A DNA stretch of 64,000 nucleotides, taken from the sequence record NC_054925.1; one strand, given 5' to 3'. Source of the stretch: Escherichia phage vB_EcoM_NBG2. The translations under genes and the position numbers were made by a program. Of this stretch, positions 1 to 64,000 are shown piece by piece. The notes under the pieces were generated by a model. The model saw nothing but the letters and a program-made list of their open reading frames with translations, was not told where the DNA came from and ran no database searches. Every line of letters starts with the position of its first letter. Within the stretch, counting starts at the first letter, position 1.

Positions 1-92
1 ATACGTTTAAGAGCATTTAATAATTGGTCTGGAACATCAACCTGCCTTTGGAACTCTTCAAACATTGAATTGAAATCACTTTGCATTCTCAT
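1..92 (-). CDS. hypothetical protein, N-terminal fragment; gene continues beyond window start
   Basis: Minus-strand ATG at 92 or 86 with AGGA/GGAG upstream; open frame runs off the window. Confidence 0.3.
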   Translation of the reverse strand, partial: MRMQSDFNSMFEEFQRQVDVPDQLLNALKR

Positions 93-113
93 TCCTATTT
101 ACTCCAAGTAATA

Positions 114-127
114 GGGGCCGAAGCCCC
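114..127 (-). terminator. GC-rich stem-loop GGGGC-UUCG-GCCCC on the minus transcript, just downstream of the 134..727 stop
   Basis: Perfect 5-bp stem with UUCG tetraloop when read on minus strand; no clean U-run, so may be a 3' stabilising hairpin rather than a strong terminator. Confidence 0.35.
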
Positions 128-133
128 TTATCA

Positions 134-727
134 TTATTTCAGAGAATTAATGTATTCCTGAACATCGGCAGAGGTAGTTTCAACCCCAGAAATATTACCG
201 TTAAAGGTTTCAACTCGAGCAAGAGTATCTTCAATATCAACCTTAGTCAGTGCTGCAATTTCAACTACATCATCAGCAGTACTAATTCCAAGGGCATTTG
301 CTGCACGAGTTTCACGGATATATTCCAATTTAACCGCAAGTTCTTGGCGTGCATCATCCAATTCAACTACTTTCTTAGCGATTTCAATTCGCATTTCAGC
401 ATAACCATCAGCTTTAGTAGTCAACTGCTCAGCTGTTCGACGATATAGTAAACCGAGTTTAGCATGCATTGTTACATCTTGACCTTCGGAAAGAAGCTTG
501 CGAATTTCACGCTCTTTTGATTCAGCCTGCTTATTCTTTTCGACAATAAGTTCACGAATACGTTTTTCTTCATTAATAGATTTAACAGAAGCAGTTTTTA
601 GATCTTTAATCTTATCAAGTAGTTTTGCTGCTGCAGCAGTATACTGTTCTTCAACAGATAGATTTTTAGCCATAGCAGAACCAAGTTTAGTGCGAATAAA
701 CTCAACAATTTTCTTCAGTGTGTTCAT
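134..727 (-). CDS. hypothetical coiled-coil protein, 197 aa; PspA/IM30-like composition, unverified
   Basis: Complete ORF; K/E/A/L-rich heptad-like sequence throughout. Confidence 0.6.
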
Positions 728-770
728 AGTATTTCCTTAGGTTAATTAAGATTTAAAATCCATGAGAGTA

Positions 771-947
771 TTATACTCCGGATAGTTTGTAAACTATGTT
801 AACATCGCCTTTTGCTGCTTTATAACCTTCAGCCCAAGATACAACCGAGTTTTTATCTGAAGATTCAAATTCTGGCATTGGGCTTTCGCCAATGTTCACG
901 CAGTATGTTTCTTCATTTTCGTCGAACCAAATAATTAAAGTAGTCAT
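771..947 (-). CDS. small hypothetical protein, 58 aa
   Basis: ORF below the 60-aa track cutoff; GGAG 7 nt upstream of ATG on minus strand. Confidence 0.3.
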   Translation of the reverse strand: MTTLIIWFDENEETYCVNIGESPMPEFESSDKNSVVSWAEGYKAAKGDVNIVYKLSGV

Positions 948-1015
948 TTATTTCTCCGTTTCTGTATTTGTTTTGATAAGTCTATAATAACACCATCCTT
1001 GGTGTTTGTACACAA

Positions 1016-1279
1016 TTATTTCATATTATTGAAATATTCTTCTGCGATTTCGTCGTTATCATGGTAAACTTTAGAAGACAGTTTAACATAACCTTCAGCA
1101 GTGAACATGTTAATCACAACCTTTACAGTATACCACTGACCATCTTCATTACCCATTACTGCGTAAGTTTCAAACATCGGATGATCAGGACCGATAACTT
1201 TAATATCATTCACTGTACGACCGAAATCTTCTGAAACACATTTCATAAAGAAGTTGAACAGTTCGCCGTAATTATCCAT
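1016..1279 (-). CDS. hypothetical protein, 87 aa (start moved to internal Met)
   Basis: Track ORF 1016..1342 begins inside its own predicted promoter; ATG at 1279 is preceded by GGAGAA. Confidence 0.5.
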   Translation of the reverse strand: MDNYGELFNFFMKCVSEDFGRTVNDIKVIGPDHPMFETYAVMGNEDGQWYTVKVVINMFTAEGYVKLSSKVYHDNDEIAEEYFNNMK

Positions 1280-1322
1280 TTCATTCTCCAAGTTGTTTTC
1301 TGTATCAGTAGTTGATAGTTGT

Positions 1323-1352
1323 ATAGTACCATGGAAGGACAAGGATGTAAAC
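1323..1352 (-). promoter_or_regulatory. T4 early-type promoter (-35 GTTTAC, 18-nt spacer, -10 TACTAT) on minus strand
   Basis: Plus strand shows gtaaac at 1347-1352 and atagta at 1323-1328; same cassette recurs at 4202, 4568, 53471, 62433. Confidence 0.5.
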
Positions 1353-1486
1353 AGTTTTGTGAAAAAAATTTTTAAAAAGTTTTAGGGAATTCTAGGGTCA
1401 GGAGGGGCAATTAAAAGGTAGGATAATATATTATAAAGGGTATAAACTAAATGATGCCTAGAGAGGCCCGGAAAGGCCTAGATACC

Positions 1487-1513
1487 AAAAAGCCCCAACC
1501 TTTCGGTCGGGGC
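1487..1513 (-). terminator. intrinsic terminator: stem GCCCCGACC-GAAA-GGUUGGGGC followed by UUUUU on minus transcript
   Basis: 9-bp stem with one G-U pair plus U5 tract immediately downstream of the 1522 stop. Confidence 0.7.
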
Positions 1514-1521
1514 TAAGAATG

Positions 1522-1995
1522 TTATTTGATTTGTTTAGCAGACCAAATGCGGTCTTTAATAATTTTTTGGATGTCTTCAACATACTCAAGAGAGTGAGCA
1601 TGTGGATTATCTTTGAAACTATAAGCACGAGCTAGTTTTTGGCCTTCAGTTTTGATTACTAAAAGCTCTTTAAGGATAGCTTCATATTTGGAGATAATTC
1701 CTTTAACAATATTTTTTTCTTGTGCAGCTTTAGGATCTGCTTTAGGAGCAGGTTTACCCGAAGCCTTTGCAAAAGCAGCGCCAGTAGCAACTAGACTTTT
1801 CCAGGCCATACTAACCGCATTTCCTGTAAATCCTTCTGCTTTCATGTCGCGAGCAAATTGGAATCGCGATTCGTCAGAAGCATCTTTATAAGAATATTTA
1901 CCCGCTGCAATGGCTGCTTTTGCGACAGCTTGAATTTCGGTGCTAGATGCTTCATTTAACACCGCTTCATTTAAAAATTGAGTATATGATTTCAT
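1522..1995 (-). CDS. internal-protein-like protein with N-terminal capsid targeting sequence (MKSYTQFLNE/A), 157 aa
   Basis: Start moved to Met at 1995 (AGGAAA RBS); N-terminus matches the T4 IP CTS pattern as I recall it; TATAAATA late promoter upstream. Confidence 0.55.
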   Translation of the reverse strand: MKSYTQFLNEAVLNEASSTEIQAVAKAAIAAGKYSYKDASDESRFQFARDMKAEGFTGNAVSMAWKSLVATGAAFAKASGKPAPKADPKAAQEKNIVKGIISKYEAILKELLVIKTEGQKLARAYSFKDNPHAHSLEYVEDIQKIIKDRIWSAKQIK

Positions 1996-2033
1996 CTTAT
2001 TTCCTGTTTTAATTCGTGGATTTAATATACTAA

Positions 2034-2041
2034 TATTTATA
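2034..2041 (-). promoter_or_regulatory. T4 late promoter TATAAATA on minus strand, about 40 nt upstream of the 1995 start
   Basis: Plus strand reads tatttata at 2034-2041. Confidence 0.5.
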
Positions 2042-2043
2042 CT

Positions 2044-2070
2044 AAAAAGCCCCAACCTTTCGGTCGGGGC
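2044..2070 (-). terminator. intrinsic terminator, second identical copy of the 1487-1513 hairpin plus U-tract; ends the tRNA/small-RNA transcription unit
   Basis: 31-nt string aaaaagccccaacctttcggtcggggctaag identical at 1487-1517 and 2044-2074. Confidence 0.7.
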
Positions 2071-2074
2071 TAAG

Positions 2075-2385
2075 CCTTGCGGCAACCTTGTCGGGGTTCC
2101 ACCTGCTAAGGCAAGTGTTTGTACGAAACGCCGGGATTCGAACCCGGTTATTAAGTAGTTGACGCTACTCAATATTTTTAAAAGGCCATATCTCGACCAT
2201 ATCCGAACGTTCCGTCAAAAACGCTACTCGGCTTATGGCAAAGATATTTCCTCGAATCGATAATTCGGTGCGCCGTTTCTGCTGTGATATAAGGGGACAT
2301 TAACAAAACATAAAGATTTATTAATGCCAGTCCTTAAACAGGGAACATCAGTCCGACGACTTGCCGGTAGCGACCCGGCTTCTTG
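2075..2385 (-). ncRNA. candidate small stable RNA(s) or degenerate tRNA-like element downstream of tRNA-Arg
   Basis: No convincing ORF; minus strand carries a tRNA-like T-arm CCGGG-UUCGAAU-CCCGG (plus 2131-2147) without a matching acceptor stem; position corresponds to where T4 encodes small stable RNAs. Confidence 0.3.
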
Positions 2386-2461
2386 TCTGGTCGAGGCAGT
2401 AGGGATCGAACCTACGACCCAGGACTTAGAAGGTCCTTGCTCTTCCTTCTGAGCTATGCCT
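2386..2461 (-). tRNA. tRNA-Arg (anticodon UCU), CCA encoded
   Basis: Manual fold: acceptor CGAGGCA/TGCCTCG, D-stem GCTC/GAGC, anticodon stem AGGAC/GTCCT with loop CTTCTAA, T-arm GTAGG-TTCGATC-CCTAC. Confidence 0.8.
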
Positions 2462-2467
2462 CGTATT

Positions 2468-2542
2468 TGGCGGACGTGATAGGATTCGAACCTATAACCA
2501 ATCGCTTAACAGGCGATCGCTCTGCCATTGAGCTACACATCC
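2468..2542 (-). tRNA. tRNA-Asn (anticodon GUU), CCA encoded
   Basis: Manual fold: acceptor GGATGTG/CACGTCC, D-stem GCTC/GAGC, anticodon stem ATCGC/GCGAT with loop CTGTTAA, T-arm ATAGG-TTCGAAT-CCTAT. Confidence 0.75.
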
Positions 2543-2546
2543 AAAT

Positions 2547-2633
2547 TGGTGGGGAGTGGTGGAGTCGAACCACCCGAGTCGCAATGACAATGAATTTACA
2601 GTCCACACCGCTACCCCTACGGGATAACTCCCC
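2547..2633 (-). tRNA. tRNA-Tyr (anticodon GUA), long variable arm, CCA encoded; D-arm atypical
   Basis: Acceptor GGGGAGT/ACTCCCC, anticodon loop CTGTAAA, variable-arm hairpin GTC-ATTGC-GAC, T-arm GGTGG-TTCGACT-CCACC; D-stem pairing weak. Confidence 0.55.
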
Positions 2634-2642
2634 AAATTAATT

Positions 2643-2717
2643 TGGTGGCCCTGGGTGGAATTGAACCACCATCTGGCGATTATGAGTCGCGTGCTTGAAC
2701 CTTCCAGCTACAGGGCC
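2643..2717 (-). tRNA. tRNA with CAU anticodon (Ile via lysidine, or Met), CCA encoded
   Basis: Acceptor GGCCCTG/CAGGGCC, anticodon loop CTCATAA, T-arm GGTGG-TTCAATT-CCACC. Confidence 0.7.
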
Positions 2718-2719
2718 TT

Positions 2720-2794
2720 GGTGCTGATTGACGGAATCGAACCGCCGACCTTCTCATTACAAGTGAGTTGCTCTACCTACTGAGCTAAATCAGC
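2720..2794 (-). tRNA. tRNA-Thr (anticodon UGU), CCA encoded
   Basis: Acceptor GCTGATT/AATCAGC, D-stem GCTC/GAGC, anticodon loop CTTGTAA, T-arm GGCGG-TTCGATT-CCGTC. Confidence 0.8.
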
Positions 2795-2799
2795 AAAAC

Positions 2800-2889
2800 T
2801 GGCGGAGGCGATAGGATTTGAACCTATGAGTCGCCGGAGCGACTGCCGGTTTTCAAGACCGGTGCATTAAACCACTCTGCCACGCCTCC
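2800..2889 (-). tRNA. tRNA-Ser (anticodon UGA), class II long variable arm, CCA encoded
   Basis: Acceptor GGAGGCG/CGCCTCC, anticodon stem CCGGT/ACCGG with loop CTTGAAA, T-arm ATAGG-TTCAAAT-CCTAT. Confidence 0.85.
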
Positions 2890-2891
2890 AG

Positions 2892-2965
2892 TCTCCATAC
2901 AAGGATTTGAACCTTGGACCTCCTGATCCCAAATCAGGCGCTCTACCAAACTGAGCTACACGGAG
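2892..2965 (-). tRNA. tRNA-Pro (anticodon UGG), no encoded CCA; 2 nt from tRNA-Ser (dimeric precursor arrangement)
   Basis: Acceptor CTCCGTG/TATGGAG with two G-U pairs, D-stem GCTC/GAGC, anticodon stem CCTGA/TCAGG with loop TTTGGGA, T-arm CAAGG-TTCAAAT-CCTTG. Confidence 0.8.
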
Positions 2966-2975
2966 TAAATTAAAT

Positions 2976-3049
<74 letters not shown>

Positions 3050-3054
3050 AAATT

Positions 3055-3141
3055 TGGTGCGAGAAGTGGGACTCGAACCCACAAGGAAATCATTCCGCAG
3101 CATTTTAAGTGCTGTGCCTTTACCAATTTGACCATTCTCGC
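3055..3141 (-). tRNA. tRNA-Leu (anticodon UAA), class II long variable arm, CCA encoded
   Basis: Acceptor GCGAGAA/TTCTCGC, anticodon stem CAGCA/TGCTG with loop CTTAAAA, T-arm GTGGG-TTCGAGT-CCCAC. Confidence 0.85.
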
Positions 3142-3142
3142 G

Positions 3143-3215
3143 CTGGGAATAAAGGACTCGAACCTTTGCATCCTGGAATCAAAATCCAGTGCCTTACCAA
3201 CTTGGCTAATTCCCA
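3143..3215 (-). tRNA. tRNA-Gln (anticodon UUG), no encoded CCA; 1 nt from tRNA-Leu
   Basis: Acceptor TGGGAAT/ATTCCCA, anticodon stem CTGGA/TCCAG with loop TTTTGAT, T-arm AAAGG-TTCGAGT-CCTTT. Confidence 0.8.
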
Positions 3216-3312
3216 ATTATTAACAAAGGCTCTTTAGCAAGAACCCTTGATGATAGAGGGTATTAATCAGTGCGGTATGAGTTAATAATAACAAATAATT
3301 CTTAAAGCATAT

Positions 3313-3606
3313 TTACCATTTATGATAATACATATTTACGATGCATTCAAGACCCAAAGGATTCTTGAAAATATCATATTCAAGAGGACCTTTTTCTGTT
3401 TCAATAAAGAAATCAAAATTTACTGTATTAAATTTACGGTCTTCCTTTACTAATTTAACTTGAGAAGATGAACGGTCAATGTAAACCTTTTCAACTTCAA
3501 AACATGTTAAAATGCCATAATCATCAATCAAGGCTTTAGCTGCTTCTTGATCATATTTATATCCATTTTCAATGGATGATACTTTAGCATAAAGAATCAT
3601 TATCAA
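3313..3606 (-). CDS. hypothetical protein, 97 aa
   Basis: Complete ORF, ATGA start/stop overlap with upstream gene (operon-like packing). Confidence 0.5.
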   Translation of the reverse strand: MIMILYAKVSSIENGYKYDQEAAKALIDDYGILTCFEVEKVYIDRSSSQVKLVKEDRKFNTVNFDFFIETEKGPLEYDIFKNPLGLECIVNMYYHKW

Positions 3607-3986
3607 CCTTCATCAACAATAGTATGAGTATGGGCATTTACAATTTGCCACCAATCAAAGCGATTAGAACCATACATCGGTTTGTTTTCATTTTCTTTGA
3701 TAATATCACGAAGTTCATCTTCAGTAGCGGCTTTCGCGATTAAATCAGCATATCCACCACGAGGATAATAATTATCACCTGCAAAAAGTAAAAAGTTTGG
3801 TTTAATGTTATTGAACTCTTCAAGAGTAATAACTGTTCCTGATGGTAGTTGAACAATCTCTACATATTTATATCCTAATTTTTGAGCAGCATCTACTGCT
3901 TCAAGCAAAGTATCATGAGCCCATCCAATTTGACAACCTGGCTTTTCAGATGGATTAGCCTGATAATCCGCATACACTTTGTACAT
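3603..3986 (-). CDS. hypothetical protein, 127 aa (start moved to internal Met)
   Basis: Track ORF 3603..4025 overlaps the upstream gene; ATG at 3986 preceded by AAGGTGA. Confidence 0.5.
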   Translation of the reverse strand: MYKVYADYQANPSEKPGCQIGWAHDTLLEAVDAAQKLGYKYVEIVQLPSGTVITLEEFNNIKPNFLLFAGDNYYPRGGYADLIAKAATEDELRDIIKENENKPMYGSNRFDWWQIVNAHTHTIVDEG

Positions 3987-3987
3987 T

Positions 3988-4173
3988 CTATTCACCTTTA
4001 GAAATTTTATCCATAACGATAGCAATTAAACCAATTAAAAATGCTACTACAAGTGAAAACACATTTTCTGCTGTAGTCAATAATCCGCATATAAATCCAA
4101 CAAACATTGAAAAACTAAAAGCAGAAGCAGAAATTGCAATAGCAACATTTCGAATTAATTCACAACGTTTCAT
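3988..4173 (-). CDS. small predicted membrane protein, 61 aa, two hydrophobic helices
   Basis: GAGGAG RBS; segments AIAISASAFSFSMFVGFICGLL and VFSLVVAFLIGLIAIV; early-type promoter upstream. Confidence 0.5.
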   Translation of the reverse strand: MKRCELIRNVAIAISASAFSFSMFVGFICGLLTTAENVFSLVVAFLIGLIAIVMDKISKGE

Positions 4174-4201
4174 TTTATTCTCCTCGGTAGTTGATAGGGT
4201 A

Positions 4202-4231
4202 ATAGTATCACAACTAAAACCCTATGTAAAC
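4202..4231 (-). promoter_or_regulatory. T4 early-type promoter (GTTTAC-N18-TACTAT) on minus strand; -10 lies between a 7-bp inverted repeat
   Basis: Plus strand gtaaac 4226-4231, atagta 4202-4207; inverted repeat atagggt / accctat. Confidence 0.5.
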
Positions 4232-4249
4232 AACTTTGTGAAATATTTA

Positions 4250-4537
4250 TTACAAAAGATTTTTAGCAATAATCTTGAGATGTGCCGCAGAAATGTGTTT
4301 AGCTTTAAACAACGCAGTTTCTTCAGCAGGAGAGATAACGATTGTAGCACCATCCTTTTTAGCAGACCACCCATCACCTAGGTAAACAGTACCTTTGATT
4401 TCTTCGCCATCAACCAGACTAATCATTGGTTTACCTTCTCGTCCTTTATTTGCTTTAATAACTTCAGAAGTAAGAGTAGCCTCGGTAATGGTAGAAACCG
4501 GGGTAGTTGTAGAAGTAAATTCTTTAAATGTTTTCAT
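4250..4537 (-). CDS. internal protein I-like head protein with CTS-like N-terminus (MKTFKEF...), 95 aa
   Basis: Same size as T4 IPI and located next to 57B as in T4; N-terminus resembles the CTS; body not recognisably IPI. Confidence 0.6.
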   Translation of the reverse strand: MKTFKEFTSTTTPVSTITEATLTSEVIKANKGREGKPMISLVDGEEIKGTVYLGDGWSAKKDGATIVISPAEETALFKAKHISAAHLKIIAKNLL

Positions 4538-4567
4538 TTTATTTTCCTAATTAATTTTGATGAGGTA

Positions 4568-4597
4568 ATAGTATCACTACCTCATCAACGTGTAAAC
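4568..4597 (-). promoter_or_regulatory. T4 early-type promoter (GTTTAC-N18-TACTAT) on minus strand; -10 sits in the loop of an 11-bp inverted repeat
   Basis: Plus strand gtaaac 4592-4597, atagta 4568-4573; inverted repeat ttgatgaggta / tacctcatcaa. Confidence 0.5.
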
Positions 4598-4609
4598 AAC
4601 TTTGTGAAA

Positions 4610-5306
<697 letters not shown>

Positions 5307-5307
<1 letters not shown>

Positions 5308-6032
5308 TATAGTACCTTTAGTGTATTTTTAATTTTAGAAAAAAGTTCTTCAAGAGAACCATCGTTTGTAATTACTAAATCGCCATCACGAATTGGCAAT
5401 CCAGCTTCTGTAATATGTGTATCATTGGATTTTTGACCAGGACGAACTACATGAATTACTGTAGCACCCATCGCCCTAGCCGCATCCATTTCATGATCTT
5501 GACGAGTATCAGGAACGATATAATAATCATAACCTGGGTTAAATTTATCAAGATAATCTAAAGCAAATAATTTTACCCAATACATGCGGTCGAAGTTATT
5601 AACAATCAAATCCGTACCTAGGGCTTGCATCAGACGACGGACTGACCATTGGTCTTCAATATTATTTATAACGTCAATAATCTTGTTAAATGCTACGGAA
5701 TTAACTGATTCTTTTCCTTCGTCATCAAAAACAAACACGCCTTTAATTGGGCTTTTACTATTAAGATAGCAAAATGCTTGTTCCATAATCGTAATTACTT
5801 CTAATTTAGTCAGATTTAAATTAGTCTCACGATCATAGTCAATTCCTTCAAACTCTTTACGAGTTAAGCAAGGATAGTCAGTGTTTGCTGCGAATACGCC
5901 CCATGCATAAGCCAATGCATCTTTAATAGGACCAGCAAGTTGATATTTAACTGCAGAATAATTATTCATGATAAAATCTGCAGTAGTATCTTTTCCACTA
6001 CGCTTTACACCACTCAAAAAGATTAGTTTCAT
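5307..6032 (-). CDS. 1: deoxynucleoside monophosphate kinase, 241 aa
   Basis: P-loop GVKRSGKDT near N-terminus; size and synteny match T4 gp1. Confidence 0.9.
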
Positions 6033-6081
6033 ATGTTTCTCCTCAAATTTAGTTAAGATTATAACACATGAAACTGAAGCA

Positions 6082-6612
6082 TTAAACTTCTGCTATAATT
6101 TTACCATCTTTTTCTACTTGAAAATACGTATAAGGAATCGTTGCTGTACATACTAAAGCCGGGTCTGAATCTTCCGTGTAGCTAAATTCTACTTCAGACA
6201 GGTCAGAAACCCAAGGCTTATAAAAGTTTATTGACATCACGATTTCAGTTTTACTATTATCTAAAATGTAAAGCGTAATGTATTCAGGACCTGTTTTTTG
6301 GGCAGTATTTTCGCCTGTAAGATAGTTACTAGTTCCTAGCATCCATTCATACATTCCTATCCACGACTTAAGTTCTTCATCAACTATAAATCTCACGATG
6401 AGTGGATCGTACTCAAATGTAACTCCTGGACGCTGTGCTCGGCCTAGTCCAAACGGCCCAGTCACGGTATCAGTAACAGGTATCCTAATTCCCGGAATAG
6501 GAACTGACTGAGCATTTAAAGTAAAAGCAGATGTAGTATTACTATGCGGTATTGATACTACAAAGTTAGTTGTATTTGCTTGGTTAAAAATTTGTTGCAG
6601 AGCTTGCGACAT
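6082..6612 (-). CDS. 3: tail completion / sheath stabiliser gp3, 176 aa (start moved to internal Met)
   Basis: Internal ATG at 6612 with GAGGAA RBS gives the 176 aa I recall for T4 gp3; synteny 1-3-2-4. Confidence 0.7.
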   Translation of the reverse strand: MSQALQQIFNQANTTNFVVSIPHSNTTSAFTLNAQSVPIPGIRIPVTDTVTGPFGLGRAQRPGVTFEYDPLIVRFIVDEELKSWIGMYEWMLGTSNYLTGENTAQKTGPEYITLYILDNSKTEIVMSINFYKPWVSDLSEVEFSYTEDSDPALVCTATIPYTYFQVEKDGKIIAEV

Positions 6613-6718
6613 ATATTCCTCATAATGCTTTATAAATGTTGGTGGTATAATGGGTCTAAGTCCCTTCCATTCAATTCCAATTAGAACAAACAATAGAAAA
6701 GAATGGAAGATAATAGAA

Positions 6719-7543
6719 TTAGATATTTGACCAGACTTTGTTTGCAGAGAAACGTTTTCCTTTTGAAACGAACTGCTGAAGTGGCATTAACACAACGTTC
6801 GCCCAGTCTTTCGGGGCGATTTCAACTAGGCTACCCATAATATTACCGGGTATATATGCCTTAATCATTTGGTCTGCACCCCTAAATCCTTTCACTTGAC
6901 TCCAATCAATTTTTAATTTCGTTTTATTAGTAATAGTAGGTGTATTCGAATATTGCTTTAAAAGCTCTTCTAGAAATTGCTGACGAGCTTTAGGTGGAAT
7001 ATAGTGCAAGTTCAATCCATACATTAAATTATGTTTACCTAAACCAAGATAAATTATCAAAGGAAATTTATCCCAGTAAGGAAGAGTTTCTTTGTGTTTA
7101 GCATCATAAGCAAAAGCATATATTCGTCCCGGCTGAGGGCGAACAACTTTATGTCCTTTTACCTGCTTAATAGTTTCAGCAAACCACTTTCTGGTTTTAT
7201 TATTAATTGCTGCACCTTCATTACGAATTTTATCGCGCAATGTTTGCCTGAATGAATTTATCATAAGCAGTTGTCTTTCTTGCTTATTGAGTTTATTCAT
7301 TGGTTTCGATTCAAGCTTTTGAATCTTTTCAGCTGTTTTAATTCCTGAAGCATATTTTGACATTGCCGAAGTAAACGTAGAATATTTAATTCCTCTTTCT
7401 TCAGCAAATTGCTTTCCTGTCATTCCTTTTGCTTTGGCCTTTTTGTATTCAAGACCTATCTGAATCCATTTCTTTTCGTTTAATGATTGCTTAACCTTTG
7501 GAACTTGGGGAGTGCTTTCATTAATTATTTGAAAAATAGCCAT
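6719..7543 (-). CDS. 2: DNA end protector protein gp2, 274 aa
   Basis: Size and synteny match T4 gp2. Confidence 0.8.
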
Positions 7544-7995
7544 TATGCCCCCTTAAAGCCAAGAGCTCGTAATCCATCTTCTGTTAGAATTCTAAATTTT
7601 ATTCCACGCTTTTCAGCTAAAGATTGTGCTGCTTTCCATTTGTCAGTATTAACGGAATATGTATAAATTTCATTCATAAATCTTTTCTTCGCTGCAGTTG
7701 TTAGATGTGCTGGTTTAACTGGTGGTTGTGTTTCTTTTTTAGGCTTTATTTCAATAAAAAATTCTTGTCCAGAAGAATCTTTCATCCAAATATCCATGAA
7801 GTATCTACGTTTTTTCCCTTCTGCATTACAAAAATAAGGAATTACTGCTGTTTCACTACCCCATGCAATAATTTCTGGATTTTTATCTAACCATTCAAAA
7901 AAGAATTTTTCCCAATTTGATCTATACGTAATTTTTTTAGGGTCACCTCTATATTTTGATATATTTTTAGGAACCCATTTTCCAGAATATGCCAT
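7543..7995 (-). CDS. 4: head completion protein gp4, 150 aa
   Basis: Size and synteny match T4 gp4; ATGA overlap with gene 2. Confidence 0.8.
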
Positions 7996-8006
7996 TGGAT
8001 TCTCCT

Positions 8007-8014
8007 TATAAATA
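8007..8014 (+). promoter_or_regulatory. T4 late promoter TATAAATA for gene 53
   Basis: Exact octamer 29 nt upstream of the gp53 ATG. Confidence 0.55.
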
Positions 8015-8021
8015 GATAATA

Positions 8022-8029
8022 TATTTATA
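8022..8029 (-). promoter_or_regulatory. T4 late promoter TATAAATA on minus strand for gene 4
   Basis: Plus strand tatttata 27 nt upstream of the minus-strand ATG at 7995. Confidence 0.5.
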
Positions 8030-8042
8030 AACAGGAGGGCCC

Positions 8043-8633
8043 ATGCTCTTTACATTTTTTGATCCGATTGAATATGCGGCCAAAACGGTGAATAAAAACG
8101 CGCCGACTATTCCTATGACAGATATTTTTAGAAACTATAAAGACTATTTCAAACGCGCTCTTGCGGGATACCGTTTACGTACTTATTATATTAAAGGTTC
8201 ACCACGCCCGGAAGAATTAGCAAATGCTATATATGGAAATCCACAGTTGTATTGGGTTTTATTGATGTGTAATGATAATTATGATCCGTATTATGGATGG
8301 ATTACTTCGCAAGAAGCTGCTTATCAAGCATCTATACAAAAATACAAAAATGTAGGTGGAGACCAAATAGTATATCATGTGAATGAGAATGGTGAAAAAT
8401 TTTATAATTTAATATCATACGATGATAATCCATATGTTTGGTATGACAAAGGCGATAAAGCTAGAAAATATCCTCAATATGAAGGAGCACTTGCTGCGGT
8501 CGATACGTATGAAGCTGCTGTTCTTGAAAATGAAAAACTTCGTCAAATAAAAATAATAGCAAAATCAGACATCAATTCATTTATGAACGACCTTATACGT
8601 ATAATGGAGAAATCTTATGGAAATGATAAGTAA
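8043..8633 (+). CDS. 53: baseplate wedge protein gp53, 196 aa
   Basis: AGGAGGG RBS; size and position match T4 gp53. Confidence 0.8.
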   Translation: MLFTFFDPIEYAAKTVNKNAPTIPMTDIFRNYKDYFKRALAGYRLRTYYIKGSPRPEELANAIYGNPQLYWVLLMCNDNYDPYYGWITSQEAAYQASIQKYKNVGGDQIVYHVNENGEKFYNLISYDDNPYVWYDKGDKARKYPQYEGALAAVDTYEAAVLENEKLRQIKIIAKSDINSFMNDLIRIMEKSYGNDK

Positions 8634-10344
8634 TAACCTTAATTGGTTTGTTGGTGTTGTTGAAGATAGAATGGACCCATTAAAATTAGGTCGTGTTCGT
8701 GTTCGTGTAGTTGGTCTGCATCCACCTCAAAGAGCACAAGGCGATGTAATGGGTATTCCAACTGATAAATTACCATGGATGTCAGTTATTCAACCTATAA
8801 CTTCTGCAGCAATGTCTGGAATTGGAGGCTCCGTTACTGGTCCGGTAGAAGGAACTAGAGTTTATGGTCATTTTTTAGACAAATGGAAAACTAACGGAAT
8901 TGTTCTTGGCACGTATGGTGGAATAGTTCGCGAAAAGCCTAATAGACTTGAAGGATTTTCTGACCCGACTGGACAGTATCCTAGACGTCTAGGAAATGAT
9001 ACTAACGTATTAAACCAAGGCGGAGAAGTAGGATATGATTCGTCTTCTAATATTATCCAAGATAGTAATTTAGATACTGCGATAAATCCCGATGATAGAC
9101 CACTATCAGAGATTCCAACTGATGATAATCCAAATATGTCAATGGCTGAAATGCTTCGCCGTGATGAAGGATTAAGACTAAAAGTTTATTGGGATACTGA
9201 AGGATATCCGACAATTGGTATTGGTCATCTTATCATGAAGCAGCCAGTTCGTGATATGGCCCAAATTAATAAAGTTTTATCAAAACAAGTTGGTCGTGAA
9301 ATTACCGGAAATCCAGGTTCTATTACAATGGAAGAAGCGGTAACTTTATTTGAACGTGATTTAGCTGATATGCAACGTGACATTAAATCACATTCTAAAG
9401 TTGGCCCAGTTTGGAAAGCAGTTAATCGTTCTCGTCAAATGGCATTAGAAAATATGGCATTTCAGATGGGTGTTGGCGGTGTAGCTAAATTTAACACAAT
9501 GTTAACAGCTATGTTAGCCGGAGATTGGGAAAAAGCATATAAAGCTGGTCGTGATTCATTGTGGTATCAACAAACAAAAGGCCGTGCATCTCGTGTTACC
9601 ATGATTATTCTTACAGGGAATTTGGAATCATACGGTATTGAAGTGAAAACACCAGCTAGGTCTTTGTCGGCAATGGCTGCTACTGTAGCAAAGTCTTCTG
9701 ATCCAGCTGACCCTCCTATTCCGAATGATTCGAGAATTTTATTTAAAGAACCTGTTTCTTCATATAAAGGTGAATATCCGTATGTTCATACAATGGAAAC
9801 TGAAAGCGGTCATATTCAGGAATTTGATGATACCCCTGGGCAAGAACGATATAGATTAGTTCATCCGACTGGAACGTATGAGGAAGTGTCACCGTCAGGA
9901 AGAAGAACAAGAAAAACTGTTGATAATTTGTATGATATAACAAACGCTGACGGTAATTTTTTGGTAGCCGGCGATAAAAAGACTAACGTCGGTGGATCAG
10001 AAATTTATTACAACATGGATAATCGTCTTCACCAAATAGATGGAAGCAATACGATATTTGTGCGTGGCGATGAAACTAAGACGGTTGAAGGTAATGGAAC
10101 TATCCTAGTCAAAGGTAATGTTACTATTGTAGTTGAAGGTAATGCTGACATTACAGTTAAAGGGGATGCTACTACTTTAGTTGAAGGAAACCAGACTAAT
10201 ACAGTAAATGGAAATCTTTCTTGGAAAGTTGCTGGAACAGTTGATTGGGATGTTGGTGGTGATTGGACAGAAAAAATGGCATCTATGAGTTCTATTTCAT
10301 CTGGTCAATACACAATTGATGGATCGAGGATTGACATTGGCTAA
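8617..10344 (+). CDS. 5: baseplate hub / tail lysozyme gp5, 575 aa
   Basis: Central lysozyme-like segment (DTEGYPTIGIGH...) and C-terminal VEGN/VxGN beta-helix repeats; size matches T4 gp5. Confidence 0.9.
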   Translation: MEMISNNLNWFVGVVEDRMDPLKLGRVRVRVVGLHPPQRAQGDVMGIPTDKLPWMSVIQPITSAAMSGIGGSVTGPVEGTRVYGHFLDKWKTNGIVLGTYGGIVREKPNRLEGFSDPTGQYPRRLGNDTNVLNQGGEVGYDSSSNIIQDSNLDTAINPDDRPLSEIPTDDNPNMSMAEMLRRDEGLRLKVYWDTEGYPTIGIGHLIMKQPVRDMAQINKVLSKQVGREITGNPGSITMEEAVTLFERDLADMQRDIKSHSKVGPVWKAVNRSRQMALENMAFQMGVGGVAKFNTMLTAMLAGDWEKAYKAGRDSLWYQQTKGRASRVTMIILTGNLESYGIEVKTPARSLSAMAATVAKSSDPADPPIPNDSRILFKEPVSSYKGEYPYVHTMETESGHIQEFDDTPGQERYRLVHPTGTYEEVSPSGRRTRKTVDNLYDITNADGNFLVAGDKKTNVGGSEIYYNMDNRLHQIDGSNTIFVRGDETKTVEGNGTILVKGNVTIVVEGNADITVKGDATTLVEGNQTNTVNGNLSWKVAGTVDWDVGGDWTEKMASMSSISSGQYTIDGSRIDIG

Positions 10345-10354
10345 TATACTTCCA

Positions 10355-10873
10355 ATGAGCGCTGATTTAGGAGAATCCATGGAAGGTTCTTCTATCGACG
10401 TCACCTTTACCGCTCAATTAGAAACAGGTGAAACGTTAGTATCTATAAATATAACTAGTTACGAAGAAACTCCTGGGGTTTTAGTAGAAGAAAATCGTTT
10501 ATATGGAACGTATGAATCTGTATTTGGATTTGGAAATGACGCATTGAAATATCGTTTAGATGATGAATTTAAAACTGCTGCTTCATGGGAAGACCTTCCA
10601 ACTGATTCTAATACTCAGTTATATTTATGGAAAGCTCCTCAAAACCTCCAGAAGACATTCACTTACGAAGTAACATTAATATATGACTACCAAGAACAAA
10701 GTGAATCTGGAGGTTCTGGTAGTAATTCTAGGTCATCTTCTGATACTACTGAACCAACGGATCCTCCTGCTCCAATAAGAAAAACTCTTGTTAAAAATTA
10801 CACAAAAACTATAGTTGGAAATTGGAGCCGTTGGGCTAATAAATTGAGAAGCTACGTATATGAGAGGCAATAA
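10355..10873 (+). CDS. 5.1: gp5.1-like protein (start uncertain)
   Basis: Position between 5 and 5.4; first ATG after the gene 5 stop chosen. Confidence 0.55.
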
Positions 10874-11166
10874 TGTCAGGATTAAGTTATGATAAGTGTG
10901 TCACTGCTGGCCATGAAGCGTGGCCTCCAACAGTTGTGAATGCTACACAAAGTAAAGTATTCACTGGAGGAATTGCTGTTCTCGTAGCAGGTGATCCAAT
11001 TACAGAACATACAGAAATTAAAAAGCCATATGAAACACATGGCGGAGTGACACAACCTAGAACTTCTAAGGTATATGTCACTGGAAAGAAAGCTGTTCAA
11101 ATGGCTGATCCAATATCATGCGGTGATACTGTGGCTCAGGCATCATCTAAAGTATTCATTAAATAG
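10873..11166 (+). CDS. 5.4: gp5.4 PAAR-like spike tip protein, 97 aa
   Basis: Size and position match T4 gp5.4. Confidence 0.7.
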
Positions 11167-11174
11167 GATTTAAA

Positions 11175-13157
11175 ATGGCAAATACCCCTGTAAATTATCA
11201 ATTAACAAGAACAGCAAATGCTATTCCCGAGATATTCGTCGGGGGTACATTTGCTGAAATAAAACAAAACCTCATTGAATGGCTTAATGGTCAAAATGAA
11301 TTTTTGGATTATGATTTTGAAGGCTCAAGATTAAACGTTCTGTGCGACCTTTTGGCTTATAACACATTATACATTCAGCAGTTTGGTAATGCTGCCGTGT
11401 ATGAAAGCTTTATGCGTACTGCTAACTTACGTAGTTCAGTAGTTCAAGCGGCACAAGATAATGGATATTTACCTACTTCAAAATCAGCTGCTCAAACTGA
11501 AATTATGCTAACTTGCACAGACGCATTGAATAGAAATTACATTACTATTCCTCGTGGTACTCGCTTTTTAGCATATGCAAAAGATACTTCCGTTAATCCT
11601 TACAACTTTGTATCTACCGAAGATGTTATTGCTATTCGCGATAAAAATAACCAATATTTTCCGCGTTTAAAATTAGCCCAGGGACGTATAGTAAGAACTG
11701 AAATCATTTATGATAAATTAACACCTATTATCATTTATGACAAAAATATAGATAGAAACCAAGTTAAACTATACGTTGATGGAGCAGAATGGATTAACTG
11801 GACAAGAAAGTCAATGGTTCATGCTGGTTCTACATCAACAATTTACTACATGCGTGAAACTATTGATGGAAATACTGAATTTTATTTTGGTGAAGGTGAG
11901 ATTTCTGTTAACGCGGCAGAAGGAGCATTGACCGCTAATTATATTGGGGGTCTTAAACCTACCCAGAACTCTACGATTGTTATTGAGTACATCAGTACTA
12001 ACGGTGCAGATGCGAATGGTGCAGTCGGATTTTCATACGCAGATACATTAACAAATATAACTGTCATCAATATTAACGAAAATCCAAATGATGACCCAGA
12101 TTTTGTTGGGGCAGATGGCGGCGGCGATCCAGAAGATATTGAGCGTATTCGCGAATTGGGTACTATTAAACGCGAAACCCAGCAACGCTGCGTAACTGCG
12201 ACTGATTATGATACATTCGTTTCAGAAAGATTCGGTTCTATTATTCAAGCGGTTCAGACTTTCACTGATTCTACTAAACCTGGTTATGCATTTATTGCTG
12301 CTAAACCTAAATCAGGACTATATTTAACTACTGTACAACGTGAAGATATTAAAAATTATCTCAAAGATTATAATTTAGCTCCTATTACACCATCAATTAT
12401 TTCTCCTAATTATCTTTTTGTTAAGACTAATTTAAAAGTCACATATGCTTTAAATAAGCTGCAAGAATCAGAACAGTGGCTAGAAGGTCAAATAATTGAT
12501 AAAATTGATCGTTATTATACCGAAGATGTAGAAATTTTTAACTCATCTTTCGCTAAATCTAAGATGCTGACATACGTAGATGATGCAGATCATTCTATCA
12601 TTGGCTCATCCGCGACAATTCAAATGGTACGTGAAGTACAAAACTTCTATAAAACGCCTGAAGCGGGTATTAAATACAATAATCAAATAAAAGATCGTTC
12701 TATGGAATCTAATACGTTTTCATTTAATTCCGGACGAAAGGTTGTAAATCCTGATACTGGCTTAGAAGAAGATGTATTATATGACGTTCGTATAGTATCA
12801 ACAGACCGAGATTCTAAAGGAATTGGTAAAGTTATTATTGGTCCATTTGCTTCGGGTGATGTTACAGAAAATGAAAACATTCAGCCATATACAGGCAATG
12901 ATTTTAATAAATTAGCAAGTTCCGATGGACGTGACAAATACTATGTTATCGGTGAAATAAATTATCCAGCTGACATGATTTATTGGAATATCGCTAAAAT
13001 TAATTTAACATCCGATAAATTTGAGGTTCAGACTATTGAGCTATATTCTGATCCAATAGACGATGTTATTTTCACACGCGATGGTTCACTGATCGTATTT
13101 GAAAATGATTTACGTCCACAATACTTAACTATCGATTTGGAGCCTATATCACAATGA
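11175..13157 (+). CDS. 6: baseplate wedge protein gp6, 660 aa
   Basis: Size and synteny. Confidence 0.85.
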   Translation: MANTPVNYQLTRTANAIPEIFVGGTFAEIKQNLIEWLNGQNEFLDYDFEGSRLNVLCDLLAYNTLYIQQFGNAAVYESFMRTANLRSSVVQAAQDNGYLPTSKSAAQTEIMLTCTDALNRNYITIPRGTRFLAYAKDTSVNPYNFVSTEDVIAIRDKNNQYFPRLKLAQGRIVRTEIIYDKLTPIIIYDKNIDRNQVKLYVDGAEWINWTRKSMVHAGSTSTIYYMRETIDGNTEFYFGEGEISVNAAEGALTANYIGGLKPTQNSTIVIEYISTNGADANGAVGFSYADTLTNITVININENPNDDPDFVGADGGGDPEDIERIRELGTIKRETQQRCVTATDYDTFVSERFGSIIQAVQTFTDSTKPGYAFIAAKPKSGLYLTTVQREDIKNYLKDYNLAPITPSIISPNYLFVKTNLKVTYALNKLQESEQWLEGQIIDKIDRYYTEDVEIFNSSFAKSKMLTYVDDADHSIIGSSATIQMVREVQNFYKTPEAGIKYNNQIKDRSMESNTFSFNSGRKVVNPDTGLEEDVLYDVRIVSTDRDSKGIGKVIIGPFASGDVTENENIQPYTGNDFNKLASSDGRDKYYVIGEINYPADMIYWNIAKINLTSDKFEVQTIELYSDPIDDVIFTRDGSLIVFENDLRPQYLTIDLEPISQ

Positions 13158-16100
13158 CAGTAAAAGCACCTTCAGTCACTAGTCTCAGAATTTCCAAGTT
13201 ATCCGCAAATCAGGTGCAAGTACGCTGGGATGACGTTGGTGCTAATTTCTACTATTTTGTAGAAATCGCTGAGACAAAAACAGACTCGGGGGAAAATCTC
13301 CCGAGTAATCAATACAGATGGGTTAACTTAGGATATACTGCAAATAACAGCTTCTTTTTTGATGATGCCGACCCATTGACATCGTACATTATTAGAGTAG
13401 CTACAGCTGCGCAGGATTTTGAGCAGTCTGATTGGATTTATACTGAAGAGTTTGAAACTTTTGCTACAAACGCTTATACATTTCAAAACATGATTGAAAT
13501 GCAATTAGCTAATAAATTCATTCAGGAAAAATTTACTCTTAATAATTCTGACTATGTCAATTTTAACAATGACACTATAATGGCTGCATTGATGAATGAA
13601 TCGTTTCAATTCAGCCCATCATATGTTGATGTTTCATCAATAAGTAATTTTATTATTGGTGAAAATGAGTATCATGAAATACAAGGTTCTATTCAGCAAG
13701 TATGTAAGGATATTAACCGAGTTTATTTGATGGAATCAGAAGGGATTCTATATCTTTTTGAGCGTTATCAACCTGTAGTTAAAGTATCTAATGATAAAGG
13801 ACAAACCTGGAAAGCTGTAAAGCTCTTCAATGACCGCGTAGGATATCCTTTATCTAAGACTGTATATTACCAATCTGCGAACACAACATATGTTCTAGGA
13901 TACGACAAGATTTTCTACGGCCGCAAATCTACTGATGTTAGATGGTCAGCTGATGATGTCAGATTTAGTTCGCAGGATATAACATTCGCTAAACTTGGCG
14001 ACCAATTACATCTAGGATTTGATGTAGAAATTTTTGCCACTTACGCGACTTTACCAGCTAATGTATATCGCATTGCAGAAGCTATTACTTGCACCGATGA
14101 TTACATTTACGTTGTCGCCAGAGACAAAGTTAGATACATAAAAACGAGTAATGCACCTATAGATTCTGATCCATTATCTCCAACGTATTCGGAAAGGCTA
14201 TTTGAACCTGATACGATGACTATAACTGGAAATCCTAAAGCAGTATGTTATAAAATGGATTCTATTGGTGATAAAGTTTTTGCTCTTATTATTGGTGAAG
14301 TTGAAACATTAAATGCTAATCCTAGAACATCAAAAATAATTGATTCTGTTGATAAAGGAATATATGTTTTAAATCATGACACAAAAACGTGGAAAAGAGT
14401 TTTTGGCAACACTGAAGAAGAAAGAAGACGTATTCAACCAGGGTATGCGAATATGTCAACTGATGGTAAATTAGTTTCTTTATCTTCTAGTAATTTTAAA
14501 TTTTTAAGCGATAACGTTGTTAATGACCCTGAAACTGTGGTGAAGTATCAGTTAATCGGTGCTGTTAAATATGAATTTCCTCGTGAATGGCTAGCTGATA
14601 AGCATTATCATATGATGGCATTTATAGCAGATGAAAAATCTGATTGGGAAACTTTTACACCTCAGCCGATGAAATACTACGCAGAACCATTCTTTAACTG
14701 GTCTAAAAAATCTAACACACGCTGTTGGATAAACAACTCTGATAGAGCTGTAGTAGTTTATGCTGATTTAAAATACACCAAAGTTATAGAAAATATTCCG
14801 GAAACATCACCAGATAGATTAGTTCATGAATACTGGGATGATGGTGATTGTACGATAGTAATGCCAAATGTTAAATTCACGGGATTTAAAAAATACGCAT
14901 CTGGGATGCTTTTTTATAAGTCTTCTGGTGAAATAATTTCTTACTATGATTTTAACTATCGAGTGAGAGACACGGTTGAAATAATTTGGAAGCCAACTGA
15001 AATATTTTTAAAAGCATTTTTACAAAACCAAGAGCGTGAAACTCCTTGGTCCCCGGAAGAAGAGCATGGATTAACTGATCCTGATTTAAGACCATTGATT
15101 GGCACAATGATGCCTGATTCTTATCTGCTACAGGATTCTAATTTTGAGGCATTCTGCGAAGCATATATTCAGTATCTTTCTGATGGATATGGAACTCAGT
15201 ATAATAATTTACGAAATTTAATTCGTAACCAATATCCGCGAGAAGAGCACGCGTGGGAATATTTGTGGTCAGAGATATATAAAAGAAACATTTATTTAAA
15301 TGCTGATAAACGTGATGCTGTTGCAAGATTTTTTGAATCACGTAGCTATGATTTTTATTCTACTAAAGGAATTGAAGCATCATACAAATTTCTTTTTAAA
15401 GTTCTTTATAATGAAGAAGTTGAAATTGAAATTGAATCTGGGGCTGGTACTGAATATGATATAATCGTTCAATCTGATTCTTTAACCGAAGACTTAGTAG
15501 GACAAACGATTTATACAGCTACAGGAAGATGTAATGTTACTTATATAGAAAGAAGCTATTCTAATGGTAAATTGCAATGGACCGTAACTATTCATAATCT
15601 TTTAGGAAGATTAATTGCCGGTCAAGAAGTTAAAGCAGAAAGACTCCCTAGTTTCGAAGGAGAAATTATTCGCGGGGTTAAAGGAAAGGATTTGCTTCAA
15701 AATAATATAGACTATATTAATAGAAGTAGATCATATTATGTAATGAAAATTAAATCCAATTTACCTTCTTCCCGCTGGAAATCTGACGTTATTCGTTTTG
15801 TTCATCCAGTAGGATTTGGATTTATAGCAATTACCCTTTTAACAATGTTTATTAATGTTGGTTTAACTCTTAAACATACAGAGACTATAATTAATAAATA
15901 CAAAAACTATAAATGGGATTCTGGATTGCCTACTGAATATGCTGATAGAGTAGCCAAATTGACTCCAACCGGTGAAATTGAGCATGATTCAGTAACAGGC
16001 GAAGCAATTTATGAACCTGGCCCAATGGCTGGTGTAGAATATCCTCTTCCTGATGACTATAATGCTGAAAATAATAATTCAATATTTCAAGGTCAATTGC

Positions 16101-16252
16101 CATCTGAACGACGTAAATTAATGAGTCCTCTATTTGATGCATCTGGAACAACATTTGCGCAATTTAGGGATTTAGTTAATAAACGTCTAAAAGATAATAT
16201 AGGAAATCCAAGAGACCCTGAAAATCCAACACAGGTTAAAATAGATGAATGA
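13154..16252 (+). CDS. 7: baseplate wedge protein gp7, 1032 aa
   Basis: Size and synteny. Confidence 0.85.
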   Translation: MTVKAPSVTSLRISKLSANQVQVRWDDVGANFYYFVEIAETKTDSGENLPSNQYRWVNLGYTANNSFFFDDADPLTSYIIRVATAAQDFEQSDWIYTEEFETFATNAYTFQNMIEMQLANKFIQEKFTLNNSDYVNFNNDTIMAALMNESFQFSPSYVDVSSISNFIIGENEYHEIQGSIQQVCKDINRVYLMESEGILYLFERYQPVVKVSNDKGQTWKAVKLFNDRVGYPLSKTVYYQSANTTYVLGYDKIFYGRKSTDVRWSADDVRFSSQDITFAKLGDQLHLGFDVEIFATYATLPANVYRIAEAITCTDDYIYVVARDKVRYIKTSNAPIDSDPLSPTYSERLFEPDTMTITGNPKAVCYKMDSIGDKVFALIIGEVETLNANPRTSKIIDSVDKGIYVLNHDTKTWKRVFGNTEEERRRIQPGYANMSTDGKLVSLSSSNFKFLSDNVVNDPETVVKYQLIGAVKYEFPREWLADKHYHMMAFIADEKSDWETFTPQPMKYYAEPFFNWSKKSNTRCWINNSDRAVVVYADLKYTKVIENIPETSPDRLVHEYWDDGDCTIVMPNVKFTGFKKYASGMLFYKSSGEIISYYDFNYRVRDTVEIIWKPTEIFLKAFLQNQERETPWSPEEEHGLTDPDLRPLIGTMMPDSYLLQDSNFEAFCEAYIQYLSDGYGTQYNNLRNLIRNQYPREEHAWEYLWSEIYKRNIYLNADKRDAVARFFESRSYDFYSTKGIEASYKFLFKVLYNEEVEIEIESGAGTEYDIIVQSDSLTEDLVGQTIYTATGRCNVTYIERSYSNGKLQWTVTIHNLLGRLIAGQEVKAERLPSFEGEIIRGVKGKDLLQNNIDYINRSRSYYVMKIKSNLPSSRWKSDVIRFVHPVGFGFIAITLLTMFINVGLTLKHTETIINKYKNYKWDSGLPTEYADRVAKLTPTGEIEHDSVTGEAIYEPGPMAGVEYPLPDDYNAENNNSIFQGQLPSERRKLMSPLFDASGTTFAQFRDLVNKRLKDNIGNPRDPENPTQVKIDE

Positions 16253-17249
16253 TTCAAGTGTTATCTATCGTGCGATAGTTACTTCAAAATTTAGAACAGA
16301 AAAAATGTTGAATTTTTATAATTCAATTGGAAGTGGTCCGGATAAAAACACTATCTTTATTACATTTGGAAGATCAGAACCGTGGTCATCAAACGAAAAT
16401 GAGGTGGGATTTGCCCCACCTTATCCCACCGATTCTGTGTTAGGTGTAACTGACATGTGGACTCATATGATGGGAACCGTGAAGGTTCTTCCATCTATGC
16501 TTGATGCAGTTATTCCTCGTCGAGATTGGGGGGATACTAGATATCCGGATCCATACACATTTAGAATTAACGATATTGTAGTGTGTAACTCAGCTCCTTA
16601 CAACGCTACCGAATCAGGCGCAGGCTGGTTAGTATATCGTTGTTTAGATGTTCCTGATACCGGAATGTGCTCAATTGAGTCTTTAACTAATAAGGATGAA
16701 TGCCTTAAGTTAGGTGGAAAATGGACTCCTTCTGTTAGGTCAATGACTCCTCCTGAAGGTCGAGGAGACGCGGAAGGAACAATCGAACCTGGAGACGGGT
16801 ATGTATGGGAATATCTTTTTGAGATTCCGCCTGATGTATCTATAAACAGATGCACAAATGAATATATCGTAGTTCCTTGGCCTGAGGAATTAAAAGAAGA
16901 CCCAACTAGATGGGGGTATGAAGATAACCTCACCTGGCAGCAAGATGATTTTGGATTAATTTACCGGGTTAAGGCAAATACTATTCGTTTTAAAGCATAC
17001 TTAGATTCAGTGTATTTTCCTGAAGCTGCATTGCCAGGAAATAAAGGATTTAGACAAATATCGATAATCACGAATCCTCTTGAAGCTAAAGTTCATCCAA
17101 ATGACCCAAACGTTAAAGCTGAAAAGGATTACTATGATCCGGAAGATTTAATGAGGCATTCGGGCGAAATGATTTATATGGAAAATAGGCCACCTATTAT
17201 TATGGCAATGGATCAAACAGAAGAAATCAATATTCTGTTTACATTTTAA
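16245..17249 (+). CDS. 8: baseplate wedge protein gp8, 334 aa
   Basis: Size and synteny. Confidence 0.85.
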   Translation: MNDSSVIYRAIVTSKFRTEKMLNFYNSIGSGPDKNTIFITFGRSEPWSSNENEVGFAPPYPTDSVLGVTDMWTHMMGTVKVLPSMLDAVIPRRDWGDTRYPDPYTFRINDIVVCNSAPYNATESGAGWLVYRCLDVPDTGMCSIESLTNKDECLKLGGKWTPSVRSMTPPEGRGDAEGTIEPGDGYVWEYLFEIPPDVSINRCTNEYIVVPWPEELKEDPTRWGYEDNLTWQQDDFGLIYRVKANTIRFKAYLDSVYFPEAALPGNKGFRQISIITNPLEAKVHPNDPNVKAEKDYYDPEDLMRHSGEMIYMENRPPIIMAMDQTEEINILFTF

Positions 17250-17254
17250 ATTAA

Positions 17255-17279
17255 GGGAGCCCATGGGCTCCCTTTTTCT
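17255..17279 (+). terminator. intrinsic terminator after gene 8 (stem GGGAGCCCAUGGGCUCCC plus U5)
   Basis: Perfect palindromic stem followed by ttttt. Confidence 0.65.
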
Positions 17280-17280
17280 T

Positions 17281-17288
17281 TATAAATA
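17281..17288 (+). promoter_or_regulatory. T4 late promoter TATAAATA for gene 9
   Basis: Exact octamer 25 nt upstream of the gp9 ATG. Confidence 0.55.
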
Positions 17289-17312
17289 CTATAAACTCAT
17301 AAGGAAACCGCT

Positions 17313-18179
17313 ATGTTCATTCAAGAACCAAAGAAATTGATTGATACCGGCGAAATTGGTAACGCTTCTACTGGTGATATCTTATTCGACGGTGGTAATA
17401 AAATTAATAGTGATTTTAACGCAATTTATAACGCGTTTGGCGATCAGCGTAAAATGGCAGTAGCAAATGGCACTGGTGCTAACGGCCAAATTATCCATGC
17501 TACTGGATATTATCAAAAACACTCTATTGCAGAGTACGCAACTCCAGTAAAAGTTGGTACTAGACATGATATTGATACCTCTACTGTTGGTGTTAAAGTT
17601 ATCATTGAAAGAGGCGAACTTGGCGACTGCGTTGAATTTATTAACTCAAATGGATCAATATCAGTTACTAATCCTTTAACGATTCAAGCTATTGATTCAA
17701 TTAAAGGCGTTTCAGGTAATTTGGTAGTAACTAGCCCATATAGTAAAGTTACTTTACGTTGTATTTCATCTGATAATTCTACGTCAGTTTGGAATTATTC
17801 TATTGAAAGTATGTTTGGCCAAAAGGAATCACCGGCCGAAGGTACATGGAATATTTCTACATCTGGGTCAGTTGACATTCCATTATTTCATCGTACTGAA
17901 TATAACATGGCTAAATTGTTAGTTACATGCCAATCAGTAGATGGAAGAAAAATTAAAACAGCAGAAATAAATATTCTTGTAGATACTGTTAATTCAACGG
18001 TCATTTCTTCTGAATATGCTGTCATGCGGGTTGGGAATGAAACCGAAGAAGACGAAATCGCTAATATTGCATTTAGTATTAAAGAAAATTATGTAACGGC
18101 GACTATAAGTTCTTCAACTGTCGGTATGAGAGCAGCAGTTAAAGTTATCGCTACGCAGAAAATCGGGGTGGCTCAATAA
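17313..18179 (+). CDS. 9: baseplate protein gp9 (long tail fiber socket), 288 aa
   Basis: Size and synteny. Confidence 0.85.
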   Translation: MFIQEPKKLIDTGEIGNASTGDILFDGGNKINSDFNAIYNAFGDQRKMAVANGTGANGQIIHATGYYQKHSIAEYATPVKVGTRHDIDTSTVGVKVIIERGELGDCVEFINSNGSISVTNPLTIQAIDSIKGVSGNLVVTSPYSKVTLRCISSDNSTSVWNYSIESMFGQKESPAEGTWNISTSGSVDIPLFHRTEYNMAKLLVTCQSVDGRKIKTAEINILVDTVNSTVISSEYAVMRVGNETEEDEIANIAFSIKENYVTATISSSTVGMRAAVKVIATQKIGVAQ

Positions 18180-19984
18180 TGAAACAAAATATTAATATCG
18201 GTAATGTTGTTGATGATGGTACCGGTGACTACCTGCGTAAAGGTGGTATAAAAATAAATGAAAACTTTGATGAACTTTATTATGAACTTGGTGATGGAGA
18301 TGTTCCATATTCAGCCGGTGCCTGGAAAACTTATGATGCTTCATCTGGACAAACACTAACGGCAGAATGGGGAAAATCATACGCTATTAATACCTCTTCT
18401 GGAAGAGTAACTCTACAACTTCCTAAAGGAACTGTTAATGATTACAACAAGGTAATTAGAGCTAGAGACGTATTCGCTACATGGAACATCAATCCAGTTA
18501 CTTTAGTAGCTGCTTCCGGAGATACAATTAAAGGGTCGTCATCGTCAGTTGAAATTAATATTCAATTTAGTGATTTAGAGCTCGTTTATTGCGCTCCAGG
18601 ACGCTGGGAGTATGTCAAAAATAAGCAAATTGATAAAATTATTAGTTCAGACATTAGTAATGTAGCTCGCAAAGAATTTTTAGTTGAAGTTCAAGGGCAA
18701 ACAGACTTTTTAGATGTTTTCAATGGAACTAGTTATAATGTCAATAACATCAGAGTAAAACATCGTGGTAACGAATTGTATTACGGTGATGTATTTAGCG
18801 AAAATAGTGACTTTGGCTCTCCGGGCGAAAATGAAGGCGAATTAGTTCCTCTTGATGGATTTAATATTCGATTAAGACAGCCTTGTAATATTGGTGACAC
18901 CGTTCAAATTGAAACATTTATGGATGGTGTATCACAATGGAGAAGTTCATATACAAGACGCCAAATAAAAGTACTAGATTCAAAACTAACATCAAAGACT
19001 TCTTTAGAAGGAAGCATTTATGTTACTGATTTATCGGCGATGAAATCAATTCCATTTTCTGCATTTGGATTAATTCCTGGTGAACCCATTAATCCTAATT
19101 CTCTTGAGGTTCGTTTTAATGGAATTTTACAGCAGCAGGCTGGAACCGCTGGATATCCTCTGTTTTTGTGTGAAGGCGCTAGTTCAGATACGCGAGAAGG
19201 TTGTATATCTCTTGGTGGTGAATGGAAAGAATCAAACACAGATTATTCTATAGAATATGAAGATGGAAAACCTACCAGTCTTTTATTTGATAGAAAATTT
19301 GAATCAGGTGATATAATCGTTATAACGTGGTTCAATAATGATTTAGGAACTCTTTTAGAAAAAGATGACATTATTGAATTAACGGATGACCGTTATGTTA
19401 GCAAAGGATCATCTACCGAAGTTACTGGTGATGTAGCCTTAACAGATTTTGATAAAATCGGTTGGCCAAATGTTGAAAAAGTTGATTCTTATACTAGAAT
19501 GTATAATTCAATATCATCTATTTTCGACAGCATTTATCCTGTTGGTTCAATTTATGAAAATGCTATAAATCCAAATAATCCGGTGACTTATATGGGATTT
19601 GGTTCATGGAAATTATTTGGTAAAGGACAAGTTTTAGTAGGATGGAATGATGATGTTACGGATCCAAACTTTGCTTTAAACAATAATGATTTAGATTCTA
19701 GCGGAAATCCTTCACATACTGCCGGTGGAACAGTTGGAACAACAACGGTGACACTTGAAAACGCAAATCTTCCTGCAACTAAAACCGACGAAAGAGTTTT
19801 AATTGAAGACGAAAACGGATCAGTTATTATTGGAGGTTGCCAATATGACCCAGATGAAACTGGTCCTATATATACAAAATATCGTGAAGACTACGCAACA
19901 ACAAACTCTTCACATACTCCTCCTGCTAATATTAGTAATATTCAACCGTCTATTACTGTATACCGTTGGATAAGGATTGCATAA
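18179..19984 (+). CDS. 10: baseplate protein gp10, 601 aa
   Basis: Size and synteny. Confidence 0.85.
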
Positions 19985-20643
19985 TGAGTTTACTTAATAA
20001 TAAAGCGGGAGTTATTTCCCGCTTAGCAGATTTTCTTGGTTTTAGAACTAAGAAAAATGATATTTCGGTTATGAATAATCAGCCAGTAGGCGCTGTAACA
20101 ATTTCACAAATAGCAAAAGGTTTTTATGACCCAAATGTAGAATCTGCTATCAATGATGTTAGAAATATGGCAGAGCAACAAGTTGGAGCTGTATTAGTTA
20201 ATATAAGCGGCGTATCTCCTACTGGCGTGCAGCAAACAGACTATTGGTCATTTGAAGGAACTGTCAATGATACTTCAGCCAAACCAGGTGACCCAGTTAT
20301 TGTTAACATGTTTGGCATTCCTGTTAAAGCTACTAATGGAATGACTTCAATCGAATTTACCAGTGCCGTTAGAACAGCTCTGCAGGAAATGGTTGCAAAA
20401 TTTATTGCAATTGATTCATTTGAAGACCATCCTACCATAGGAAATAAAATACAAGTTAAGTATTTAGATAACCAAGAACATATCTTAGAACAATACTCTG
20501 ATAAAGGAATTACTTTCAAACAAGAAATAATTTCTCCTTCTAAACCTGGATACGGAACTTGGCAATTATTAGGTGCGCAAACTGTCACGCTAGATAGTCA
20601 CACACAACCTACGGTATTTTATTATTTTGAGAGAATAGCATGA
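19984..20643 (+). CDS. 11: baseplate protein gp11, 219 aa
   Basis: Start set to ATG overlapping the gene 10 stop (TAATG), giving 219 aa. Confidence 0.8.
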
Positions 20644-22196
20644 GTAACAATACATATCAGCACGTATCAAATGAATCAAAATATGTTAAATTCGATCCTA
20701 CTGGATCGAATTTTCCTGACACTGTCACGACAGTGCAGTCTGCATTATCAAAAATAAGTAATATCGGCGTAAATGGTATTCCTGATGCAACTATGGAAGT
20801 TAAAGGAATAGCAATGATTGCGTCAGAGCAAGAGGTTTTAGATGGAACTAATAATTCTAAAATCGTTACACCAGCTACATTAGCAACAAGATTATTGTAT
20901 CCAAATGCTACTGAAACTAAGTATGGTTTAACGCGCTATTCAACAAATGAAGAAACATTAGAAGGCTCAGATAATAATTCATCAATAACGCCGCAAAAAC
21001 TGAAATACCATACTGACGATGTGTTCCAAAATAGATATTCGTCTGAGTCATCAAACGGGGTTATTAAAATATCATCTACACCTGCAGCTTTAGCTGGAGT
21101 TGATGATACTACGGCGATGACTCCATTAAAAACGCAAAAACTTGCAATAAAATTAATTTCACAAATAGCTCCTTCCGAAGATACTGCATCAGAATCTGTG
21201 AGAGGTGTAGTTCAATTATCTACTGTTGCGCAAACTCGTCAAGGAACTCTCCGCGAAGGATATGCAATTTCTCCGTATACCTTTATGAATTCTGTTGCAA
21301 CACAAGAATATAAGGGTGTTATACGTTTAGGAACACAATCGGAAATTAACAGTAATTTAGGAGATGTTGCAGTAACAGGTGAAACACTAAATGGTCGAGG
21401 AGCTACTGGTTCTATGCGTGGGGTGGTAAAATTAACGACGCAAGCCGGTATTGCCCCTGAAGGTGATAGCTCTGGTGCATTAGCATGGAACGCAGATGTA
21501 ATTAATACTCGTGGTGGACAAACTATTAATGGTTCTTTAAATTTAGACCATCTTACAGCAAACGGAATTTGGTCGCGCGGCGGAATGTGGAAAAATGGCG
21601 ATCAACCTGTTGCCACTGAAAGATATGCGTCAGAAAAGGTTCCAGTTGGAACTATTATGATGTTTGCGGGAGATTCAGCACCTCCGGGTTGGATTATGTG
21701 CCATGGTGGAACAGTGTCAGGAGATCAATATCCTGATTATAGAAACACAGTTGGAACAAGATTTGGTGGTGATTGGAATAATCCTGGTATTCCTGATATG
21801 CGAGGTCTTTTCGTCAGAGGAGCCGGCACGGGCGGTCATATTTTAAATCAACGAGGACAAGATGGTTATGGGAAGGATAGACTTGGTGTAGGATGTGACG
21901 GAATGCATGTTGGTGGCGTTCAGGCACAACAAATGTCATACCATAAACATGTTGGTGCCTGGGGGGAAAATGGAAATAACAGAGGTTATGCACCGTTTGG
22001 CGCATCTAATGGCAGTGGATATTTAGGCAATGGTAGAAGCGCCGACTGGGACAACCATTTGTTCTTTACTAACGACGGATTTGAAATGGGTGGTGCTCGT
22101 GACTCGTTTGGCACGTTAAACCGTGAAGGATTAATTGGTTATGAAACTAGACCATGGAATATATCATTAAACTATATTATTAAAGTTCATTACTAA
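20640..22196 (+). CDS. 12: short tail fiber protein gp12, 518 aa
   Basis: Size, synteny, Gly/Asn-rich receptor-binding C-terminus. Confidence 0.85.
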
Positions 22197-22205
22197 GGAT
22201 TACAA

Positions 22206-23663
22206 ATGATTGAATTAAAAGAGTTACCTTTTGTTGATAGCGTTCCTGGCGAAGGTCAGGAACGTATTTCATGGATTAAAAATGGTGAAGAAATATTAGG
22301 AGCTAGTACTAAGTATGGAAACGATGGGTCAATGAATAGACCAACTGTTTCCGTGTTTAAAAATGTCGAGGTTCTCGACGAAAATGTAGGAATTCTTAAA
22401 ACTGCCATTGAAACATCTCAGGAAGATATTAAAACAATTCAAGGAGTTTTAGATGTATCAGGAGATATAGAAGCACTATCGCAGATCAGCATTAATAAAA
22501 ATGATATATCAAATTTAAAGACACTTACTAATGAACACACTGATATATTAACTGGAACTAATAATACAGTTGATAATATTCTTTCTGATATTGGTCCATT
22601 TAATTCGCAAGCAAATTCAGTTTATAGAACGATTAGAAATGATTTGTTATGGATTAAAAGAGAATTAGGACAATATGCTGGGCAAGACATTAATGGTCTT
22701 CCTGTTGTAGGAAATAGCAGCACGGGTATGAAGCACCGCATCATTAATAATACAGATGCTATAACTTCCCAAGGAATACGTCTAAGTGATTTGGAAGAAA
22801 AATTTATTGAATCTGATGTAGGTTCACTGACAATTGAAGTCGGAAATCTTAGACAAGAACTTGGACAAAGACCATCTTCATTCAGTGAAAGCATATATTC
22901 ACGTGTTCATAATTTAGATCAATCGCAGATTAATCTTAGTTCCGAAATTAAATCTATCAAAACTTCTATTGGATATCCAGGAAATACTTCAATAATCACA
23001 GATGTTAACACTAATACACGAGAAGTTTCAGCTTTAAATGATGAACTAAATAAAAGCGGAGGTATTAAACAACGATTGACTGTCATTGAAACGTCAATTG
23101 GCTCAGATGATATTCCTTCTAGTATTAAAGGTAGAATTAAAGATAATACCACATCAATTGAGTTTTTAAATGGAATTGTTGGTGAAAACACTTCATCTGG
23201 ACTACGAGCAAACGTTTCATGGCTAAACCAAATCGTTGGAACTGATTCTAGTGGAGGTCAGCCTTCTCCTCCTGGGTCTCTTTTAAATAGGGTTTCAACT
23301 GTTGAAACTTCAGTTAATAGACTGAACAATGATGTTCAAAACTTACAAGTTGAAATTGGTAATAACACTACTGGAATTAAAGGCCAAGTTGTTGCACTAA
23401 ATAAACTAGTAAGCGGCACAAATCCAAATGGTTCAACAGTAGAAGAGCGCGGATTAACTAATTCAATAAAAGCTAATGAAACTAACATTTCTTCTATTAA
23501 TCAAGAAATGCGTAGTATTAAAAGTAATGTATCTTCATTACAGGGGGATGTTCAGACTTTACAGGAAGCAGGTTATATCCCTGAAGCTCCAAAAGATGGC
23601 CAAGCTTACGTTCGTAAAGACGGCGAATGGGTACTACTTTCTACCTTTTTATCACCAGCATAA
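22206..23663 (+). CDS. wac: fibritin (whisker antigen control), 485 aa
   Basis: C-terminal foldon [27 protein letters not shown]; coiled-coil body. Confidence 0.9.
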
Positions 23664-23666
23664 CAT

Positions 23667-23682
23667 GGGGCCGCAAGGCCCC
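23667..23682 (+). terminator. stem-loop GGGGCCGCAAGGCCCC after wac; weak U-tract
   Basis: Seen directly; followed by aaaggattttt. Confidence 0.4.
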
Positions 23683-23695
23683 AAAGGATTTTTAA

Positions 23696-25397
<1,702 letters not shown>

Positions 25398-25438
25398 TAA
25401 ATATTATAAACTAATTAAAGCCCAGATTAGGAGAAATC

Positions 25439-28579
<3,141 letters not shown>

Positions 28580-28607
28580 TATTAAAGCATATTAAAGAGG
28601 ATTAAAA

Positions 28608-30587
28608 ATGACTTTATTATCTCCGGGCATTGAGCTCAAAGAAACTACGGTTCAAAGCACCGTGGTTAATAACTCTACTGGTACAGCAGCTTTGGCCGGT
28701 AAATTCCAGTGGGGTCCTGCTTTTCAGATCAAACAGGTTACAAATGAAGTAGATTTAGTTAATACTTTTGGTCAACCTACAGCTGAAACTGCTGACTATT
28801 TTATGTCTGCAATGAATTTCTTACAATATGGAAATGATTTGCGAGTTGTGCGTGCTGTCGATAGAGATACCGCTAAAAACTCATCTCCGATTGCTGGTAA
28901 TATTGAATACACTATTTCTACCCCAGGTAGTAACTACGCGGTTGGAGATAAAATCACAGTTAAGTATGTTTCAGAAGACATTGAAACGGAAGGTAAAATT
29001 ACCGAAGTAGATGCTGATGGAAAAATTAAGAAAATTAATATTCCTACCGCAAAAATTATCGCTAAAGCGAAAGAAGTCGGTGAATATCCAGCATTAGGTT
29101 CTAACTGGACCGCGGAAATTTCTTCGTCTTCCTCTGGTTTAGCTGCAGTAATAACTCTTGGAAAAATTATTACTGATTCTGGTATTTTATTAGCTGAAAT
29201 TGAAAATGCCGAAGCTGCTATGACAGCGGTTGAATTTCAAACAAATCTCGAAAAATATGGAATTCCAGGAGTAGTAGCTCTTTATCCAGGCGAGTTGGGC
29301 GATAAAATCGAAATCGAAATCGTATCTAAAGCTGACTACGCAAAAGGAGCTTCTGCATTACTCCCAATTTATCCAGGTGGCGGAACACGCGCATCTACTG
29401 CCAAAGCAGTGTTTGGATATGGACCACAAACTGATTCGCAATACGCTATTATAGTTCGTCGTAATGATGCTATTGTTCAAAGCGTTGTTCTTTCAACAAA
29501 GCGTGGTGAAAAAGATATTTACGATAGTAACATCTACATTGATGACTTTTTCGCAAAAGGCGGTTCAGAATATATTTTCGCAACTGCACAAAACTGGCCA
29601 GAAGGATTCTCTGGAATTTTAACTCTGTCTGGTGGATTATCATCAAATGCTGAAGTAACAGCAGGAGATTTGATGGAAGCTTGGGACTTCTTTGCTGACC
29701 GTGAATCTGTTGACGTTCAGTTGTTTATTGCGGGTTCTTGTGCCGGTGAATCTTTAGAAACAGCATCTACTGTCCAAAAACACGTCGTTTCAATTGGGGA
29801 TGCTCGCCAGGATTGCTTAGTATTGTGCTCACCACCGCGCGAAACTGTAGTTGGAATTCCTGTAACTCGCGCTGTTGATAACTTAGTCAATTGGAGAACC
29901 GCAACAGGTTCATACACTGATAATAACTTTAATATCAGTTCAACCTACGCAGCAATTGATGGTAACTACAAATATCAGTATGACAAATATAATGATGTCA
30001 ATCGCTGGGTTCCATTAGCAGCTGATATTGCCGGTTTATGTGCAAGAACCGATAACGTTTCTCAGACTTGGATGTCTCCAGCTGGTTATAATCGCGGCCA
30101 GATTCTTAACGTTATTAAACTTGCTATTGAAACTCGCCAAGCTCAGCGCGACCGTTTATATCAAGAAGCTATCAACCCAGTAACTGGTACAGGTGGTGAT
30201 GGTTACGTATTATATGGTGATAAAACAGCTACTTCTGTTCCTTCTCCATTTGATCGTATTAACGTTCGTCGTCTGTTTAATATGTTGAAAACGAATATCG
30301 GACGTAGTTCAAAATATCGTTTGTTCGAATTAAACAACGCGTTTACTCGTTCATCATTCCGCACAGAAACTGCCCAATACTTACAGGGAATTAAAGCTCT
30401 CGGTGGAATTTATGAATATCGTGTAGTTTGCGATACAACAAATAACACTCCGTCAGTAATTGATAGAAATGAGTTTGTTGCAACATTCTACATCCAACCG
30501 GCTCGTAGTATAAATTATATCCAACTTAATTTCGTCGCAACTGCTACTGGTGCAGATTTTGATGAGTTAACTGGTCTTGCAGGTTAA
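28608..30587 (+). CDS. 18: tail sheath protein gp18, 659 aa
   Basis: Size and synteny. Confidence 0.9.
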   Translation: MTLLSPGIELKETTVQSTVVNNSTGTAALAGKFQWGPAFQIKQVTNEVDLVNTFGQPTAETADYFMSAMNFLQYGNDLRVVRAVDRDTAKNSSPIAGNIEYTISTPGSNYAVGDKITVKYVSEDIETEGKITEVDADGKIKKINIPTAKIIAKAKEVGEYPALGSNWTAEISSSSSGLAAVITLGKIITDSGILLAEIENAEAAMTAVEFQTNLEKYGIPGVVALYPGELGDKIEIEIVSKADYAKGASALLPIYPGGGTRASTAKAVFGYGPQTDSQYAIIVRRNDAIVQSVVLSTKRGEKDIYDSNIYIDDFFAKGGSEYIFATAQNWPEGFSGILTLSGGLSSNAEVTAGDLMEAWDFFADRESVDVQLFIAGSCAGESLETASTVQKHVVSIGDARQDCLVLCSPPRETVVGIPVTRAVDNLVNWRTATGSYTDNNFNISSTYAAIDGNYKYQYDKYNDVNRWVPLAADIAGLCARTDNVSQTWMSPAGYNRGQILNVIKLAIETRQAQRDRLYQEAINPVTGTGGDGYVLYGDKTATSVPSPFDRINVRRLFNMLKTNIGRSSKYRLFELNNAFTRSSFRTETAQYLQGIKALGGIYEYRVVCDTTNNTPSVIDRNEFVATFYIQPARSINYIQLNFVATATGADFDELTGLAG

Positions 30588-30595
30588 TTGATTAT

Positions 30596-30609
30596 GGGGC
30601 TTCGGCCCC
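30596..30609 (+). terminator. stem-loop GGGGC-UUCG-GCCCC immediately after gene 18
   Basis: UUCG tetraloop hairpin; no strong U-tract. Confidence 0.4.
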
Positions 30610-30674
30610 TATTCTCGAGGAAACAAGTGATTATTTCTAAGTTTGTTACAATAAAACCAAGAAATCATTCAAAA

Positions 30675-31232
30675 ATGTGGTCGACAATTCTGGGATATAA
30701 AGTATCATATCATGATACAGTATCTGTTCCAATAGAATTAATGCCAAAGAATAGTAATAAAATAGTTGACGCTAAGTGTGATTTGTGTGGTATTAAATTT
30801 AGTAGAAGCATTCAGCTTTTAAATAGAACACCCACGCATGCATGTAGAAAATGTAGCATTAAACAAGTTGCTATTAAAAATTCGGAAGTTCAATCTGGAA
30901 TAAGCAGACCATGGCAAAGAGGTGATAAACATCCTCGATGGACTGGTAAAAGAAAAGAGTTTGCATTATATGCTAGTAGAGTTCATTCTATAACTAAGTC
31001 AGCTAAAATAAGAAAAATCTGGTCAAAATGGCCGAATGCTGATAAAATAGGAGTGTGTGGTACAAAAGGTGCTTACCAACTCGATCATAAGGTATCTATC
31101 AAATATGGATTTGATAATTTAATTCCGCCGGAAATTATAGCAAGCGTAAAAAATTTAGAAATAATCACTTGGGAATCTAACCGAGAAAAGTCAAAAAGAA
31201 ATAGCGTAGATCTTTGGGATTTACTAGAATGA
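30675..31232 (+). CDS. HNH-family homing endonuclease-like protein (start uncertain; track ORF begins at 30588)
   Basis: Cys pairs CDLCG...CRKCS followed by YQLDHKVSIKYGFDN...NLEIITWESN, an HNH-like motif; sits between genes 18 and 19. Confidence 0.55.
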   Translation: MWSTILGYKVSYHDTVSVPIELMPKNSNKIVDAKCDLCGIKFSRSIQLLNRTPTHACRKCSIKQVAIKNSEVQSGISRPWQRGDKHPRWTGKRKEFALYASRVHSITKSAKIRKIWSKWPNADKIGVCGTKGAYQLDHKVSIKYGFDNLIPPEIIASVKNLEIITWESNREKSKRNSVDLWDLLE

Positions 31233-31239
31233 TTCTAAA

Positions 31240-31257
31240 GGCCTGTTTCGGCAGGCC
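31240..31257 (+). terminator. stem-loop GGCCTG...CAGGCC after the HNH ORF
   Basis: 6-bp stem seen directly; no U-tract. Confidence 0.35.
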
Positions 31258-31258
31258 A

Positions 31259-31266
31259 TATAAATA
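31259..31266 (+). promoter_or_regulatory. T4 late promoter TATAAATA (distal, upstream of gene 19)
   Basis: Exact octamer. Confidence 0.45.
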
Positions 31267-31317
31267 CACTATATCCTTAATTCTTTAATTCTATATGCCC
31301 TAGGTTAAACATAGGGA

Positions 31318-31325
31318 TATAAATA
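31318..31325 (+). promoter_or_regulatory. T4 late promoter TATAAATA (proximal) for gene 19
   Basis: Exact octamer 15 nt upstream of the gp19 ATG. Confidence 0.55.
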
Positions 31326-31339
31326 CTACAGAGGCTAAT

Positions 31340-31831
31340 ATGTTTGTAGATGATGTAACACGAGCGTTTGAATCTGGTGATTTTGCTCGACCTAACTTAT
31401 TCCAAGTAGAAATTTCTTATCTTGGACAAAATTTTACGTTTCAATGCAAAGCCACTGCTTTACCAGCTGGTATTGTAGAAAAAATTCCAGTCGGATTTAT
31501 GAACCGTAAAATTAACGTAGCAGGCGATCGTACATTCGATGACTGGACTATTACAGTAATGAATGATGAGGCACATGATGCACGCCAGAAGTTTGTTGAC
31601 TGGCAAAGCATTGCTGCTGGGCAAGGAAACGAAATTACTGGTGGAAAACCAGCAGAGTATAAAAAGAGTGCTATTGTACGCCAATATGCTCGTGACGCTA
31701 AAACTGTAACAAAAGAAGTCGAAATTAAAGGCCTGTGGCCTACTAACGTGGGTGAACTTCAGTTAGATTGGGATTCAAACAATGAAATCCAAACCTTTGA
31801 AGTAACTCTCGCTCTCGATTATTGGGAATAA
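31340..31831 (+). CDS. 19: tail tube protein gp19, 163 aa
   Basis: Size and synteny. Confidence 0.85.
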   Translation: MFVDDVTRAFESGDFARPNLFQVEISYLGQNFTFQCKATALPAGIVEKIPVGFMNRKINVAGDRTFDDWTITVMNDEAHDARQKFVDWQSIAAGQGNEITGGKPAEYKKSAIVRQYARDAKTVTKEVEIKGLWPTNVGELQLDWDSNNEIQTFEVTLALDYWE

Positions 31832-31835
31832 AATG

Positions 31836-31853
31836 AATGGGGAGAAATCCCCA
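31836..31853 (+). terminator. stem-loop AUGGGGA-GAAA-UCCCCAU after gene 19
   Basis: 7-bp stem with GNRA loop. Confidence 0.4.
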
Positions 31854-31863
31854 TCCTGCTTAA

Positions 31864-33488
<1,625 letters not shown>

Positions 33489-33489
<1 letters not shown>

Positions 33490-33743
33490 TGGAAGGTTTA
33501 ATTGAAGCTATTAAATCAAACGACCTCGTAGCCGCTCGTAAATTATTTGCTGAAGCCATGGCTGCAAGAACGATTGATTTAATTAAAGAAGAAAAAATTG
33601 CTATCGCTCGTAATTTCTTAATTGAAGGTGAAGAACCTGAAGACGAGGATGAAGATGAAGATGATGACGAAGATAGCGATGATAAAGACGACAAAAAAGA
33701 CAAAGACTCTGATGAAGATGACGAAGACGAGGATGATGAATAA
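33489..33743 (+). CDS. 67: prohead core protein gp67, 84 aa, acidic C-terminus
   Basis: Asp/Glu-rich tail, position between 20 and 68. Confidence 0.7.
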
Positions 33744-34168
33744 TGCTTCTGATCCCTGAAACTCATGAATTAGTTCTCGAGAATGTCGAAGCACTTATTC
33801 CTGAAGCACAGGGTCGCTTTGACGAATTGTCTTCTGCTTTAAATAAAGACGATATAAATACAATTGTCGAGAATATGCTTGATGATGAAACTGATTTAGC
33901 GGTTGCATTAGCTTCTATTAATGAAAATATGCCGTTAAATGAATTTATCGTTAAACATGTTTCTGCCCGTGGTGAAATTACTCGCACTAAAGATCGCAAA
34001 ACCCGCGAACGTAATGCATTTCAAACTACCGGGTTGTCTAAAGCAAAACGTAGACAAATTGCTCGTAAAGCTACCAAAACGAAGATTGCCAATCCAGCAG
34101 GTCAATCTCGTGCTCAGCGTAAGCGTAAAAAAGCTCTTAAACGCCGTAAAGCATTAGGATTAAGCTAA
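33743..34168 (+). CDS. 68: prohead core protein gp68, 141 aa
   Basis: Size and synteny. Confidence 0.7.
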
Positions 34169-34806
34169 TGAATGAACCCCAATTACTAATTGAAACTTGG
34201 GGTCAACCTGGCGAAATTATTGATGGCGTACCAATGCTTGAATCTCATGATGGAAAAGACTTAGGTTTAAAACCGGGTTTATACATCGAAGGAATATTCA
34301 TGCAAGCGGAAGTCGTCAATAGAAATAAACGTCTTTATCCAAAACGTATATTAGAAAAAGCGGTAAAAGACTATATTAATGAGCAAGTTTTAACTAAACA
34401 AGCTCTCGGAGAATTAAATCATCCTCCACGCGCTAATGTTGACCCGATGCAAGCCGCTATCATTATAGAAGATATGTGGTGGAAAGGAAATGACGTATAC
34501 GGACGAGCTCGTGTTATTGAAGGTGACCACGGTCCTGGAGATAAATTAGCAGCTAATATTCGTGCCGGATGGATTCCAGGAGTTTCTTCTCGTGGATTAG
34601 GTTCATTGACTGACACAAATAAAGGTTATCGTATCGTAAACGAAGGATTCAAATTAACTGTAGGTGTTGATGCAGTATGGGGTCCAAGTGCTCCAGATGC
34701 ATGGGTAACTCCTAAGGAAATTACCGAATCACAGACGGCGGAAGCCGATACAAGTGCCGATGACGCCTATATGGCTCTCGCAGAGGCCATGAAAAAAGCG
34801 TTATAA
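34168..34806 (+). CDS. 21: prohead core protease gp21, 212 aa
   Basis: Size and synteny. Confidence 0.9.
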   Translation: MNEPQLLIETWGQPGEIIDGVPMLESHDGKDLGLKPGLYIEGIFMQAEVVNRNKRLYPKRILEKAVKDYINEQVLTKQALGELNHPPRANVDPMQAAIIIEDMWWKGNDVYGRARVIEGDHGPGDKLAANIRAGWIPGVSSRGLGSLTDTNKGYRIVNEGFKLTVGVDAVWGPSAPDAWVTPKEITESQTAEADTSADDAYMALAEAMKKAL

Positions 34807-34809
34807 ATA
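34802..34809 (+). promoter_or_regulatory. T4 late promoter TATAAATA for gene 22
   Basis: Exact octamer 28 nt upstream of the gp22 ATG. Confidence 0.5.
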
Positions 34810-34836
34810 TTATTATCTAAACAACAGGACTACAAA

Positions 34837-35646
34837 ATGCTTAAAGAACAACTGATTGCCGAAGCGCAGAAAATTGATGCTTCCGTTGCTCTTGATAGTA
34901 TTTTCGAATCAGTTAATATTTCTCCGGAAGCAAAAGAAACTTTCGGCACTGTATTCGAAGCTACCGTCAAGCAGCACGCCGTTAAATTAGCTGAATCTCA
35001 TATCGCTAAAATTGCTGAAAAAGCAGAAGAAGAAGTAGAAAAAAATAAAGAAGAAGCAGAAGAAAAAGCTGAGAAGAAAATCGCTGAGCAAGCTTCTAAA
35101 TTCCTTGACCATCTTGCAAAAGAATGGCTCACTGAAAATAAATTAGCAGTAGATAAAGGTATCAAAGCCGAACTGTTTGAATCCATGCTTGGTGGATTGA
35201 AAGAGCTCTTCGTTGAACACAACGTTGTTGTTCCAGAAGAATCAGTTGATGTTGTAGCTGAAATGGAAGAAGAACTGCAAGAACATAAAGAAGAATCAGC
35301 TCGTCTGTTCGAAGAACTCAATAAGCGTGACGCATATATCAATTATGTGCAGCGTGAAGTGGCATTGAGCGAAAGTACTAAAGATCTGACTGAGTCTCAA
35401 AAAGAAAAAGTCTCTGCTCTGGTCGAAGGTATGGATTATTCAGATGCATTCTCAAGTAAATTGAGTGCAATCGTAGAAATGGTGAAGAAATCTAATAAAG
35501 ATGAAAGCACTATTACTGAGAGTATAAATACTCCTGATACTGAAGCAGCCGGACTGAATTTCGTCACTGAAGCTGTAGAAGATAAAGCTGCACAGGGTGC
35601 AGAAGATATTGTAAGTGTATATGCGAAAGTCGCATCTCGTTTCTAA
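34837..35646 (+). CDS. 22: prohead core scaffold protein gp22, 269 aa
   Basis: Glu/Lys-rich coiled coil; size and synteny. Confidence 0.85.
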   Translation: MLKEQLIAEAQKIDASVALDSIFESVNISPEAKETFGTVFEATVKQHAVKLAESHIAKIAEKAEEEVEKNKEEAEEKAEKKIAEQASKFLDHLAKEWLTENKLAVDKGIKAELFESMLGGLKELFVEHNVVVPEESVDVVAEMEEELQEHKEESARLFEELNKRDAYINYVQREVALSESTKDLTESQKEKVSALVEGMDYSDAFSSKLSAIVEMVKKSNKDESTITESINTPDTEAAGLNFVTEAVEDKAAQGAEDIVSVYAKVASRF

Positions 35647-35664
35647 TTTTAAAGGTTAACACAA

Positions 35665-37230
35665 ATGACTATCAAAACTAAAGCTGAACTTTTGAACAAA
35701 TGGAAGCCATTACTGGAAGGTGAAGGTTTACCGGAAATTGCTAATAGCAAACAAGCGATTATCGCTAAAATCTTTGAAAACCAGGAAAAAGATTTCCAGA
35801 CAGCTCCGGAATATAAAGACGAAAAAATTGCTCAGGCATTCGGTTCTTTCTTAACAGAAGCTGAAATTGGTGGTGACCACGGTTACAATGCTACCAACAT
35901 CGCTGCAGGTCAGACTTCTGGCGCAGTAACCCAGATTGGCCCGGCTGTTATGGGTATGGTACGTCGTGCTATTCCTAACCTGATTGCTTTCGATATTTGT
36001 GGTGTTCAGCCGATGAACAGCCCAACCGGTCAGGTATTCGCACTCCGCGCGGTATATGGTAAAGATCCGATCGCTGCCGGTGCTAAAGAAGCATTCCACC
36101 CAATGTATGGTCCAGATGCAATGTTCTCTGGTCAGGGTGCTGCTAAGAAATTCGCTGCTTTGAAAGCAAGTGATACTCTTGAAGTTGGAACTATTTACAC
36201 CCACTTCTTCCAGGACACTGGTACAGTATATCTGCAAGCTACAGAAGTTAAGCAAATTGATACTAGTGCATCTGACGCAGACAAATTAGATGCTGAAATT
36301 AAGAAACAAATGGAAGCTGGTGTACTGGTAGAAATCGCTGAAGGTATGGCTACTTCTATCGCTGAACTTCAGGAAGGTTTTAACGGTTCTACCGATAACC
36401 CATGGAATGAAATGGGCTTCCGTATCGATAAGCAAGTTATCGAAGCTAAATCTCGTCAGCTGAAAGCTGCTTACTCTATTGAATTAGCACAAGACCTTCG
36501 CGCTGTTCACGGTATGGATGCTGATGCTGAACTGTCTGGTATTCTGGCTACCGAAATTATGCTGGAAATCAACCGCGAAGTTGTTGATTGGATTAACTAC
36601 TCCGCTCAGGTTGGTAAATCTGGTATGACCCTGACTCCTGGTTCTAAAGCTGGTGTATTTGACTTCCAGGACCCAATCGATATTCGTGGTGCTCGCTGGG
36701 CAGGTGAATCCTTTAAAGCTCTGTTGTTCCAGATTGACAAAGAAGCAGTTGAAATTGCTCGTCAGACCGGTCGTGGTGAAGGTAACTTCATTATCGCTTC
36801 CCGTAACGTAGTTAACGTTCTGGCTTCAGTTGATACCGGCATTTCTTATGCTGCACAAGGTCTGGCTACCGGCTTTAACACTGATACTACCAAGTCAGTA
36901 TTTGCTGGTGTTCTGGGTGGTAAATACCGTGTATATATCGACCAGTATGCTAAACAGGATTATTTCACTGTAGGTTATAAAGGTCCGAACGAAATGGATG
37001 CTGGTATTTACTATGCTCCATATGTAGCTCTGACTCCGCTGCGTGGTTCCGATCCGAAGAACTTCCAACCAGTAATGGGATTCAAAACTCGTTACGGTAT
37101 CGGTATCAACCCATTTGCAGAATCCGCTGCTCAGGCTCCGGCTTCTCGCATCCAGAGCGGTATGCCTTCTATTCTGAATAGCCTTGGTAAAAACGCTTAC
37201 TTCCGCCGTGTATATGTTAAAGGTATCTAA
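35665..37230 (+). CDS. 23: major capsid protein gp23, 521 aa
   Basis: Recognised as T4 gp23 by sequence and length. Confidence 0.95.
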   Translation: MTIKTKAELLNKWKPLLEGEGLPEIANSKQAIIAKIFENQEKDFQTAPEYKDEKIAQAFGSFLTEAEIGGDHGYNATNIAAGQTSGAVTQIGPAVMGMVRRAIPNLIAFDICGVQPMNSPTGQVFALRAVYGKDPIAAGAKEAFHPMYGPDAMFSGQGAAKKFAALKASDTLEVGTIYTHFFQDTGTVYLQATEVKQIDTSASDADKLDAEIKKQMEAGVLVEIAEGMATSIAELQEGFNGSTDNPWNEMGFRIDKQVIEAKSRQLKAAYSIELAQDLRAVHGMDADAELSGILATEIMLEINREVVDWINYSAQVGKSGMTLTPGSKAGVFDFQDPIDIRGARWAGESFKALLFQIDKEAVEIARQTGRGEGNFIIASRNVVNVLASVDTGISYAAQGLATGFNTDTTKSVFAGVLGGKYRVYIDQYAKQDYFTVGYKGPNEMDAGIYYAPYVALTPLRGSDPKNFQPVMGFKTRYGIGINPFAESAAQAPASRIQSGMPSILNSLGKNAYFRRVYVKGI

Positions 37231-37244
37231 TCTTTGACGATTTA

Positions 37245-37263
37245 AGGGACCTTCGGGTCCCTT
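37245..37263 (+). terminator. intrinsic terminator after gene 23 (GGGACC-UUCG-GGUCCC plus U-rich tail)
   Basis: Perfect stem with UUCG loop then tttagttgttttt. Confidence 0.6.
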
Positions 37264-37278
37264 TAGTTGTTTTTATGG

Positions 37279-37286
37279 TATAAATA
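37279..37286 (+). promoter_or_regulatory. T4 late promoter TATAAATA for gene 24
   Basis: Exact octamer 28 nt upstream of the gp24 ATG. Confidence 0.55.
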
Positions 37287-37313
37287 AATCATATAAACTG
37301 AAAGGAAAGCGCA

Positions 37314-38597
37314 ATGGCTAAAATCAACGAACTTCTGCGCGAATCAACCACAACGAATAGCAACTCAATCGGTCGCCCAAATCTCGTTGCTTTGACTCGC
37401 GCTACCACTAAATTAATATATTCTGACATTGTAGCAACGCAAAGAACTAATCAACCTGTTGCTGCTTTTTATGGTATCAAATACCTTAACCCAGATAACG
37501 AATTTACATTTAAAACTGGTGCTACTTATGCTGGCGAAGCTGGATATGTAGACCGAGAACAAATCACAGAATTAACAGAAGAGTCTAAATTAACTCTCAA
37601 TAAAGGCGATTTATTCAAATATAATAATATCGTTTATAAAGTATTAGAAGATACACCATTTGCTGATATTGAAGAAAGTGATTTAGAATTAGCTCTTCAG
37701 ATTGCAATTGTTCTTTTAAAGGTTCGTCTATTTTCTGATGCTGCAGTAACAAGCAAATTTGAAAGCTCTGATAGTGAAATTGCGGATGCTAGATTCCAGA
37801 TTAATAAATGGCAAACCGCAGTTAAATCTCGTAAACTTAAAACTGGCATTACAGTTGAATTAGCACAAGATTTAGAAGCAAATGGATTCGATGCTCCTAA
37901 TTTCTTGGAAGATTTGCTTGCAACCGAAATGGCAGATGAAATCAATAAAGATATTCTGCAGTCTTTGATTACAGTGTCAAAACGTTATAAAGTTACAGGA
38001 ATTACTGATACTGGATTCATTGATTTGAGTTATGCATCTGCACCTGAAGCGGGTCGTTCATTATATCGAATGGTATGTGAAATGGTTTCACATATCCAAA
38101 AAGAATCAACTTATACAGCAACGTTCTGTGTTGCTTCAGCTCGTGCTGCTGCGATTCTTGCTGCATCAGGTTGGTTAAAACATAAACCAGAAGATGATAA
38201 ATATCTTTCACAAAATGCCTACGGGTTCTTAGCTAATGGTTTACCGCTTTATTGCGATACTAACAGCCCATTAGATTATGTAATCGTTGGTGTAGTAGAA
38301 AATATCGGTGAAAAAGAAATTGTTGGATCAATTTTCTATGCTCCATATACAGAAGGTCTCGACTTAGATGACCCTGAACATGTAGGTGCATTTAAAGTTG
38401 TTGTTGACCCAGAAAGTTTGCAGCCATCTATCGGTTTATTAGTTAGATATGCTTTATCAGCAAATCCTTACACTGTAGCAAAAGATGAAAAAGAAGCAAG
38501 AGTAATTGATGGTGGAGATATGGATAAAATGGCGGGTCGTTCAGATTTGTCTGTTTTATTAGGTGTTAAGCTACCAAAAATTATCATTGATGAATAA
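37314..38597 (+). CDS. 24: capsid vertex protein gp24, 427 aa
   Basis: Paralog of gp23; size and synteny. Confidence 0.9.
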   Translation: MAKINELLRESTTTNSNSIGRPNLVALTRATTKLIYSDIVATQRTNQPVAAFYGIKYLNPDNEFTFKTGATYAGEAGYVDREQITELTEESKLTLNKGDLFKYNNIVYKVLEDTPFADIEESDLELALQIAIVLLKVRLFSDAAVTSKFESSDSEIADARFQINKWQTAVKSRKLKTGITVELAQDLEANGFDAPNFLEDLLATEMADEINKDILQSLITVSKRYKVTGITDTGFIDLSYASAPEAGRSLYRMVCEMVSHIQKESTYTATFCVASARAAAILAASGWLKHKPEDDKYLSQNAYGFLANGLPLYCDTNSPLDYVIVGVVENIGEKEIVGSIFYAPYTEGLDLDDPEHVGAFKVVVDPESLQPSIGLLVRYALSANPYTVAKDEKEARVIDGGDMDKMAGRSDLSVLLGVKLPKIIIDE

Positions 38598-38601
38598 AAC
38601 A

Positions 38602-38624
38602 AAGGGACCGAAAGGTCCCTTTTT
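38602..38624. terminator. bidirectional terminator between convergent gene 24 and rnlB (AGGGACC-GAAA-GGUCCCU flanked by A- and T-tracts)
   Basis: Palindromic stem with T-run on plus side and A-run upstream. Confidence 0.6.
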
Positions 38625-38626
38625 AT

Positions 38627-39631
38627 TTAACTTACCAATTCAATCCAAGCCGGACGAAGTACATCTTGTACCATTTTAACTAATTCCTTTTTAATCAAAG
38701 AAGGATTATCCGCTTGAGTTAGAGTAATACCTTCACGAGAAGTTTCTTCCAAAATATCTTGAACAGTTAGTCCCATCACCTTTCCAAAATCTTTTGGACC
38801 AATTTCGCCAATTTTAGAAATAACGTTATTTACTCGGTTTAGTGTAACGTAACAAGCTAAAATCCCCACCAATTTGTTATCAGCTTCTGACAGTTCAACT
38901 TTAGCTTTAATAGGCTTATCAGACTTTTTCTTTTCACTAAATTTAGAGTTCTTGCATTTGATAGCTACGCGATTGCCATTAGGCATCCAAGAAGGATAAC
39001 AAGGTTTCAATACATATCCTTCAGCGGTAAATACTTCGCCTTTTACTTCAGCATTCCAAACGCATTTATTTGCATCAACTAATCCAGCATGGTCTACCGT
39101 AAAATTATAATCCTGGACGACAGAATCTAAATCATTTGGCAATTTAATAAGTTCTTCAAATTTACCGCGACCTAAAAGTGGAGCCATTTTAAATTTAAAT
39201 GTATTACAAAATGATTCCATCATATAATCATCGACATAAGTCACATCACCACTTTCTGTAGTGACAATAATGTCAAATACATAAAAATCTTTATCGCCAT
39301 AATCGACATTCTTCTGAATGCCAGGTCCAGCGAATTCGCCAAAAACTTGATAAGATACAACCGCTGAAGTTTCCATAATATCTTGTACTGCTTTAATGGA
39401 ATCAGAGTAATTCTTCAAAATAATTTCATACCCAAAGAAATCTTCAGCAGGAAGAATAGGACCAGTGCGTTTAGCGCAAGTTACTTTATCACGCTCAATA
39501 ATCAATGAGAAATTTGTGCCGTGAATCTTTTCACGAGCTACCCACTTCCCACCAGTCAATCCCAAGCTATAAAGTTTTTCAATAAATTTAGAATTGTAAT
39601 GATTTTCAAGACTGCTATACTTTTTAAACAT
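38627..39631 (-). CDS. rnlB: RNA ligase 2, 334 aa
   Basis: Nucleotidyltransferase motif I lysine in EKIHGTN; size and position after gene 24 as in T4. Confidence 0.85.
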
Positions 39632-39640
39632 AATTAATCC

Positions 39641-39919
39641 TCAAAATGTAATTTCTAACCAATCACCATCACGCTGATCACTATTGACTTTAAAGCTGAA
39701 TCCTTCTTTTCTCAGCCAATCACCAATTTCTTCAGTAATCAATTTATCACGAGCAGTACAATAATAACTAAAATGTGTTTTACCTTGTTCAGCTGCTTTA
39801 TTAGCAAGTTCCGAAAAATCTTTAATAAAACACTCTAGCTTAAACTGTTTACTTTTGAATGCTTTTTCGCGTAATTGATTAGCAAAAGATTCATTTTCAT
39901 AAAGATCATACTGTTCCAT
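39641..39919 (-). CDS. hypothetical protein, 92 aa
   Basis: Complete ORF in the rnlB-hoc interval. Confidence 0.5.
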   Translation of the reverse strand: MEQYDLYENESFANQLREKAFKSKQFKLECFIKDFSELANKAAEQGKTHFSYYCTARDKLITEEIGDWLRKEGFSFKVNSDQRDGDWLEITF

Positions 39920-40121
39920 TTTTCACCTTTTTATTGATATGTCTTTTTCTATAGACAACTTTTTCTCGAGTTTCAAATTTATTCTTAGCAGTCATAGCTC
40001 GAGCCCATAATACAGCCACCTCTTTTGCCTGTAAGTTCAATTCACGAGCAATTTCAATGAATGACTTTCCAGACTCATGGAGAGTAAACACCACAACCTC
40101 AGTTCTCATAATCAATCTCAT
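39906..40121 (-). CDS. hypothetical protein, 71 aa, basic
   Basis: Complete ORF overlapping the downstream gene start. Confidence 0.45.
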   Translation of the reverse strand: MRLIMRTEVVVFTLHESGKSFIEIARELNLQAKEVAVLWARAMTAKNKFETREKVVYRKRHINKKVKNGTV

Positions 40122-40190
40122 GTTATCGAGTTGGTGCCATTATATACATCATTTTCTGATTGTGTTTTGCGTGCTTTCAAAATGAAGAAA

Positions 40191-40204
40191 GGGGCCGAAG
40201 CCCC
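40191..40204 (-). terminator. stem-loop GGGGC-UUCG-GCCCC on minus transcript after hoc, followed by U-rich stretch
   Basis: Seen directly 7 nt downstream of the hoc stop. Confidence 0.5.
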
Positions 40205-40210
40205 TTATGA

Positions 40211-41629
40211 TTATGGATAGGTATAGATGATACCAGTTTCTAAAGCAGTTTTATGAATGATGTATCCATTACGCGATTCTTGGACATCAACTTCTGGATA
40301 GTCTTTAATCATCTTCTGAAGAGTGTAACGATGCAGGTAGTATTTACTATCTGGGTCGTCAGTTTTCCAATCTTTACCTTCTTCGGTCATTTTTTGGATT
40401 TCATCCATAACCCACCAACCGCACCAGATATAAGCTGAAGTACGATGTGGAAGAGGATGAACATAAGGTAGTTCACCTTCTGGTTCCGGAGCAACTTTAT
40501 CAGTCACTTGAACTTGACCTGTGGCTTTAACTGTTTTACTATCATAGTCAGTTGCTGTAACGACAGCAGTAACTTCAATAGTTTGACTTCCAATAGATGA
40601 GGTATCAACAGTATATACGTTAGTTGACCCTTCCACAGGAGAAGAATCTTTCTTCCATGAGTAAGTAATTTGTGCTGCTTCAGGTGCGCCATTAACATTA
40701 GCAGTAAATGTAGCCGAAGCATCTTGCTGAACATTAATAGAAGGAGGAGTCAATGTAACCTGTGGATTCATTGTCTTCTTATTAACTGTCAATGATACTT
40801 CATTGGAAGTAACTTCCTTTTCATTATAATTTTCTGCAGTTACTTGGGCTACGCATTTAATTCTTTTTACTCCACTTGTAGTTGGAGTATAGTTAAATGT
40901 AGAGTTAGTTTCTCCACCAACTTGTGAATCATCTACATACCACTGATACGTAGCAGACGCTCCGTCAGGTTGAGAAGCTAATGCAGCAGTAAATTGAACC
41001 GGGGTTCCAATTACTCCAGCAGCAGGACTAGCAGGAGTTACTGCCAAGGTAGTTGTCTGTGTCTTTTTATTAACTGTCAATGATACTTCATTGGAAGTAA
41101 CGCTCAGTGCATCATAATCTGTCGCAGTTACTTGAGCTACACACTTAATTTTTTTAACTCCGCTTGTAGTAGGAGTATAATTGAATGTAGCAGAAGTTGC
41201 TTCGCTCACAGGAGAACCGTCAACGTACCATTGATACGTAGCAGATGCGCCCGATGGCTGTGAAGCTAAGGCAGCAGTAAATTCAACGGCTGTTCCGATT
41301 ACTCCTTCTGGAGGACTATTAGGAGTTACAGCTAAAGTAGTTGTCTGTGTTTTATTTTGAACTGTAATAGTTGTACTAATTTCAGCTGTTTCAGCTTCAG
41401 AATCAGGAATAGTATTTGTTGCAACTACCTTAATAGTCTTTTGACCAGCAGGTCCTTTTAATACATAATTAAAAGTTGCTTCAGCTCCATCTTGTGGAAC
41501 ATCATCTACAGTCCAAGCATATGTAATAGGTCCATCTCCAGTTTGACCACTGGGTGTAGCAGTAAACTGCTTAGTTTCATCAATAACCCCTGTCGGTGTT
41601 TTAGGAGTTATATCAACTGTAAAAGCCAT
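40211..41629 (-). CDS. hoc: highly immunogenic outer capsid protein Hoc, 472 aa, with one extra Ig-like domain relative to T4
   Basis: Recognised N-terminus and C-terminal capsid-binding region; two tandem 96-aa Ig-like repeats. Confidence 0.9.
   Translation of the reverse strand: MAFTVDITPKTPTGVIDETKQFTATPSGQTGDGPITYAWTVDDVPQDGAEATFNYVLKGPAGQKTIKVVATNTIPDSEAETAEISTTITVQNKTQTTTLAVTPNSPPEGVIGTAVEFTAALASQPSGASATYQWYVDGSPVSEATSATFNYTPTTSGVKKIKCVAQVTATDYDALSVTSNEVSLTVNKKTQTTTLAVTPASPAAGVIGTPVQFTAALASQPDGASATYQWYVDDSQVGGETNSTFNYTPTTSGVKRIKCVAQVTAENYNEKEVTSNEVSLTVNKKTMNPQVTLTPPSINVQQDASATFTANVNGAPEAAQITYSWKKDSSPVEGSTNVYTVDTSSIGSQTIEVTAVVTATDYDSKTVKATGQVQVTDKVAPEPEGELPYVHPLPHRTSAYIWCGWWVMDEIQKMTEEGKDWKTDDPDSKYYLHRYTLQKMIKDYPEVDVQESRNGYIIHKTALETGIIYTYP
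40777..41353 (-). repeat. tandem direct repeat, 2 x 288 bp, inside hoc, encoding the duplicated Ig-like domain
   Basis: Plus-strand string ttattaactgtcaatgatacttcattggaagtaac occurs at 40779 and 41067 (period 288 bp). Confidence 0.8.
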
Positions 41630-41638
41630 AAGTTATCC

Positions 41639-42319
41639 TTATTTTAATGTTACGAAAGAAGAATTGCGTGTTTCACGAATTAAAACCGATCCATCGCGAT
41701 TAATGTAATAAATTAAGCTAAATAAAGTTTGGTGTGCTGACGCATGCTCAAAACTTGTTGGGTGAGATTTCCAATCTGGAGTTTCAGCAATCCATTGATA
41801 AATCCACCAAGGAACAGTGCAGAATCCTGGATTTTTTCCAATCAGCTGAAGATTTGGGCTAAAGTTTTCTGGAAGAGTAAATACAGACGGCTTTTCAGAT
41901 TCAATAATCTCAGCTACAGCCTGTTCGAATTTTTCTTCAACAAAAGGAGTATCTTCAATTAAAACAGTGGTATTTTCAGGAATTTTATCCGTTTCTACTA
42001 CTTCAATTTTAATGTCAGATTTAACCGGAGAATCAATCAGAAGTGCTGCCTCTGGATTGACTTCTTCATCGTCATATTTTAATCCGTCTGCGGCATCAGC
42101 AGCATCAATTAAGTCTTTAATAGATAACCCATCAGTCTCTGGCATAGGTTCACTAGCGAGCTTCTGGAGAGCTTCTTCAATATCATTAACGATATTATCA
42201 AAAGATTTATTCTTTTTGACCTTTATACCAAACTGTTCAGCATATTCAGCTAATTTAGCTTTAGCTTCTTTATTATCATCAAGAGCCTTCAGCTCTGCAA
42301 TATAATCTTTATCTATCAT
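41639..42319 (-). CDS. inh: inhibitor of prohead protease, 226 aa
   Basis: Size and position next to hoc as in T4. Confidence 0.7.
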   Translation of the reverse strand: MIDKDYIAELKALDDNKEAKAKLAEYAEQFGIKVKKNKSFDNIVNDIEEALQKLASEPMPETDGLSIKDLIDAADAADGLKYDDEEVNPEAALLIDSPVKSDIKIEVVETDKIPENTTVLIEDTPFVEEKFEQAVAEIIESEKPSVFTLPENFSPNLQLIGKNPGFCTVPWWIYQWIAETPDWKSHPTSFEHASAHQTLFSLIYYINRDGSVLIRETRNSSFVTLK

Positions 42320-42368
42320 AATATTTCCTCAGTATAAATATAGATATATTTATTACTCGGAAAATAGT

Positions 42369-42986
42369 ATGTACCACTTTGTATATGAAACAACAAATCT
42401 AATAAATGGTAAAAAGTATATAGGAAAGCACTCTACTGATGACTTGAATGATGGTTACCTTGGTTCCGGTAAGGCAATTCAGCAGGCTATAAAGAAATAT
42501 GGTGAAAACAATTTCTCTAGAACAATACTAAAAGAGTTTAAAACTTCCGAAGAAGCGTACATGTATGAAGAAGAAATTATAACTCCTGAACTAATAAAAA
42601 GCAAAAATTATTATAATATGAAACCTGGTGGAATTGGTGGAATTGTTATGACTACAGATGTTATAGCAAAGATGAAAGAATCTTCCGCTAAAAGATTTGA
42701 AAACTCACCGGGCACGGTATTAGGTAAAACTTGTTATACTAATGGAACTAAAAATATTTTTATTAAACCTGGAGAACTTGTTCCAGAAGGATTTGTAAAA
42801 GGGATGGTTCATCCTAATAGAAAGTCCAGAAAAGGATGTAAAGTCAAACCGACTACCACAGGAACTTTTTGGGTCAATAATGGCACAATAAATAAATTAA
42901 TACAACCAGACGGTATTATTCCCGACGGATTTATTAAAGGTCGTCTCATGAAAAGAGATTCTAAAGGCAAATTTAGTAAGGCATAA
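42369..42986 (+). CDS. segD: GIY-YIG homing endonuclease, 205 aa
   Basis: N-terminal GIY-YIG module (FVY...YIGKH, conserved R, E, N); position between inh and uvsW as for T4 segD. Confidence 0.7.
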   Translation: MYHFVYETTNLINGKKYIGKHSTDDLNDGYLGSGKAIQQAIKKYGENNFSRTILKEFKTSEEAYMYEEEIITPELIKSKNYYNMKPGGIGGIVMTTDVIAKMKESSAKRFENSPGTVLGKTCYTNGTKNIFIKPGELVPEGFVKGMVHPNRKSRKGCKVKPTTTGTFWVNNGTINKLIQPDGIIPDGFIKGRLMKRDSKGKFSKA

Positions 42987-42988
42987 TT

Positions 42989-44497
42989 ATGGATATTAAA
43001 GTACATTTTCACGACTTCAGTCATGTACGCATCGATTGTGAAGAGAGCACGTTCCACGAATTAAGAGATTTCTTTTCGTTTGAGGCCGATGGATATAGAT
43101 TTAATCCTCGCTTCAGATATGGCAACTGGGATGGACGAATCCGTCTTTTAGATTATAATCGCCTTCTTCCATTCGGTTTAGTCGGGCAAATTAAAAAGTT
43201 CTGTGATAACTTTGGCTATAAAGCCTGGATTGACCCGCAAATTAACGAAAAAGAAGAATTATCAAGAAAAGATTTTGATGAATGGCTTTCTAAATTAGAA
43301 ATCTATTCAGGAAATAAAAGAATTGAACCACACTGGTATCAAAAAGATGCAGTGTTCGAAGGATTAGTTAATCGTCGTAGAATTCTTAATCTTCCAACAT
43401 CCGCTGGTAAATCGTTAATTCAAGCTTTGCTTGCGCGATATTATTTGGAAAATTATGAAGGTAAAATTCTTATCATTGTTCCAACAACTGCTCTGACAAC
43501 TCAGATGGCTGATGACTTCGTCGACTATCGTTTATTCAGTCATGCAATGATAAAGAAAATTGGCGGCGGAGCATCAAAAGATGATAAATATAAAAATGAT
43601 GCACCAGTCGTTGTTGGTACATGGCAAACTGTAGTTAAACAACCGAAAGAATGGTTCTCACAGTTTGGAATGATGATGAATGATGAATGCCATCTTGCTA
43701 CAGGAAAAAGTATTTCATCTATCATATCAGGTTTAAATAACTGCATGTTCAAATTCGGTTTGTCTGGTTCATTACGTGATGGCAAAGCCAATATCATGCA
43801 GTATGTTGGAATGTTTGGTGAAATATTTAAGCCAGTAACGACTTCTAAATTAATGGAAGATGGACAAGTAACTGAGCTAAAAATTAATAGTATTTTTCTT
43901 CGCTATCCCGATGAGTTCACTACTAAATTAAAGGGAAAAACTTATCAAGAAGAAATAAAAATTATTACTGGGCTTAGTAAAAGAAATAAATGGATCGCTA
44001 AATTAGCTATTAAGCTTGCGCAAAAAGATGAAAACGCTTTTGTCATGTTTAAACATGTATCGCATGGTAAAGCTATTTTCGATTTAATTAAAAATGAATA
44101 CGATAAAGTTTATTACGTATCAGGGGAAGTTGATACCGAAACCCGCAATATAATGAAAACCTTAGCTGAAAATGGTAAAGGAATAATTATAGTAGCTAGT
44201 TATGGTGTATTTTCTACTGGTATTTCAGTTAAAAATCTGCATCACGTTGTTTTAGCGCACGGTGTTAAATCAAAAATCATTGTATTACAAACAATCGGTC
44301 GTGTATTACGTAAGCATGGTTCTAAGACAATAGCAACCGTCTGGGACCTCATAGATGATTGTGGCGTTAAGCCAAAATCTGCTAATACGAAAAAGAAATA
44401 CGTTCATTTGAACTATCTTTTAAAACACGGCATTGATCGTATTCAGCGCTACGCAGATGAAAAATTTAATTACGTAATGAAAACAGTTAATTTATAA
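42989..44497 (+). CDS. uvsW: UvsW recombination/repair helicase, 502 aa
   Basis: SF2 helicase motifs (PTSAGKS Walker A, DECH box); size and position. Confidence 0.9.
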   Translation: MDIKVHFHDFSHVRIDCEESTFHELRDFFSFEADGYRFNPRFRYGNWDGRIRLLDYNRLLPFGLVGQIKKFCDNFGYKAWIDPQINEKEELSRKDFDEWLSKLEIYSGNKRIEPHWYQKDAVFEGLVNRRRILNLPTSAGKSLIQALLARYYLENYEGKILIIVPTTALTTQMADDFVDYRLFSHAMIKKIGGGASKDDKYKNDAPVVVGTWQTVVKQPKEWFSQFGMMMNDECHLATGKSISSIISGLNNCMFKFGLSGSLRDGKANIMQYVGMFGEIFKPVTTSKLMEDGQVTELKINSIFLRYPDEFTTKLKGKTYQEEIKIITGLSKRNKWIAKLAIKLAQKDENAFVMFKHVSHGKAIFDLIKNEYDKVYYVSGEVDTETRNIMKTLAENGKGIIIVASYGVFSTGISVKNLHHVVLAHGVKSKIIVLQTIGRVLRKHGSKTIATVWDLIDDCGVKPKSANTKKKYVHLNYLLKHGIDRIQRYADEKFNYVMKTVNL

Positions 44498-44512
44498 GGG
44501 CTTCGGCCCTTT
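44498..44512 (+). terminator. stem-loop GGGC-UUCG-GCCC between uvsW and uvsW.1
   Basis: Seen directly. Confidence 0.4.
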
Positions 44513-44753
44513 GGAGAAAAAGATGTTACTAGAATTTAAACAATTTCTTTATGAAGCTTCTATTGATGAATTTATGGGTAAAATTGCCTCTTGTCAAACA
44601 TTAGAAGGTTTAGAAGAACTTGAAGCGTATTATAAGAAAAGAGTTAAAGAAACTGAATTAAAAGATACTGATGACATCTCTGTGAGAGATGCTTTGGCAG
44701 GAAAAAGAGCTGAATTAGAAGATTCAGACGATGAAGTAGAAGAAAGCTTTTAA
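44511..44753 (+). CDS. uvsW.1: UvsW.1-like small acidic protein, 80 aa
   Basis: Position immediately after uvsW. Confidence 0.6.
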   Translation: MEKKMLLEFKQFLYEASIDEFMGKIASCQTLEGLEELEAYYKKRVKETELKDTDDISVRDALAGKRAELEDSDDEVEESF

Positions 44754-44808
44754 ATTAAAAAAGGCCCAACCAAAAAGGAAGGGCCAAAACTATAGACTAA
44801 AGGTCACA

Positions 44809-44976
44809 CTATAGCAAAAGTTGTGTTTCATTTAATTGTTCTTCCGAACTTTCTGAAACTGGTAGTTCTTTGATGTAATTATAGCAAGGCCCAGGATGTA
44901 CAGGACCTTTGTCTGTTTCAACAACCAATGCAGAATCGATTGGAGTTTTACAGACAACACAAATCTTATCTGACAT
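44809..44976 (-). CDS. small Cys-containing protein, 55 aa (uvsY.-2 position)
   Basis: ORF below track cutoff; GAGGAGA RBS; CVVC...C motif. Confidence 0.35.
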   Translation of the reverse strand: MSDKICVVCKTPIDSALVVETDKGPVHPGPCYNYIKELPVSESSEEQLNETQLLL

Positions 44977-45099
44977 GATTGTCTCCTCTAAATTATATAT
45001 CTATTTATAACGCCATCTTAAAACGCATTTCTTGTACACGCTTTAAACATGCTTCCATTTCTGCTAAAAGTCTAAATACTTCTTTATAATTTGTCATAT

Positions 45100-45327
45100 T
45101 TACCCCATATCTCTCATATGCATATCAATGCCCATATCTTTAGAATAAAAATATTCATCAAGATATCCGGCAAATTTTCCTTTAATATAAAGTACATCTT
45201 CACCACACGGGTGGTCGGCCAGGATACGAATATCCTGACGCTTAAGATTATGCTTTTTCATTAAGAATTGAATTTCCGTTTCAAATTCTTCTTCATAATT
45301 AAAAGCATCATCAATGCTATATTTCAT
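45100..45327 (-). CDS. hypothetical protein, 75 aa (uvsY.-1 position)
   Basis: Complete ORF directly downstream of uvsY. Confidence 0.55.
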   Translation of the reverse strand: MKYSIDDAFNYEEEFETEIQFLMKKHNLKRQDIRILADHPCGEDVLYIKGKFAGYLDEYFYSKDMGIDMHMRDMG

Positions 45328-45740
45328 TATTTTCCAGCCTCAAATGCTCGCATGTCTTGAATATGCTTAATAGCAAATCCACGTGATTTAATAGCATCAA
45401 GAGCTCCGCTACAGAAATCTAATAAAATTCCCCAATATTGTAATGAAGTATCAACTTTTAAAACGTCCTTATCAGCTGATAGAACTGTCTTCATTTCTGA
45501 TTTTTCATAACGATCCATACTAAATTCATCACCATCTCCTCGTCCCGAGTAGTAGTCTAATTTAGCTTTAAGAGCAACTTTTTTCTGTGCTTCAATTCTA
45601 AGCATTTCCTTTTTAATACTTGAATGCTTATTAAGCCATTTACTGTATAACATCACATTATTAGCTGCTTCATACTGTAATTTAGTCGAATCTATAAACA
45701 CATCTTTCTTCAATTCTTCTTGAAGATCTTCTAATTTCAT
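45327..45740 (-). CDS. uvsY: recombination mediator UvsY, 137 aa
   Basis: Recognised by sequence and length. Confidence 0.85.
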   Translation of the reverse strand: MKLEDLQEELKKDVFIDSTKLQYEAANNVMLYSKWLNKHSSIKKEMLRIEAQKKVALKAKLDYYSGRGDGDEFSMDRYEKSEMKTVLSADKDVLKVDTSLQYWGILLDFCSGALDAIKSRGFAIKHIQDMRAFEAGK

Positions 45741-45780
45741 ATTGTTCTCTATTCAATTGTTATTGGATGGACTTAGATTC

Positions 45781-45808
45781 ATTATACCACGTTTATACGT
45801 GAAGCATT
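45781..45808 (-). promoter_or_regulatory. candidate T4 middle promoter for uvsY (MotA box ATGCTTCA, 13-nt spacer, -10 TATAAT) on minus strand
   Basis: Plus strand tgaagcat 45800-45807 and attata 45781-45786. Confidence 0.4.
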
Positions 45809-46205
45809 ATACTCTATTACTGGAAGCCAGTTGCAGTTTTATCTGCTCAATATCATCAGGGTTATCAATGACCGAAAAGCGTATTTCTACTATCAAAGTA
45901 TAATCATCATAAACTGGTATTACATTAACTGCTAATTTATCAATACGTGGCTCGTAGTTTCTTACTGCGCTTTCGATGTTACGCTCAACTGTATCAGCAG
46001 TAAGAGGAGTCATATTCTCAAAAAGCTGATCAGATAAATCGCATCCAAATTCTGGGTCAAACGGTCTCGACCCTTTCCTGGTTGTAATAATTCCCAAAAG
46101 GCTATTTTTAATTGACCTTAATCCAAGAGATCTAGAAACATCTTTGTCCCAATCCATTTTCATTTCTGGGTCAATGTCAGAATAAAGCTTATTAATATTT
46201 GCCAT
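45807..46205 (-). CDS. 25: baseplate wedge protein gp25, 132 aa
   Basis: Size and synteny. Confidence 0.85.
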   Translation of the reverse strand: MANINKLYSDIDPEMKMDWDKDVSRSLGLRSIKNSLLGIITTRKGSRPFDPEFGCDLSDQLFENMTPLTADTVERNIESAVRNYEPRIDKLAVNVIPVYDDYTLIVEIRFSVIDNPDDIEQIKLQLASSNRV

Positions 46206-46831
46206 TACAATAGCTCAAAGAATTCTTTGAGTCCTCTTATTACATGAGCGTGAGTTTTTCCACACTCTGGACACTTAATTGGAACAGCCAAATAAACAGT
46301 AGGCTTTAAAAGTATATCTTTTATAGCTACAATATCTGACTCTGTGATGATAGAATATAAATCTTCCAACTCTTTTTCATTTAAGTCTTCAATTGGAATG
46401 CTTTCACCGTTAGCATGAATCGTTTCTATACATGATACTATCATGTGGGCTATATTTTTATCATCAAAAATTTTAGGGTAATGGAACTTAATTTTAATGT
46501 CACCCAGTGTATACCAGAGGTCTTCTGGTGCATCTATTTGTGTATGTAATAGATTTATATGGGTTGGTATTTCAGTTCCACAGGTGCACTTCCAGGAGTT
46601 TTCGTGATTAACTTCCCCAAGAGAATGTGCCCATAAATGAATCAACAAGAGTTCTGATTCTTGGCGGTTTAAATCTTTTGCGTTTGTACAGTCTTTAATT
46701 AGCTTTTTAACGATCTCTTCTACTGAACCGTTCTTTTTAGCAGTAATAAGTTCTAGATATTCTTTAAGAGTAAATGCGCGACAGTTGATTATTTTAGAAC
46801 CAACTGTCACGTCAAATTTGTATTCATACAT
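46205..46831 (-). CDS. 26: baseplate hub protein gp26, 208 aa
   Basis: Size and synteny. Confidence 0.8.
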
Positions 46832-46852
46832 ATTTAGCTCCTTTATTTATCA

Positions 46853-46864
46853 TATTTATAAATA
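46853..46864. promoter_or_regulatory. overlapping divergent late promoters: TATAAATA on plus (46857-46864, gene 51) and on minus (46853-46860, gene 26)
   Basis: Plus strand reads tatttataaata. Confidence 0.5.
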
Positions 46865-46881
46865 GAATAAAAGGAGCATCT

Positions 46882-47631
46882 ATGGCAAACATTATTCGTT
46901 GTAAATTACCAGATGGTGTTCATCGTTTTAAACCATTTACGGTAGAAGATTATCGAGATTTTTTGTTAGTTCGAAACGATATAGAACATCGGTCACCACA
47001 AGAACAAAAAGAAATAATTGCTGATTTAATTGCCGATTATTTTGGAGACTATCCGAAGACTTGGCAACCATTTATATTTTTGCAGGTATTTGTAGGGTCA
47101 ATAGGTAAAACTAAAGTACCGGTCACATTTGTATGTCCAAAATGTAAAAAAGAAAAGACAGTTCCATTTGAAATATATCAAAAAGAATTAAAGGAACCTG
47201 TTTTTGATGTAGCTAATGTTAAAATTAAATTAAAGTTTCCTTCTGAGTTTTATGAAAATAAAGCAAAGATGATTACTGAAAATATTCATTCTGTTCAAGT
47301 AGATGAAACATGGTATGATTGGAAGGAAATTAGTGAATCGAGTCAAATAGAACTTGTTGATGCAATCGAGATAGAAACATTAGAAAAAATTCTCGATGCA
47401 ATGAATCCTATTAATTTAACATTGCATATGTCGTGTTGTAATAAGTATGTAAAAAAATACACTGATATAGTAGATGTGTTTAAGCTATTAGTTAACCCAG
47501 ATGAGATATTTACTTTTTATCAAATTAATCACACACTCGTAAAAAGTAATTATAGCTTAAATTCAATAATGAAAATGATTCCTGCCGAGCGCGGATTCGT
47601 ATTAAAACTGATTGAGAAGGATAAACAATAA
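46882..47631 (+). CDS. 51: baseplate hub assembly protein gp51, 249 aa
   Basis: Size and synteny. Confidence 0.8.
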
Positions 47632-48806
47632 TGAGTATGTTGCAACGCCCTGGATATCCAAATCTCAGCGTTAAATTATTTGATAGCTACGACGCTTGGA
47701 GTAATAATAGATTTGTTGAATTAGCTGCTACTATTACCACATTAACTATGCGGGATTCTCTTTATGGCCGAAATGAAGGAATGCTGCAGTTTTATGATTC
47801 TAAAAACATTCATACAAAAATGGATGGAAATGAAATAATTCAGATTTCTGTAGCTAATGCAAACGATATTAATAATGTTAAAACAAGAATTTATGGATGT
47901 AAGCATTTTTCTGTGTCAGTAGATTCAAAGGGTGATAACATCATTGCTATTGAATTGGGAACTATTCATTCTATAGAAAATCTTAAATTTGGCAGACCGT
48001 TTTTCCCTGATGCAGGTGAATCTATAAAGGAAATGCTTGGCGTCATTTATCAAGACCGCACATTATTAACTCCAGCAATAAATGCTATAAATGCTTATGT
48101 TCCTGATATTCCGTGGACTAGTACATTTGAAAACTATTTGTCATATGTCAGAGAAGTTGCTCTAGCTGTAGGAAGTGACAAATTTGTATTTGTATGGCAA
48201 GACATCATGGGAGTTAACATGATGGACTATGATATGATGATAAATCAAGAACCGTATCCAATGATTGTCGGTGAGCCATCTTTAATAGGTCAATTCATCC
48301 AAGAATTAAAATATCCATTGGCATATGATTTCGTTTGGTTGACTAAATCGAATCCTCACAAACGTGACCCAATGAAAAACGCTACTATCTATGCTCATTC
48401 ATTTTTAGATTCTTCATTGCCAATGATTACTACAGGAAAGGGCGAAAACTCTATTGTAGTGTCAAGGTCAGGTGCTTATTCTGAAATGACTTATAGGAAT
48501 GGATATGAAGAAGCTATTCGTCTTCAAACTATGGCGCAATACGATGGCTATGCTAAATGTTCTACTGTCGGTAATTTTAACTTGACACCTGGCGTTAAAA
48601 TTATTTTTAATGATAGTAAAAACCAATTTAAAACAGAATTTTACGTTGATGAAGTCATCCATGAATTATCCAATAATAATTCAGTAACTCATCTATATAT
48701 GTTCACTAATGCAACGAAACTGGAAACAATAGACCCAGTTAAGGTTAAAAATGAATTTAAATCTGATACTACCACTGAAGAAAGTAGTTCTTCCAATAAG
48801 CAATAA
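47631..48806 (+). CDS. 27: baseplate hub protein gp27, 391 aa
   Basis: Size and synteny. Confidence 0.85.
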
Positions 48807-49284
48807 AGAAGTTTCTATTCCTAAAATGGGTCTTAAACATTATAACATTTTAAAAGATGTTAAAGGTCCTGATGAAAATTTAAAACTTCTTATTGATTCT
48901 ATTTGTCCGAATTTATCACCGGCAGAAGTTGATTTCGTTTCTATTCATTTATTGGAATTTAATGGAAAGATTAAATCTCGTAAAGAAATAGATGGTTATA
49001 CTTATGACATTAATGATGTTTATGTATGCCAAAGATTGGAATTTCAATACCAAGGAAATACATTTTATTTTAGACCGCCTGGAAAATTTGAACAATTTTT
49101 AACTGTGAGCGATATGTTATCCAAATGCTTGCTTAAGGTCAATGATGAAGTTAAAGAAATTAATTTTCTTGAGATGCCAGCATTCGTTTTAAAATGGGCA
49201 AATGATATTTTTACAACTTTAGCAATTCCTGGCCCTAATGGTCCAATAACCGGAATTGGCAATATTATTGGATTATTTGAATGA
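48751..49284 (+). CDS. 28: baseplate hub protein gp28, 177 aa
   Basis: Size and synteny; overlaps the gene 27 end. Confidence 0.8.
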
Positions 49285-51053
49285 AAAAGCCACAAGAAAT
49301 GCAAACGATGCGTAGAAAAGTTATTTCAGATAATAAACCAACACAGGAAGCGGCTAAATCCGCTTCTAACACTTTATCTGGACTTAACGATATATCTACG
49401 AAATTGGATGATGCTCAAGCTGCTTCTGAATTAATTGCTCAAACGGTCGAAGAAAAATCAAATGAAATAATTGGAGCAATTGATAATGTAGAAAGCGCAG
49501 TGAGTGATACTACTGCCGGTTCTGAGTTAATTGCTGAAACTGTCGAAATTGGCAACAATATTAATAAAGAAATTGGTGAATCGCTCGGGAGCAAATTAGA
49601 TAAATTAACAAGTTTACTAGAGCAAAAAATTCAGACAGCTGGAATTCAACAGACGGGAACTAGTTTAGCCACGGTTGAAAGCGCTATTCCTGTTAAAGTT
49701 GTTGAGGATGATACAGCTGAATCTGTGGGTCCTTTATTACCGGCTCCTGAAGCAGTTAATAATGATCCTGATGCTGATTTTTTCCCTACCCCTCAGCCAG
49801 TTGAACCCAAACAAGAATCGCCAGAAGAAAAACAGAAAAAAGACGCATTTAACTTAAAATTATCTCAAGCTTTAGATAAATTAACAAAGACTGTTGATTT
49901 TGGATTTAAGAAATCCATTTCAATTACTGATAAAATATCAAGCATGTTATTTAAGTACACCGTCAGTGCTGCTATTGAAGCTGCTAAAATGACTGCAATG
50001 ATATTGGCTGTTGTTGTTGGAATAGACCTGTTGATGGTTCATTTTAAATATTGGTCAGATAAATTTTCACAGGCTTGGGATTTGTTTAGTACAGACTTTA
50101 CTAAATTCTCTAGCGAAACCGGAACATGGGGTCCTTTATTACAGAGCATCTTTGGTTCTATCGATGAAATTAAAAAATTCTGGGAAGCGGGAGATTGGGG
50201 TGGTTTGACGGTAGCTATTGTAGAAGGGCTTGGAAAGGTTCTTTATAATTTAGGTGAACTTATTCAGCTTGGAATGGCTAAATTATCTGCGGCAATTCTT
50301 CGAGTTATTCCTGGTATGAAGGATACCGCTGATGATGTAGAAGGAAGAGCACTAGAAAATTTCCAAAATACTACAAATGCTTCTCTTAGCAAAGAAGACC
50401 AAGAAAAAGTTGCAAATTATCAATATAAAAGAATGAATGGAGAACTTGGTCCGATAGCAAAAGGACTAGACAAAATTGCGAACTGGAAAACTCGCGCATC
50501 TAACTGGATTCGTGGTGTTGATAATAAAGAAGCACTAACGACTGATGAAGAGAGAGAAGAGGAAGAAGAAAAATTAAAGCAACTTTCTCCGGAGGAAGCT
50601 AAAATTGCTTTAATGAAAGCTAATGAAGCTCGTGCTGCTATGAATCGTTTTGATCAATATGCCGATTCAGCTGATATGAGTAAAGACTCAACAGTTAAAT
50701 CAGTTGAAGCTGCCTATGAAGACCTTAAAAAACGGATGGATGACCCGGATTTAAATAATTCACCGGCAGTTAAAAAAGAACTTGCTGCTAGATTTTCTAA
50801 AATTGATGCTACTTATCAAGAACTAAAGAAAAATCAACCTAATGCCAAACCTGAAACTTCTGCTAAATCGCCAGAAGCAAAACAAGTCCAGGTAATAGAA
50901 AAGAACAAAGCACAGCAAGCTCCTGTTCAACAAGCATCTCCTTCGATCAATAATACTAATAATGTTATTAAGAAAAATACTGTCGTTCATAATATGACAC
51001 CTGTTACGAGTACAACTGCTCCCGGTGTATTTGACGCGACTGGAGTTAATTAA
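49281..51053 (+). CDS. 29: tail length / baseplate hub protein gp29, 590 aa
   Basis: Size and synteny. Confidence 0.85.
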   Translation: MKKPQEMQTMRRKVISDNKPTQEAAKSASNTLSGLNDISTKLDDAQAASELIAQTVEEKSNEIIGAIDNVESAVSDTTAGSELIAETVEIGNNINKEIGESLGSKLDKLTSLLEQKIQTAGIQQTGTSLATVESAIPVKVVEDDTAESVGPLLPAPEAVNNDPDADFFPTPQPVEPKQESPEEKQKKDAFNLKLSQALDKLTKTVDFGFKKSISITDKISSMLFKYTVSAAIEAAKMTAMILAVVVGIDLLMVHFKYWSDKFSQAWDLFSTDFTKFSSETGTWGPLLQSIFGSIDEIKKFWEAGDWGGLTVAIVEGLGKVLYNLGELIQLGMAKLSAAILRVIPGMKDTADDVEGRALENFQNTTNASLSKEDQEKVANYQYKRMNGELGPIAKGLDKIANWKTRASNWIRGVDNKEALTTDEEREEEEEKLKQLSPEEAKIALMKANEARAAMNRFDQYADSADMSKDSTVKSVEAAYEDLKKRMDDPDLNNSPAVKKELAARFSKIDATYQELKKNQPNAKPETSAKSPEAKQVQVIEKNKAQQAPVQQASPSINNTNNVIKKNTVVHNMTPVTSTTAPGVFDATGVN

Positions 51054-51061
51054 GGAATAAT

Positions 51062-52156
51062 ATGGCAATTGTTAAAGAAATAACTGCTGATTTAATTAAA
51101 AAGTCCGGTGAGAAAATTTCAGCCGGACAGAGTACTAAATCAGAAGTAGGAACTAAAACATACACTGCCCAGTTTCCAACTGGGCGTGCTAGTGGTAATG
51201 ACACTACAGGGGACTTCCAGGTAACAGATCTATATAAGAATGGATTATTATTTACTGCATACAATATGTCATCTAGGGATTCTGGAAGTCTTAGATCGAT
51301 GAGATCTAACTACTCTTCTTCATCTTCGAGTATTTTACGTACAGCCAGAAACACTATCAGTAATACAGTATCAAAACTGTCAAATGGATTAATATCAGAT
51401 AATAATTCAGGAACAATAAGTAAAGCTCCTGTGGCAAACATTCTTTTACCGAGATCTAAATCTGACGTTGATACATCATCACATAGATTTAATGATGTTC
51501 AAGAAAGTCTTATCAGTAGAGGCGGAGGAACTGCTACTGGTGTGCTAAGTAATATTGCTTCAACTGCAGTATTTGGAGCACTGGAAAGTATAACACAAGG
51601 TATAATGGCTGATAATAATGAACAGATTTATACTACAGCCAGAAGTATGTATGGTGGTGCTGAGAATAGAACTAAAGTGTTTACATGGGATTTGACTCCA
51701 CGTTCAACAGAAGATTTAATGGCTATTATTAATATCTATCAATATTTTAACTATTTTTCTTATGGTGAAACGGGTAAATCTCAATATGCTGCTGAAATAA
51801 AGGGGTATTTAGATGATTGGTATCGTTCTACGTTAATTGAACCTTTATCTCCGGAAGACGCAGCTAAAAATAAAACACTATTTGAGAAAATGACATCGAG
51901 TTTAACTAACGTCCTAGTAGTTTCAAACCCGACAATTTGGATGGTGAAAAACTTTGGTGCAACATCTAAGTTTGATGGAAAAACTGAAATATTTGGTCCA
52001 TGCCAAATACAAAGCATCAGATTTGATAAAACGCCTAATGGTAACTTTAACGGATTAGCTATTGCTCCAAACCTCCCTAGTACATTTACTCTTGAGATTA
52101 CTATGAGAGAAATTATCACGTTAAACCGTGCTTCTTTATATGCGGGGACTTTTTAA
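51062..52156 (+). CDS. 48: baseplate-tail tube junction protein gp48, 364 aa
   Basis: Size and synteny. Confidence 0.85.
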   Translation: MAIVKEITADLIKKSGEKISAGQSTKSEVGTKTYTAQFPTGRASGNDTTGDFQVTDLYKNGLLFTAYNMSSRDSGSLRSMRSNYSSSSSSILRTARNTISNTVSKLSNGLISDNNSGTISKAPVANILLPRSKSDVDTSSHRFNDVQESLISRGGGTATGVLSNIASTAVFGALESITQGIMADNNEQIYTTARSMYGGAENRTKVFTWDLTPRSTEDLMAIINIYQYFNYFSYGETGKSQYAAEIKGYLDDWYRSTLIEPLSPEDAAKNKTLFEKMTSSLTNVLVVSNPTIWMVKNFGATSKFDGKTEIFGPCQIQSIRFDKTPNGNFNGLAIAPNLPSTFTLEITMREIITLNRASLYAGTF

Positions 52157-53121
52157 TGTATTCTTTAGAGGAATTTAATAATCAAGCAATAAACGCAGAT
52201 TTCCAACGTAATAATATGTTTAGCTGCGTTTTTGCGACAACTCCATCAACTAAAAGCTCTTCGTTGATAAGTTCAATTAGCAACTTTTCTTATAATAACT
52301 TGGGCCTAAATTCAGATTGGTTAGGATTGACTCAAGGTGATATTAATCAGGGAATTACCACGCTAATTACAGCTGGCACACAAAAACTGATAAGAAAATC
52401 AGGGGTTAGTAAATATCTTATTGGTGCCATGAGTCAACGTACAGTTCAAAGTTTATTGGGCTCATTTACAGTTGGTACATATTTAATTGACTTCTTTAAC
52501 ATGGCATATAACTCATCTGGATTGATGATATATTCCGTAAAAATGCCAGAGAATAGATTATCCTATGAAACTGACTGGAACTATAATTCTCCTAATATTC
52601 GTATAACTGGGAGAGAATTAGACCCTTTGGTTATTTCATTTAGAATGGATTCAGAAGCATGTAATTATCGTGCGATGCAAGACTGGGTTAACGCTGTTCA
52701 AGACCCAGTAACTGGATTACGCGCTTTGCCACAAGATGTCGAGGCAGACATTCAGGTTAATCTTCATGCTCGCAATGGATTGCCTCATACTGCAGTGATG
52801 TTCACCGGATGCATTCCAGTGTCAGTGAGCGCTCCTGAGTTATCATATGATGGAGATAACCAAATAACTACATTTGATGTTACTTTTGCGTATAGAGTCA
52901 TGCAGGCTGGAGCAGTTGATAGACAAGCTGCGCTTGAATGGCTTGAATCTGCTGCTATAAACGGTATTCAAAGCGTTCTCGGAAATAGCGGAGGCGTTAC
53001 TGGACTATCTAATTCGCTTTCACGACTTAGTAGATTAGGAGGAACTGCTGGAAGCATTTCAAACATTAATACTATGACGGGAATTGTCAACTCGCAAAGT
53101 AAAATATTAGGAGCAATATAA
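52156..53121 (+). CDS. 54: baseplate-tail tube initiator gp54, 321 aa
   Basis: Size and synteny. Confidence 0.85.
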   Translation: MYSLEEFNNQAINADFQRNNMFSCVFATTPSTKSSSLISSISNFSYNNLGLNSDWLGLTQGDINQGITTLITAGTQKLIRKSGVSKYLIGAMSQRTVQSLLGSFTVGTYLIDFFNMAYNSSGLMIYSVKMPENRLSYETDWNYNSPNIRITGRELDPLVISFRMDSEACNYRAMQDWVNAVQDPVTGLRALPQDVEADIQVNLHARNGLPHTAVMFTGCIPVSVSAPELSYDGDNQITTFDVTFAYRVMQAGAVDRQAALEWLESAAINGIQSVLGNSGGVTGLSNSLSRLSRLGGTAGSISNINTMTGIVNSQSKILGAI

Positions 53122-53123
53122 CA

Positions 53124-53154
53124 ATGGGGACCTTTCGGTCCCCATGTTTTTATT
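53124..53154 (+). terminator. intrinsic terminator after gene 54 (9-bp stem AUGGGGACC...GGUCCCCAU plus U-rich tail)
   Basis: Stem followed by gtttttattt. Confidence 0.6.
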
Positions 53155-53440
53155 TACGGAATGAAATAAAAGCAGCAACTGAAGCAACTAAACTGTCTTC
53201 AATATAAACTTCAATTTTTACCGGAGCTTCTGACTCAAATTTGCCTGTTACTACACCTTGGAAAATGCTTTCAGTCTGTTCTGGCTTTGAAAAATTTTCA
53301 GAAGGAAAAATTCCGAACTTTTTATCTGTTCCAAAAATTTTGATAAATTCATCATAAACTGCTTCATTAAAAGCGTTATCAGCAGGAATAACGCCTTCAA
53401 CTACAAGTTCTTGACCTAAAAAGCGCAAAGAAGATTTCAT
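53150..53440 (-). CDS. hypothetical protein, 96 aa, downstream of the alt genes
   Basis: GAGGAA RBS; early-type promoter immediately upstream. Confidence 0.5.
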   Translation of the reverse strand: MKSSLRFLGQELVVEGVIPADNAFNEAVYDEFIKIFGTDKKFGIFPSENFSKPEQTESIFQGVVTGKFESEAPVKIEVYIEDSLVASVAAFISFRK

Positions 53441-53470
53441 TTTGTGTTCCTCATGTTATGTCAGTAAGTT

Positions 53471-53500
53471 TACTATAACACAACACGAGGGACTTGTAAA
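53471..53500 (-). promoter_or_regulatory. T4 early-type promoter (GTTTAC-N18-TATAGT) on minus strand
   Basis: Plus strand gtaaac 53495-53500 and actata 53471-53476. Confidence 0.45.
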
Positions 53501-55558
53501 CTACATTTTGAACTTTTTAGACATTCCGTTAATATTAACCAAAGAAGCCAAGATTTGAGAAACTTCGTTTTCCTCTTCTTTTGATTCTTCTACAAGGAAT
53601 TGATTAAATCCAGTCATTGGACGAACTTCACCAGTTTCCATTAGATGGTCGCCATCATATACCGATTCTTCTAATTGTTCAGAAGGAGGAACGATTGTGC
53701 CTTCGATTAGATACTTGTTATAAGCAGTTTCTTTCATCATGTACGTACTCACTTTATTAATCTTCAGCAAAATTCCACGTGGTAAAATAACTTCAGCTTC
53801 TGATGGAAATCCTGATAAATGACCCGGAACGATAACTTTGATTCGCTCAGCTCCTTTAATTACCATACCTACGCTAGTTTCAGCATCTTCATTCGCATAA
53901 GCAGAGTGACTGCCCATATGCATCAAATCTTCTGCGTCAACTGAACCTTCTCCTTCACCAGAAAATACTGCACTGGAATCATCTAGGGCCATATAGTTTT
54001 TACCATACTCACCGAAGATATTTGGTTTAAGCGATGTGGATACGAAGTTCTTGAAATAGAACATTTTATTTTCAATATTATGACGTAAAGTTTTAAAGGT
54101 AACTTCTTGGCCACGGTAAAGCGTAGTTCCTGGAGGAAGAACTGATCCTTTGGCAAAGGCAGAATCCATTGTCTCGATGTGTTTAATAGCTCGTTCCATA
54201 TATTCTTCACGGGTAGAATCCGGTTTACCTAAAAGGAACGAGTTCATTTCAACATATGAATCTGCACAATAATCTTCAATTACATCAGACTCAGCTTGAG
54301 TTAATCCTTTTGGAGTTACTTCAGTACTTGCATATTCATACGCTTGAGAAGCAGACTCATTAATCAATTTATAAACGCCATTCATGACAAATTGAACAAT
54401 AGCTACCTTTTCATCTGGTGTGGCTTTAGAACCTTTAACTAAATCATTGACAATTTTCTTAATAACATCAAAGCTATTAGAAATATTAATGTCAGCAAGA
54501 TCGCTTAAAATTTTATCAGTTTTATAATCAAAAAATTCTTTATTCTTTAAATATTCTTGAGAACCTTGATATGTTATATCGCTCTGTAACTTGATAGATG
54601 GATCACGTAAACGCGCATGAGCCAATGCAATATGATTTCGGAAGCTTTCTAATTCATAATCACTAGATTTAAAACGGGAAGCACTTCTCATACCACCGAT
54701 AGCTCCTTTGCTGAAGTTTGAACCAACCTGAATAACGCCAGAGTTCATTGGTCCTTCTGCTTTATATACCGGAACTTTAGATTCAAACTCTTGATATTTC
54801 TTAGCAGCGAAGCTATCACCCTGAAGTGAAGCATCGACAGTAGAATATTGAGCTTGTGCTGCTAACCGACGACTAATTTTAGTTTTCTGAATAACAGCTT
54901 GATCCGTGCGCTTATCGTTTTCTAAAGCAATAGAAGCAGCAACAGCAACAGCTTTAGGAACAGCATTACCTGTTTTAACATCTATATAAACATCACCAAC
55001 CTTTGATTCAACTTTTGTGAATAACTCAGTTGAAATAGGAGGTACACCTGGAATGTCTTCTAAATTAGCATTTTTACGGTAAACCATAATATATGCGTAC
55101 TTTTTATCGTAATCCCAGATTTCCTTTAAAAGAACATATCGACCTGCTCCTTTAGTACGTACTAAACGGTCGGCAATAACTTGCATTTGACGAGCTGCAC
55201 CATTTGTTTTACTCTTTAGTACGCGGAATAAGCATGCGTCAATTTTGTATTGTTTCATTGTCTGAAGAGCAGTATCAAAAACCGCATTAATGACACCAAT
55301 TGGATTTCCACCCAAGTTTTTAAGTTTAACTAATGATAGTTTTTCATTGACCCCTATCATTACGATATGCATCATTTTATCGCCTGGCTTAACGTTTTTA
55401 TTTGTATCACCGCCAGAGGTGTATGTACAAAATCTAAATCCAGGAAGCACGCTTTCTTCACCGGCTTGAATAGCAAAAATTTGAGGTATTTTATGCTTAG
55501 GATTTAAGTTAACAACCGGCGCCGAAGCGCCGTCAAATAATTCTGTAATAAGTTCCAT
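53501..55558 (-). CDS. Alt-family ADP-ribosyltransferase paralog, 685 aa
   Basis: N-terminal ~270 aa closely similar to the adjacent alt gene; C-terminal R-S-E type motifs (YRGQ, FVSTSL, SEAEVILPRG). Confidence 0.8.
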   Translation of the reverse strand: MELITELFDGASAPVVNLNPKHKIPQIFAIQAGEESVLPGFRFCTYTSGGDTNKNVKPGDKMMHIVMIGVNEKLSLVKLKNLGGNPIGVINAVFDTALQTMKQYKIDACLFRVLKSKTNGAARQMQVIADRLVRTKGAGRYVLLKEIWDYDKKYAYIMVYRKNANLEDIPGVPPISTELFTKVESKVGDVYIDVKTGNAVPKAVAVAASIALENDKRTDQAVIQKTKISRRLAAQAQYSTVDASLQGDSFAAKKYQEFESKVPVYKAEGPMNSGVIQVGSNFSKGAIGGMRSASRFKSSDYELESFRNHIALAHARLRDPSIKLQSDITYQGSQEYLKNKEFFDYKTDKILSDLADINISNSFDVIKKIVNDLVKGSKATPDEKVAIVQFVMNGVYKLINESASQAYEYASTEVTPKGLTQAESDVIEDYCADSYVEMNSFLLGKPDSTREEYMERAIKHIETMDSAFAKGSVLPPGTTLYRGQEVTFKTLRHNIENKMFYFKNFVSTSLKPNIFGEYGKNYMALDDSSAVFSGEGEGSVDAEDLMHMGSHSAYANEDAETSVGMVIKGAERIKVIVPGHLSGFPSEAEVILPRGILLKINKVSTYMMKETAYNKYLIEGTIVPPSEQLEESVYDGDHLMETGEVRPMTGFNQFLVEESKEEENEVSQILASLVNINGMSKKFKM

Positions 55559-55561
55559 GAT

Positions 55562-57658
55562 TTATCCTTGAACGAACTTGTAAGGCATGTTTGTAATATC
55601 TATGCAAGACGCAATAATTCCAAGAGATGATTCTACTTTCTGTTTAACATTTGATGAAACAAATGATGCAAAGTCAACTCTGTCTTCTATTTCAATATCA
55701 TCTGTCATTGCAACTACTTCACCCGTTTCCATTAGACGGTCACCGTCATAAATTACTGATTCGGTGAGTTCTTCCGTAGTCATAACTTCAGCTTGAATGA
55801 GTTTTGTATTATTAGATGTTGTTCCGTCATTATTAGAAGCATCAGTTATTTTATTAACTTTGACCATCAATCCGCGCGGTAGAATAACTTCAGCTTCAGT
55901 TGCTATTCCGAGACTTCCTGGATATACAACATTAACTTTATGAGCTCCATCAATTGCCCATCCTATTTGAACTTTAACGTATTCAGGATTTTCTTTATAC
56001 GCTCTTATTTCGTTTGGATTAATAGTTATTCCTTCTTCATTTTTATCAACTGTTAATTCATTACGAGCTTCTGGTTCTAAAAGACCGATACCAGCATGTG
56101 TAATTCCAAAACGTCCAAAAATGATAGGAGTTAAAGAAGTAGATACAAAATTTCTGAAATAGAACACTTTATTTTTAACTAGCGCTTCGTATATAGGAGC
56201 AGTCATACTTTGAGCACGATAAACTGTAATGCCCTCTGGTATACGGTCACCATTTTCAAAAGCTGAATCTAAATTATTTATCGCAGATTCAATTTCTTTT
56301 TCACTCATTACATCATATCGTTCTGGATTGTAGCGGCCTAAAAGAAGATTATTGATGTCAGTATATCCTGATCCACAATACTCTCTAATGCCGCGCTTTT
56401 GCGATGGAGTATATTTAGAACCATCACGTGCAATGGTAATATCAATCATTGGACCTGCACCAATTCCAGAAAAGCTATAAATCATTCGTTTGAGGAATTT
56501 AGTTTTTGCTGCGTTCCAGGAATTTTTAGTTATTTCTTCCCAGACTTCATCTGGCTGCCCTTTACGAGTTTTATTATGTTTATCAAGCCAATTATCTTTA
56601 TATTCTTCAAATAATTGATTAACAGCTGCTGCGTATTTCTCTAAACATTTTATTGAAGTAGTTGGTTCATTTTTAATCGCATTAAGAATTACATCTTTAA
56701 TTTTTTCAGAAACTTCATTAACCTCACTTTTTGAAAAGAATTTATAGTCATAGTGAAGTTCATCTGCGGTTCCTTCGGCAATAATTTTTGCTGCCTTAGT
56801 TTTAGAAGCTAATGAATTAATTCCAAGCTTCATTTCTTCTGCTTCGGGAATTAAAGGAGCTGTAGCAGGTTTATTGAAATTAGCTGCGGTAGATTCATAT
56901 TTCTGGAATAATTCGCTTTCAAATCTAGAAGATTCTAATGACTGACTTTGTGCAATTGCTCTACGGGAAATTTTAACTTTAACGATAACAGCTTGGTCAG
57001 AGCGTTTATCATTTTCTTGTGCAATAGATGCTGCAATTGCCTCATTTTTAGTTACTTGAGCTCCAGTATCTTTATTGATATAAACATCGCCGACTTTCGA
57101 TTCAACCTTAGTAAAGAGCTCGGTACTAATTTCAGGAACTCCTGGAATGTCTTCTAGTGATACATTTTTGCGATGTATAAGAATATATGCGTACTTTTTA
57201 TCATAATCCCAGAGTTCCTTAAGAAGGACGTATCTGCCACCTGAACGACTACGGATAAGTCTATCAGCAATAACTTGAATTTGTCGAGCTTGACCAGCAG
57301 TTTTAGACTTAAGAATACGAAGCATACAGGCATCAATTTTATACTGACGCATCGTCTGCATTGCAACAGTAAAAACTGAATTGATGTAATTAATTGGGCT
57401 TGGACCGAGACCTTTTAATTTAGCAATTGAACCTTTAGCAGTTAATGTAAAAGGAACAATATGCATCATTTTATCGCCCATTTTTAAATCGCGATTAGTA
57501 TCACCTCCAGATGTATAGGTACATAAACGAAAGCCTGGTTGTTCAATTGCATCATCAACATGAACTGAAAAAATTTGTGGTATTTTCTTCTTTGGATTTA
57601 AGTTTGTAATCGGAAGAGTAGTATCTTCGTCAAATAATTCTGTAATGAGTTCCATCAT
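55562..57658 (-). CDS. alt: ADP-ribosyltransferase Alt, 698 aa
   Basis: R-S-E type motifs (YRAQ, FVSTSL, TEAEVILPRG); size and position next to DNA ligase. Confidence 0.85.
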   Translation of the reverse strand: MMELITELFDEDTTLPITNLNPKKKIPQIFSVHVDDAIEQPGFRLCTYTSGGDTNRDLKMGDKMMHIVPFTLTAKGSIAKLKGLGPSPINYINSVFTVAMQTMRQYKIDACMLRILKSKTAGQARQIQVIADRLIRSRSGGRYVLLKELWDYDKKYAYILIHRKNVSLEDIPGVPEISTELFTKVESKVGDVYINKDTGAQVTKNEAIAASIAQENDKRSDQAVIVKVKISRRAIAQSQSLESSRFESELFQKYESTAANFNKPATAPLIPEAEEMKLGINSLASKTKAAKIIAEGTADELHYDYKFFSKSEVNEVSEKIKDVILNAIKNEPTTSIKCLEKYAAAVNQLFEEYKDNWLDKHNKTRKGQPDEVWEEITKNSWNAAKTKFLKRMIYSFSGIGAGPMIDITIARDGSKYTPSQKRGIREYCGSGYTDINNLLLGRYNPERYDVMSEKEIESAINNLDSAFENGDRIPEGITVYRAQSMTAPIYEALVKNKVFYFRNFVSTSLTPIIFGRFGITHAGIGLLEPEARNELTVDKNEEGITINPNEIRAYKENPEYVKVQIGWAIDGAHKVNVVYPGSLGIATEAEVILPRGLMVKVNKITDASNNDGTTSNNTKLIQAEVMTTEELTESVIYDGDRLMETGEVVAMTDDIEIEDRVDFASFVSSNVKQKVESSLGIIASCIDITNMPYKFVQG

Positions 57659-57678
57659 ATCCTCTCTAGTGTTTATTC

Positions 57679-57686
57679 TATTTATA
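57679..57686 (-). promoter_or_regulatory. T4 late promoter TATAAATA on minus strand upstream of alt
   Basis: Plus strand tatttata, 21 nt upstream of the ATG at 57658. Confidence 0.5.
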
Positions 57687-57692
57687 AAATTA

Positions 57693-57708
57693 AAGGCCCG
57701 AAGGCCTT
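57693..57708 (-). terminator. stem-loop AAGGCC-UUCG-GGCCUU on minus transcript
   Basis: Seen directly; followed by U-rich sequence. Confidence 0.45.
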
Positions 57709-57896
57709 TAATAATCTAGTGGTAAGAGAGTACGATATATTTCAAACTTTGGACCTTTTTCGTAGGCATCAAATGTTTCTGTAAATTTATTATAAGCATA
57801 TGCATCTACAAATTCGAGAATGACTTGTGATACCGAAGTAGAAACATCTCCACCTTCTTTTTGAGCAACGACAATTGTTTCTAAGTAAGCTTTCAT
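57708..57896 (-). CDS. hypothetical protein, 62 aa
   Basis: Complete ORF overlapping the ligase stop. Confidence 0.45.
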   Translation of the reverse strand: MKAYLETIVVAQKEGGDVSTSVSQVILEFVDAYAYNKFTETFDAYEKGPKFEIYRTLLPLDY

Positions 57897-59353
57897 AAAC
57901 CAGTTACCTCATGAAAATCACCAAATACATCCTCGAATGTATTAGCTTTAGTTTTATCTTCACGTAAACGAATCGCAATTGGAAGAAATAATTTAACGTA
58001 ATCAGTGCGACCATCAGATTTTAACCAACCATTGCATTCGCACTCTAGAATTTTTCCAATATAATAATTTTGGTTTTCCATAATGCGAGTACGGTCAAGT
58101 TCATGTGATTTTACACCGGCTTTATCTTTTAAGCCTGAACCAGCATTTACTTTAATTTTTCCACACTCTGATTCAAGAATAAATCCACCCGCTTTAGTAG
58201 GGTCTTTACGGTGAGGATAAATTCCTACAATTTTTAAATCAACATCAATTACTTCTTTAAATTTATAGAGATTTTTTGAACGAGCATTTTCCCACAATCC
58301 ATCGGTATTTTTGAGAATAATACCTTCAAGACCTTGGTCAATATATTTTTTATAAATTACCTTAGCTTCATCTAGGTTATTTACTACTTGGTTTTCAATT
58401 AAAATTACTTTATCATATCCTGATGTCATTTGTTCTAGTTTAGAAAAACGTACATCATATTTTAAACGAAACGCCGGAAGACCGTATATTTCTACCAACG
58501 GAACATAATCCCAGACCTGAAACTTCATACATTGGGCTTCTTTTTCTGAAATAGTTCCCTTTAAAGATTTATTAGCGATTCCATTAGAAGCAGTACGAGA
58601 TTCAGCTACTTCTGTGAAGTCTTTAGCTTTGCTAATTTCAGGAGTGTCAAAAAGAAAATCTAGGCCTTCTGGTTCCTTTTTAACTTGCTCATGGTATACC
58701 AATTCGCCATCAATTAACACACCTTCTGGATGAATCTGGCGGGCTTCAGCGGTCATTTTGATTAACTCTTCCTTAAGAAGATCTAATCCTAGATATTCAT
58801 TACCAGCTCGTGATAAAAGACGAACATCATCTAATTCATCTCCTCTGACTTCAGCAAAACACCGGGCTCCATCTGCTTTTAACTGCGCAAAAGCTGGAAA
58901 TTTGATATTCTTACTAATGCCTTTTTCATCATAAGAACTTGCAAGCATTTGAGGTTGTTCAGGAATTAAACCTGGCCAAACTTTGTTTGCAATAGATACT
59001 GAAGCACCGCATTCAAGGTCTCGCATCATAACTCGGCGCAAAACTTCAACATCATCCTTTTTACCATCGGTGATATATCCAGTTAATTCCTCAATTGCTG
59101 CATTTCCAGTCAATTTCCGAGTAGCTAACGTAAATTCAATAAAGTCAAGCATATCGGTAATGGTCAGCATTCCAAAACTCTGGGTAGCAATACCAGGCTT
59201 AGGCCATTTCTTGATATAATACTGTAACCCACGAGAATAAGTCAGACGATATACTCGTTTAAGCAATTCATTATCTTTATTCTTTTCAAGAATTGCTTGC
59301 TTCTGCTTAGTTGATCCAATAGATGCTATTTCATTCAGAATTTTAAGAATCAT
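57893..59353 (-). CDS. 30: ATP-dependent DNA ligase, 486 aa
   Basis: Adenylation motif I KADGARC; size and position match T4 gp30. Confidence 0.9.
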   Translation of the reverse strand: MILKILNEIASIGSTKQKQAILEKNKDNELLKRVYRLTYSRGLQYYIKKWPKPGIATQSFGMLTITDMLDFIEFTLATRKLTGNAAIEELTGYITDGKKDDVEVLRRVMMRDLECGASVSIANKVWPGLIPEQPQMLASSYDEKGISKNIKFPAFAQLKADGARCFAEVRGDELDDVRLLSRAGNEYLGLDLLKEELIKMTAEARQIHPEGVLIDGELVYHEQVKKEPEGLDFLFDTPEISKAKDFTEVAESRTASNGIANKSLKGTISEKEAQCMKFQVWDYVPLVEIYGLPAFRLKYDVRFSKLEQMTSGYDKVILIENQVVNNLDEAKVIYKKYIDQGLEGIILKNTDGLWENARSKNLYKFKEVIDVDLKIVGIYPHRKDPTKAGGFILESECGKIKVNAGSGLKDKAGVKSHELDRTRIMENQNYYIGKILECECNGWLKSDGRTDYVKLFLPIAIRLREDKTKANTFEDVFGDFHEVTGL

Positions 59354-59619
59354 TGTTCATCCTTCAGAGTTTGATTTACATCTCTATTATAAATCAATTC
59401 ATCATTAAGCTCAGGCAAAGACTTATGATATGTAGTTCTAACTTTATTTCCTTGCATCCAGTGCTTGACGTAAATGAAACCTTGCTCTACACATTTTTTA
59501 AAAATTCGTTCGTCTTTTTGAGCACGGAATTCTGGATTGCATCTAAAAAATTGATTTACGTGACCGTAATCACGTGTAGTATTACCTTCATTTTCATAAA
59601 TAGTATGAACAACAAACAT
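59350..59619 (-). CDS. hypothetical protein, 89 aa
   Basis: Complete ORF, translationally coupled to neighbours. Confidence 0.5.
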   Translation of the reverse strand: MFVVHTIYENEGNTTRDYGHVNQFFRCNPEFRAQKDERIFKKCVEQGFIYVKHWMQGNKVRTTYHKSLPELNDELIYNRDVNQTLKDEQ

Positions 59620-60464
59620 TAGAATGCTCCTTGAAAAATATTATCACCACTAGTAGGTCTATTATACAAATACTCTATGCCACCAGGTTTAATATAGTTC
59701 CATGTCTGAAACGGATATGTCTGATATGGATAATATGGATGATATAGATTATAAGGATTAAATCCAGGCGTTCTCCAGGTAGTGTTCCAAGGAAAAGAAT
59801 CGTTTTTAACCATCTTCTCAATTACATCTTTTATAGCTTTTTCACTATCAAAATTTTCTTTATTTTCCTTCGGTGAAAAAAGCTTATTTTCTACATCATT
59901 CCATGTATAAACTCGCTGAGCAGTTTTTGGAATATTGTCACGTTCTCCTCGAGCCATCCAATAAACCGGAACATTTAATATTTCACTCGCGTGGTCGCAG
60001 TGGTGAGCGAGATCGTCAATATAACAAATTACGTTATATTTCTCTTTTGCCTTTTTAAACAACTCTTCTTTTGAAGAATCATGACCACACATCATTACTT
60101 CTGAGAAGGCACCAGGAAAAAGAGCATTCAAATTAAATTGACGATTTAATAGAGCATCAATAGAATCACCCAATGCTGTAACAGCTACAAAATTATAATC
60201 TTCTTTTAATTTGTTAATTACACACAGGGCATCTTTATACGGAGACAAGTAACGAATAAAATCTGAACGATTGTATTTTTCAATTAACTTGACGCCAAGT
60301 TCTTCGTCACAATTAAAGAGTTTACCTGGAGAAATAAATTTCTCATCTTGGATCATTTTTAAAATATGTTCTAATGGAAGATTATATTTCTGAGCAAAAT
60401 AAGGAAGGCCTGATTGCCAGCTTAAACATACTCCATCAATATCAGTCAAAATAGTTGGCTTCAT
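59619..60464 (-). CDS. HAD-superfamily hydrolase-like protein, 281 aa
   Basis: N-terminal DIDGV motif I; later S/T and K...DD motifs. Confidence 0.55.
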   Translation of the reverse strand: MKPTILTDIDGVCLSWQSGLPYFAQKYNLPLEHILKMIQDEKFISPGKLFNCDEELGVKLIEKYNRSDFIRYLSPYKDALCVINKLKEDYNFVAVTALGDSIDALLNRQFNLNALFPGAFSEVMMCGHDSSKEELFKKAKEKYNVICYIDDLAHHCDHASEILNVPVYWMARGERDNIPKTAQRVYTWNDVENKLFSPKENKENFDSEKAIKDVIEKMVKNDSFPWNTTWRTPGFNPYNLYHPYYPYQTYPFQTWNYIKPGGIEYLYNRPTSGDNIFQGAF

Positions 60465-60925
60465 AGAGAGTCTCTTAATAGGTTTAACACATCAATAAAT
60501 TCAGCTTCGGTTAGTATTGTATCATCTTTTGTTAGACCACTAGCCATGCTGTGCTTCAAAACTTTTCCTTTCGAGGCTTGTAATGCATCACGAAAGCCCC
60601 TGTTTTGGATCGCTGCTTCAAAATATGCATTTGTGTATAATTCTTTCCATGCTTCGGAATATCTTGAAAACGGAGTTCCAAGCCAGAACAACGTGCCACG
60701 GTCCTGAGCTCTTGCATAAGCTCGTCCAGCTTTTTGCGCATCCAACCCGGACATCCCAAATATGCGTCTTTGCTGTTCAACATTTTTCACCTTACACCCT
60801 TGGAGGAATCCTTCGAGACCTCCAAATTGGATACCATCCATAACGAAAGGCCATTGGGCGAAATTGCTTAATGCACATGATGGCCATCTAAAATTGCTTC
60901 TTATCTCTAGCTCAGACATTTTCAA
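60461..60925 (-). CDS. NADAR / YbiA-like (DUF1768) protein, 154 aa
   Basis: Core LSNFAQWP...DG...EGFLQGCK matches the YbiA FSNFxxWP...DG...EHYFQAQK pattern as I recall it. Confidence 0.55.
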   Translation of the reverse strand: MKMSELEIRSNFRWPSCALSNFAQWPFVMDGIQFGGLEGFLQGCKVKNVEQQRRIFGMSGLDAQKAGRAYARAQDRGTLFWLGTPFSRYSEAWKELYTNAYFEAAIQNRGFRDALQASKGKVLKHSMASGLTKDDTILTEAEFIDVLNLLRDSL

Positions 60926-61118
60926 TACTTATAATTTCAACATCAGCCCAATGACCATAGCAAGGAAGACGAAATTCAACTGGCCAGTTAGGGTCCTTTT
61001 CTAATATAATAGACTTAACTTGTGGTTCTTCATGTTCATCGGTATACGGACCTTTATACGTTACTTTATATGTGACCTTAATGTACTGAATTCCAAAAAT
61101 CTTATTAATTATATTCAT
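60912..61118 (-). CDS. hypothetical protein, 68 aa
   Basis: Complete ORF in a chain of overlapping small genes. Confidence 0.4.
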   Translation of the reverse strand: MNIINKIFGIQYIKVTYKVTYKGPYTDEHEEPQVKSIILEKDPNWPVEFRLPCYGHWADVEIISIENV

Positions 61119-61312
61119 ACTAATTCCTTTAATCCATAGATAGGAGATAATTCATCACCCATACGAAGGTCTTCATTTCCATCTACCCAGGAAACAATAT
61201 AAGCCTCTTTTATTTGAACGTCTCTCCATTTAAATGCAGGCAAAACCTTAGAAATTAATCCAGGTATACCGACTCCCTTTAATTCAACAGTTTGACCCAA
61301 AAAGAATTTCAT
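61115..61312 (-). CDS. hypothetical protein, 65 aa
   Basis: Complete ORF in a chain of overlapping small genes. Confidence 0.4.
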   Translation of the reverse strand: MKFFLGQTVELKGVGIPGLISKVLPAFKWRDVQIKEAYIVSWVDGNEDLRMGDELSPIYGLKELV

Positions 61313-61599
61313 TAGAACCTCATCTGAAATCCGTGCGATTTAACATTACCACCACCAATGTCAGAAATATTAATTTCACTCGCAATTGAAGGGTCAATGT
61401 CAATTTCACGATTGAGTTTAATGATTGCTAGAGTATCACGTCCATTTACAGTACGGAACTCTAAAGGACATACTACATTAACGTAGTTTTTAATCGATTC
61501 ACTGGTAGGCTGCAAATGAGCAGGAAGGTCTTTAGGCGCCTTAGAGAAAACCACTTCACAGAAATTTTTGCGGGTATCAAAATAAGTAGTCATAAACAT
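61312..61599 (-). CDS. hypothetical protein, 95 aa (start moved to internal Met)
   Basis: Track ORF 61312..61650 runs through a stem-loop; ATG at 61599 has a GAGGAAA RBS. Confidence 0.45.
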   Translation of the reverse strand: MFMTTYFDTRKNFCEVVFSKAPKDLPAHLQPTSESIKNYVNVVCPLEFRTVNGRDTLAIIKLNREIDIDPSIASEINISDIGGGNVKSHGFQMRF

Positions 61600-61616
61600 A
61601 GTATTTTCCTCAGTAA

Positions 61617-61630
61617 GGGGCCGAAGCCCC
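61617..61630 (-). terminator. stem-loop GGGGC-UUCG-GCCCC on minus transcript after the 61640..62017 gene
   Basis: Same hairpin sequence as at 114 and 40191. Confidence 0.4.
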
Positions 61631-61639
61631 TGTTTTATT

Positions 61640-62017
61640 TTAAATATCAAATTCGTTAAGAACTACATCAAAGATTGCTTCAAGATGCTCAGGTTTAGCT
61701 CTGTTACTCAGAATATGACGAATCCAAGTTTTAACCAGAAGCTTACGATTGACGCCATTCCAACAAGGATGAGTCCCTAAATCACGTTGACGAAAATCAT
61801 CATCCAGAGCGATTTTAAAAGAAGAACCTTCTTTCGTGATTGAAACCGTAATGCCATTTTCAAATCGCATATAAACGTAGTTAGGAGTCATATACTGTTC
61901 AATTTCGCATACTGATCCATTTTGATGTTTCCAAAGGCAAATAGTATCAATAGAACCTGCAATACCGTTAGAAACATATTTACGTTCAAAGTTAATGTAG
62001 TTCATTTTATTCTCCAA
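61640..62017 (-). CDS. hypothetical protein, 125 aa
   Basis: Complete ORF. Confidence 0.5.
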   Translation of the reverse strand: MENKMNYINFERKYVSNGIAGSIDTICLWKHQNGSVCEIEQYMTPNYVYMRFENGITVSITKEGSSFKIALDDDFRQRDLGTHPCWNGVNRKLLVKTWIRHILSNRAKPEHLEAIFDVVLNEFDI

Positions 62018-62072
62018 GATGTTTAATTGCGGTACAGGTATATAATATCATATCCTGTACCAAAGTAAACAA

Positions 62073-62405
62073 TTATTTTACTAATTTCCAATGCTTCATG
62101 TCAAGTTTGCCAACTTTTTTCATCTTCTCAATTAAGCGTTCGGCACGCTGGCGAGCTGTAACATAATACCATTCACCCAATTCATTTTGTTCAATTTTTC
62201 CAACGATTACTGTATTCAATTCATAAATCCAACCAGTAAAGAAATTATGAACTTGAATTGTAAAGGTGAAATCTGTTCCCATACCTTCTGTTGTTTCTAC
62301 TTCAACAATATCACCTTCAACTGCCATTAAGAACCACATAGTTTCATCATATTTACCATTGAAGCATTTAGTTTTAACTGCAGCGTTCAGATTAATCGTT
62401 TTCAT
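62073..62405 (-). CDS. hypothetical protein, 110 aa
   Basis: AAGGAG RBS; early-type promoter upstream. Confidence 0.5.
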   Translation of the reverse strand: MKTINLNAAVKTKCFNGKYDETMWFLMAVEGDIVEVETTEGMGTDFTFTIQVHNFFTGWIYELNTVIVGKIEQNELGEWYYVTARQRAERLIEKMKKVGKLDMKHWKLVK

Positions 62406-62432
62406 TTTATTCTCCTTTGTTTGTGTAAGATA

Positions 62433-62462
62433 ATACTATCACAAAGGAACCATACTGTAAAC
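62433..62462 (-). promoter_or_regulatory. T4 early-type promoter (GTTTAC-N18-TAGTAT) on minus strand
   Basis: Plus strand gtaaac 62457-62462 within the recurring tgtaaacaactttgtg cassette. Confidence 0.4.
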
Positions 62463-62483
62463 AACTTTGTGCAATCTTTGGAA

Positions 62484-62510
62484 AATAAAAAAGGACTCCC
62501 GAAGGAGTCC
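62484..62510 (-). terminator. intrinsic terminator (GGACUCC-UUCG-GGAGUCC plus U6) on minus strand
   Basis: 7-bp stem with UUCG loop followed by a run of T on the minus strand. Confidence 0.65.
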
Positions 62511-62515
62511 TCAAC

Positions 62516-62692
62516 TTATGCTTTCTGCTTACCAAAACGAGAAGCATCATCTCGAAGAACCGCACGTGCTCGGCGCATGATCTTCTCAACAGTTTGATTG
62601 ATACGAGAGTTCGACCCACGCTTGTAACCAGCGCGTTTAGAATCACCAACTTTCTTTTCAACTGCTTTCTTTGCTTTAGCTTGTTTTGCCAT
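62516..62692 (-). CDS. small basic protein, 58 aa (start moved to internal Met)
   Basis: Lys/Arg-rich MAKQAKAKKAVEKK...; ATG at 62692. Confidence 0.4.
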   Translation of the reverse strand: MAKQAKAKKAVEKKVGDSKRAGYKRGSNSRINQTVEKIMRRARAVLRDDASRFGKQKA

Positions 62693-63089
62693 TATAAATT
62701 CTCTTTTAAATGAAAATGCAGGACTTATTGGCATTGCCTGCGCAAGCCCTCAAGGGGAACATAGGTTTTGTATATTTACCGACAGGATAACCATAAACCT
62801 CGTCAACATACCTTATAGCTCTTATCTGTTGCACACCGTTAGCTTAAAGGTTCCGGGTTCGATTTCTCGAGGATAAGATATATACTGATGGATATATAGG
62901 CCTTGAGGCGTACTCCCGATTGGCCATCACCTCGGGGTAGCATGCACTTGCCGCTATAAGAATAACATTCAAGAGGTACACCATAAAACTGCCGGGGTCT
63001 TAAAACTATAATGATTCGCAAATCATTAATCAGACAGTTCGATGGCTCCTCGATTTTAGCTCACACTAAGGCAGTGAATCTCCAATAAA

Positions 63090-63338
63090 TTACTTCAGTG
63101 TTACCACAAAGTGACGAACTGCTTTTCGTGCGGCAGAAGCCAGAGGCTTAGCATATTTAAGTTCATCTTTTTCCTGGAGCTCAGCAGCTAATGCAGTTTG
63201 AGCAGGATTCAGATGTTTGAAATAACGCAGGATTTCAAGAGCTTCGGCTTCAACATCAATAGATGCGCCATAGTTTTCGTGACCATTATTCCATGCGTTT
63301 CGTTGCAGTTCAAGAGCGTGTTGTAATTGTTTAATCAT
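63090..63338 (-). CDS. rIII: lysis inhibition accessory protein rIII, 82 aa
   Basis: Size and position beside gene 31 as in T4. Confidence 0.7.
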   Translation of the reverse strand: MIKQLQHALELQRNAWNNGHENYGASIDVEAEALEILRYFKHLNPAQTALAAELQEKDELKYAKPLASAARKAVRHFVVTLK

Positions 63339-63485
63339 TTAAAAATTCTCGTTAGAGATTAAAACTCGGTAGTCACGTTCTTCTGAATTTCATCTTCTTT
63401 CGACAGATCTCTCAGTTGTAGACTACCACGTAGAATTGTTCGGTTAACTTATTATTCCGACACCCAATTCATATTATTATTTATA

Positions 63486-63821
63486 TCACTTATAAAGACA
63501 CGGAATAGCTTTATAATGACATGTTACGAATTTTTGTTTAATTTCTTTTGGCTGCTTAAGACCCAGAGCTACAAAAGGATGCGGAACGTTTCGAATTTGA
63601 CCAACTGGAAGAGAAGTCAAATCACCAACTTCGCAGAAACCTTCAGGAACATCAGGACCAACAGAGTGAACTACACACAGTTCAGGAACTTCACCTTGAA
63701 CACGTTTACCGATAATAAGTCCTGATTCTGTAACTTCTTCATCACCGGCTTGCGCAGGTTCAGAAACTAAAATAACATATTCACCGACAGCACGAATTGG
63801 TAGCTGTTGTACTTCAGACAT
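63486..63821 (-). CDS. 31: GroES-like co-chaperonin for capsid protein folding, 111 aa
   Basis: Recognised by sequence and length. Confidence 0.85.
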
Positions 63822-63878
63822 CGTTTTTCCTTTTTGTTAACAGATGAATTAATAATAACAAATAATTCTTAAAGCATT

Positions 63879-64000
63879 TATTTACCAATAAATTGAAGCA
63901 AATGCTCAACTTTCATACCATTAACGGAAATCAATTTGTCAATAGAAAAACCTCGCCATGCACCAAGCTCAACATCAAATACTGGAATCATATCAGTAGA
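63879..64000 (-). CDS. hypothetical protein, C-terminal fragment; gene starts beyond window end
   Basis: Open frame on minus strand ending at a TAA at 63879-63881. Confidence 0.25.

Follow-up and report, generated by a model that had tools for sequence, protein, structure and literature searches.

Tandem alt genes in an Escherichia phage of the T4 group: the second gene as a full-length form of T4 alt.-1 and alt.-2

Analysis of the window (the whole 64,000-nucleotide stretch of DNA from Escherichia phage vB_EcoM_NBG2, NC_054925.1) identified two adjacent full-length genes of the Alt family of ADP-ribosyltransferases, here denoted A1 (alt) and A2. A2 is almost certainly an intact, selected second Alt-family gene, the full-length form of the fragments that are known in phage T4 as alt.-1 and alt.-2. 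Judging from its sequence features, A2 probably encodes a second packaged and injected arginine ADP-ribosyltransferase that has targets other than those of Alt and is co-transcribed with alt. The source DNA is that of a Tequatrovirus, a T2/T4-like phage; many Tequatrovirus genomes are 98% identical to the locus at the DNA level, with both genes annotated as Alt-like ADP-ribosyltransferases. The gene order is gene 30 - alt.1 - alt (A1) - A2 - alt.-3 - gene 54, that is, the pair lies between alt.1/gene 30 on one side and gene 54/alt.-3 on the other, with the baseplate genes on the other strand, as is characteristic of the Alt family. The two minus-strand open reading frames of 685 and 698 aa that a first-pass annotation had placed at 53501-55558 and 55562-57658 are exact in their coordinates. 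A1 starts with ATGATG; the first ATG (57656-57658), in frame and 3 nt upstream, yields the 698-aa version, and the second ATG (57655), from which related phages annotate the gene, yields 697 aa. The features of the locus are as follows.

57692..57709, minus strand: hairpin AAAGGCC-TTCG-GGCCTTT, read from the sequence, which overlaps the stop codon of alt.1 and lies immediately upstream of the late promoter
57679..57686, minus strand: T4-type late promoter (TATAAATA box), which precedes the alt start codon by 21 nt
55562..57655, minus strand: alt (A1), Alt ADP-ribosyltransferase, 697 aa counted from the second ATG
55559..55569, minus strand: A1/A2 junction, comprising the Shine-Dalgarno sequence AAGGA (55565-55569), the alt stop codon TAA (55562-55564) and a 3-nt spacer before the A2 ATG
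53501..55558, minus strand: A2, second full-length Alt paralogue, 685 aa, intact form of T4 alt.-1 plus alt.-2
55541..55558, minus strand: predicted N-terminal propeptide of A2, residues 1-6 (MELITE), like the I-T-E-6 gp21 site of T4 Alt, by motif conservation
54839..55540, minus strand: N-domain of A2, residues 7-240, Pfam PF26846 (Tevenvirinae_ADPRT), restricted to the Alt family and sharing 68% identity with the alt N-domain
54314..54838, minus strand: helical domain of A2, residues 241-415, which at 19% identity to alt has diverged most
53666..54313, minus strand: ART catalytic domain (R-S-E) of A2, residues 416-631, with R482, S507-T-S509 and E587-A-E589, ending at L629-E-E631
53504..53665, minus strand: predicted C-terminal propeptide of A2, residues 632-685, modeled as disordered with a pLDDT below 40
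53472-53500: early-type promoter of alt.-3 (GTTTAC, 17 nt, TATAGT)
53150..53440, minus strand: alt.-3 (DUF5498, 96 aa), the neighbor downstream of A2
53124..53145, no strand assigned: bidirectional terminator-like hairpin in the gap between gene 54 and alt.-3, which ends the minus-strand alt transcription unit

A1 and A2 are paralogous (BLASTP: 297/718 identical positions, E 1e-162); this E value and the occurrence of both genes together in hundreds of genomes exclude chance or artefact as the source of the similarity. The proteins were initially described as near-identical over ~270 N-terminal residues; a shared module does exist, but it covers residues ~1-240, with 68-69% amino acid identity. 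At the DNA level, the N-terminal modules are 68.6% identical, a level at which recent gene conversion between them in the NBG2 genome is not seen, and the longest exact run in common is 21 nt. The divergence of the C-terminal halves, also noted in the first-pass annotation, is borne out by the pairwise comparison: beyond residue ~240, identity falls to 12-20% up to residue ~440, and the catalytic domain and tail are at 32-45% (30-37% for the catalytic halves as a whole, 37% for the ART domain and ~20% between the S-T-S and E-x-E motifs). The helical domain of A2 presumably takes part in recognizing the target.

Both proteins retain the R-S-E type motifs reported at the outset. Each matches the Pfam domain PF03496, ADPrib_exo_Tox (E 2.1e-20 for A2 and 1.6e-37 for A1), and contains Y-R (A2 481-482, A1 479-480), S-T-S (A2 507-509, A1 505-507) and E-A-E (587-589 in both); in a family alignment of 23 sequences, R482, S507, S509, E587 and E589 are invariant. 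Thus, by their motifs, both A1 and A2 look catalytically competent and, with Glu-x-Glu in a C3/VIP2-like R-S-E domain, arginine-directed. An AlphaFold model of A2 (pLDDT 75) retrieved Vis, C3, Certhrax, CDTa, iota and VIP2 in a Foldseek search (E 4e-8 to 1e-5); no solved structure of an Alt protein was found by sequence search, and the fold search yielded only generic ART toxins. The C3, VIP2, iota, CDTa and Vis toxins resemble Alt in catalytic-domain fold and active-site motifs, but are only 14-20% identical to it and are delivered by secretion rather than by injection from a phage head; Alt proteins are set apart from these toxins by ~77 residues separating S-T-S from E-x-E, by N-terminal domains that are phage-specific and by propeptides. 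Five positions ahead of the catalytic Glu, only A2-type proteins carry an aromatic residue (F584 in A2, before E589), in place of Ile in alt and Pro in T4 Alt. This position, the S-T-S to E-x-E segment and the helical domain are the substrate-facing parts in which A2 departs from alt. In other ADP-ribosyltransferases, specificity is set by the region of the ARTT motif.

T4 Alt shares with A1 and A2 the locus, the five-part architecture, the cleavage motifs and the R, S-T-S and E-x-E residues. Compared to A1, it is nevertheless a different allele: residues 1-246 are ~100% identical, the C-terminal tail ~90% and the ART domain ~60%, whereas residues 247-400 are at 15-35% identity, and no DNA similarity between the two genes is detectable over codons ~270-412. 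A2 is 46% identical to T4 Alt overall and 34% in the catalytic half. A recombinant origin of T4 Alt from A1 and A2 is excluded, its catalytic half being 56% identical to that of A1 and 34% to that of A2.

The absence of a second full-length copy from T4, as suggested in the first-pass annotation, is confirmed, with the addition that T4 has a remnant of it. Residues 1-54 of A2 have a nearly identical counterpart in the product of T4 alt.-1, and residues 62-116 in that of alt.-2; the PHROG families of these two ORFs match A2 at residues 1-56 and 62-117. A 1.69-kb deletion has removed from T4 the equivalent of window positions 53521-55210, with CT(T/C)TTTAG, a short microhomology, at both edges. 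It begins at codon ~117 of the A2-equivalent gene and spares only the final ~6 codons, and the remnant is additionally split by a stop codon. The T4 record ascribes alt.-1/alt.-2 to an old duplication that involved the first part of alt; the present comparison makes them the stump of a full-length paralogue. An alternative considered at the outset, that A2 is the ordinary gene of the T4 alt neighborhood and lacks catalytic residues, holds for the locus, which is that of alt.-1/alt.-2, but not for the gene, which is full-length and keeps all catalytic residues.

The deletion junction of T4 is present in 91 of 498 records. The second Alt-like gene of T2, which has the same pair, of PP01 and of ~400 Tequatrovirus records is A2 (97-99% amino acid identity, same position, same partner), and across ~400 phage records the identity of its C-terminal half is 95% or higher; the two-gene state is common, not exceptional, among the relatives of T4. 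Compared to the PP01 gene, A2 shows 48 synonymous and 5 non-synonymous differences, with dN/dS of 0.027 in every domain tested. Being intact, conserved and subject to purifying selection, A2 is therefore a working gene. The novelty implied for the pair in the first-pass annotation does not hold: both genes are annotated in hundreds of genomes, RefSeq included, and have been discussed in print. A 2006 paper already remarked on the paralogy, and a 2026 paper on the pair in phages 6phi13 and SHFML-11 reports paralogues that are 43% identical and proposes divergent targets (PMC13600099). The alt pair is thus already known and ordinary, and NBG2 is one more example, with nothing materially different.

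The proposal that A2 has different or complementary targets stems from the difference between its recognition and catalytic half and that of alt; on this evidence, we consider it about evenly balanced whether the targets of the two proteins differ. [quoted passage not shown] Alt alleles are thus functionally non-equivalent in vivo, making a divergent specificity of A2 plausible. Alternatively, A2 could be a redundant duplicate that hits the targets of Alt (RNA polymerase alpha and others) and adds only dose or robustness, an unlikely reading to which the identical architecture, processing motifs and arginine-type Glu-x-Glu active site of A1 and A2 lend some weight. The two may overlap in function given that neither is indispensable: there are T4-type phages without A2, and phages ECML-134, SCS4 and Yersinia phage PST possess only a single hybrid gene with an A2-type catalytic half, such isolates with one catalytic type being viable. 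The hybrids are not assembly artefacts, a possibility raised by three hybrid contigs from short-read Logan data, because the longest exact run of the paralogues is too short for that at 21 nt and the finished ECML-134, SCS4 and PST genomes show the same. Against redundancy, the two catalytic halves are so dissimilar and yet each type is at least 95% identical across hundreds of genomes and under strong purifying selection; furthermore, both types are recognizable, in the same gene order, in phage PSD9 of another genus, Dhakavirus, which fits two maintained functions rather than a drifting spare.

The N-domain places A2 in the Alt family. The PF26846 assignment is precomputed for a cluster representative 98% identical to A2 and for all full-length relatives, and the A2 N-domain is 68% identical to that of T4 Alt. 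A phmmer search detected the domain in 69 of 1.84 billion representatives, nearly all of them proteins of 600-712 aa, and 7 of the 9 N-domain-bearing representatives that were scanned have a C-terminal ART match in Pfam, one of these marginal. A general role of the N-domain as a chassis for non-ART effectors is unsupported by this distribution. Two short outliers, P0183 and P0184, contain the N-domain and have no Pfam hit. The model of the domain shows a compact alpha/beta fold with a weak structural likeness to GNAT acyltransferases, whose hallmark is the pyrophosphate-binding beta4-alpha3 loop Q/R-x-x-G-x-G/A, so that a GNAT assignment is tentative; no relation to any known family was found at the sequence level, even at an E value of 10.

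Maturation of T4 Alt removes 6 N-terminal and 63 C-terminal residues, through cuts at I-T-E-6 and L-T-E-619 (PMC5694885). A1 and A2 each begin with MELITE and have an L-x-E motif ahead of S-V-(I)-Y-D-G-D, which in A2 is the predicted C-terminal gp21 cleavage site L629-E-E631; Glu6 and Glu631, at the two predicted sites, are invariant in the family alignment, as are the tail positions Y634 D G D637, E641, G643 E644, F651, F654 and K682 F683 in all Alt types. The shared N-terminus had been taken for a packaging/processing module, a reading that these data do not support: T4 Alt loses just 6 residues at this end, and elements linked to processing are located at both ends of the protein; because the trimming is so limited, residues 7-240 stay in the mature, injected T4 Alt. 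The TATAAATA box is the sole one on the minus strand within the locus, so that a single late promoter probably drives both alt genes. Neither a promoter box nor a terminator is seen between A1 and A2; on the alt strand, there is no terminator-like site before the end of alt.-3, and no early or middle promoter belonging to A2 itself is seen at the locus.

Together, the selection on A2, its position 3 nt behind alt under one late promoter and the presence of both cleavage motifs make a packaged, injected protein with other targets the most likely interpretation; that A2 is packaged in the head and injected is, on these sequence grounds, likely. Alternatively, A2 could be made late, remain unpackaged and act within the already infected cell in the manner of ModA and ModB of T4, which are not injected. 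These R-S-E ADP-ribosyltransferases belong to the same clade and phage group as Alt (PMC5512222) but, unlike Alt, are small, expressed early and not packaged, and lack the N-domain and propeptides. The searchable literature yielded no virion proteomics of a phage with both alt copies and no proteomic evidence of packaging of A2, and the T4 head carries only ~40 copies of Alt, such that space or assembly sites could be limiting (PMC9026906). The I-T-E and L-x-E motifs and the conserved tail, however, make sense only in a prohead that contains gp21, and no early or middle promoter serves A2 separately; we regard an unpackaged A2 as improbable. Finally, a catalytically dead or decaying A2, whether it served as structural filling in the head core or were a pseudogene approaching the T4 state, is brought to mind by the loss of the gene in T4 and 90 other records but has a negligible chance of being correct, the 685-codon frame being intact and the gene kept in 400 records, and a pseudogene being excluded by the low dN/dS and the complete set of catalytic residues.

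Under the preferred reading, of a packaged A2, both proteins would follow one plan: a 6-residue N-terminal propeptide, an Alt-only N-domain of ~235 residues, a variable helical domain, an R-S-E ART domain and a C-terminal propeptide of ~55-65 residues. Like T4 Alt, A1 and A2 would assemble into the prohead core, lose both propeptides to the gp21 protease, stay in the head and then be injected with the DNA, to mono-ADP-ribosylate host proteins ahead of any phage gene expression. The host proteins modified by A2 would differ from those of alt or complement them, contributing to host takeover or to the disarming of defense systems.

The alt locus behaves as an accessory, arms-race locus, with copies gained, lost, fused and swapped among related phages; one Dhakavirus has three alt copies. 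A more far-reaching, rather doubtful possibility is that the locus is a cassette-shuffling array, in which a genome-specific N-terminal chassis is combined with exchangeable ART warheads that are swapped between genera and each disarm a different host defense. The N-domains are 63-68% identical within one genome, compared to 44-48% between the same warhead types of different genera; the A1-type ART domain differs from that of Dhakavirus PSD9 by dS of 0.50, whereas the rest of the gene and its neighbors are saturated; and the natural alt hybrids differ in their crossover points. The array would also accommodate the Mokosh result, in which one Alt allele does not substitute for another. If so, gene conversion or co-evolution with the head core would keep the N-domains of one genome similar, the chassis might be a GNAT-like second enzyme, not a mere packaging tag, and the system countered by the A2-type warhead would be neither Mokosh type I nor MazF, the two linked to T4 Alt.

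Alt is the textbook case of an enzyme that a phage injects together with its DNA, and it catalyzes NAD-dependent mono-ADP-ribosylation of host proteins, Arg265 of RNA polymerase alpha among others. A2 is a known gene and represents no new kind of system. Nearly all work on Alt has been done in T4, a deletion derivative at the alt locus. Most relatives of T4, including T2, probably inject two different ADP-ribosyltransferases, and the strongly conserved A2 warhead is a reasonable candidate for an anti-defense or takeover factor.

The alt locus contains two adjacent open reading frames at the positions reported by the first-pass annotation: A1, which is alt, and A2, a second full-length Alt paralogue.

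Genes of the alt locus, minus-strand genes in the direction of transcription
57893-59353, minus strand: gene 30 (DNA ligase), first in the transcription direction
57708-57896, minus strand: alt.1, between gene 30 and A1
55562-57655 (to 57658 from the first ATG), minus strand: A1, 697/698 aa
53501-55558, minus strand: A2, 685 aa, downstream of A1
53150-53440, minus strand: alt.-3 (DUF5498), 96 aa, downstream of A2
Flank of the locus in the T4-like genome, plus strand: genes 29, 48 and 54 (tape measure and baseplate/tail-tube proteins)

A1 starts with ATGATG at 57653-57658 (minus strand), from which a mechanical ORF call yields 698 aa; the second ATG (697 aa, MELITE...) is the annotated start in T4, T2 and PP01 and puts the I-T-E cleavage site at residue 6, matching the published position. 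Only one TATAAATA box occurs on the minus strand of the locus, at 57679-57686; it precedes the A1 start by 21 nt and closely follows a hairpin overlapping the stop codon of alt.1. A2, preceded by AAGGA, starts 3 nt past the A1 stop codon, and on the minus strand no terminator-like site was detected from the alt genes until the hairpin at 53124-53145, past alt.-3. Given the single box, the 3-nt spacing and the lack of an intervening terminator, A1 and A2 look like one late transcription unit. An early-type promoter of its own, GTTTAC-17-TATAGT at 53472-53500, precedes alt.-3.

The two proteins align end to end (297 of 718 positions identical, BLASTP E-value 1e-162), and the identity is unevenly distributed.

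Protein identity between A1 and A2
Residues 1-240, N-terminal module: 68%
Residues 241-420, helical domain: 19%
Residues 421-630, catalytic domain: 37%
Residues 631-end, C-terminal tail: 42%

Thus, the "near-identical" N-termini of about 270 residues in the first-pass annotation are an overstatement, in degree and in length: the similar module spans residues 1-240, and DNA identity over its first 690 nt is 68.6%, with 21 nt as the longest exact common run. The rest of that description, diverged C-terminal halves that retain the R-S-E residues, is accurate: both proteins match Pfam PF03496, and R482, S507, S509, E587 and E589 (A2 numbering) are invariant in an alignment of 23 sequences representing at least 6 Alt sequence types. 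The full-length AlphaFold model of A2 (mean pLDDT 75, pTM 0.65) consists of four parts, namely, an alpha/beta N-domain (residues 15-238), an all-helical domain (250-470), a mixed ADP-ribosyltransferase (ART) domain (480-625) and a tail (630-685) that is disordered, as are residues 1-11 (pLDDT below 50). In a Foldseek search of the PDB, the ART part matched only R-S-E toxins (Vis, Certhrax, C3, CDTa, iota and VIP2; E-values 4e-8 to 1e-5); no solved Alt structure was found by sequence or by Foldseek against the PDB. In T4 Alt (L001:5455-7503), the E-M-E motif is E574-M-E576 in the translation of the RefSeq gene, a one-residue numbering offset from the inactivating mutation named E577A in a 2024 paper (PMC11404850).

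Mass spectrometry of T4 Alt has shown that 6 N-terminal residues are removed at I-T-E-6 and 63 C-terminal residues at L-T-E-619 (PMC5694885; summarised in PMC9026906), leaving a mature protein of 68.2 kDa (PMC5694885); in our translation, residues 617-619 of T4 Alt are L-T-E. A1 and A2 both start with MELITE; towards the C-terminus, A1 has E-L-T-E ahead of S-V-I-Y-D-G-D, and A2 has Q-L-E-E ahead of S-V-Y-D-G-D. Across the Alt family, the 23-sequence alignment shows no variation at Glu6 and Glu631, nor at Y634, D635, G636, D637, E641, G643, E644, F651, F654, K682 and F683 in the removable tail. At the sequence level, there is support, short of proof, for packaging of A2 and its processing by the prohead protease gp21; that the N-terminus is a "packaging module" is not established.

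Comparison with T4 shows that A1 is alt, though as an allele other than that of T4. Residues 1-246 of A1 are essentially identical to T4 Alt, followed by 15-35% identity over residues 247-400, about 60% in the ART domain and about 90% in the last ~100 residues; across codons ~270-412, no DNA similarity to T4 alt was detectable. In 315 records, the A1-type variable region is matched at 95% identity or more, and the T4-type alleles form a separate class (about 45% identity in this region). A2, in turn, is the gene that T4 keeps only as alt.-1 and alt.-2: the sequences of these two small T4 proteins nearly coincide with A2 residues 1-54 and 62-116, respectively, and their PHROG families match residues 1-56 and 62-117. 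Alignment of the DNA shows that window positions 53521-55210 are absent from T4; the edges have CTTTTTAG and CTCTTTAG, which marks it as a deletion between microhomologies. A probe of 401 nt spanning the T4 junction is at least 80% covered in 91 of the 498 matching records and splits into two halves in the others. The note in the T4 record, according to which alt.-1 and alt.-2 reflect "an old duplication of the first part of gene alt", can be refined: the two are what is left of a full-length paralogue still present in most relatives.

Across the genus, the two-gene arrangement is the usual state. A megablast search with 5 kb of the locus retrieved 543 phage records, almost all of them Tequatrovirus (best match 98.3%), and in 385 of these, at least 80% of the query was covered by one aligned place. 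In curated records, the locus is annotated with two "Alt-like RNA polymerase ADP-ribosyltransferase" genes; the pair also occurs in phage T2, with proteins of 697 and 685 aa. Over its C-terminal 446 residues, A2 has matches of at least 95% identity in 400 phage records, and the range from 60% to 95% is almost empty. Relative to phage PP01, A2 shows 48 synonymous and 5 non-synonymous differences (dN/dS of 0.027, with a similar value for each domain). A2 is a conserved gene under selection.

Three database proteins (P0004, P0006 and P0007) begin as A1-type and continue as A2-type, the crossovers lying near residues ~105, ~195 and ~225. On one 65-kb contig, such a hybrid (L003:5001-7055) is the sole alt gene between alt.1 and alt.-3, and the finished genomes of ECML-134 (L007:1702-3762), SCS4 and Yersinia phage PST share this single-gene layout; these phages have an alt-type N-terminus and only the A2-type catalytic domain. 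The Shigella phage PSD9, a Dhakavirus, carries three tandem alt genes at the same locus (L008:244-6356; 631, 693 and 707 aa), so that the copy number ranges from 1 to 3 across Tevenvirinae. The types of exchangeable ART part are common to both genera and come in the same order, PSD9 ORF7 resembling A1 (78% from residue 245 to the end) and ORF6 resembling A2 (55%). Among the N-domains compared (window positions 54839-55540 for A2 and 56936-57637 for A1, and the three PSD9 copies), identity is 63-68% within a genome versus 44-48% between proteins of the same ART type from different genera, which suggests gene conversion among the tandem copies or else co-evolution with the phage's own head core. 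Between the A1 ART domain (codons 421-630; 55766-56395) and that of PSD9 ORF7 (L008:3407-4036), protein identity is 95% and DNA identity 89.8%, with a dS of 0.50, whereas dS is saturated (1.9 or more) for the remainder of the same gene and for genes 48 and 54; this difference points to a relatively recent intergenus exchange of just the catalytic cassette.

The divergence between A1 and A2 is concentrated in the helical domain and in the ~77 residues from S-T-S to E-x-E. The S-T-S to E-x-E segment of C3-like enzymes contains the NAD- and substrate-binding loops (PN and ARTT motifs). Position -5 from the catalytic Glu is aromatic in the A2-type proteins, with F584 in A2 itself and Y or F in the JS10, KM16 and P0017 types, and corresponds to that of the ARTT aromatic residue of C3 and iota toxins; the residue is Ile in A1 and Pro in T4 Alt. 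This is a concrete reason to expect that the substrates of A2 would differ from those of Alt, and the initial proposal that A2 may target a different host protein appears reasonable. [quoted passage not shown] Mutations that extend the C-terminus of T4 alt.-3 lead to escape from the CmdTAC defence system (PMC11618068). The window also encodes, at 60461-60925 (minus strand), an orthologue of T4 gene 30.3, described in a 2025 preprint as adfN, an enzyme reversing ADP-ribosylation of DNA by DarT (anti-DarTG1); with alt and alt.-3, one stretch thus includes several genes tied to ADP-ribosylation conflicts.

The N-domain family is very small, with 69 representatives among 1.84 billion, almost all Alt-like in length; an ART match was found in 7 of the 9 scanned (one marginal). 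Two remote relatives, P0183 (485 aa) and P0184 (541 aa), are 24-27% identical over ~135 residues and lack any Pfam domain that can be recognised, ART included; these proteins may be ARTs that have diverged, or the Alt N-domain joined to a different effector. The loop between the strand 108-114 and the helix 122-136 reads K-T-N-G-A-A in A2, K-T-A-G-Q-A in A1 and T4, and K-M-K-G-K-G in the JS10 type, with K117 and G120 invariant in the 23-sequence alignment. GNATs have a Q/R-x-x-G-x-G/A loop, which the Alt loop presumably resembles in the same topological place. Sequence methods gave no support for a link between the N-domain and GNATs, and we treat the likeness as a lead, not a finding.

The alt pair as such is ordinary and already known, annotated and published. 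Nolan et al. [quoted passage not shown] We found no functional study of the second alt copy in the literature. The modest question that is left concerns the targets of the second, putatively injected enzyme, with the cassette exchange and the fold of the N-domain as side observations.

Follow-up and report, generated by a model that had tools for sequence, protein, structure and literature searches.

The adfN (30.3) gene of Escherichia phage vB_EcoM_NBG2 and the overlapping gene 30.2, which encodes a putative HAD-superfamily phosphatase

The window analysed here is a stretch of 64,000 nucleotides of Escherichia phage vB_EcoM_NBG2 (NC_054925.1), and it is part of a Tequatrovirus (T4-like) genome. 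The 1.9 kb around genes 30.3 and 30.2 showed 97–98% DNA identity to many Tequatrovirus genomes, and the region was collinear with T4, with alt, alt.1, 30 (ligase), 30.1, 30.2, 30.3, 30.4 … rIII and 31 all on the minus strand (Table 1). The two tandem Alt-type ADP-ribosyltransferases shared 41% identity with each other (BLASTP E 1e-162). A preliminary description of this DNA, made from the sequence alone, had placed a DNA ligase gene and two ADP-ribosyltransferase genes near a NADAR/YbiA-like gene, and these neighbours were found as it had said. Successive genes overlap at three junctions: the stop codon of 30.4 overlaps the start of adfN (ATGTCTGA), the four bases ATGA contain both the stop codon of 30.3 and the first codon of 30.2, and the ATG of 30.1 overlaps the stop codon of 30.2 (TAATG). 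Sharing of four nucleotides between stop and start codons is an arrangement typical of translational coupling. A scan for promoters and terminators gave a site count no higher than in shuffled sequence, and therefore no operon is claimed on the basis of such sites.

Table 1 Positions of genes and features around adfN and gene 30.2 in the window
Feature	Position	Strand	Basis
Gene 30.4 (68 aa)	60912..61118	-	ORF list, sequence, T4 annotation
Gene 30.3 = adfN, NADAR-superfamily DNA ADP-ribosylglycohydrolase (152 aa), gp30.3 (His) subfamily	60461..60919	-	PF08010, T4 orthology
ATGA overlap, 30.3 stop / 30.2 start	60461..60464	-	Sequence
Gene 30.2, putative HAD-superfamily phosphatase resembling NT5C (281 aa)	59619..60464	-	Motifs, model
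gp30.2 predicted catalytic core and helical cap, residues 1–196	59877–60464	-	Structure model
gp30.2 C-terminal tail, residues 197–281	59622..59876	-	pLDDT, alignment, indel relative to T4
Gene 30.1 (DUF3045, 89 aa)	59350..59619	-	PF11243, E 4.7e-62
Gene 30, ATP-dependent DNA ligase	57893..59353	-	PF01068, E 7.8e-33; T4 gene order
alt, Alt-type ADP-ribosyltransferase (698 aa)	55562..57658	-	PF03496, E 1.6e-37
Second alt paralogue (685 aa)	53501..55558	-	PF03496, E 2.1e-20

The minus-strand ORF at 60461..60925, to which the preliminary description had attributed a NADAR signature, exists and carries that signature as SNFAQWP…DG…EGFLQGCK. The TTG at 60925 is the start of the longest possible ORF only (154 aa), and the start of 30.3 is the ATG at 60919 (MSELEIR…), as in T4 gp30.3 and close homologues. 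The product was identical to T4 AdfN at 144 of 152 residues (95%) over the full length. The eight substitutions apart, the two proteins share their length, the slot between 30.4 and 30.2, the residues E36, K43 and H123, and a full C-terminal helix; this helix is whole in the window protein (…TEAEFIDVLNLLRDSL), without the truncation of the RB69 type.

Membership of gp30.3 in the NADAR superfamily rests on structure, a weak profile match and the literature. gp30.3 matched the Pfam model PF08010 (Phage_30_3) with an E value of 2.7e-68 (228.5 bits, the cut-off being 36). Pfam's NADAR model, PF08719, was not matched by gp30.3 at an E value of 0.1 or lower; it weakly matched nine of 54 gp30.3-family members and one NADAR–NT5C fusion (L037). 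When a profile of nine family members was compared with PDB, YbiA was the top match, although a weak one (E 0.038); the alignment spanned SNFAxWP…DG…E.F.Q..K exactly and paired the gp30.3 motif with SEHYFQAQK of YbiA. NADAR structures were the sole matches of the gp30.3 structure model. The NADAR call of the preliminary description held. Single-sequence searches of PDB sequences with gp30.3 or gp30.2 returned chance-level matches only, the NCBIfam search gave no useful match for either protein, and both fell in PHROGs families that have no assigned function.

An exhaustive profile search yielded 1463 representative clusters in the gp30.3 family. The motif with the catalytic Glu and Lys, E-x-[F/Y]-x-Q-x-x-K, is present in gp30.3, and an alignment of 73 diverse members showed that N19 and E36 are invariant and that S18, Q40, K43 and H123 are conserved in at least 90%. 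H123 was invariant in the alignment of the closer family and lies in predicted strand 122–125 of the 154-aa ORF, which is the last strand. The residues predicted to be catalytic are thus all present on alignment (codons in adfN: E36, 60814–60812; K43, 60793–60791; H123, 60553–60551). A His in the last strand, where YbiA has Glu and BC4488 has Asp, defines the phage gp30.3 subfamily (PMC11125620, PMC11543638). By its sequence, then, 30.3 is an orthologue of T4 adfN and a NADAR of the His subfamily.

Two other NADAR families were considered and rejected on this residue. The DarG1-type antitoxins (BC4488 family; 8bat) have Asp in the last strand where gp30.3 has His; gp30.3 also lacks their N-terminal extension and an adjacent DarT, its neighbours being 30.4 and 30.2, and T4 AdfN did not rescue uninfected cells from DarT1 toxicity, unlike the DarT1-associated antitoxins (PMC11825919, PMC11125620). 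The YbiA family (2b3w; Phytophthora NADAR 8bau) has Glu at the position of this His, and YbiA is connected with hydrolysis of a riboflavin intermediate and with swarming, without a link to phage counter-defence.

The NADAR gene and its counter-defence role are already known from the T4 orthologue. Johannesman et al. (2025) mapped the ability of T-even phages to resist DarTG1 to gene 30.3, which was renamed adfN (PMC11825919). T4 and T2 became DarTG1-sensitive without adfN, and adfN supplied by expression from a plasmid rescued RB69, in which a frameshift truncates the resident allele; AdfN was thus necessary and sufficient against DarTG1 (PMC11825919). Purified AdfN stripped ADP-ribose off DarT1-modified DNA, and the E36A, K43A and truncated variants were impaired (PMC11825919). 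T4 gp30.3 was active in vitro on guanine-ADP-ribose (PMC11125620), for which the tested NADARs are specific (PMC11125620, PMC11543638). The counter-defence role put forward in the preliminary description has therefore been proven for the 95%-identical T4 orthologue (PMC11825919), while nucleotide salvage, its alternative, found no support as far as the NADAR half of the pair is concerned.

According to the mechanism proposed for the window protein, AdfN would be made early and would hydrolyse the N-glycosidic bond between C1'' of the ribose and guanine that is placed by DarT1 on phage DNA. Glu36 and Lys43 would hold the distal ribose, and His123 would stand where other NADARs have the Glu or Asp of the last strand. 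The products would be free ADP-ribose and a normal base, and the phage could then replicate in DarTG1 hosts. The hydrolysis mechanism is taken from the published AdfN and NADAR work (PMC11825919, PMC11125620). The allele in the window would be active, as judged from its sequence, and because its adfN copy is intact, the phage is predicted to resist DarTG1. AdfN-T4 showed activity in vitro and in the course of T-even infection, and did not relieve DarT1 toxicity in uninfected cells; it helped T5 and Bas25 weakly, and DNA modification was ruled out as the reason (PMC11825919). The authors proposed that a further T-even protein is needed for the full activity of AdfN (PMC11825919).

The ORF of gene 30.2 opens with MKPTILTDIDGVCLSW, which is HAD motif I. 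A HAD motif I (DIDGV) in an ORF overlapping the NADAR gene had been reported in the preliminary description, and the sequence, an alignment of 34 homologues and the structure model bore this out; the ORF had been called upstream, which is true of plus-strand coordinates only; relative to transcription, 30.2 is downstream of 30.3. gp30.2 was 96% identical to the T4 protein with one 3-residue indel. Among the 34 homologues, D8, D10, K132, D150 and D151 were invariant and T96 was conserved in at least 90%, and together these residues make up the four HAD motifs (codons in 30.2: D8, 60443–60441; D10, 60437–60435). No curated model of Pfam or NCBIfam, including Pfam NT5C, matched gp30.2, and PF00702 gave weak matches to eight of the 34 homologues (best E 3.5e-4). 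In the structure model, residues 1–196 (pLDDT >90) fold as a Rossmann-like HAD core in which motif I is followed by an inserted helical cap. On these motifs and this fold, gp30.2 is assigned to the HAD-superfamily phosphatases. Since motif I has the second Asp and a cap is present in the model, gp30.2 is most likely a Mg-dependent phosphomonoesterase that would act on a small nucleotide-like phosphate ester.

Beyond the core, the tail of gp30.2 consists of one predicted helix and, after it, a segment in which Pro, Tyr and Trp are abundant; residues 225–281 had pLDDT <50 and are predicted to be disordered. The length of the tail varies, homologues of 200–220 aa have none, and a partly conserved GIEYLxxxPT motif is located close to its end. 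The family is widespread in T4-like phages of many hosts. Among HADs, it leans to NT5C, the 5'(3')-deoxyribonucleotidases. gp30.2 shares with the NT5C enzymes cdN and mdN (2jao, 6g2n; 3bwv) the capped HAD fold, the four motifs and D-x-D-G-V-x-x-x-[F/W]-x-x-G, and differs from them in its larger cap, its 85-residue C-terminal tail and the lack of a Pfam NT5C match. One homologue is named 5'(3')-deoxyribonucleotidase, and another bears the automatic name 'FMN phosphatase YigB'. In PHROGs, polynucleotide kinase (E 0.002) was a weak match of gp30.2, as was phosphoheptose isomerase; a role as a DNA-end phosphatase was set aside, because a cap as large as that in the model is typical of HADs that act on small molecules. 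A full-text literature search for gp30.2 found no paper. Taken together, it is very probable that 30.3 is an adfN orthologue that reverses DarT1 ADP-ribosylation and that 30.2, downstream of it, encodes a capped HAD phosphomonoesterase.

We examined how far the pairing of these two genes extends. The 4-nt overlap of 30.3 and 30.2 was found in every Tequatrovirus- or Mosigvirus-like locus examined and in a Providencia phage, and homologues of both lie side by side in Acinetobacter phages. In the KVP40-like Vibrio phage VH7D, the NADAR gene lies elsewhere, between the sigma-factor gene (gp55) and the nuclease genes (gp47/46), and is followed by an overlapping HAD gene whose product is a clear NT5C (E 3e-12). 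In a viral contig, NADAR and NT5C were joined in a single 320-aa ORF adjoining an ADP-ribosylglycohydrolase gene, and, of the best 150 family representatives, three that stand for separate clusters at 50% identity were the same fusion. With the fusion as query, 1830 clusters were obtained, and 120 of the 120 examined among the matches listed carried PF08010 together with PF06941; some lay on contigs as long as 495 kb in assemblies of Bacteroidaceae or Prevotellaceae. In a 505-aa form there is, in addition, a Tpt1/KptA RNA 2'-phosphotransferase domain (Tpt1–NADAR–NT5C), and genes for RNA ligase, HD-kinase and ADP-ribosylglycohydrolase lie next to the one that encodes it; NAD-linked repair contexts of that kind have been discussed (PMC9503650). 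The fusions thus join a PF08010 NADAR to a HAD domain in the same order as 30.3 and 30.2. They differ from the phage pair in being one polypeptide, in having a clear NT5C domain and in their context, which is RNA repair and ADP-ribosylglycohydrolase instead of ligase and alt.

The pairing was less regular at greater distance. Among 80 more distant viral loci, a gp30.2-type HAD gene was present within 3.5 kb in 14 and adjacent in three, and 60 neighbours of distant NADAR homologues included no recurrent phosphatase family, which limits the generality of the coupling. In Krischvirus the NADAR gene runs directly into the ligase gene, and gene 30.2 remains the neighbour of the ligase gene also in loci in which small genes part it from the NADAR gene. 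Comparison of gp30.2 with the fused NT5C domain gave an hhalign probability of 44–67%, suggesting that the two are remotely related. The literature search, which did not include de Souza & Aravind 2012 and the 2015 ART review, found no paper linking NADAR with NT5C or HAD. The preliminary description had called the two genes coupled: this is borne out in their overlap, their neighbourhood and the fusions, whereas coupling in function may exist and would not be universal. What appears to be new, from these sequence comparisons, is that NADARs of the gp30.3 type recur beside HAD nucleotidases and that fusions of the two are common.

The recurring pairing makes gp30.2 a candidate for the T-even factor that AdfN needs. 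In such a two-enzyme module, the HAD enzyme would clear a phosphorylated ADP-ribose product or potentiate AdfN. This possibility is entertained tentatively, and we regard it as improbable on balance. The overlap kept in Tequatrovirus- and Mosigvirus-like loci and the Providencia phage, the adjacency in Acinetobacter phages, the pairing at another locus in VH7D, and the NADAR–NT5C and Tpt1–NADAR–NT5C fusions all point towards it. Moreover, AdfN-T4 works fully in T-even infection only, RB69, which supports AdfN, carries 30.2 (PMC11825919), and, in ARG systems, phosphatases have been noted to be coupled to enzymes that remove ADP-ribose (PMC9503650). On the other hand, the shared order within Straboviridae may reflect common descent, few of the distant loci have a HAD gene nearby and their other neighbours are heterogeneous, the Krischvirus NADAR gene directly precedes the ligase gene, and gp30.2 is distant from the fused NT5C domain. 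It is likewise doubtful, if conceivable, that gp30.3-type NADARs and NT5C-like HADs form an ancient unit for the disposal of ADP-ribose adducts and phosphorylated by-products, with gp30.2 as the T-even factor. A rather plausible reading, with somewhat less than an even chance of being right, is that gp30.2 is an independent nucleotide-pool phosphatase, as are T5 Dmp and cdN/mdN, and stands beside adfN through inherited gene order. The leaning to NT5C, the homologue named 5'(3')-deoxyribonucleotidase and the constancy of the position beside the ligase gene are in keeping with this. T5 Dmp, a phage phosphatase annotated as a dNMP phosphatase, resembles gp30.2 in its HAD motif I (DLDGT) and in being annotated for nucleotides, and differs in being encoded by a pre-early gene with no NADAR connection; in the first 50 kb of T5, no gp30.2- or NT5C-type gene was found with the profiles built here, which missed Dmp as well. 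T4 recycles host dNMPs, so that a general dNMPase would be counter-productive for it, and an independent role leaves the NADAR–NT5C fusions and the pairing in the Vibrio phage unexplained.

The position of adfN near two alt genes raises the question of whether the NADAR reverses or tunes the ADP-ribosylation carried out by the phage enzymes Alt, ModA and ModB, or destroys soluble ADP-ribose immune signals. Co-expression of phage NADARs with ARTs has been described, low-molecular-weight ADP-ribose derivatives have been predicted as the targets of these NADARs (PMC9503650), and members of the family occur in RNA-repair and ARG contexts. As for alt itself, the literature records co-expression as early genes only (PMC9503650). 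Alt targets arginine in proteins, whereas the tested NADARs are specific for guanine-ADP-ribose (PMC11125620, PMC11543638), and the T4 genetics and biochemistry in favour of DarT1 reversal are direct (PMC11825919); such a role is therefore unlikely. Far less probable still is a metabolite-repair or salvage unit in which a YbiA-like enzyme and a HAD phosphatase of the riboflavin pathway act on ribosylamino-pyrimidine phosphates. YbiA was the best sequence-profile match and one gp30.2 homologue has the YigB name, but the last-strand Glu of YbiA is replaced by His, no riboflavin genes lie nearby, and removal of ADP-ribose from DNA by the T4 orthologue has been proven by experiment.

The adfN of the window is one further example of an anti-defence gene that has already been characterised, and the question posed by T4 is why AdfN is fully active in T-even infection only (PMC11825919). 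The fusion and neighbourhood data name gene 30.2 as a specific candidate for the helper of AdfN. If this were confirmed, one of the approximately 100 T4 genes without a function would gain a role, and the reversal of DNA ADP-ribosylation would prove to need a downstream phosphatase step. Confirmation would also provide a handle on the large uncharacterised family of NADAR–HAD fusions in gut Bacteroidales.

Proteins that join a gp30.3-type NADAR domain (PF08010) and an NT5C-type HAD nucleotidase in one polypeptide were found to be abundant, and both domains were present in all 120 fusion homologues among the matches listed. Contigs of up to 495 kb in assemblies of Bacteroidaceae or Prevotellaceae supplied some of these fusions. 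The deoxynucleoside-5'-monophosphatase encoded by dmp of phage T5 has a HAD motif I (WDLDGTI), and its sequence was matched by neither the gp30.2 nor the NT5C profiles constructed in this study.

In the phage NBG2 window, the C-terminal tail of gp30.2, the HAD phosphatase encoded next to adfN, was predicted to be disordered; Pro, Tyr and Trp are abundant in this tail, which ends in …GGIEYLYNRPTSGDNIFQGAF and differs from the T4 tail by a 3-residue indel. Homologues of 200 to 220 aa, including those of Mosigvirus-like phages, were without this tail, which may serve in protein docking. A putative 75-aa ATG ORF lies out of frame within adfN; in its length of 75 codons and its place inside gene 30.3 it agrees with T4 gene 30.3', annotated as 'internal translation within gene 30.3'. 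The window also carries a tandem pair of full-length Alt-type ADP-ribosyltransferase genes sharing 41% identity, whereas T4 has a single alt and the short remnants alt.-1 and alt.-2. Upstream of gene 30.8, the sequence GAGGACTCCTTCGGGAGTCCTT makes up a strong terminator-like hairpin with a T-run after it, and immediately upstream of gene 30.7 there is a sigma-70-like promoter (TTGACA, 18 nt, TAAAAT; 11/12 match). Counts of promoter and terminator sites across the region showed no excess over shuffled sequence.

Locations of the features in the window and at the loci compared
Feature	Location	Strand
NADAR–NT5C fusion gene (viral contig)	L037:3478-4440	
NADAR–NT5C fusion proteins	P0270-P0389, P0133, P0139, P0246	
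T5 dmp	L130:124-858	
gp30.2 tail (residues 197-281)	window 59622-59876	minus
ORF within adfN	window 60556-60783	minus
Alt-type genes	window 53501-55558, 55562-57658	minus
Terminator-like hairpin	window 62491-62512	minus
Sigma-70-like promoter	window 62075-62104	minus
NADAR genes with different neighbours	L038:4446-5177, L041:4444-5013, L001:615-1235	
Tpt1 fusion gene cluster	L125/L126:1132-7579	

Different neighbours overlapped or abutted gp30.3-type NADAR genes at three other loci: one encodes an HD-domain phosphohydrolase, another, in Pseudomonas phage Milchi, a DprA-like (SLOG) protein, and the third a protein whose weak DSP-PTPase matches fell under Pfam's cut-off. A three-domain Tpt1/KptA–NADAR–NT5C gene was found in a cluster with genes for a methyltransferase, an RNA ligase, an HD+AAA_33 kinase-like protein and an ADP-ribosylglycohydrolase, and together these genes resemble an NAD-dependent RNA-repair module.

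Follow-up and report, generated by a model that had tools for sequence, protein, structure and literature searches.

What do the small early genes between gene 30 and rIII of a T4-like phage encode, and why are they kept? The question is raised here by 64,000 nucleotides of Escherichia phage vB_EcoM_NBG2 (NC_054925.1), the whole stretch of DNA that was analysed (hereafter the window). An earlier note, made from the sequence alone, had described a chain of five overlapping small ORFs at 60912-62405, had recognised none of them and had proposed them as candidate host-modulation factors.

Identity and layout of the five genes

The source phage is a Tequatrovirus whose DNA is 98% identical to that of its closest relative, phage DalCa, and all five proteins are 100% identical to those of DalCa. 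ORF analysis bore out five coding ORFs on the minus strand inside 60912-62405. Far from being unrecognisable, all five are named T4 genes: they are orthologues of 30.4, 30.5, 30.6, 30.7 and 30.8, with 94-97% amino-acid identity. A synteny comparison gave the order 30.8-30.7-30.6-30.5-30.4, the same as in T4. The earlier note had correctly placed the ORFs in a T4-like phage, between gene 30 and rIII. The genes are as follows, with 30.3 as context.

62073 to 62405, minus strand: 30.8 orthologue, 110 amino acids, the first cistron past the early promoter
61640 to 62005, minus strand: 30.7 orthologue, 121 amino acids, starting at ATG 62005 and not at TTG 62017
61312 to 61599, minus strand: 30.6 orthologue, 95 amino acids, starting at ATG 61599 and not at TTG 61650
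61115 to 61312, minus strand: 30.5 orthologue, 65 amino acids (phrog_1690, T4 gp30.5)
60912 to 61118, minus strand: 30.4 orthologue, 68 amino acids (phrog_2042, T4 gp30.4)
60461 to 60919, minus strand: 30.3, given for context and outside the five; it encodes AdfN, an anti-DarTG1 enzyme of the NADAR type (PF08010)

The 30.8 protein matches Pfam Phage_30_8 (PF06019) over residues 1-110 with 196.5 bits (cutoff 25), and phrog_1507 with an E-value of 2.4e-50. For 30.7, the matches are to Phage_T4_Gp30_7 (PF06919; 173.7 bits, cutoff 27, residues 1-120 of 121) and phrog_1582 (E 1.5e-64). The families of 30.6 (phrog_2153, E 4e-50; 96% identical to T4 gp30.6), 30.5 (E 2e-33; 94% identity, 61 of 65 residues) and 30.4 (E 5e-34; 94% identity) were identified by full-length HMM matches together with their conserved place between 30.7 and 30.3, and 30.3 itself matches PF08010 with 228.6 bits and is ~94% identical to T4 gp30.3. 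The T4 genes (NP_049818-NP_049822) share order, orientation, neighbours and lengths with those of the window, as well as both promoters, the terminator, the hairpins and the GGAG-containing ribosome-binding sites described below; they differ by a few substitutions per protein, 30.5 varying at residues 27 and 30-32. The five ORFs are long-annotated T4-like early genes, already known, and represent no discovery.

The layout differs in part from the one first described. Conserved ATG starts preceded by Shine-Dalgarno sequences make 30.6 a protein of 95 amino acids, not 112, and 30.7 one of 121, not 125. Of the size range given earlier, 65-125 amino acids, the lower end holds but the upper end does not, because two of the ORFs had been extended to upstream TTG codons; the real range is 65-121. 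Likewise, the overlapping chain comprises 30.6, 30.5 and 30.4, continuing into the downstream 30.3 (overlaps of 1 nt for 30.6/30.5, 4 nt for 30.5/30.4 and 8 nt for 30.4/30.3), whereas 30.8 and 30.7 are separate cistrons, with gaps of 67 nt between 30.8 and 30.7 and 40 nt between 30.7 and 30.6. Past the conserved hairpin that follows 30.7, the genes 30.6, 30.5, 30.4 and 30.3 would be read as one run of overlapping stop and start codons, an arrangement that suggests translational coupling.

Transcription signals, hairpins and putative RegB sites

The window carries the following signals around and within the block.

62482 to 62512, minus strand: Rho-independent terminator closing the upstream 30.9 unit and bounding the block, a UUCG hairpin (62491-62512) followed by a T-run
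62433 to 62462, minus strand: early-type sigma-70 promoter before 30.8, TTTACA-17-TAGTAT with an upstream TG
62412 to 62415, minus strand: GGAG in the 30.8 Shine-Dalgarno sequence, of the type that RegB targets, in the 13-mer GGAGAATAAAATG at 62403-62415
62042 to 62069, minus strand: second early-type promoter, before 30.7, TTTACT-16-TATTAT with an upstream TG
62031 to 62061, minus strand: hairpin GGUACAGG...CCUGUACC between 30.8 and 30.7, part of which coincides with the -10 element of the 30.7 promoter
62012 to 62015, minus strand: GGAG in the 30.7 Shine-Dalgarno sequence, likewise of the RegB-target type, within a second copy of the 13-mer at 62003-62015
61616 to 61631, minus strand: UUCG-loop hairpin between 30.7 and 30.6, directly upstream of an invariant UGAGGAA ribosome-binding site

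The early-type promoter before 30.8 had been noted previously and was found again in a consensus scan; T4 and fHoEco02 have almost the same sequence there. The same kind of scan gave the second promoter, in which an alignment of the window with T4, JS98 and fHoEco02 shows no variation of the GTTTAC and TATTATA elements. Transcription would thus be driven by two host sigma-70 early promoters, and on these motifs 30.8 and 30.7 are predicted to belong to the T4 early (prereplicative) class.

UUCG stem-loops had been placed between some of the ORFs. One such hairpin lies there, between 30.7 and 30.6; the second belongs to the terminator, on the upstream side of the 30.8 promoter. The 30.7/30.6 hairpin has a folding energy of -11.8 kcal/mol and compensatory changes at three of its six pairs among eight phages of five genera; the coding strand has no T-tract after it, and its loop is UUCG in this phage versus UUCA in T4. 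In the terminator, which was returned by a terminator scan, a 9-pair stem is followed by TTTTATTTT; its folding energy is -16.4 kcal/mol (z-score -4.6), and the DalCa annotation has a terminator at the equivalent position. This element bounds the block at its upstream edge. The hairpin in the 30.8-30.7 spacer has no UUCG loop, a folding energy of -20.1 kcal/mol (z-score -5.3) and two arms that are invariant across the four aligned phages. An Rfam search returned only chance sub-threshold matches to hairpins, and no tRNAs.

The ribosome-binding sites of 30.8 and 30.7 are identical over the exact 13-mer given above. In T4 early mRNAs, RegB, stimulated by ribosomal protein S1, cuts at GGAG within Shine-Dalgarno sequences, and its cleavage of the T4 30.7 transcript at GGAG has been mapped by primer extension (PMC9409239). 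Both 30.8 and 30.7 carry GGAG in the Shine-Dalgarno sequence of a predicted early mRNA and are thus putative RegB targets, and cleavage at these sites probably shuts off the two mRNAs.

Constraint, expression and distribution

Homologues of the five genes occur in 709-1041 phage records, and all five are under purifying selection, with dN/dS of 0.02-0.28 (0.02-0.09 for 30.6 and about 0.28 for 30.4). For T4, the class 'early-RNA_early-Protein' is assigned to each of the five (PMC9697503 supplement). They tolerate transposon insertions there (saturation 0.95-1.0, class 'Non-essential'), and in CRISPRi-ART of T4 the genes 30.4, 30.5, 30.7 and 30.8 are scored 'Not Fit' and 30.6 'Semi-Fit'; for the downstream genes the scores are 'Semi-Fit' for 30.1 and 'Not Fit' for 30.3 and 30.2. 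The five ORFs are real accessory genes and, going by the expression and fitness data of T4, dispensable ones. Their families are conserved in relatives (Pfam and PHROG).

The earlier note also described the interval aptly, as variable and made up of small early genes. The block is mosaic across Tevenvirinae, its genes being gained, lost or replaced independently while the ligase is retained. Thus, 30.7 is present without 30.8 in STP4-a and KP179; 30.8 stands alone in a phi92-like phage, as a terminator-flanked cassette, and 30.7 alone in a Vequintavirinae phage; the Tequatrovirus pSs-1 lacks 30.5, the 30.4 of phage fHoEco02 has a frameshift, and a Mosigvirus carries a replacement for 30.6. The narrowest distribution among the five is that of 30.4, and 30.8 has two alleles that are only about 40% identical inside one genus. 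An obligate complex of the five products was rejected, because the genes come and go independently.

Functions of the products

Searches of Pfam, PHROGs, NCBIfam and PADLOC with the five proteins gave only families that bear the names of these genes or lack a known function; the PADLOC defence-system and NCBIfam HMMs had no match at E<=1, and sequence and profile searches of the PDB with the five ORFs and 30.3 returned nothing below E of about 0.1. Sequence searches with 30.4 found phage relatives only. An exhaustive phmmer search with 30.6 found its own family, besides matches to cadherin, TPR and an unnamed repeat protein, which we rejected as spurious because their scores add up weak repeats. 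For 30.8, a single-sequence search found 6 proteins, and a search with an alignment of divergent phage homologues found 110; the corresponding alignment for 30.7 found 74. All of these homologues are phage-borne and carry only their own Pfam domain. The AlphaFold models of 30.7 and 30.8, built from diverse alignments, are compact (pLDDT 91-96), and fold searches with them gave no characterised fold, no enzyme-like relative and no match to DNA-mimic anti-restriction proteins; in the BFVD viral library the 30.8 model found its own family only. Invariant His27, Asp69 and His79, together with a conserved RDLxxHP loop, in 30.7 could just as well belong to a small enzyme or mark a metal site. A DNA-mimic role of the Ocr or Arn type was also considered, and was rejected because the proteins lack strong acidity (pI 5.2-6.7, net charge -0.3 to -3.3).

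Only 30.5 among the five has a published activity, in T4. The T4 protein co-immunoprecipitates with host polyphosphate kinase (Ppk) and activates bNACHT11 (bioRxiv 10.1101/2024.12.17.629029, preprint), a bacterial NLR-type immune sensor. The 30.5 of this phage is identical to the T4 protein at 61 of 65 residues; binding to Ppk and to the SNaCT domain of the sensor is known for the T4 protein only. Literature searches by gp-type names and accessions found the bNACHT11 paper alone, and searches by plain-number names and Pfam and PHROG identifiers found nothing. The neighbouring gp30.3 is AdfN, a proven anti-DarTG1 enzyme (PMC11257639; HIDEN-SEQ preprint). AdfN resembles the five in belonging to the same transcription and translation run, with its 8-nt overlap with 30.4, and in being early and non-essential on K-12; it differs in having an enzymatic activity and a recognisable NADAR fold, whereas the five ORFs match neither NADAR nor any other enzyme family. 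A further point of comparison is T4 55.2, which is described as a topoisomerase I inhibitor (PMC4396842): a small, early, dispensable binder of a host enzyme that gives a modest fitness gain. T4 ORFan early proteins of this type are, like the five, small, early and dispensable, but the two sets show no sequence relationship, and among the five a target is published for 30.5 alone.

Taken together, these observations point, with some reserve, to a mosaic set of independent, conditionally useful host-protein binders as the most likely explanation. The block would consist of small, soluble, non-essential prereplicative genes, 30.8 to 30.4, and each product would act singly, binding and modulating one host protein in a way that is useful on some hosts or under some conditions. 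The worked example would be 30.5, whose T4 version binds polyphosphate kinase and is sensed in turn by bNACHT11. The host-modulation role proposed earlier thus gains substance for 30.5; for 30.4, 30.6, 30.7 and 30.8, where sequence searches, and fold searches with 30.7 and 30.8, gave no functional lead, we infer that they may also be host-protein binders. By analogy, the early expression, dispensability, RegB cleavage and 30.5 binding found in T4 presumably apply to this phage as well. Against this explanation, HIDEN-SEQ, which screened defence systems as well as clinical isolates, names other genes and highlights no conditional phenotype for the five in the tables covered, and the invariant residues of 30.7 fit an enzyme or metal site equally well. 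A bolder version, possible but already on the doubtful side, is that 30.7 and 30.8 are new-fold inhibitors of specific host enzymes or defences and that the 30.8-30.3 run is a compact host-interference island; 30.5/Ppk and AdfN/DarTG1 would then be merely its first two decoded members.

T4 annotation has included the five genes for decades, and about a thousand sequenced phages carry them. Their value lies in being part of what is still unexplained among the genes of T4, though they are expressed, constrained and widely conserved. The case of 30.5 indicates that such proteins can reach into host metabolism and also trigger bacterial immune receptors. Since 30.7 and 30.8 have confident models without a characterised relative, they are reasonable targets for interaction screens.

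Three other explanations were weighed against independent host-protein binders. The block might be a counter-defence island in which each small protein, like AdfN, neutralises one anti-phage system and does not act on host metabolism. The proven anti-DarTG1 activity of AdfN, whose gene overlaps 30.4, the dispensability of the five on E. coli K-12, and the high turnover between phages together with the two divergent 30.8 alleles, a pattern typical of arms-race genes, all speak for it. Against it, Ppk, the one partner identified among the five, is a metabolic kinase and not a defence protein; 30.5 triggers immunity instead of blocking it; the defence and clinical-isolate screens just cited named other genes; and the proteins do not have the strongly acidic composition of DNA mimics. 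We regard this explanation as unlikely.

A DNA-repair or nucleotide-metabolism module shared with AdfN, the phosphatase-like 30.2, 30.1 and the DNA ligase, with the overlaps setting the stoichiometry of a complex, is very improbable. It would account for the stop/start overlaps from 30.6 through 30.3 here, and on to gene 30 in T4, and it fits the 'Semi-Fit' scores of 30.6 and 30.1; however, each gene can be acquired, lost or exchanged by itself with the ligase kept in place, insertions are tolerated in all five whereas the ligase is essential, and knock-downs of 30.5, 30.4, 30.3 and 30.2 are 'Not Fit'. Finally, we give next to no credence to evolutionary filler, that is, ORFs with functionless products that are kept because their translation drives downstream expression: all five are dispensable in the laboratory and a functional domain was found in none, but their amino-acid sequences are under purifying selection, 30.7 and 30.8 have compact predicted folds, the proteins are detected during T4 infection, T4 30.5 specifically binds Ppk, and 30.8 and 30.7 have moved as single genes into unrelated phage families.

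Identity and coding status of the five genes

The window comes from a Tequatrovirus, a T4-like phage. Around the five open reading frames, 2.4 kb match 777 phage records, with 98.3% identity to Escherichia phage vB_EcoM_DalCa. The minus-strand order is gp31, rIII, 30.9, 30.8-30.4, 30.3, 30.2, 30.1 and DNA ligase (gene 30), exactly that of the T4 reference record. The five frames are, with essential certainty, T4 genes 30.4-30.8, and the feature is already known as these named genes. The earlier note had located the block correctly, between gene 30 and rIII, and had called none of it recognisable; all five members carry T4 names.

The five genes and the gene abutting them (identities are to T4 proteins, by global alignment)
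60912-61118, minus strand: 30.4, 68 aa, 94% identity
61115-61312, minus strand: 30.5, 65 aa, 94% identity
61312-61599, minus strand: 30.6, 95 aa, 96% identity
61640-62005, minus strand: 30.7, 121 aa, 97% identity
62073-62405, minus strand: 30.8, 110 aa, 96% identity
60461-60919, minus strand: 30.3 (AdfN), T4 30.3 orthologue, overlapping 30.4 by 8 nt

The 112- and 125-aa frames originally described run on mechanically to TTG codons further upstream; 30.6 and 30.7 have ATG as their conserved start, with GAGG or GGAG ahead, giving 95 and 121 aa. The true start of 30.3 is ATG 60919 (152 aa), TTG 60925 being a mechanical listing. With correct starts, the overlap claimed for the whole chain holds for 30.6/30.5 (1 nt), 30.5/30.4 (4 nt) and 30.4/30.3 (8 nt) and fails for 30.8 and 30.7, where gaps of 67 nt (30.8/30.7) and 40 nt (30.7/30.6) are found. 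A 75-aa ATG frame lies wholly within 30.3 in another frame (60556-60783, minus strand), where T4 has its annotated gene 30.3'.

The five are real genes rather than chance reading frames, because dN/dS is 0.02-0.28 for every one (Nei-Gojobori; against T4, JS98 and fHoEco02) and because tblastn finds homologues in 709 (30.4), 875 (30.5), 753 (30.6), 993 (30.7) and 1041 (30.8) phage records. The possibility that the frames are not conserved in any relative is thus set aside, each having homologues in more than 700 records. All five matched PHROGs of unknown function, and 30.7 and 30.8 also matched Pfam families bearing their own names, with scores far above threshold.

Promoters, hairpins and ribosome-binding sites

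Putative control elements of the block
62461-62433, minus strand: early promoter before 30.8
62069-62042, minus strand: second early promoter, before 30.7
62491-62512, minus strand: UUCG hairpin, with a T-run after it, terminating the 30.9 unit upstream

The promoter first noted before 30.8 is borne out at the sequence level, as one of two rather than as the only one. Similarly, one of the UUCG stem-loops placed between the frames does lie inside the chain (61616-61631), while the other is the putative 30.9 terminator. The 30.8/30.7 spacer forms a strong hairpin of a different type (-20.1 kcal/mol, z = -5.3), which overlaps the -10 element of the 30.7 promoter. The UUCG hairpin 3' of 30.7 is retained in eight phages of five genera, with compensatory changes in three of its six pairs, and an invariant UGAGGAA ribosome-binding site always lies just downstream, even when the next gene differs. 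Since no T-tract follows this hairpin on the coding strand, we infer that it does not end transcription and may instead act in RNA processing or stability, or as a spacer for translation.

An identical 13-mer, GGAGAATAAAATG, comprises the ribosome-binding site and start codon of both promoter-proximal genes, 30.8 and 30.7; three exact copies occur in the window, where chance would give 0.25 matches with one mismatch allowed. The third exact copy lies away from these genes (4171-4183, minus strand), and three further copies carry one mismatch. RegB, an endoribonuclease of T4, targets GGAG within Shine-Dalgarno sequences, and primer extension has shown a RegB cut at this site in the T4 30.7 early transcript (PMC9409239, citing Truncaite et al. 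2006). Promoters, hairpin arms and GGAG sites are invariant across the window, T4, JS98 and fHoEco02. Rfam holds no family for the promoters, hairpins or ribosome-binding elements of the block.

Distribution and mosaicism

The five-gene block is mosaic across phages. 30.7 and 30.5 are retained in Tequatrovirus, Dhakavirus, Karamvirus, Gelderlandvirus and Jiaodavirus; 30.4 turned up only in close T4 relatives, and is frameshifted in fHoEco02 (locus L010, 4821-5025). Shigella phage pSs-1, a Tequatrovirus (locus L012, 1113-1620), lacks 30.5, the trigger of the defence protein bNACHT11; STP4-a and KP179 lack 30.8; and Mosigvirus G2469 (locus L011, 1841-2188) carries an unrelated 115-aa gene in the 30.6 position. 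Within Tequatrovirus, 30.8 has two alleles only about 40% identical to each other, the divergent one in fHoEco02. Outside Straboviridae, 30.8 occurs alone in the phi92-like phage vB_Eco_PATM (locus L007, 2489-2872), as a stand-alone single-gene cassette flanked by two annotated terminators, and 30.7 alone in Klebsiella phage KaOmega of the Vequintavirinae (locus L008, 2501-2872). That the genes are gained, lost and transferred separately speaks for each one working alone and not as a subunit of one complex.

Identity to T4 shifts sharply along 57893-63821. The 30.9, rIII and gp31 proteins are 100% identical to T4, against 94-97% for 30.1-30.8; to DalCa, the five are 100% identical and 30.2 only 91%. 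These contrasts suggest that the window is a recombinant mosaic, joined at about 62.4-62.5 kb, close to the putative terminator and promoter.

Probable action of the products, and the flanking genes

The functional literature on the five genes comes entirely from T4. All are classed 'early-RNA_early-Protein' by time-resolved transcriptome and proteome (PMC9697503 supplement) and 'Non-essential' on E. coli K-12 by transposon-insertion sequencing, in which insertions occupy 95-100% of their TA sites and the neighbouring genes 30 and 31 score as essential (HIDEN-SEQ preprint). CRISPRi-ART scores 30.4, 30.5, 30.7 and 30.8 'Not Fit' and 30.6 'Semi-Fit' (0.72, p 0.067). HIDEN-SEQ Extended Data Table 6 gives, for its first conditional comparison, an enrichment of T4 30.8 insertions of about 9-fold (log2FC +3.22) that was not significant (p 0.19, adjusted p 1.0). 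Only 30.5 has a reported activity: its co-expression with bNACHT11, an NLR-related protein, lowers colony formation, T4 escapes bNACHT11 once 30.5 and two other triggers are deleted, and tagged 30.5 and host polyphosphate kinase (Ppk) co-immunoprecipitate reciprocally (bioRxiv 10.1101/2024.12.17.629029).

None of the five matched NCBIfam, PADLOC or, by sequence and profile search, PDB chains. When 30.6 was compared exhaustively, by HMMER, with 1.84 billion representative proteins, nothing came up beyond its own family and some repeat proteins, the latter rejected as spurious. Homologues of 30.8 (n=110) and 30.7 (n=74), collected with divergent alignments built from annotated phage loci, all lie on phage-sized contigs and carry no domain besides the family's own. 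In the 30.7 family His27, Asp69 and His79 are invariant and an R-D-L-x-x-H-P loop nearly so; these residues could form a surface for binding, or else a small site for catalysis or for a metal. Confident fold predictions that have no match make 30.7 and 30.8 sensible choices for interaction screens. The five proteins are soluble and near-neutral (pI 5.2-6.7), and therefore none looks like a DNA mimic.

We favour, with some confidence, five independent accessory early proteins, each most likely binding one host protein, as demonstrated for 30.5 (Ppk) alone; the earlier note had guessed the general class. The genes would be transcribed from the two early promoters, partially coupled in translation, and probably switched off by RegB. 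The main competing explanation, which we hold possible and clearly the less probable, is that the products serve specifically in counter-defence, as does the abutting AdfN; this NADAR ADP-ribosylglycohydrolase neutralises DarTG1, a defence system. A joint role with ligase and AdfN is improbable, given the independent turnover of the genes and the tolerated insertions. Functionless filler is more improbable still under the purifying selection observed.

Among the flanking genes, 30.2 (59619-60464, minus strand; 281 aa) has weak PHROG matches to polynucleotide kinase and phosphatase-like families (E 0.002) and no Pfam match; its length differs among phages and is shorter in JS98. 30.9 (62516-62692, minus strand) is 58 aa long and 100% identical to T4, whereas the DalCa annotation gives 72 aa from an upstream ATG (62734 in window coordinates). 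Its extremely basic composition (pI 11.4, 19 Lys+Arg) suggests that 30.9 may bind nucleic acid.

Follow-up and report, generated by a model that had tools for sequence, protein, structure and literature searches.

A candidate RNA with a complex predicted fold in the rIII-30.9 spacer of T4-like phages

What occupies the spacer between rIII and 30.9 in Escherichia phage vB_EcoM_NBG2? The DNA analysed here (the window) is a stretch of 64,000 nucleotides of sequence record NC_054925.1. It represents a T4-like (Tequatrovirus) genome, and its gene order matches that of near-identical annotated relatives and of T4. The 394 nt that separate the rIII stop (63090) from the 30.9 start (62695) hold only short, non-conserved ORFs, in agreement with an earlier note, made from the letters alone, that described about 400 bp without a credible ORF. 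The note also regarded the gap as unusually long, and it is indeed longer than that of T4, although T4 itself has 244 nt at the same place. The 60-aa ORF reported there (62839..63021, minus strand) is present and has a TTG start. It was called the only ORF, but others of 46, 42, 26, and 25 aa are also found in or overlapping the gap; no Pfam or PHROG match was obtained for any of the gap ORFs. As explanations, the note proposed a structured noncoding RNA, a regulatory leader, or the remnant of a deleted gene.

A mosaic spacer

A simple scan of the rIII-30.9 gap revealed no promoter-like or terminator-like site. A late-promoter motif, TATAAATA, is located upstream of rIII (63478..63485, minus strand) and is absent from the gap. 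These observations suggest that RNA from the gap is most likely made as part of a rIII-30.9 transcript, including the 149-nucleotide segment that we call the core, which is co-oriented with both genes. The text of PMC9409239 cites Driukas & Nivinskas 2003 on expression of rIII and 30.9 in T4. The tRNA cluster of the window, at 2388..3215, is a locus distinct from that of the core.

Short modules make up the spacer like a mosaic, and they are arranged differently from genus to genus (Table 1). T4 has all of these modules except the core, which is an optional insert among them. The M1 hairpin occurs directly 5' or 3' of the core in other phages, and its compensatory variants include CGCUAC/GUGCG and UGCUAC/GUGCA, as judged by eye rather than counted by a tool. 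The X module is predicted to have an outer stem (63033..63045 with 62981..62993) and a hairpin at 63009..63028. It is common to T4 and Mosigvirus-like phages only, a diversity too low for a covariation test.

The M2 module is probably an H-type pseudoknot. Its cells are 75.8% paired, compared with at most 47% when partners are slid, and 30 of them are compensatory, compared with 4 to 8 in the controls, which gives the pseudoknot moderate support. M2 is downstream of the core here and upstream of it in Jiaodavirus. The closest match for M2, although not for the core, is the pseudoknot in the leader of T4 gene 32, which is likewise H-type, conserved in structure, and located in an untranslated T-even leader. 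However, M2 lies upstream of 30.9, is in some genera separated from the start of that gene by the core, and has no sequence similarity to the gene 32 pseudoknot; unlike the case of gene 32, we know of no autoregulating protein. The flanking modules that are shared with T4 may well form a regulatory leader for 30.9.

Table 1. Genes, spacer modules, and parts of the core RNA around the rIII-30.9 gap. Positions are those of the window; within the core, they are obtained by subtracting from 62964 the position in the window's 156-nt row of alignment A3.
Feature	Position	Strand	Remarks
gene 31	63486..63821	minus	
rIII	63090..63338	minus	PHROG match
M1 hairpin, CAC(U)GC-CUUA-GUGUG	63059..63083	minus	just 3' of rIII stop; also in T4
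X, predicted Y-shaped fold	62965..63058	minus	minimum-free-energy fold, T4 alignment
Whole structured RNA (core), P1 5' strand to P1 3' strand, 149 nt	62812..62960	minus	covariance model, absence from T4, pair counts
P1 5' strand, CUUAUAGC	62953..62960	minus	pairs with 62812..62819
P2 5' strand GGC (62950..62952) and J2 5' side AAGUGCAU (62942..62949)	62942..62952	minus	
P2a/P2b/P2c hairpin, GCUAC / CCCGA / GG	62908..62941	minus	AA bulge (P2b) and bulged C
L2 hexaloop, UGAUGG	62924..62929	minus	kisses L3, 6 bp
J2 3' side CUCAAG (62902..62907) and P2 3' strand GCC (62899..62901)	62899..62907	minus	
P3 hairpin, 7 bp	62879..62898	minus	loop L3 CCAUCA, 62886..62891
P4 5' strand, UCUUAUC	62872..62878	minus	pairs with 62820..62826 (GAUAAGA)
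P5 hairpin, UCGA-GAAA-UCGA	62859..62870	minus	compensatory changes in 4/4 pairs
P6 (ACCCG / CGG(U)GU) and 15-nt loop L6 GAACCUUUAAGCUAA	62833..62858	minus	
J6/4, unpaired joiner, GCAACA	62827..62832	minus	GCAAC invariant
P1 3' strand, GCUAUAAG	62812..62819	minus	pairs with P1 5' strand
M2, probable H-type pseudoknot with A-rich third loop	62764..62805	minus	alignment A4; also in T4
M3, small hairpin CCCCUUGAGGG	62747..62757	minus	contains ccctcaagg; also in T4
Hairpin GCAGG...CCUGC and U-rich run	62718..62741	minus	just before 30.9 Shine-Dalgarno; also in T4
30.9	62516..62695	minus	PHROG match
30.8	62073..62405	minus	

Predicted fold of the core RNA

Comparison of homologues shows that positions 62812..62960 on the minus strand encode an RNA of 149 nucleotides that is predicted to fold on its own. 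An alignment of 24 distinct sequences (A3) was made with MAFFT, independently of any covariance model, and a structure of 46 pairs was obtained with RNAalifold and by inspection. In A3, 94.9% of 1101 cells are standard pairs, compared with 30-43% when partners are slid, and both sides have changed in 27 of the 46 pairs, compared with 5-12 in the slid controls. None of 500 shuffles reached any of the five measures that were used.

A covariance model built from A3 (R1) finds a single copy in the window, at 62808..62963 on the minus strand (186.6 bits), with no second copy elsewhere in it. The model also recovers the divergent versions in phages phi5, phiEap-3, and mtp5 at 92-106 bits. When 32 distinct sequences are counted, pairing reaches 95.9% of cells and compensatory changes are present in 33 of 46 pairs, but this alignment was fitted to R1 and hence leans toward the structure, so the count from A3 is the independent figure. 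Taken together with the count for the kissing loop described below, these pair counts give 95-96% paired cells, compared with 27-43% in slid controls. RNA structure prediction had been proposed in the earlier note as a check, and P1, P2, P2b/c, P3, P4, P5, and P6 are all recovered in the centroid fold computed from the single sequence (z = -1.96).

The strand of the RNA can be deduced from its pairs. The alignment has 62 G-U cells and 6 A-C cells, and the loop of P5 is a GNRA tetraloop on the minus strand only, which argues that the RNA has the same sense as the neighbouring genes. A change from G-C to G-U in P2c is likewise compatible with only the minus strand. The element thus has the features by which structured noncoding RNAs are generally recognized, namely helices with compensatory changes beyond those of controls and strand-specific G-U pairs.

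The helices P1, P2, P3, and P4 meet without unpaired linkers in a perfect four-way junction, and P1 closes the element. Both sides have changed in 8/8 pairs of P1; for example, its strands are CAAACAGC/GCUGUUUG in phage PKM.Lu.22.1 and CAUAUUAC/GUAGUAUG in EcS1. The P2 pairs (GGC/GCC) never vary, and therefore are outside the covariation test. Beyond P2, J2 forms an almost invariant asymmetric internal loop. The motif GGCAAG.GCAUG, which comprises the 5' strands of P2 and J2, is invariant across the 32 distinct members, as is CCU...GGCCUA, which comprises the 3' strands. The helix of P2a and P2b has compensatory changes in 8/10 pairs. P3 has them in 4/7 pairs, with variants that include UAUAUA, UAUACA, UACACA, UAUUCA, UAUGCA, and UAUGUA.

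The P4 arm encloses the P5 hairpin, the P6 hairpin, and the joiner J6/4. Compensatory changes occur in 6/7 pairs of P4, and the phi5 group has a wholly different helix (UUCGUG/CACGAA). Most members have GAAA or GUAA as the P5 loop, and some have UAAA, UAAU, or a U-rich sequence. P6 shows compensatory changes from A-U to U-A (phage Cronus) and from C-G to U-A (phi5 group). The motifs CC.GGA.CC and GCUAAC.GUG within P6 and L6 are invariant, and L6 is largely so. In total, about 45 unpaired or junction nucleotides are invariant among the 32 distinct homologues.

The loops L2 and L3 are predicted to form a kissing contact, which is the top pair outside the helices in a mutual-information scan. They are complementary in every member that was read, in at least five sequence versions: UGAUGG/CCAUCA, CGAUGG/CCAUCG, CUAUGG/CCAUAG, CAAUGA/UCAUUG, UUGUAUU/AAUACAA (Yersinia phage JC221), and UGCAUU/AAUGCA (phi5 group). 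Pair counts for this contact give 96.5% paired and 15 compensatory cells. The lone row without pairing is that of JC221, which is misaligned there and has its own 7-bp complement. With about 15 bp in the P2 arm and 7 bp in P3, the loops can meet only if P2 is sharply bent at J2. A pseudoknot between J2 and L6 (AAGG/CCUU) was considered and dropped, because covariation was not seen by eye. For one between J2 and J6/4 (UGC/GCA), the candidate bases are invariant, which makes covariation uninformative by eye.

The comparative evidence therefore gives strong support to the structured noncoding RNA that the earlier note proposed, but not through the two cues that led to it. One cue was long-range pairing between ccctcaagg (62747..62755) and ccttgagg (62901..62908). 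This complementarity is at chance level: long-range inverted pairs of 8-mers number 2, compared with 1.1 +/- 1.3 in shuffles, and 32% of shuffles reach that number. Moreover, ccctcaagg lies in the small M3 hairpin, which is present in T4 without the core, and ccttgagg corresponds to the 3' side of J2. The proposed pairing does not covary either; phage L029 has CCUUAUGG as the core arm and an unaltered partner arm. The other cue was a T-loop-like sequence on the plus strand, GGTTCGATT (62856..62864). This string is the reverse complement of the 3' strand of P5 and the 5' strand of P6 in the minus-strand RNA, and its counterpart in other members is GGGTCTGATT, GGGTCCGATT, GGGTCCATTT, or AGGTTGAGAA.

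Identity between the window and other genera is 91-99% for the core, 66-82% for rIII, and 59-90% for 30.9. Part of the high conservation of the core could result from recent horizontal transfer rather than from constraint. Nonetheless, the covariation argues for selection on the fold.

Genomic contexts and searches against known families

The core is found in about 430 related phages, in three genomic contexts. When the gap was used as a blastn query, about 1000 Tevenvirinae records were matched, but over most of its length in only 178 of them. Its middle part departs from the flanks, with an identity of about 95% to Klebsiella Jiaodavirus phages and 80% to Erwinia phage Cronus, at the same position between rIII and 30.9. 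A search with only the core found it between these genes in about 409 records of at least ten genera, which include Tequatrovirus, Mosigvirus-like phages, Jiaodavirus, Karamvirus, Kanagawavirus, Moonvirus, Roskildevirus, Kagamiyamavirus, Muldoonvirus, and Marfavirus. Its position relative to M1 and M2 varies among the genera. The earlier note had suggested a comparison with T4, and by alignment T4 lacks exactly 62812..62960 and retains the flanking modules. T2 apparently lacks the core as well, as 62% of the gap is matched there, in two pieces.

The second context is the spacer between the convergent genes uvsY.-2 and uvsW.1, in 21 Slopekvirus and Pseudotevenvirus records (Yersinia phage JC221 and 20 others, such as phi5, GAP161, phiEap-3, and mtp5). 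In these phages the core is followed by noncoding sequence and a terminator rather than a gene, and uvsW.1 is convergent. The third context is in PKM.Lu.22.1 (Grimontviridae, 76 kb), where the core (84.5% identity) follows an ssb-like gene that ends in the SSB-like tail DFDDDCPF and precedes a hairpin, a canonical terminator, and a gene for an unrelated 185-aa protein. When viral, metagenome, and genome collections were scanned with sequence patterns, every match was either to a T4-like contig or due to chance. Likewise, no match was found in 5,426 E. coli genomes that might indicate a host origin, and plasmids gave just two chance matches of 30 nt.

The core is unannotated in the phage records that were compared, and we found no paper that reports its conserved strings or an RNA at the rIII-30.9 locus. 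An Rfam scan of both strands, another of the checks suggested earlier, gave zero matches at E<=10 for 62800..62970 with the 4227 models of Rfam 15, which include tRNA, RNase P, riboswitches, ribozymes, group I and II introns, and msr. Scans of 1.2 kb and, at gathering thresholds, of the whole window also gave nothing in the gap, and the JC221 version likewise matched nothing relevant. The Rfam matches nearest to the gap (Atu_C8 and Phe_leader) correspond to the terminator after 30.9.

Several resemblances to known RNAs were considered and rejected. The core has short strings in common with E. coli RNase P RNA and with the SAM-I riboswitch, but the Rfam models are unmatched and the strings lie partly in covarying helices. 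Strings in common with helix 27 of 16S rRNA also lie partly in helices that covary here, and this candidate was dropped. A group I intron, which would follow U and end in G, does not fit an element that is too small, whose ends pair, that occupies varied sites, and that Rfam does not match.

Possible functions of the core

We suggest that the core binds a factor, perhaps as a decoy, a sponge, or the scaffold of an RNP, and that this role is of accessory value to the phage. We place the probability of this reading at roughly 0.4. It is favoured by the patchy, mobile, and context-independent distribution of the core and by its conservation above that of neighbouring genes. The core would be an autonomous, exchangeable RNA module, and not a leader for 30.9. 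We infer that P2 stacks on P3 and P1 on P4. The kissing loop and the junction would then hold two loop-bearing arms side by side, and the invariant nucleotides of J2, L6, and J6/4 might come together as one pocket or surface. Such a surface could bind a specific partner, most likely a host or phage protein or RNA, in a role such as host takeover or counter-defence. The RNA might act as a stable folded domain within the transcript or might be cut out of it.

Patchy distribution and mobility suit selfish or neutral passengers equally as well as accessory or counter-defence elements. Also, the combination of a closing stem, a multi-way junction, a bent arm, and kissing loops characterizes riboswitch aptamers and small ribozymes no less than it does RNAs that bind proteins. 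Because the core resembles those classes in architecture, a ribozyme and a ligand-sensing aptamer are serious alternatives. A more tentative proposal accommodates them: the core may belong to a novel class of functional RNA with a complex fold, which Enterobacterales phages would carry as an exchangeable accessory cassette. Such an RNA would be either a new ribozyme or aptamer fold or a decoy that neutralizes a host factor, for example an immune sensor or a nuclease, with a pocket formed by J2, L6, and J6/4.

Of the rivals to factor binding, the one that survives best, although we consider it unlikely, is a new self-cleaving or otherwise catalytic RNA whose arms dock into an active site and whose cleavage separates the rIII and 30.9 parts of the transcript. 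Small ribozymes are common in phage intergenic regions, and in the natural hairpin ribozyme two arms that carry loops belong to a four-way junction without linkers. The core is a compact element closed by a stem, many of its junction nucleotides are invariant, and its three contexts are unrelated, with no fixed gene association. However, all Rfam ribozyme models are unmatched, 149 nt exceeds the size of most small nucleolytic ribozymes, and it is hard to see what cleavage would achieve in the uvsY/uvsW spacer, directly ahead of a terminator. The natural hairpin ribozyme has, as the core does, a perfect four-way junction and two arms with conserved internal loops or junctions that are able to dock. 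The core differs in its additional kissing loop and three-way subdomain, and the strings that look like those of the hairpin ribozyme, GUAUAUAUC and AACAGAUAAG, are base-paired in covarying helices.

Somewhat less likely again is a sensor resembling a riboswitch, or another cis-acting leader, in which the aptamer-like core would recognize a metabolite or signal and, by way of P1 and the downstream M2 and M3 hairpins, would control translation of, or read-through into, 30.9. The lysine riboswitch aptamer has a closing P1, a multi-helix junction, a turned-back P2, an L2-L3 kissing interaction of about 6 bp, and conserved junction nucleotides. The closing P1, multi-way junction, bent P2, and L2-L3 contact of the core give it a similar layout, but its junction is four-way and that of the lysine riboswitch is five-way. 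Moreover, the core has no sequence or model similarity to this aptamer, is not associated with lysine-related genes, and can occur without a downstream gene. It is a member of neither the lysine-riboswitch class nor a small-ribozyme class, as judged by the lack of any Rfam model match.

The position of the core upstream of 30.9 in about 409 records is consistent with a leader, as are the overlap of the 3' strand of P1 with the start of M2 in some phages and, in PKM.Lu.22.1, the terminator and gene that follow the core. Against this, cores in Slopekvirus and Pseudotevenvirus are followed by only a terminator and a convergent gene, and the inverted order of core and M2 in Jiaodavirus suggests that no expression platform is conserved. 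T4, and apparently T2, keep 30.9 and both M2 and M3 without the core. The downstream genes are unrelated (30.9, none, or the gene for the 185-aa protein), whereas a riboswitch would be expected to lie consistently ahead of genes related in function; the Rfam riboswitch models are unmatched; and no conserved alternative pairing that competes with the core was found. A leader or riboswitch role for 30.9 is therefore unlikely, given the contexts without a gene, the lack of the core in T4, the apparent lack of a conserved platform, and the shifts relative to M2. The regulatory leader envisaged in the earlier note may suit M2, M3, and the hairpin by the 30.9 Shine-Dalgarno sequence, but it fits the 149-nt core poorly, because the core also occurs where no gene follows and is lacking in T4 and, apparently, T2.

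The remaining explanations are each contradicted by tests. A DNA-level element, such as a miniature inverted-repeat transposon, a recombination or homing site, or a replication-origin structure, is very improbable; under this reading, RNA would not be what is conserved. In its favour, presence or absence of the core is a precise polymorphism, the two ends form inverted repeats, and the core changes locus and crosses phage families; in addition, one of the alternative loci adjoins uvsY, where T4 has an origin. However, the terminal repeats are not conserved but covary, with sequences that differ by lineage yet stay complementary, and compensatory changes maintain both a loop-loop contact and six internal helices. 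The G-U counts are strongly asymmetric between strands, and no transposase or endonuclease gene adjoins the element. No target-site duplication is seen; the empty T4 site already has both of the flanking GAATG repeats.

A tRNA-like or tRNA-derived element on the plus strand is barely credible: the plus-strand sequence GCACACCGTTAGCTTAAAGGTTCCGGGTTCGATT resembles an acceptor or D-stem followed by the 5' half of a T-arm, but ARAGORN finds 0 tRNA genes in 62300..63500, RF00005 gives nothing at E<=10, there is no anticodon arm, the 3' strand of the T-stem is not complementary, the T-loop-like string is unconserved in other members, and the counts of G-U and A-C place the RNA on the opposite strand. 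Three actinobacterial tRNA-Lys genes match an 18-nt pattern in antisense, which raised the possibility of an antisense tRNA. These matches were judged to be due to chance, because the pattern (17 specified bases) has 35 genome matches when roughly 70 are expected in 596 Gb, its T-arm-like part is unconserved, and E. coli has no match.

A degenerate or cryptic small ORF (62839..63021 or 62844..62984, both minus strand), or the remnant of a deleted gene, has equally little in its favour: two ORFs, of 60 and 46 aa, partly coincide with the element and a hypothetical protein is annotated here in some GenBank records, but all six frames are stopped in nearly all 24 homologues with no frame conserved, the start codons are in flanking sequence that is missing from other genera, 1-nt indels occur inside the element, substitutions in helices are compensatory, Pfam and PHROG matches are absent, and the annotated ORFs vary in strand and position among records. 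The deleted gene suggested in the earlier note thus finds no counterpart, and neither does a normal gene of which the window would carry a frameshifted copy, as no relative has a coding gene here.

Other phage RNAs provide further comparisons. RNAs C and D of T4 (species 1 and 2) are phage-encoded noncoding RNAs of T-even phages, approximately 120-140 nt long. The core is likewise a phage-encoded noncoding RNA of similar size, but RNAs C and D are encoded at a different locus (the tRNA cluster), and T4 has both of them while lacking the core. T4-like phages go unmentioned in the main text of a survey that reports 10,006 candidate structured RNAs from viruses and phages (PMC10690425). The candidates of this survey, as presented there, are of the same kind as the core, in that they are intergenic phage RNA motifs supported by covariation and without an assigned function; the core differs from those in its unusually complex tertiary structure and in its three genomic contexts. 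Set against that main text, the core appears to represent a new family of orphan complex-folded phage RNA.

T-even genomes are among the best studied, and yet the core lacks annotation in the records that were compared, perhaps because it is missing from the reference phage, T4. RNAs that combine tertiary contacts with dozens of invariant nucleotides are rare, and those whose function has been solved are usually ribozymes, riboswitches, or the cores of RNPs. Natural isogenic contrasts exist, since T4 and apparently T2 are without the core and close relatives have it, and the kissing loop makes the core directly testable by disruption and restoration. The core has three properties in common with accessory and counter-defence genes of phages: it is mobile across loci and families, some lineages dispense with it, and it is better conserved than the genes beside it. 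Were it to bind a host factor or to act as a catalyst, it would represent both an RNA-based tool in the conflict between phage and host and a new fold.

Modules of the rIII-30.9 spacer

Between rIII and 30.9 the spacer forms a mosaic whose pieces are short, non-coding and conserved: modules M1, X, the core (a 149-nt structured RNA), M2 and M3. Comparison of window positions 62696..63089 with L003, L011, L014, L017, L021, L025 and other loci revealed that module order and presence vary from genus to genus, a pattern like that of shuffling through recombination. M2 is probably an H-type pseudoknot with an A-rich third loop. Its structure is conserved in the rIII-30.9 spacers of T4-like phages, including T4, in an alignment (A4) of the window M2, the T4 locus (L002) and 12 other phages. 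M2 lies downstream of the core in the window and upstream of it in Jiaodavirus.

Elements near 30.9 and rIII

The Shine-Dalgarno sequence of 30.9 lies directly 3' of a hairpin followed by AUUUUCAUUU. In other genera the hairpin's counterpart is GGGAGC...GCUCCC, then UCUCC-AAAAU-GGAAGA, a sequence that could mask the ribosome-binding site. At 62477..62560 (-), Rfam gave weak matches to Atu_C8 (31 bits, E = 4e-4, under the gathering score) and Phe_leader. Both reflect the intrinsic terminator that follows 30.9, and membership in either family was rejected. The late-promoter motif between gene 31 and rIII is one of 22 copies in the window (9.6 expected).

Features (loci: L024, JC221; L087, phi5; L088, Lw1)
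Feature	Location	Strand	Source
Intrinsic terminator, 3' of 30.9	window 62491..62512	-	
Hairpin GCAGG...CCUGC, then AUUUUCAUUU	window 62700..62741	-	
M2, probable H-type pseudoknot, A-rich third loop	window 62764..62805	-	alignment A4
Late-promoter motif TATAAATA	window 63478..63485	-	
tRNA gene cluster (n=10)	window 2388..3215	-	ARAGORN, Rfam
uvsY.-2/uvsW.1 spacer	L024 1200..1940		
uvsY.-2/uvsW.1 spacer	L087 1490..1830		
uvsY.-2/uvsW.1 spacer	L088 1500..1860		

tRNA genes and tRNA likeness

The tRNA cluster (Arg-TCT, Asn, Tyr, Met/CAT, Thr, Ser, Pro, Gly, Leu and Gln) exceeds by two the eight tRNA genes of T4. Rfam reported nine at the gathering threshold, and ARAGORN added tRNA-Tyr. The core's conserved 18-nt string matches, in antisense orientation, tRNA-Lys genes in Actinomycetaceae genomes (L044, L045, L055), and the region of its P6/L6 hairpin and loop looks like a tRNA D-stem/acceptor and T-arm read in antisense. 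We judge this likeness to be due to chance.

Similar modules in a convergent spacer

In Pseudotevenvirus/Slopekvirus phages, the convergent uvsY.-2/uvsW.1 spacer is non-coding, spans 350-750 nt, has no match in Rfam and ends in a strong terminator. A further conserved block, GGUAGGUAAAAAGUUGCCAUAGGCAAGACAAA..., is common to JC221 and Lw1. M1-, M2- and M3-like modules occur within this spacer.
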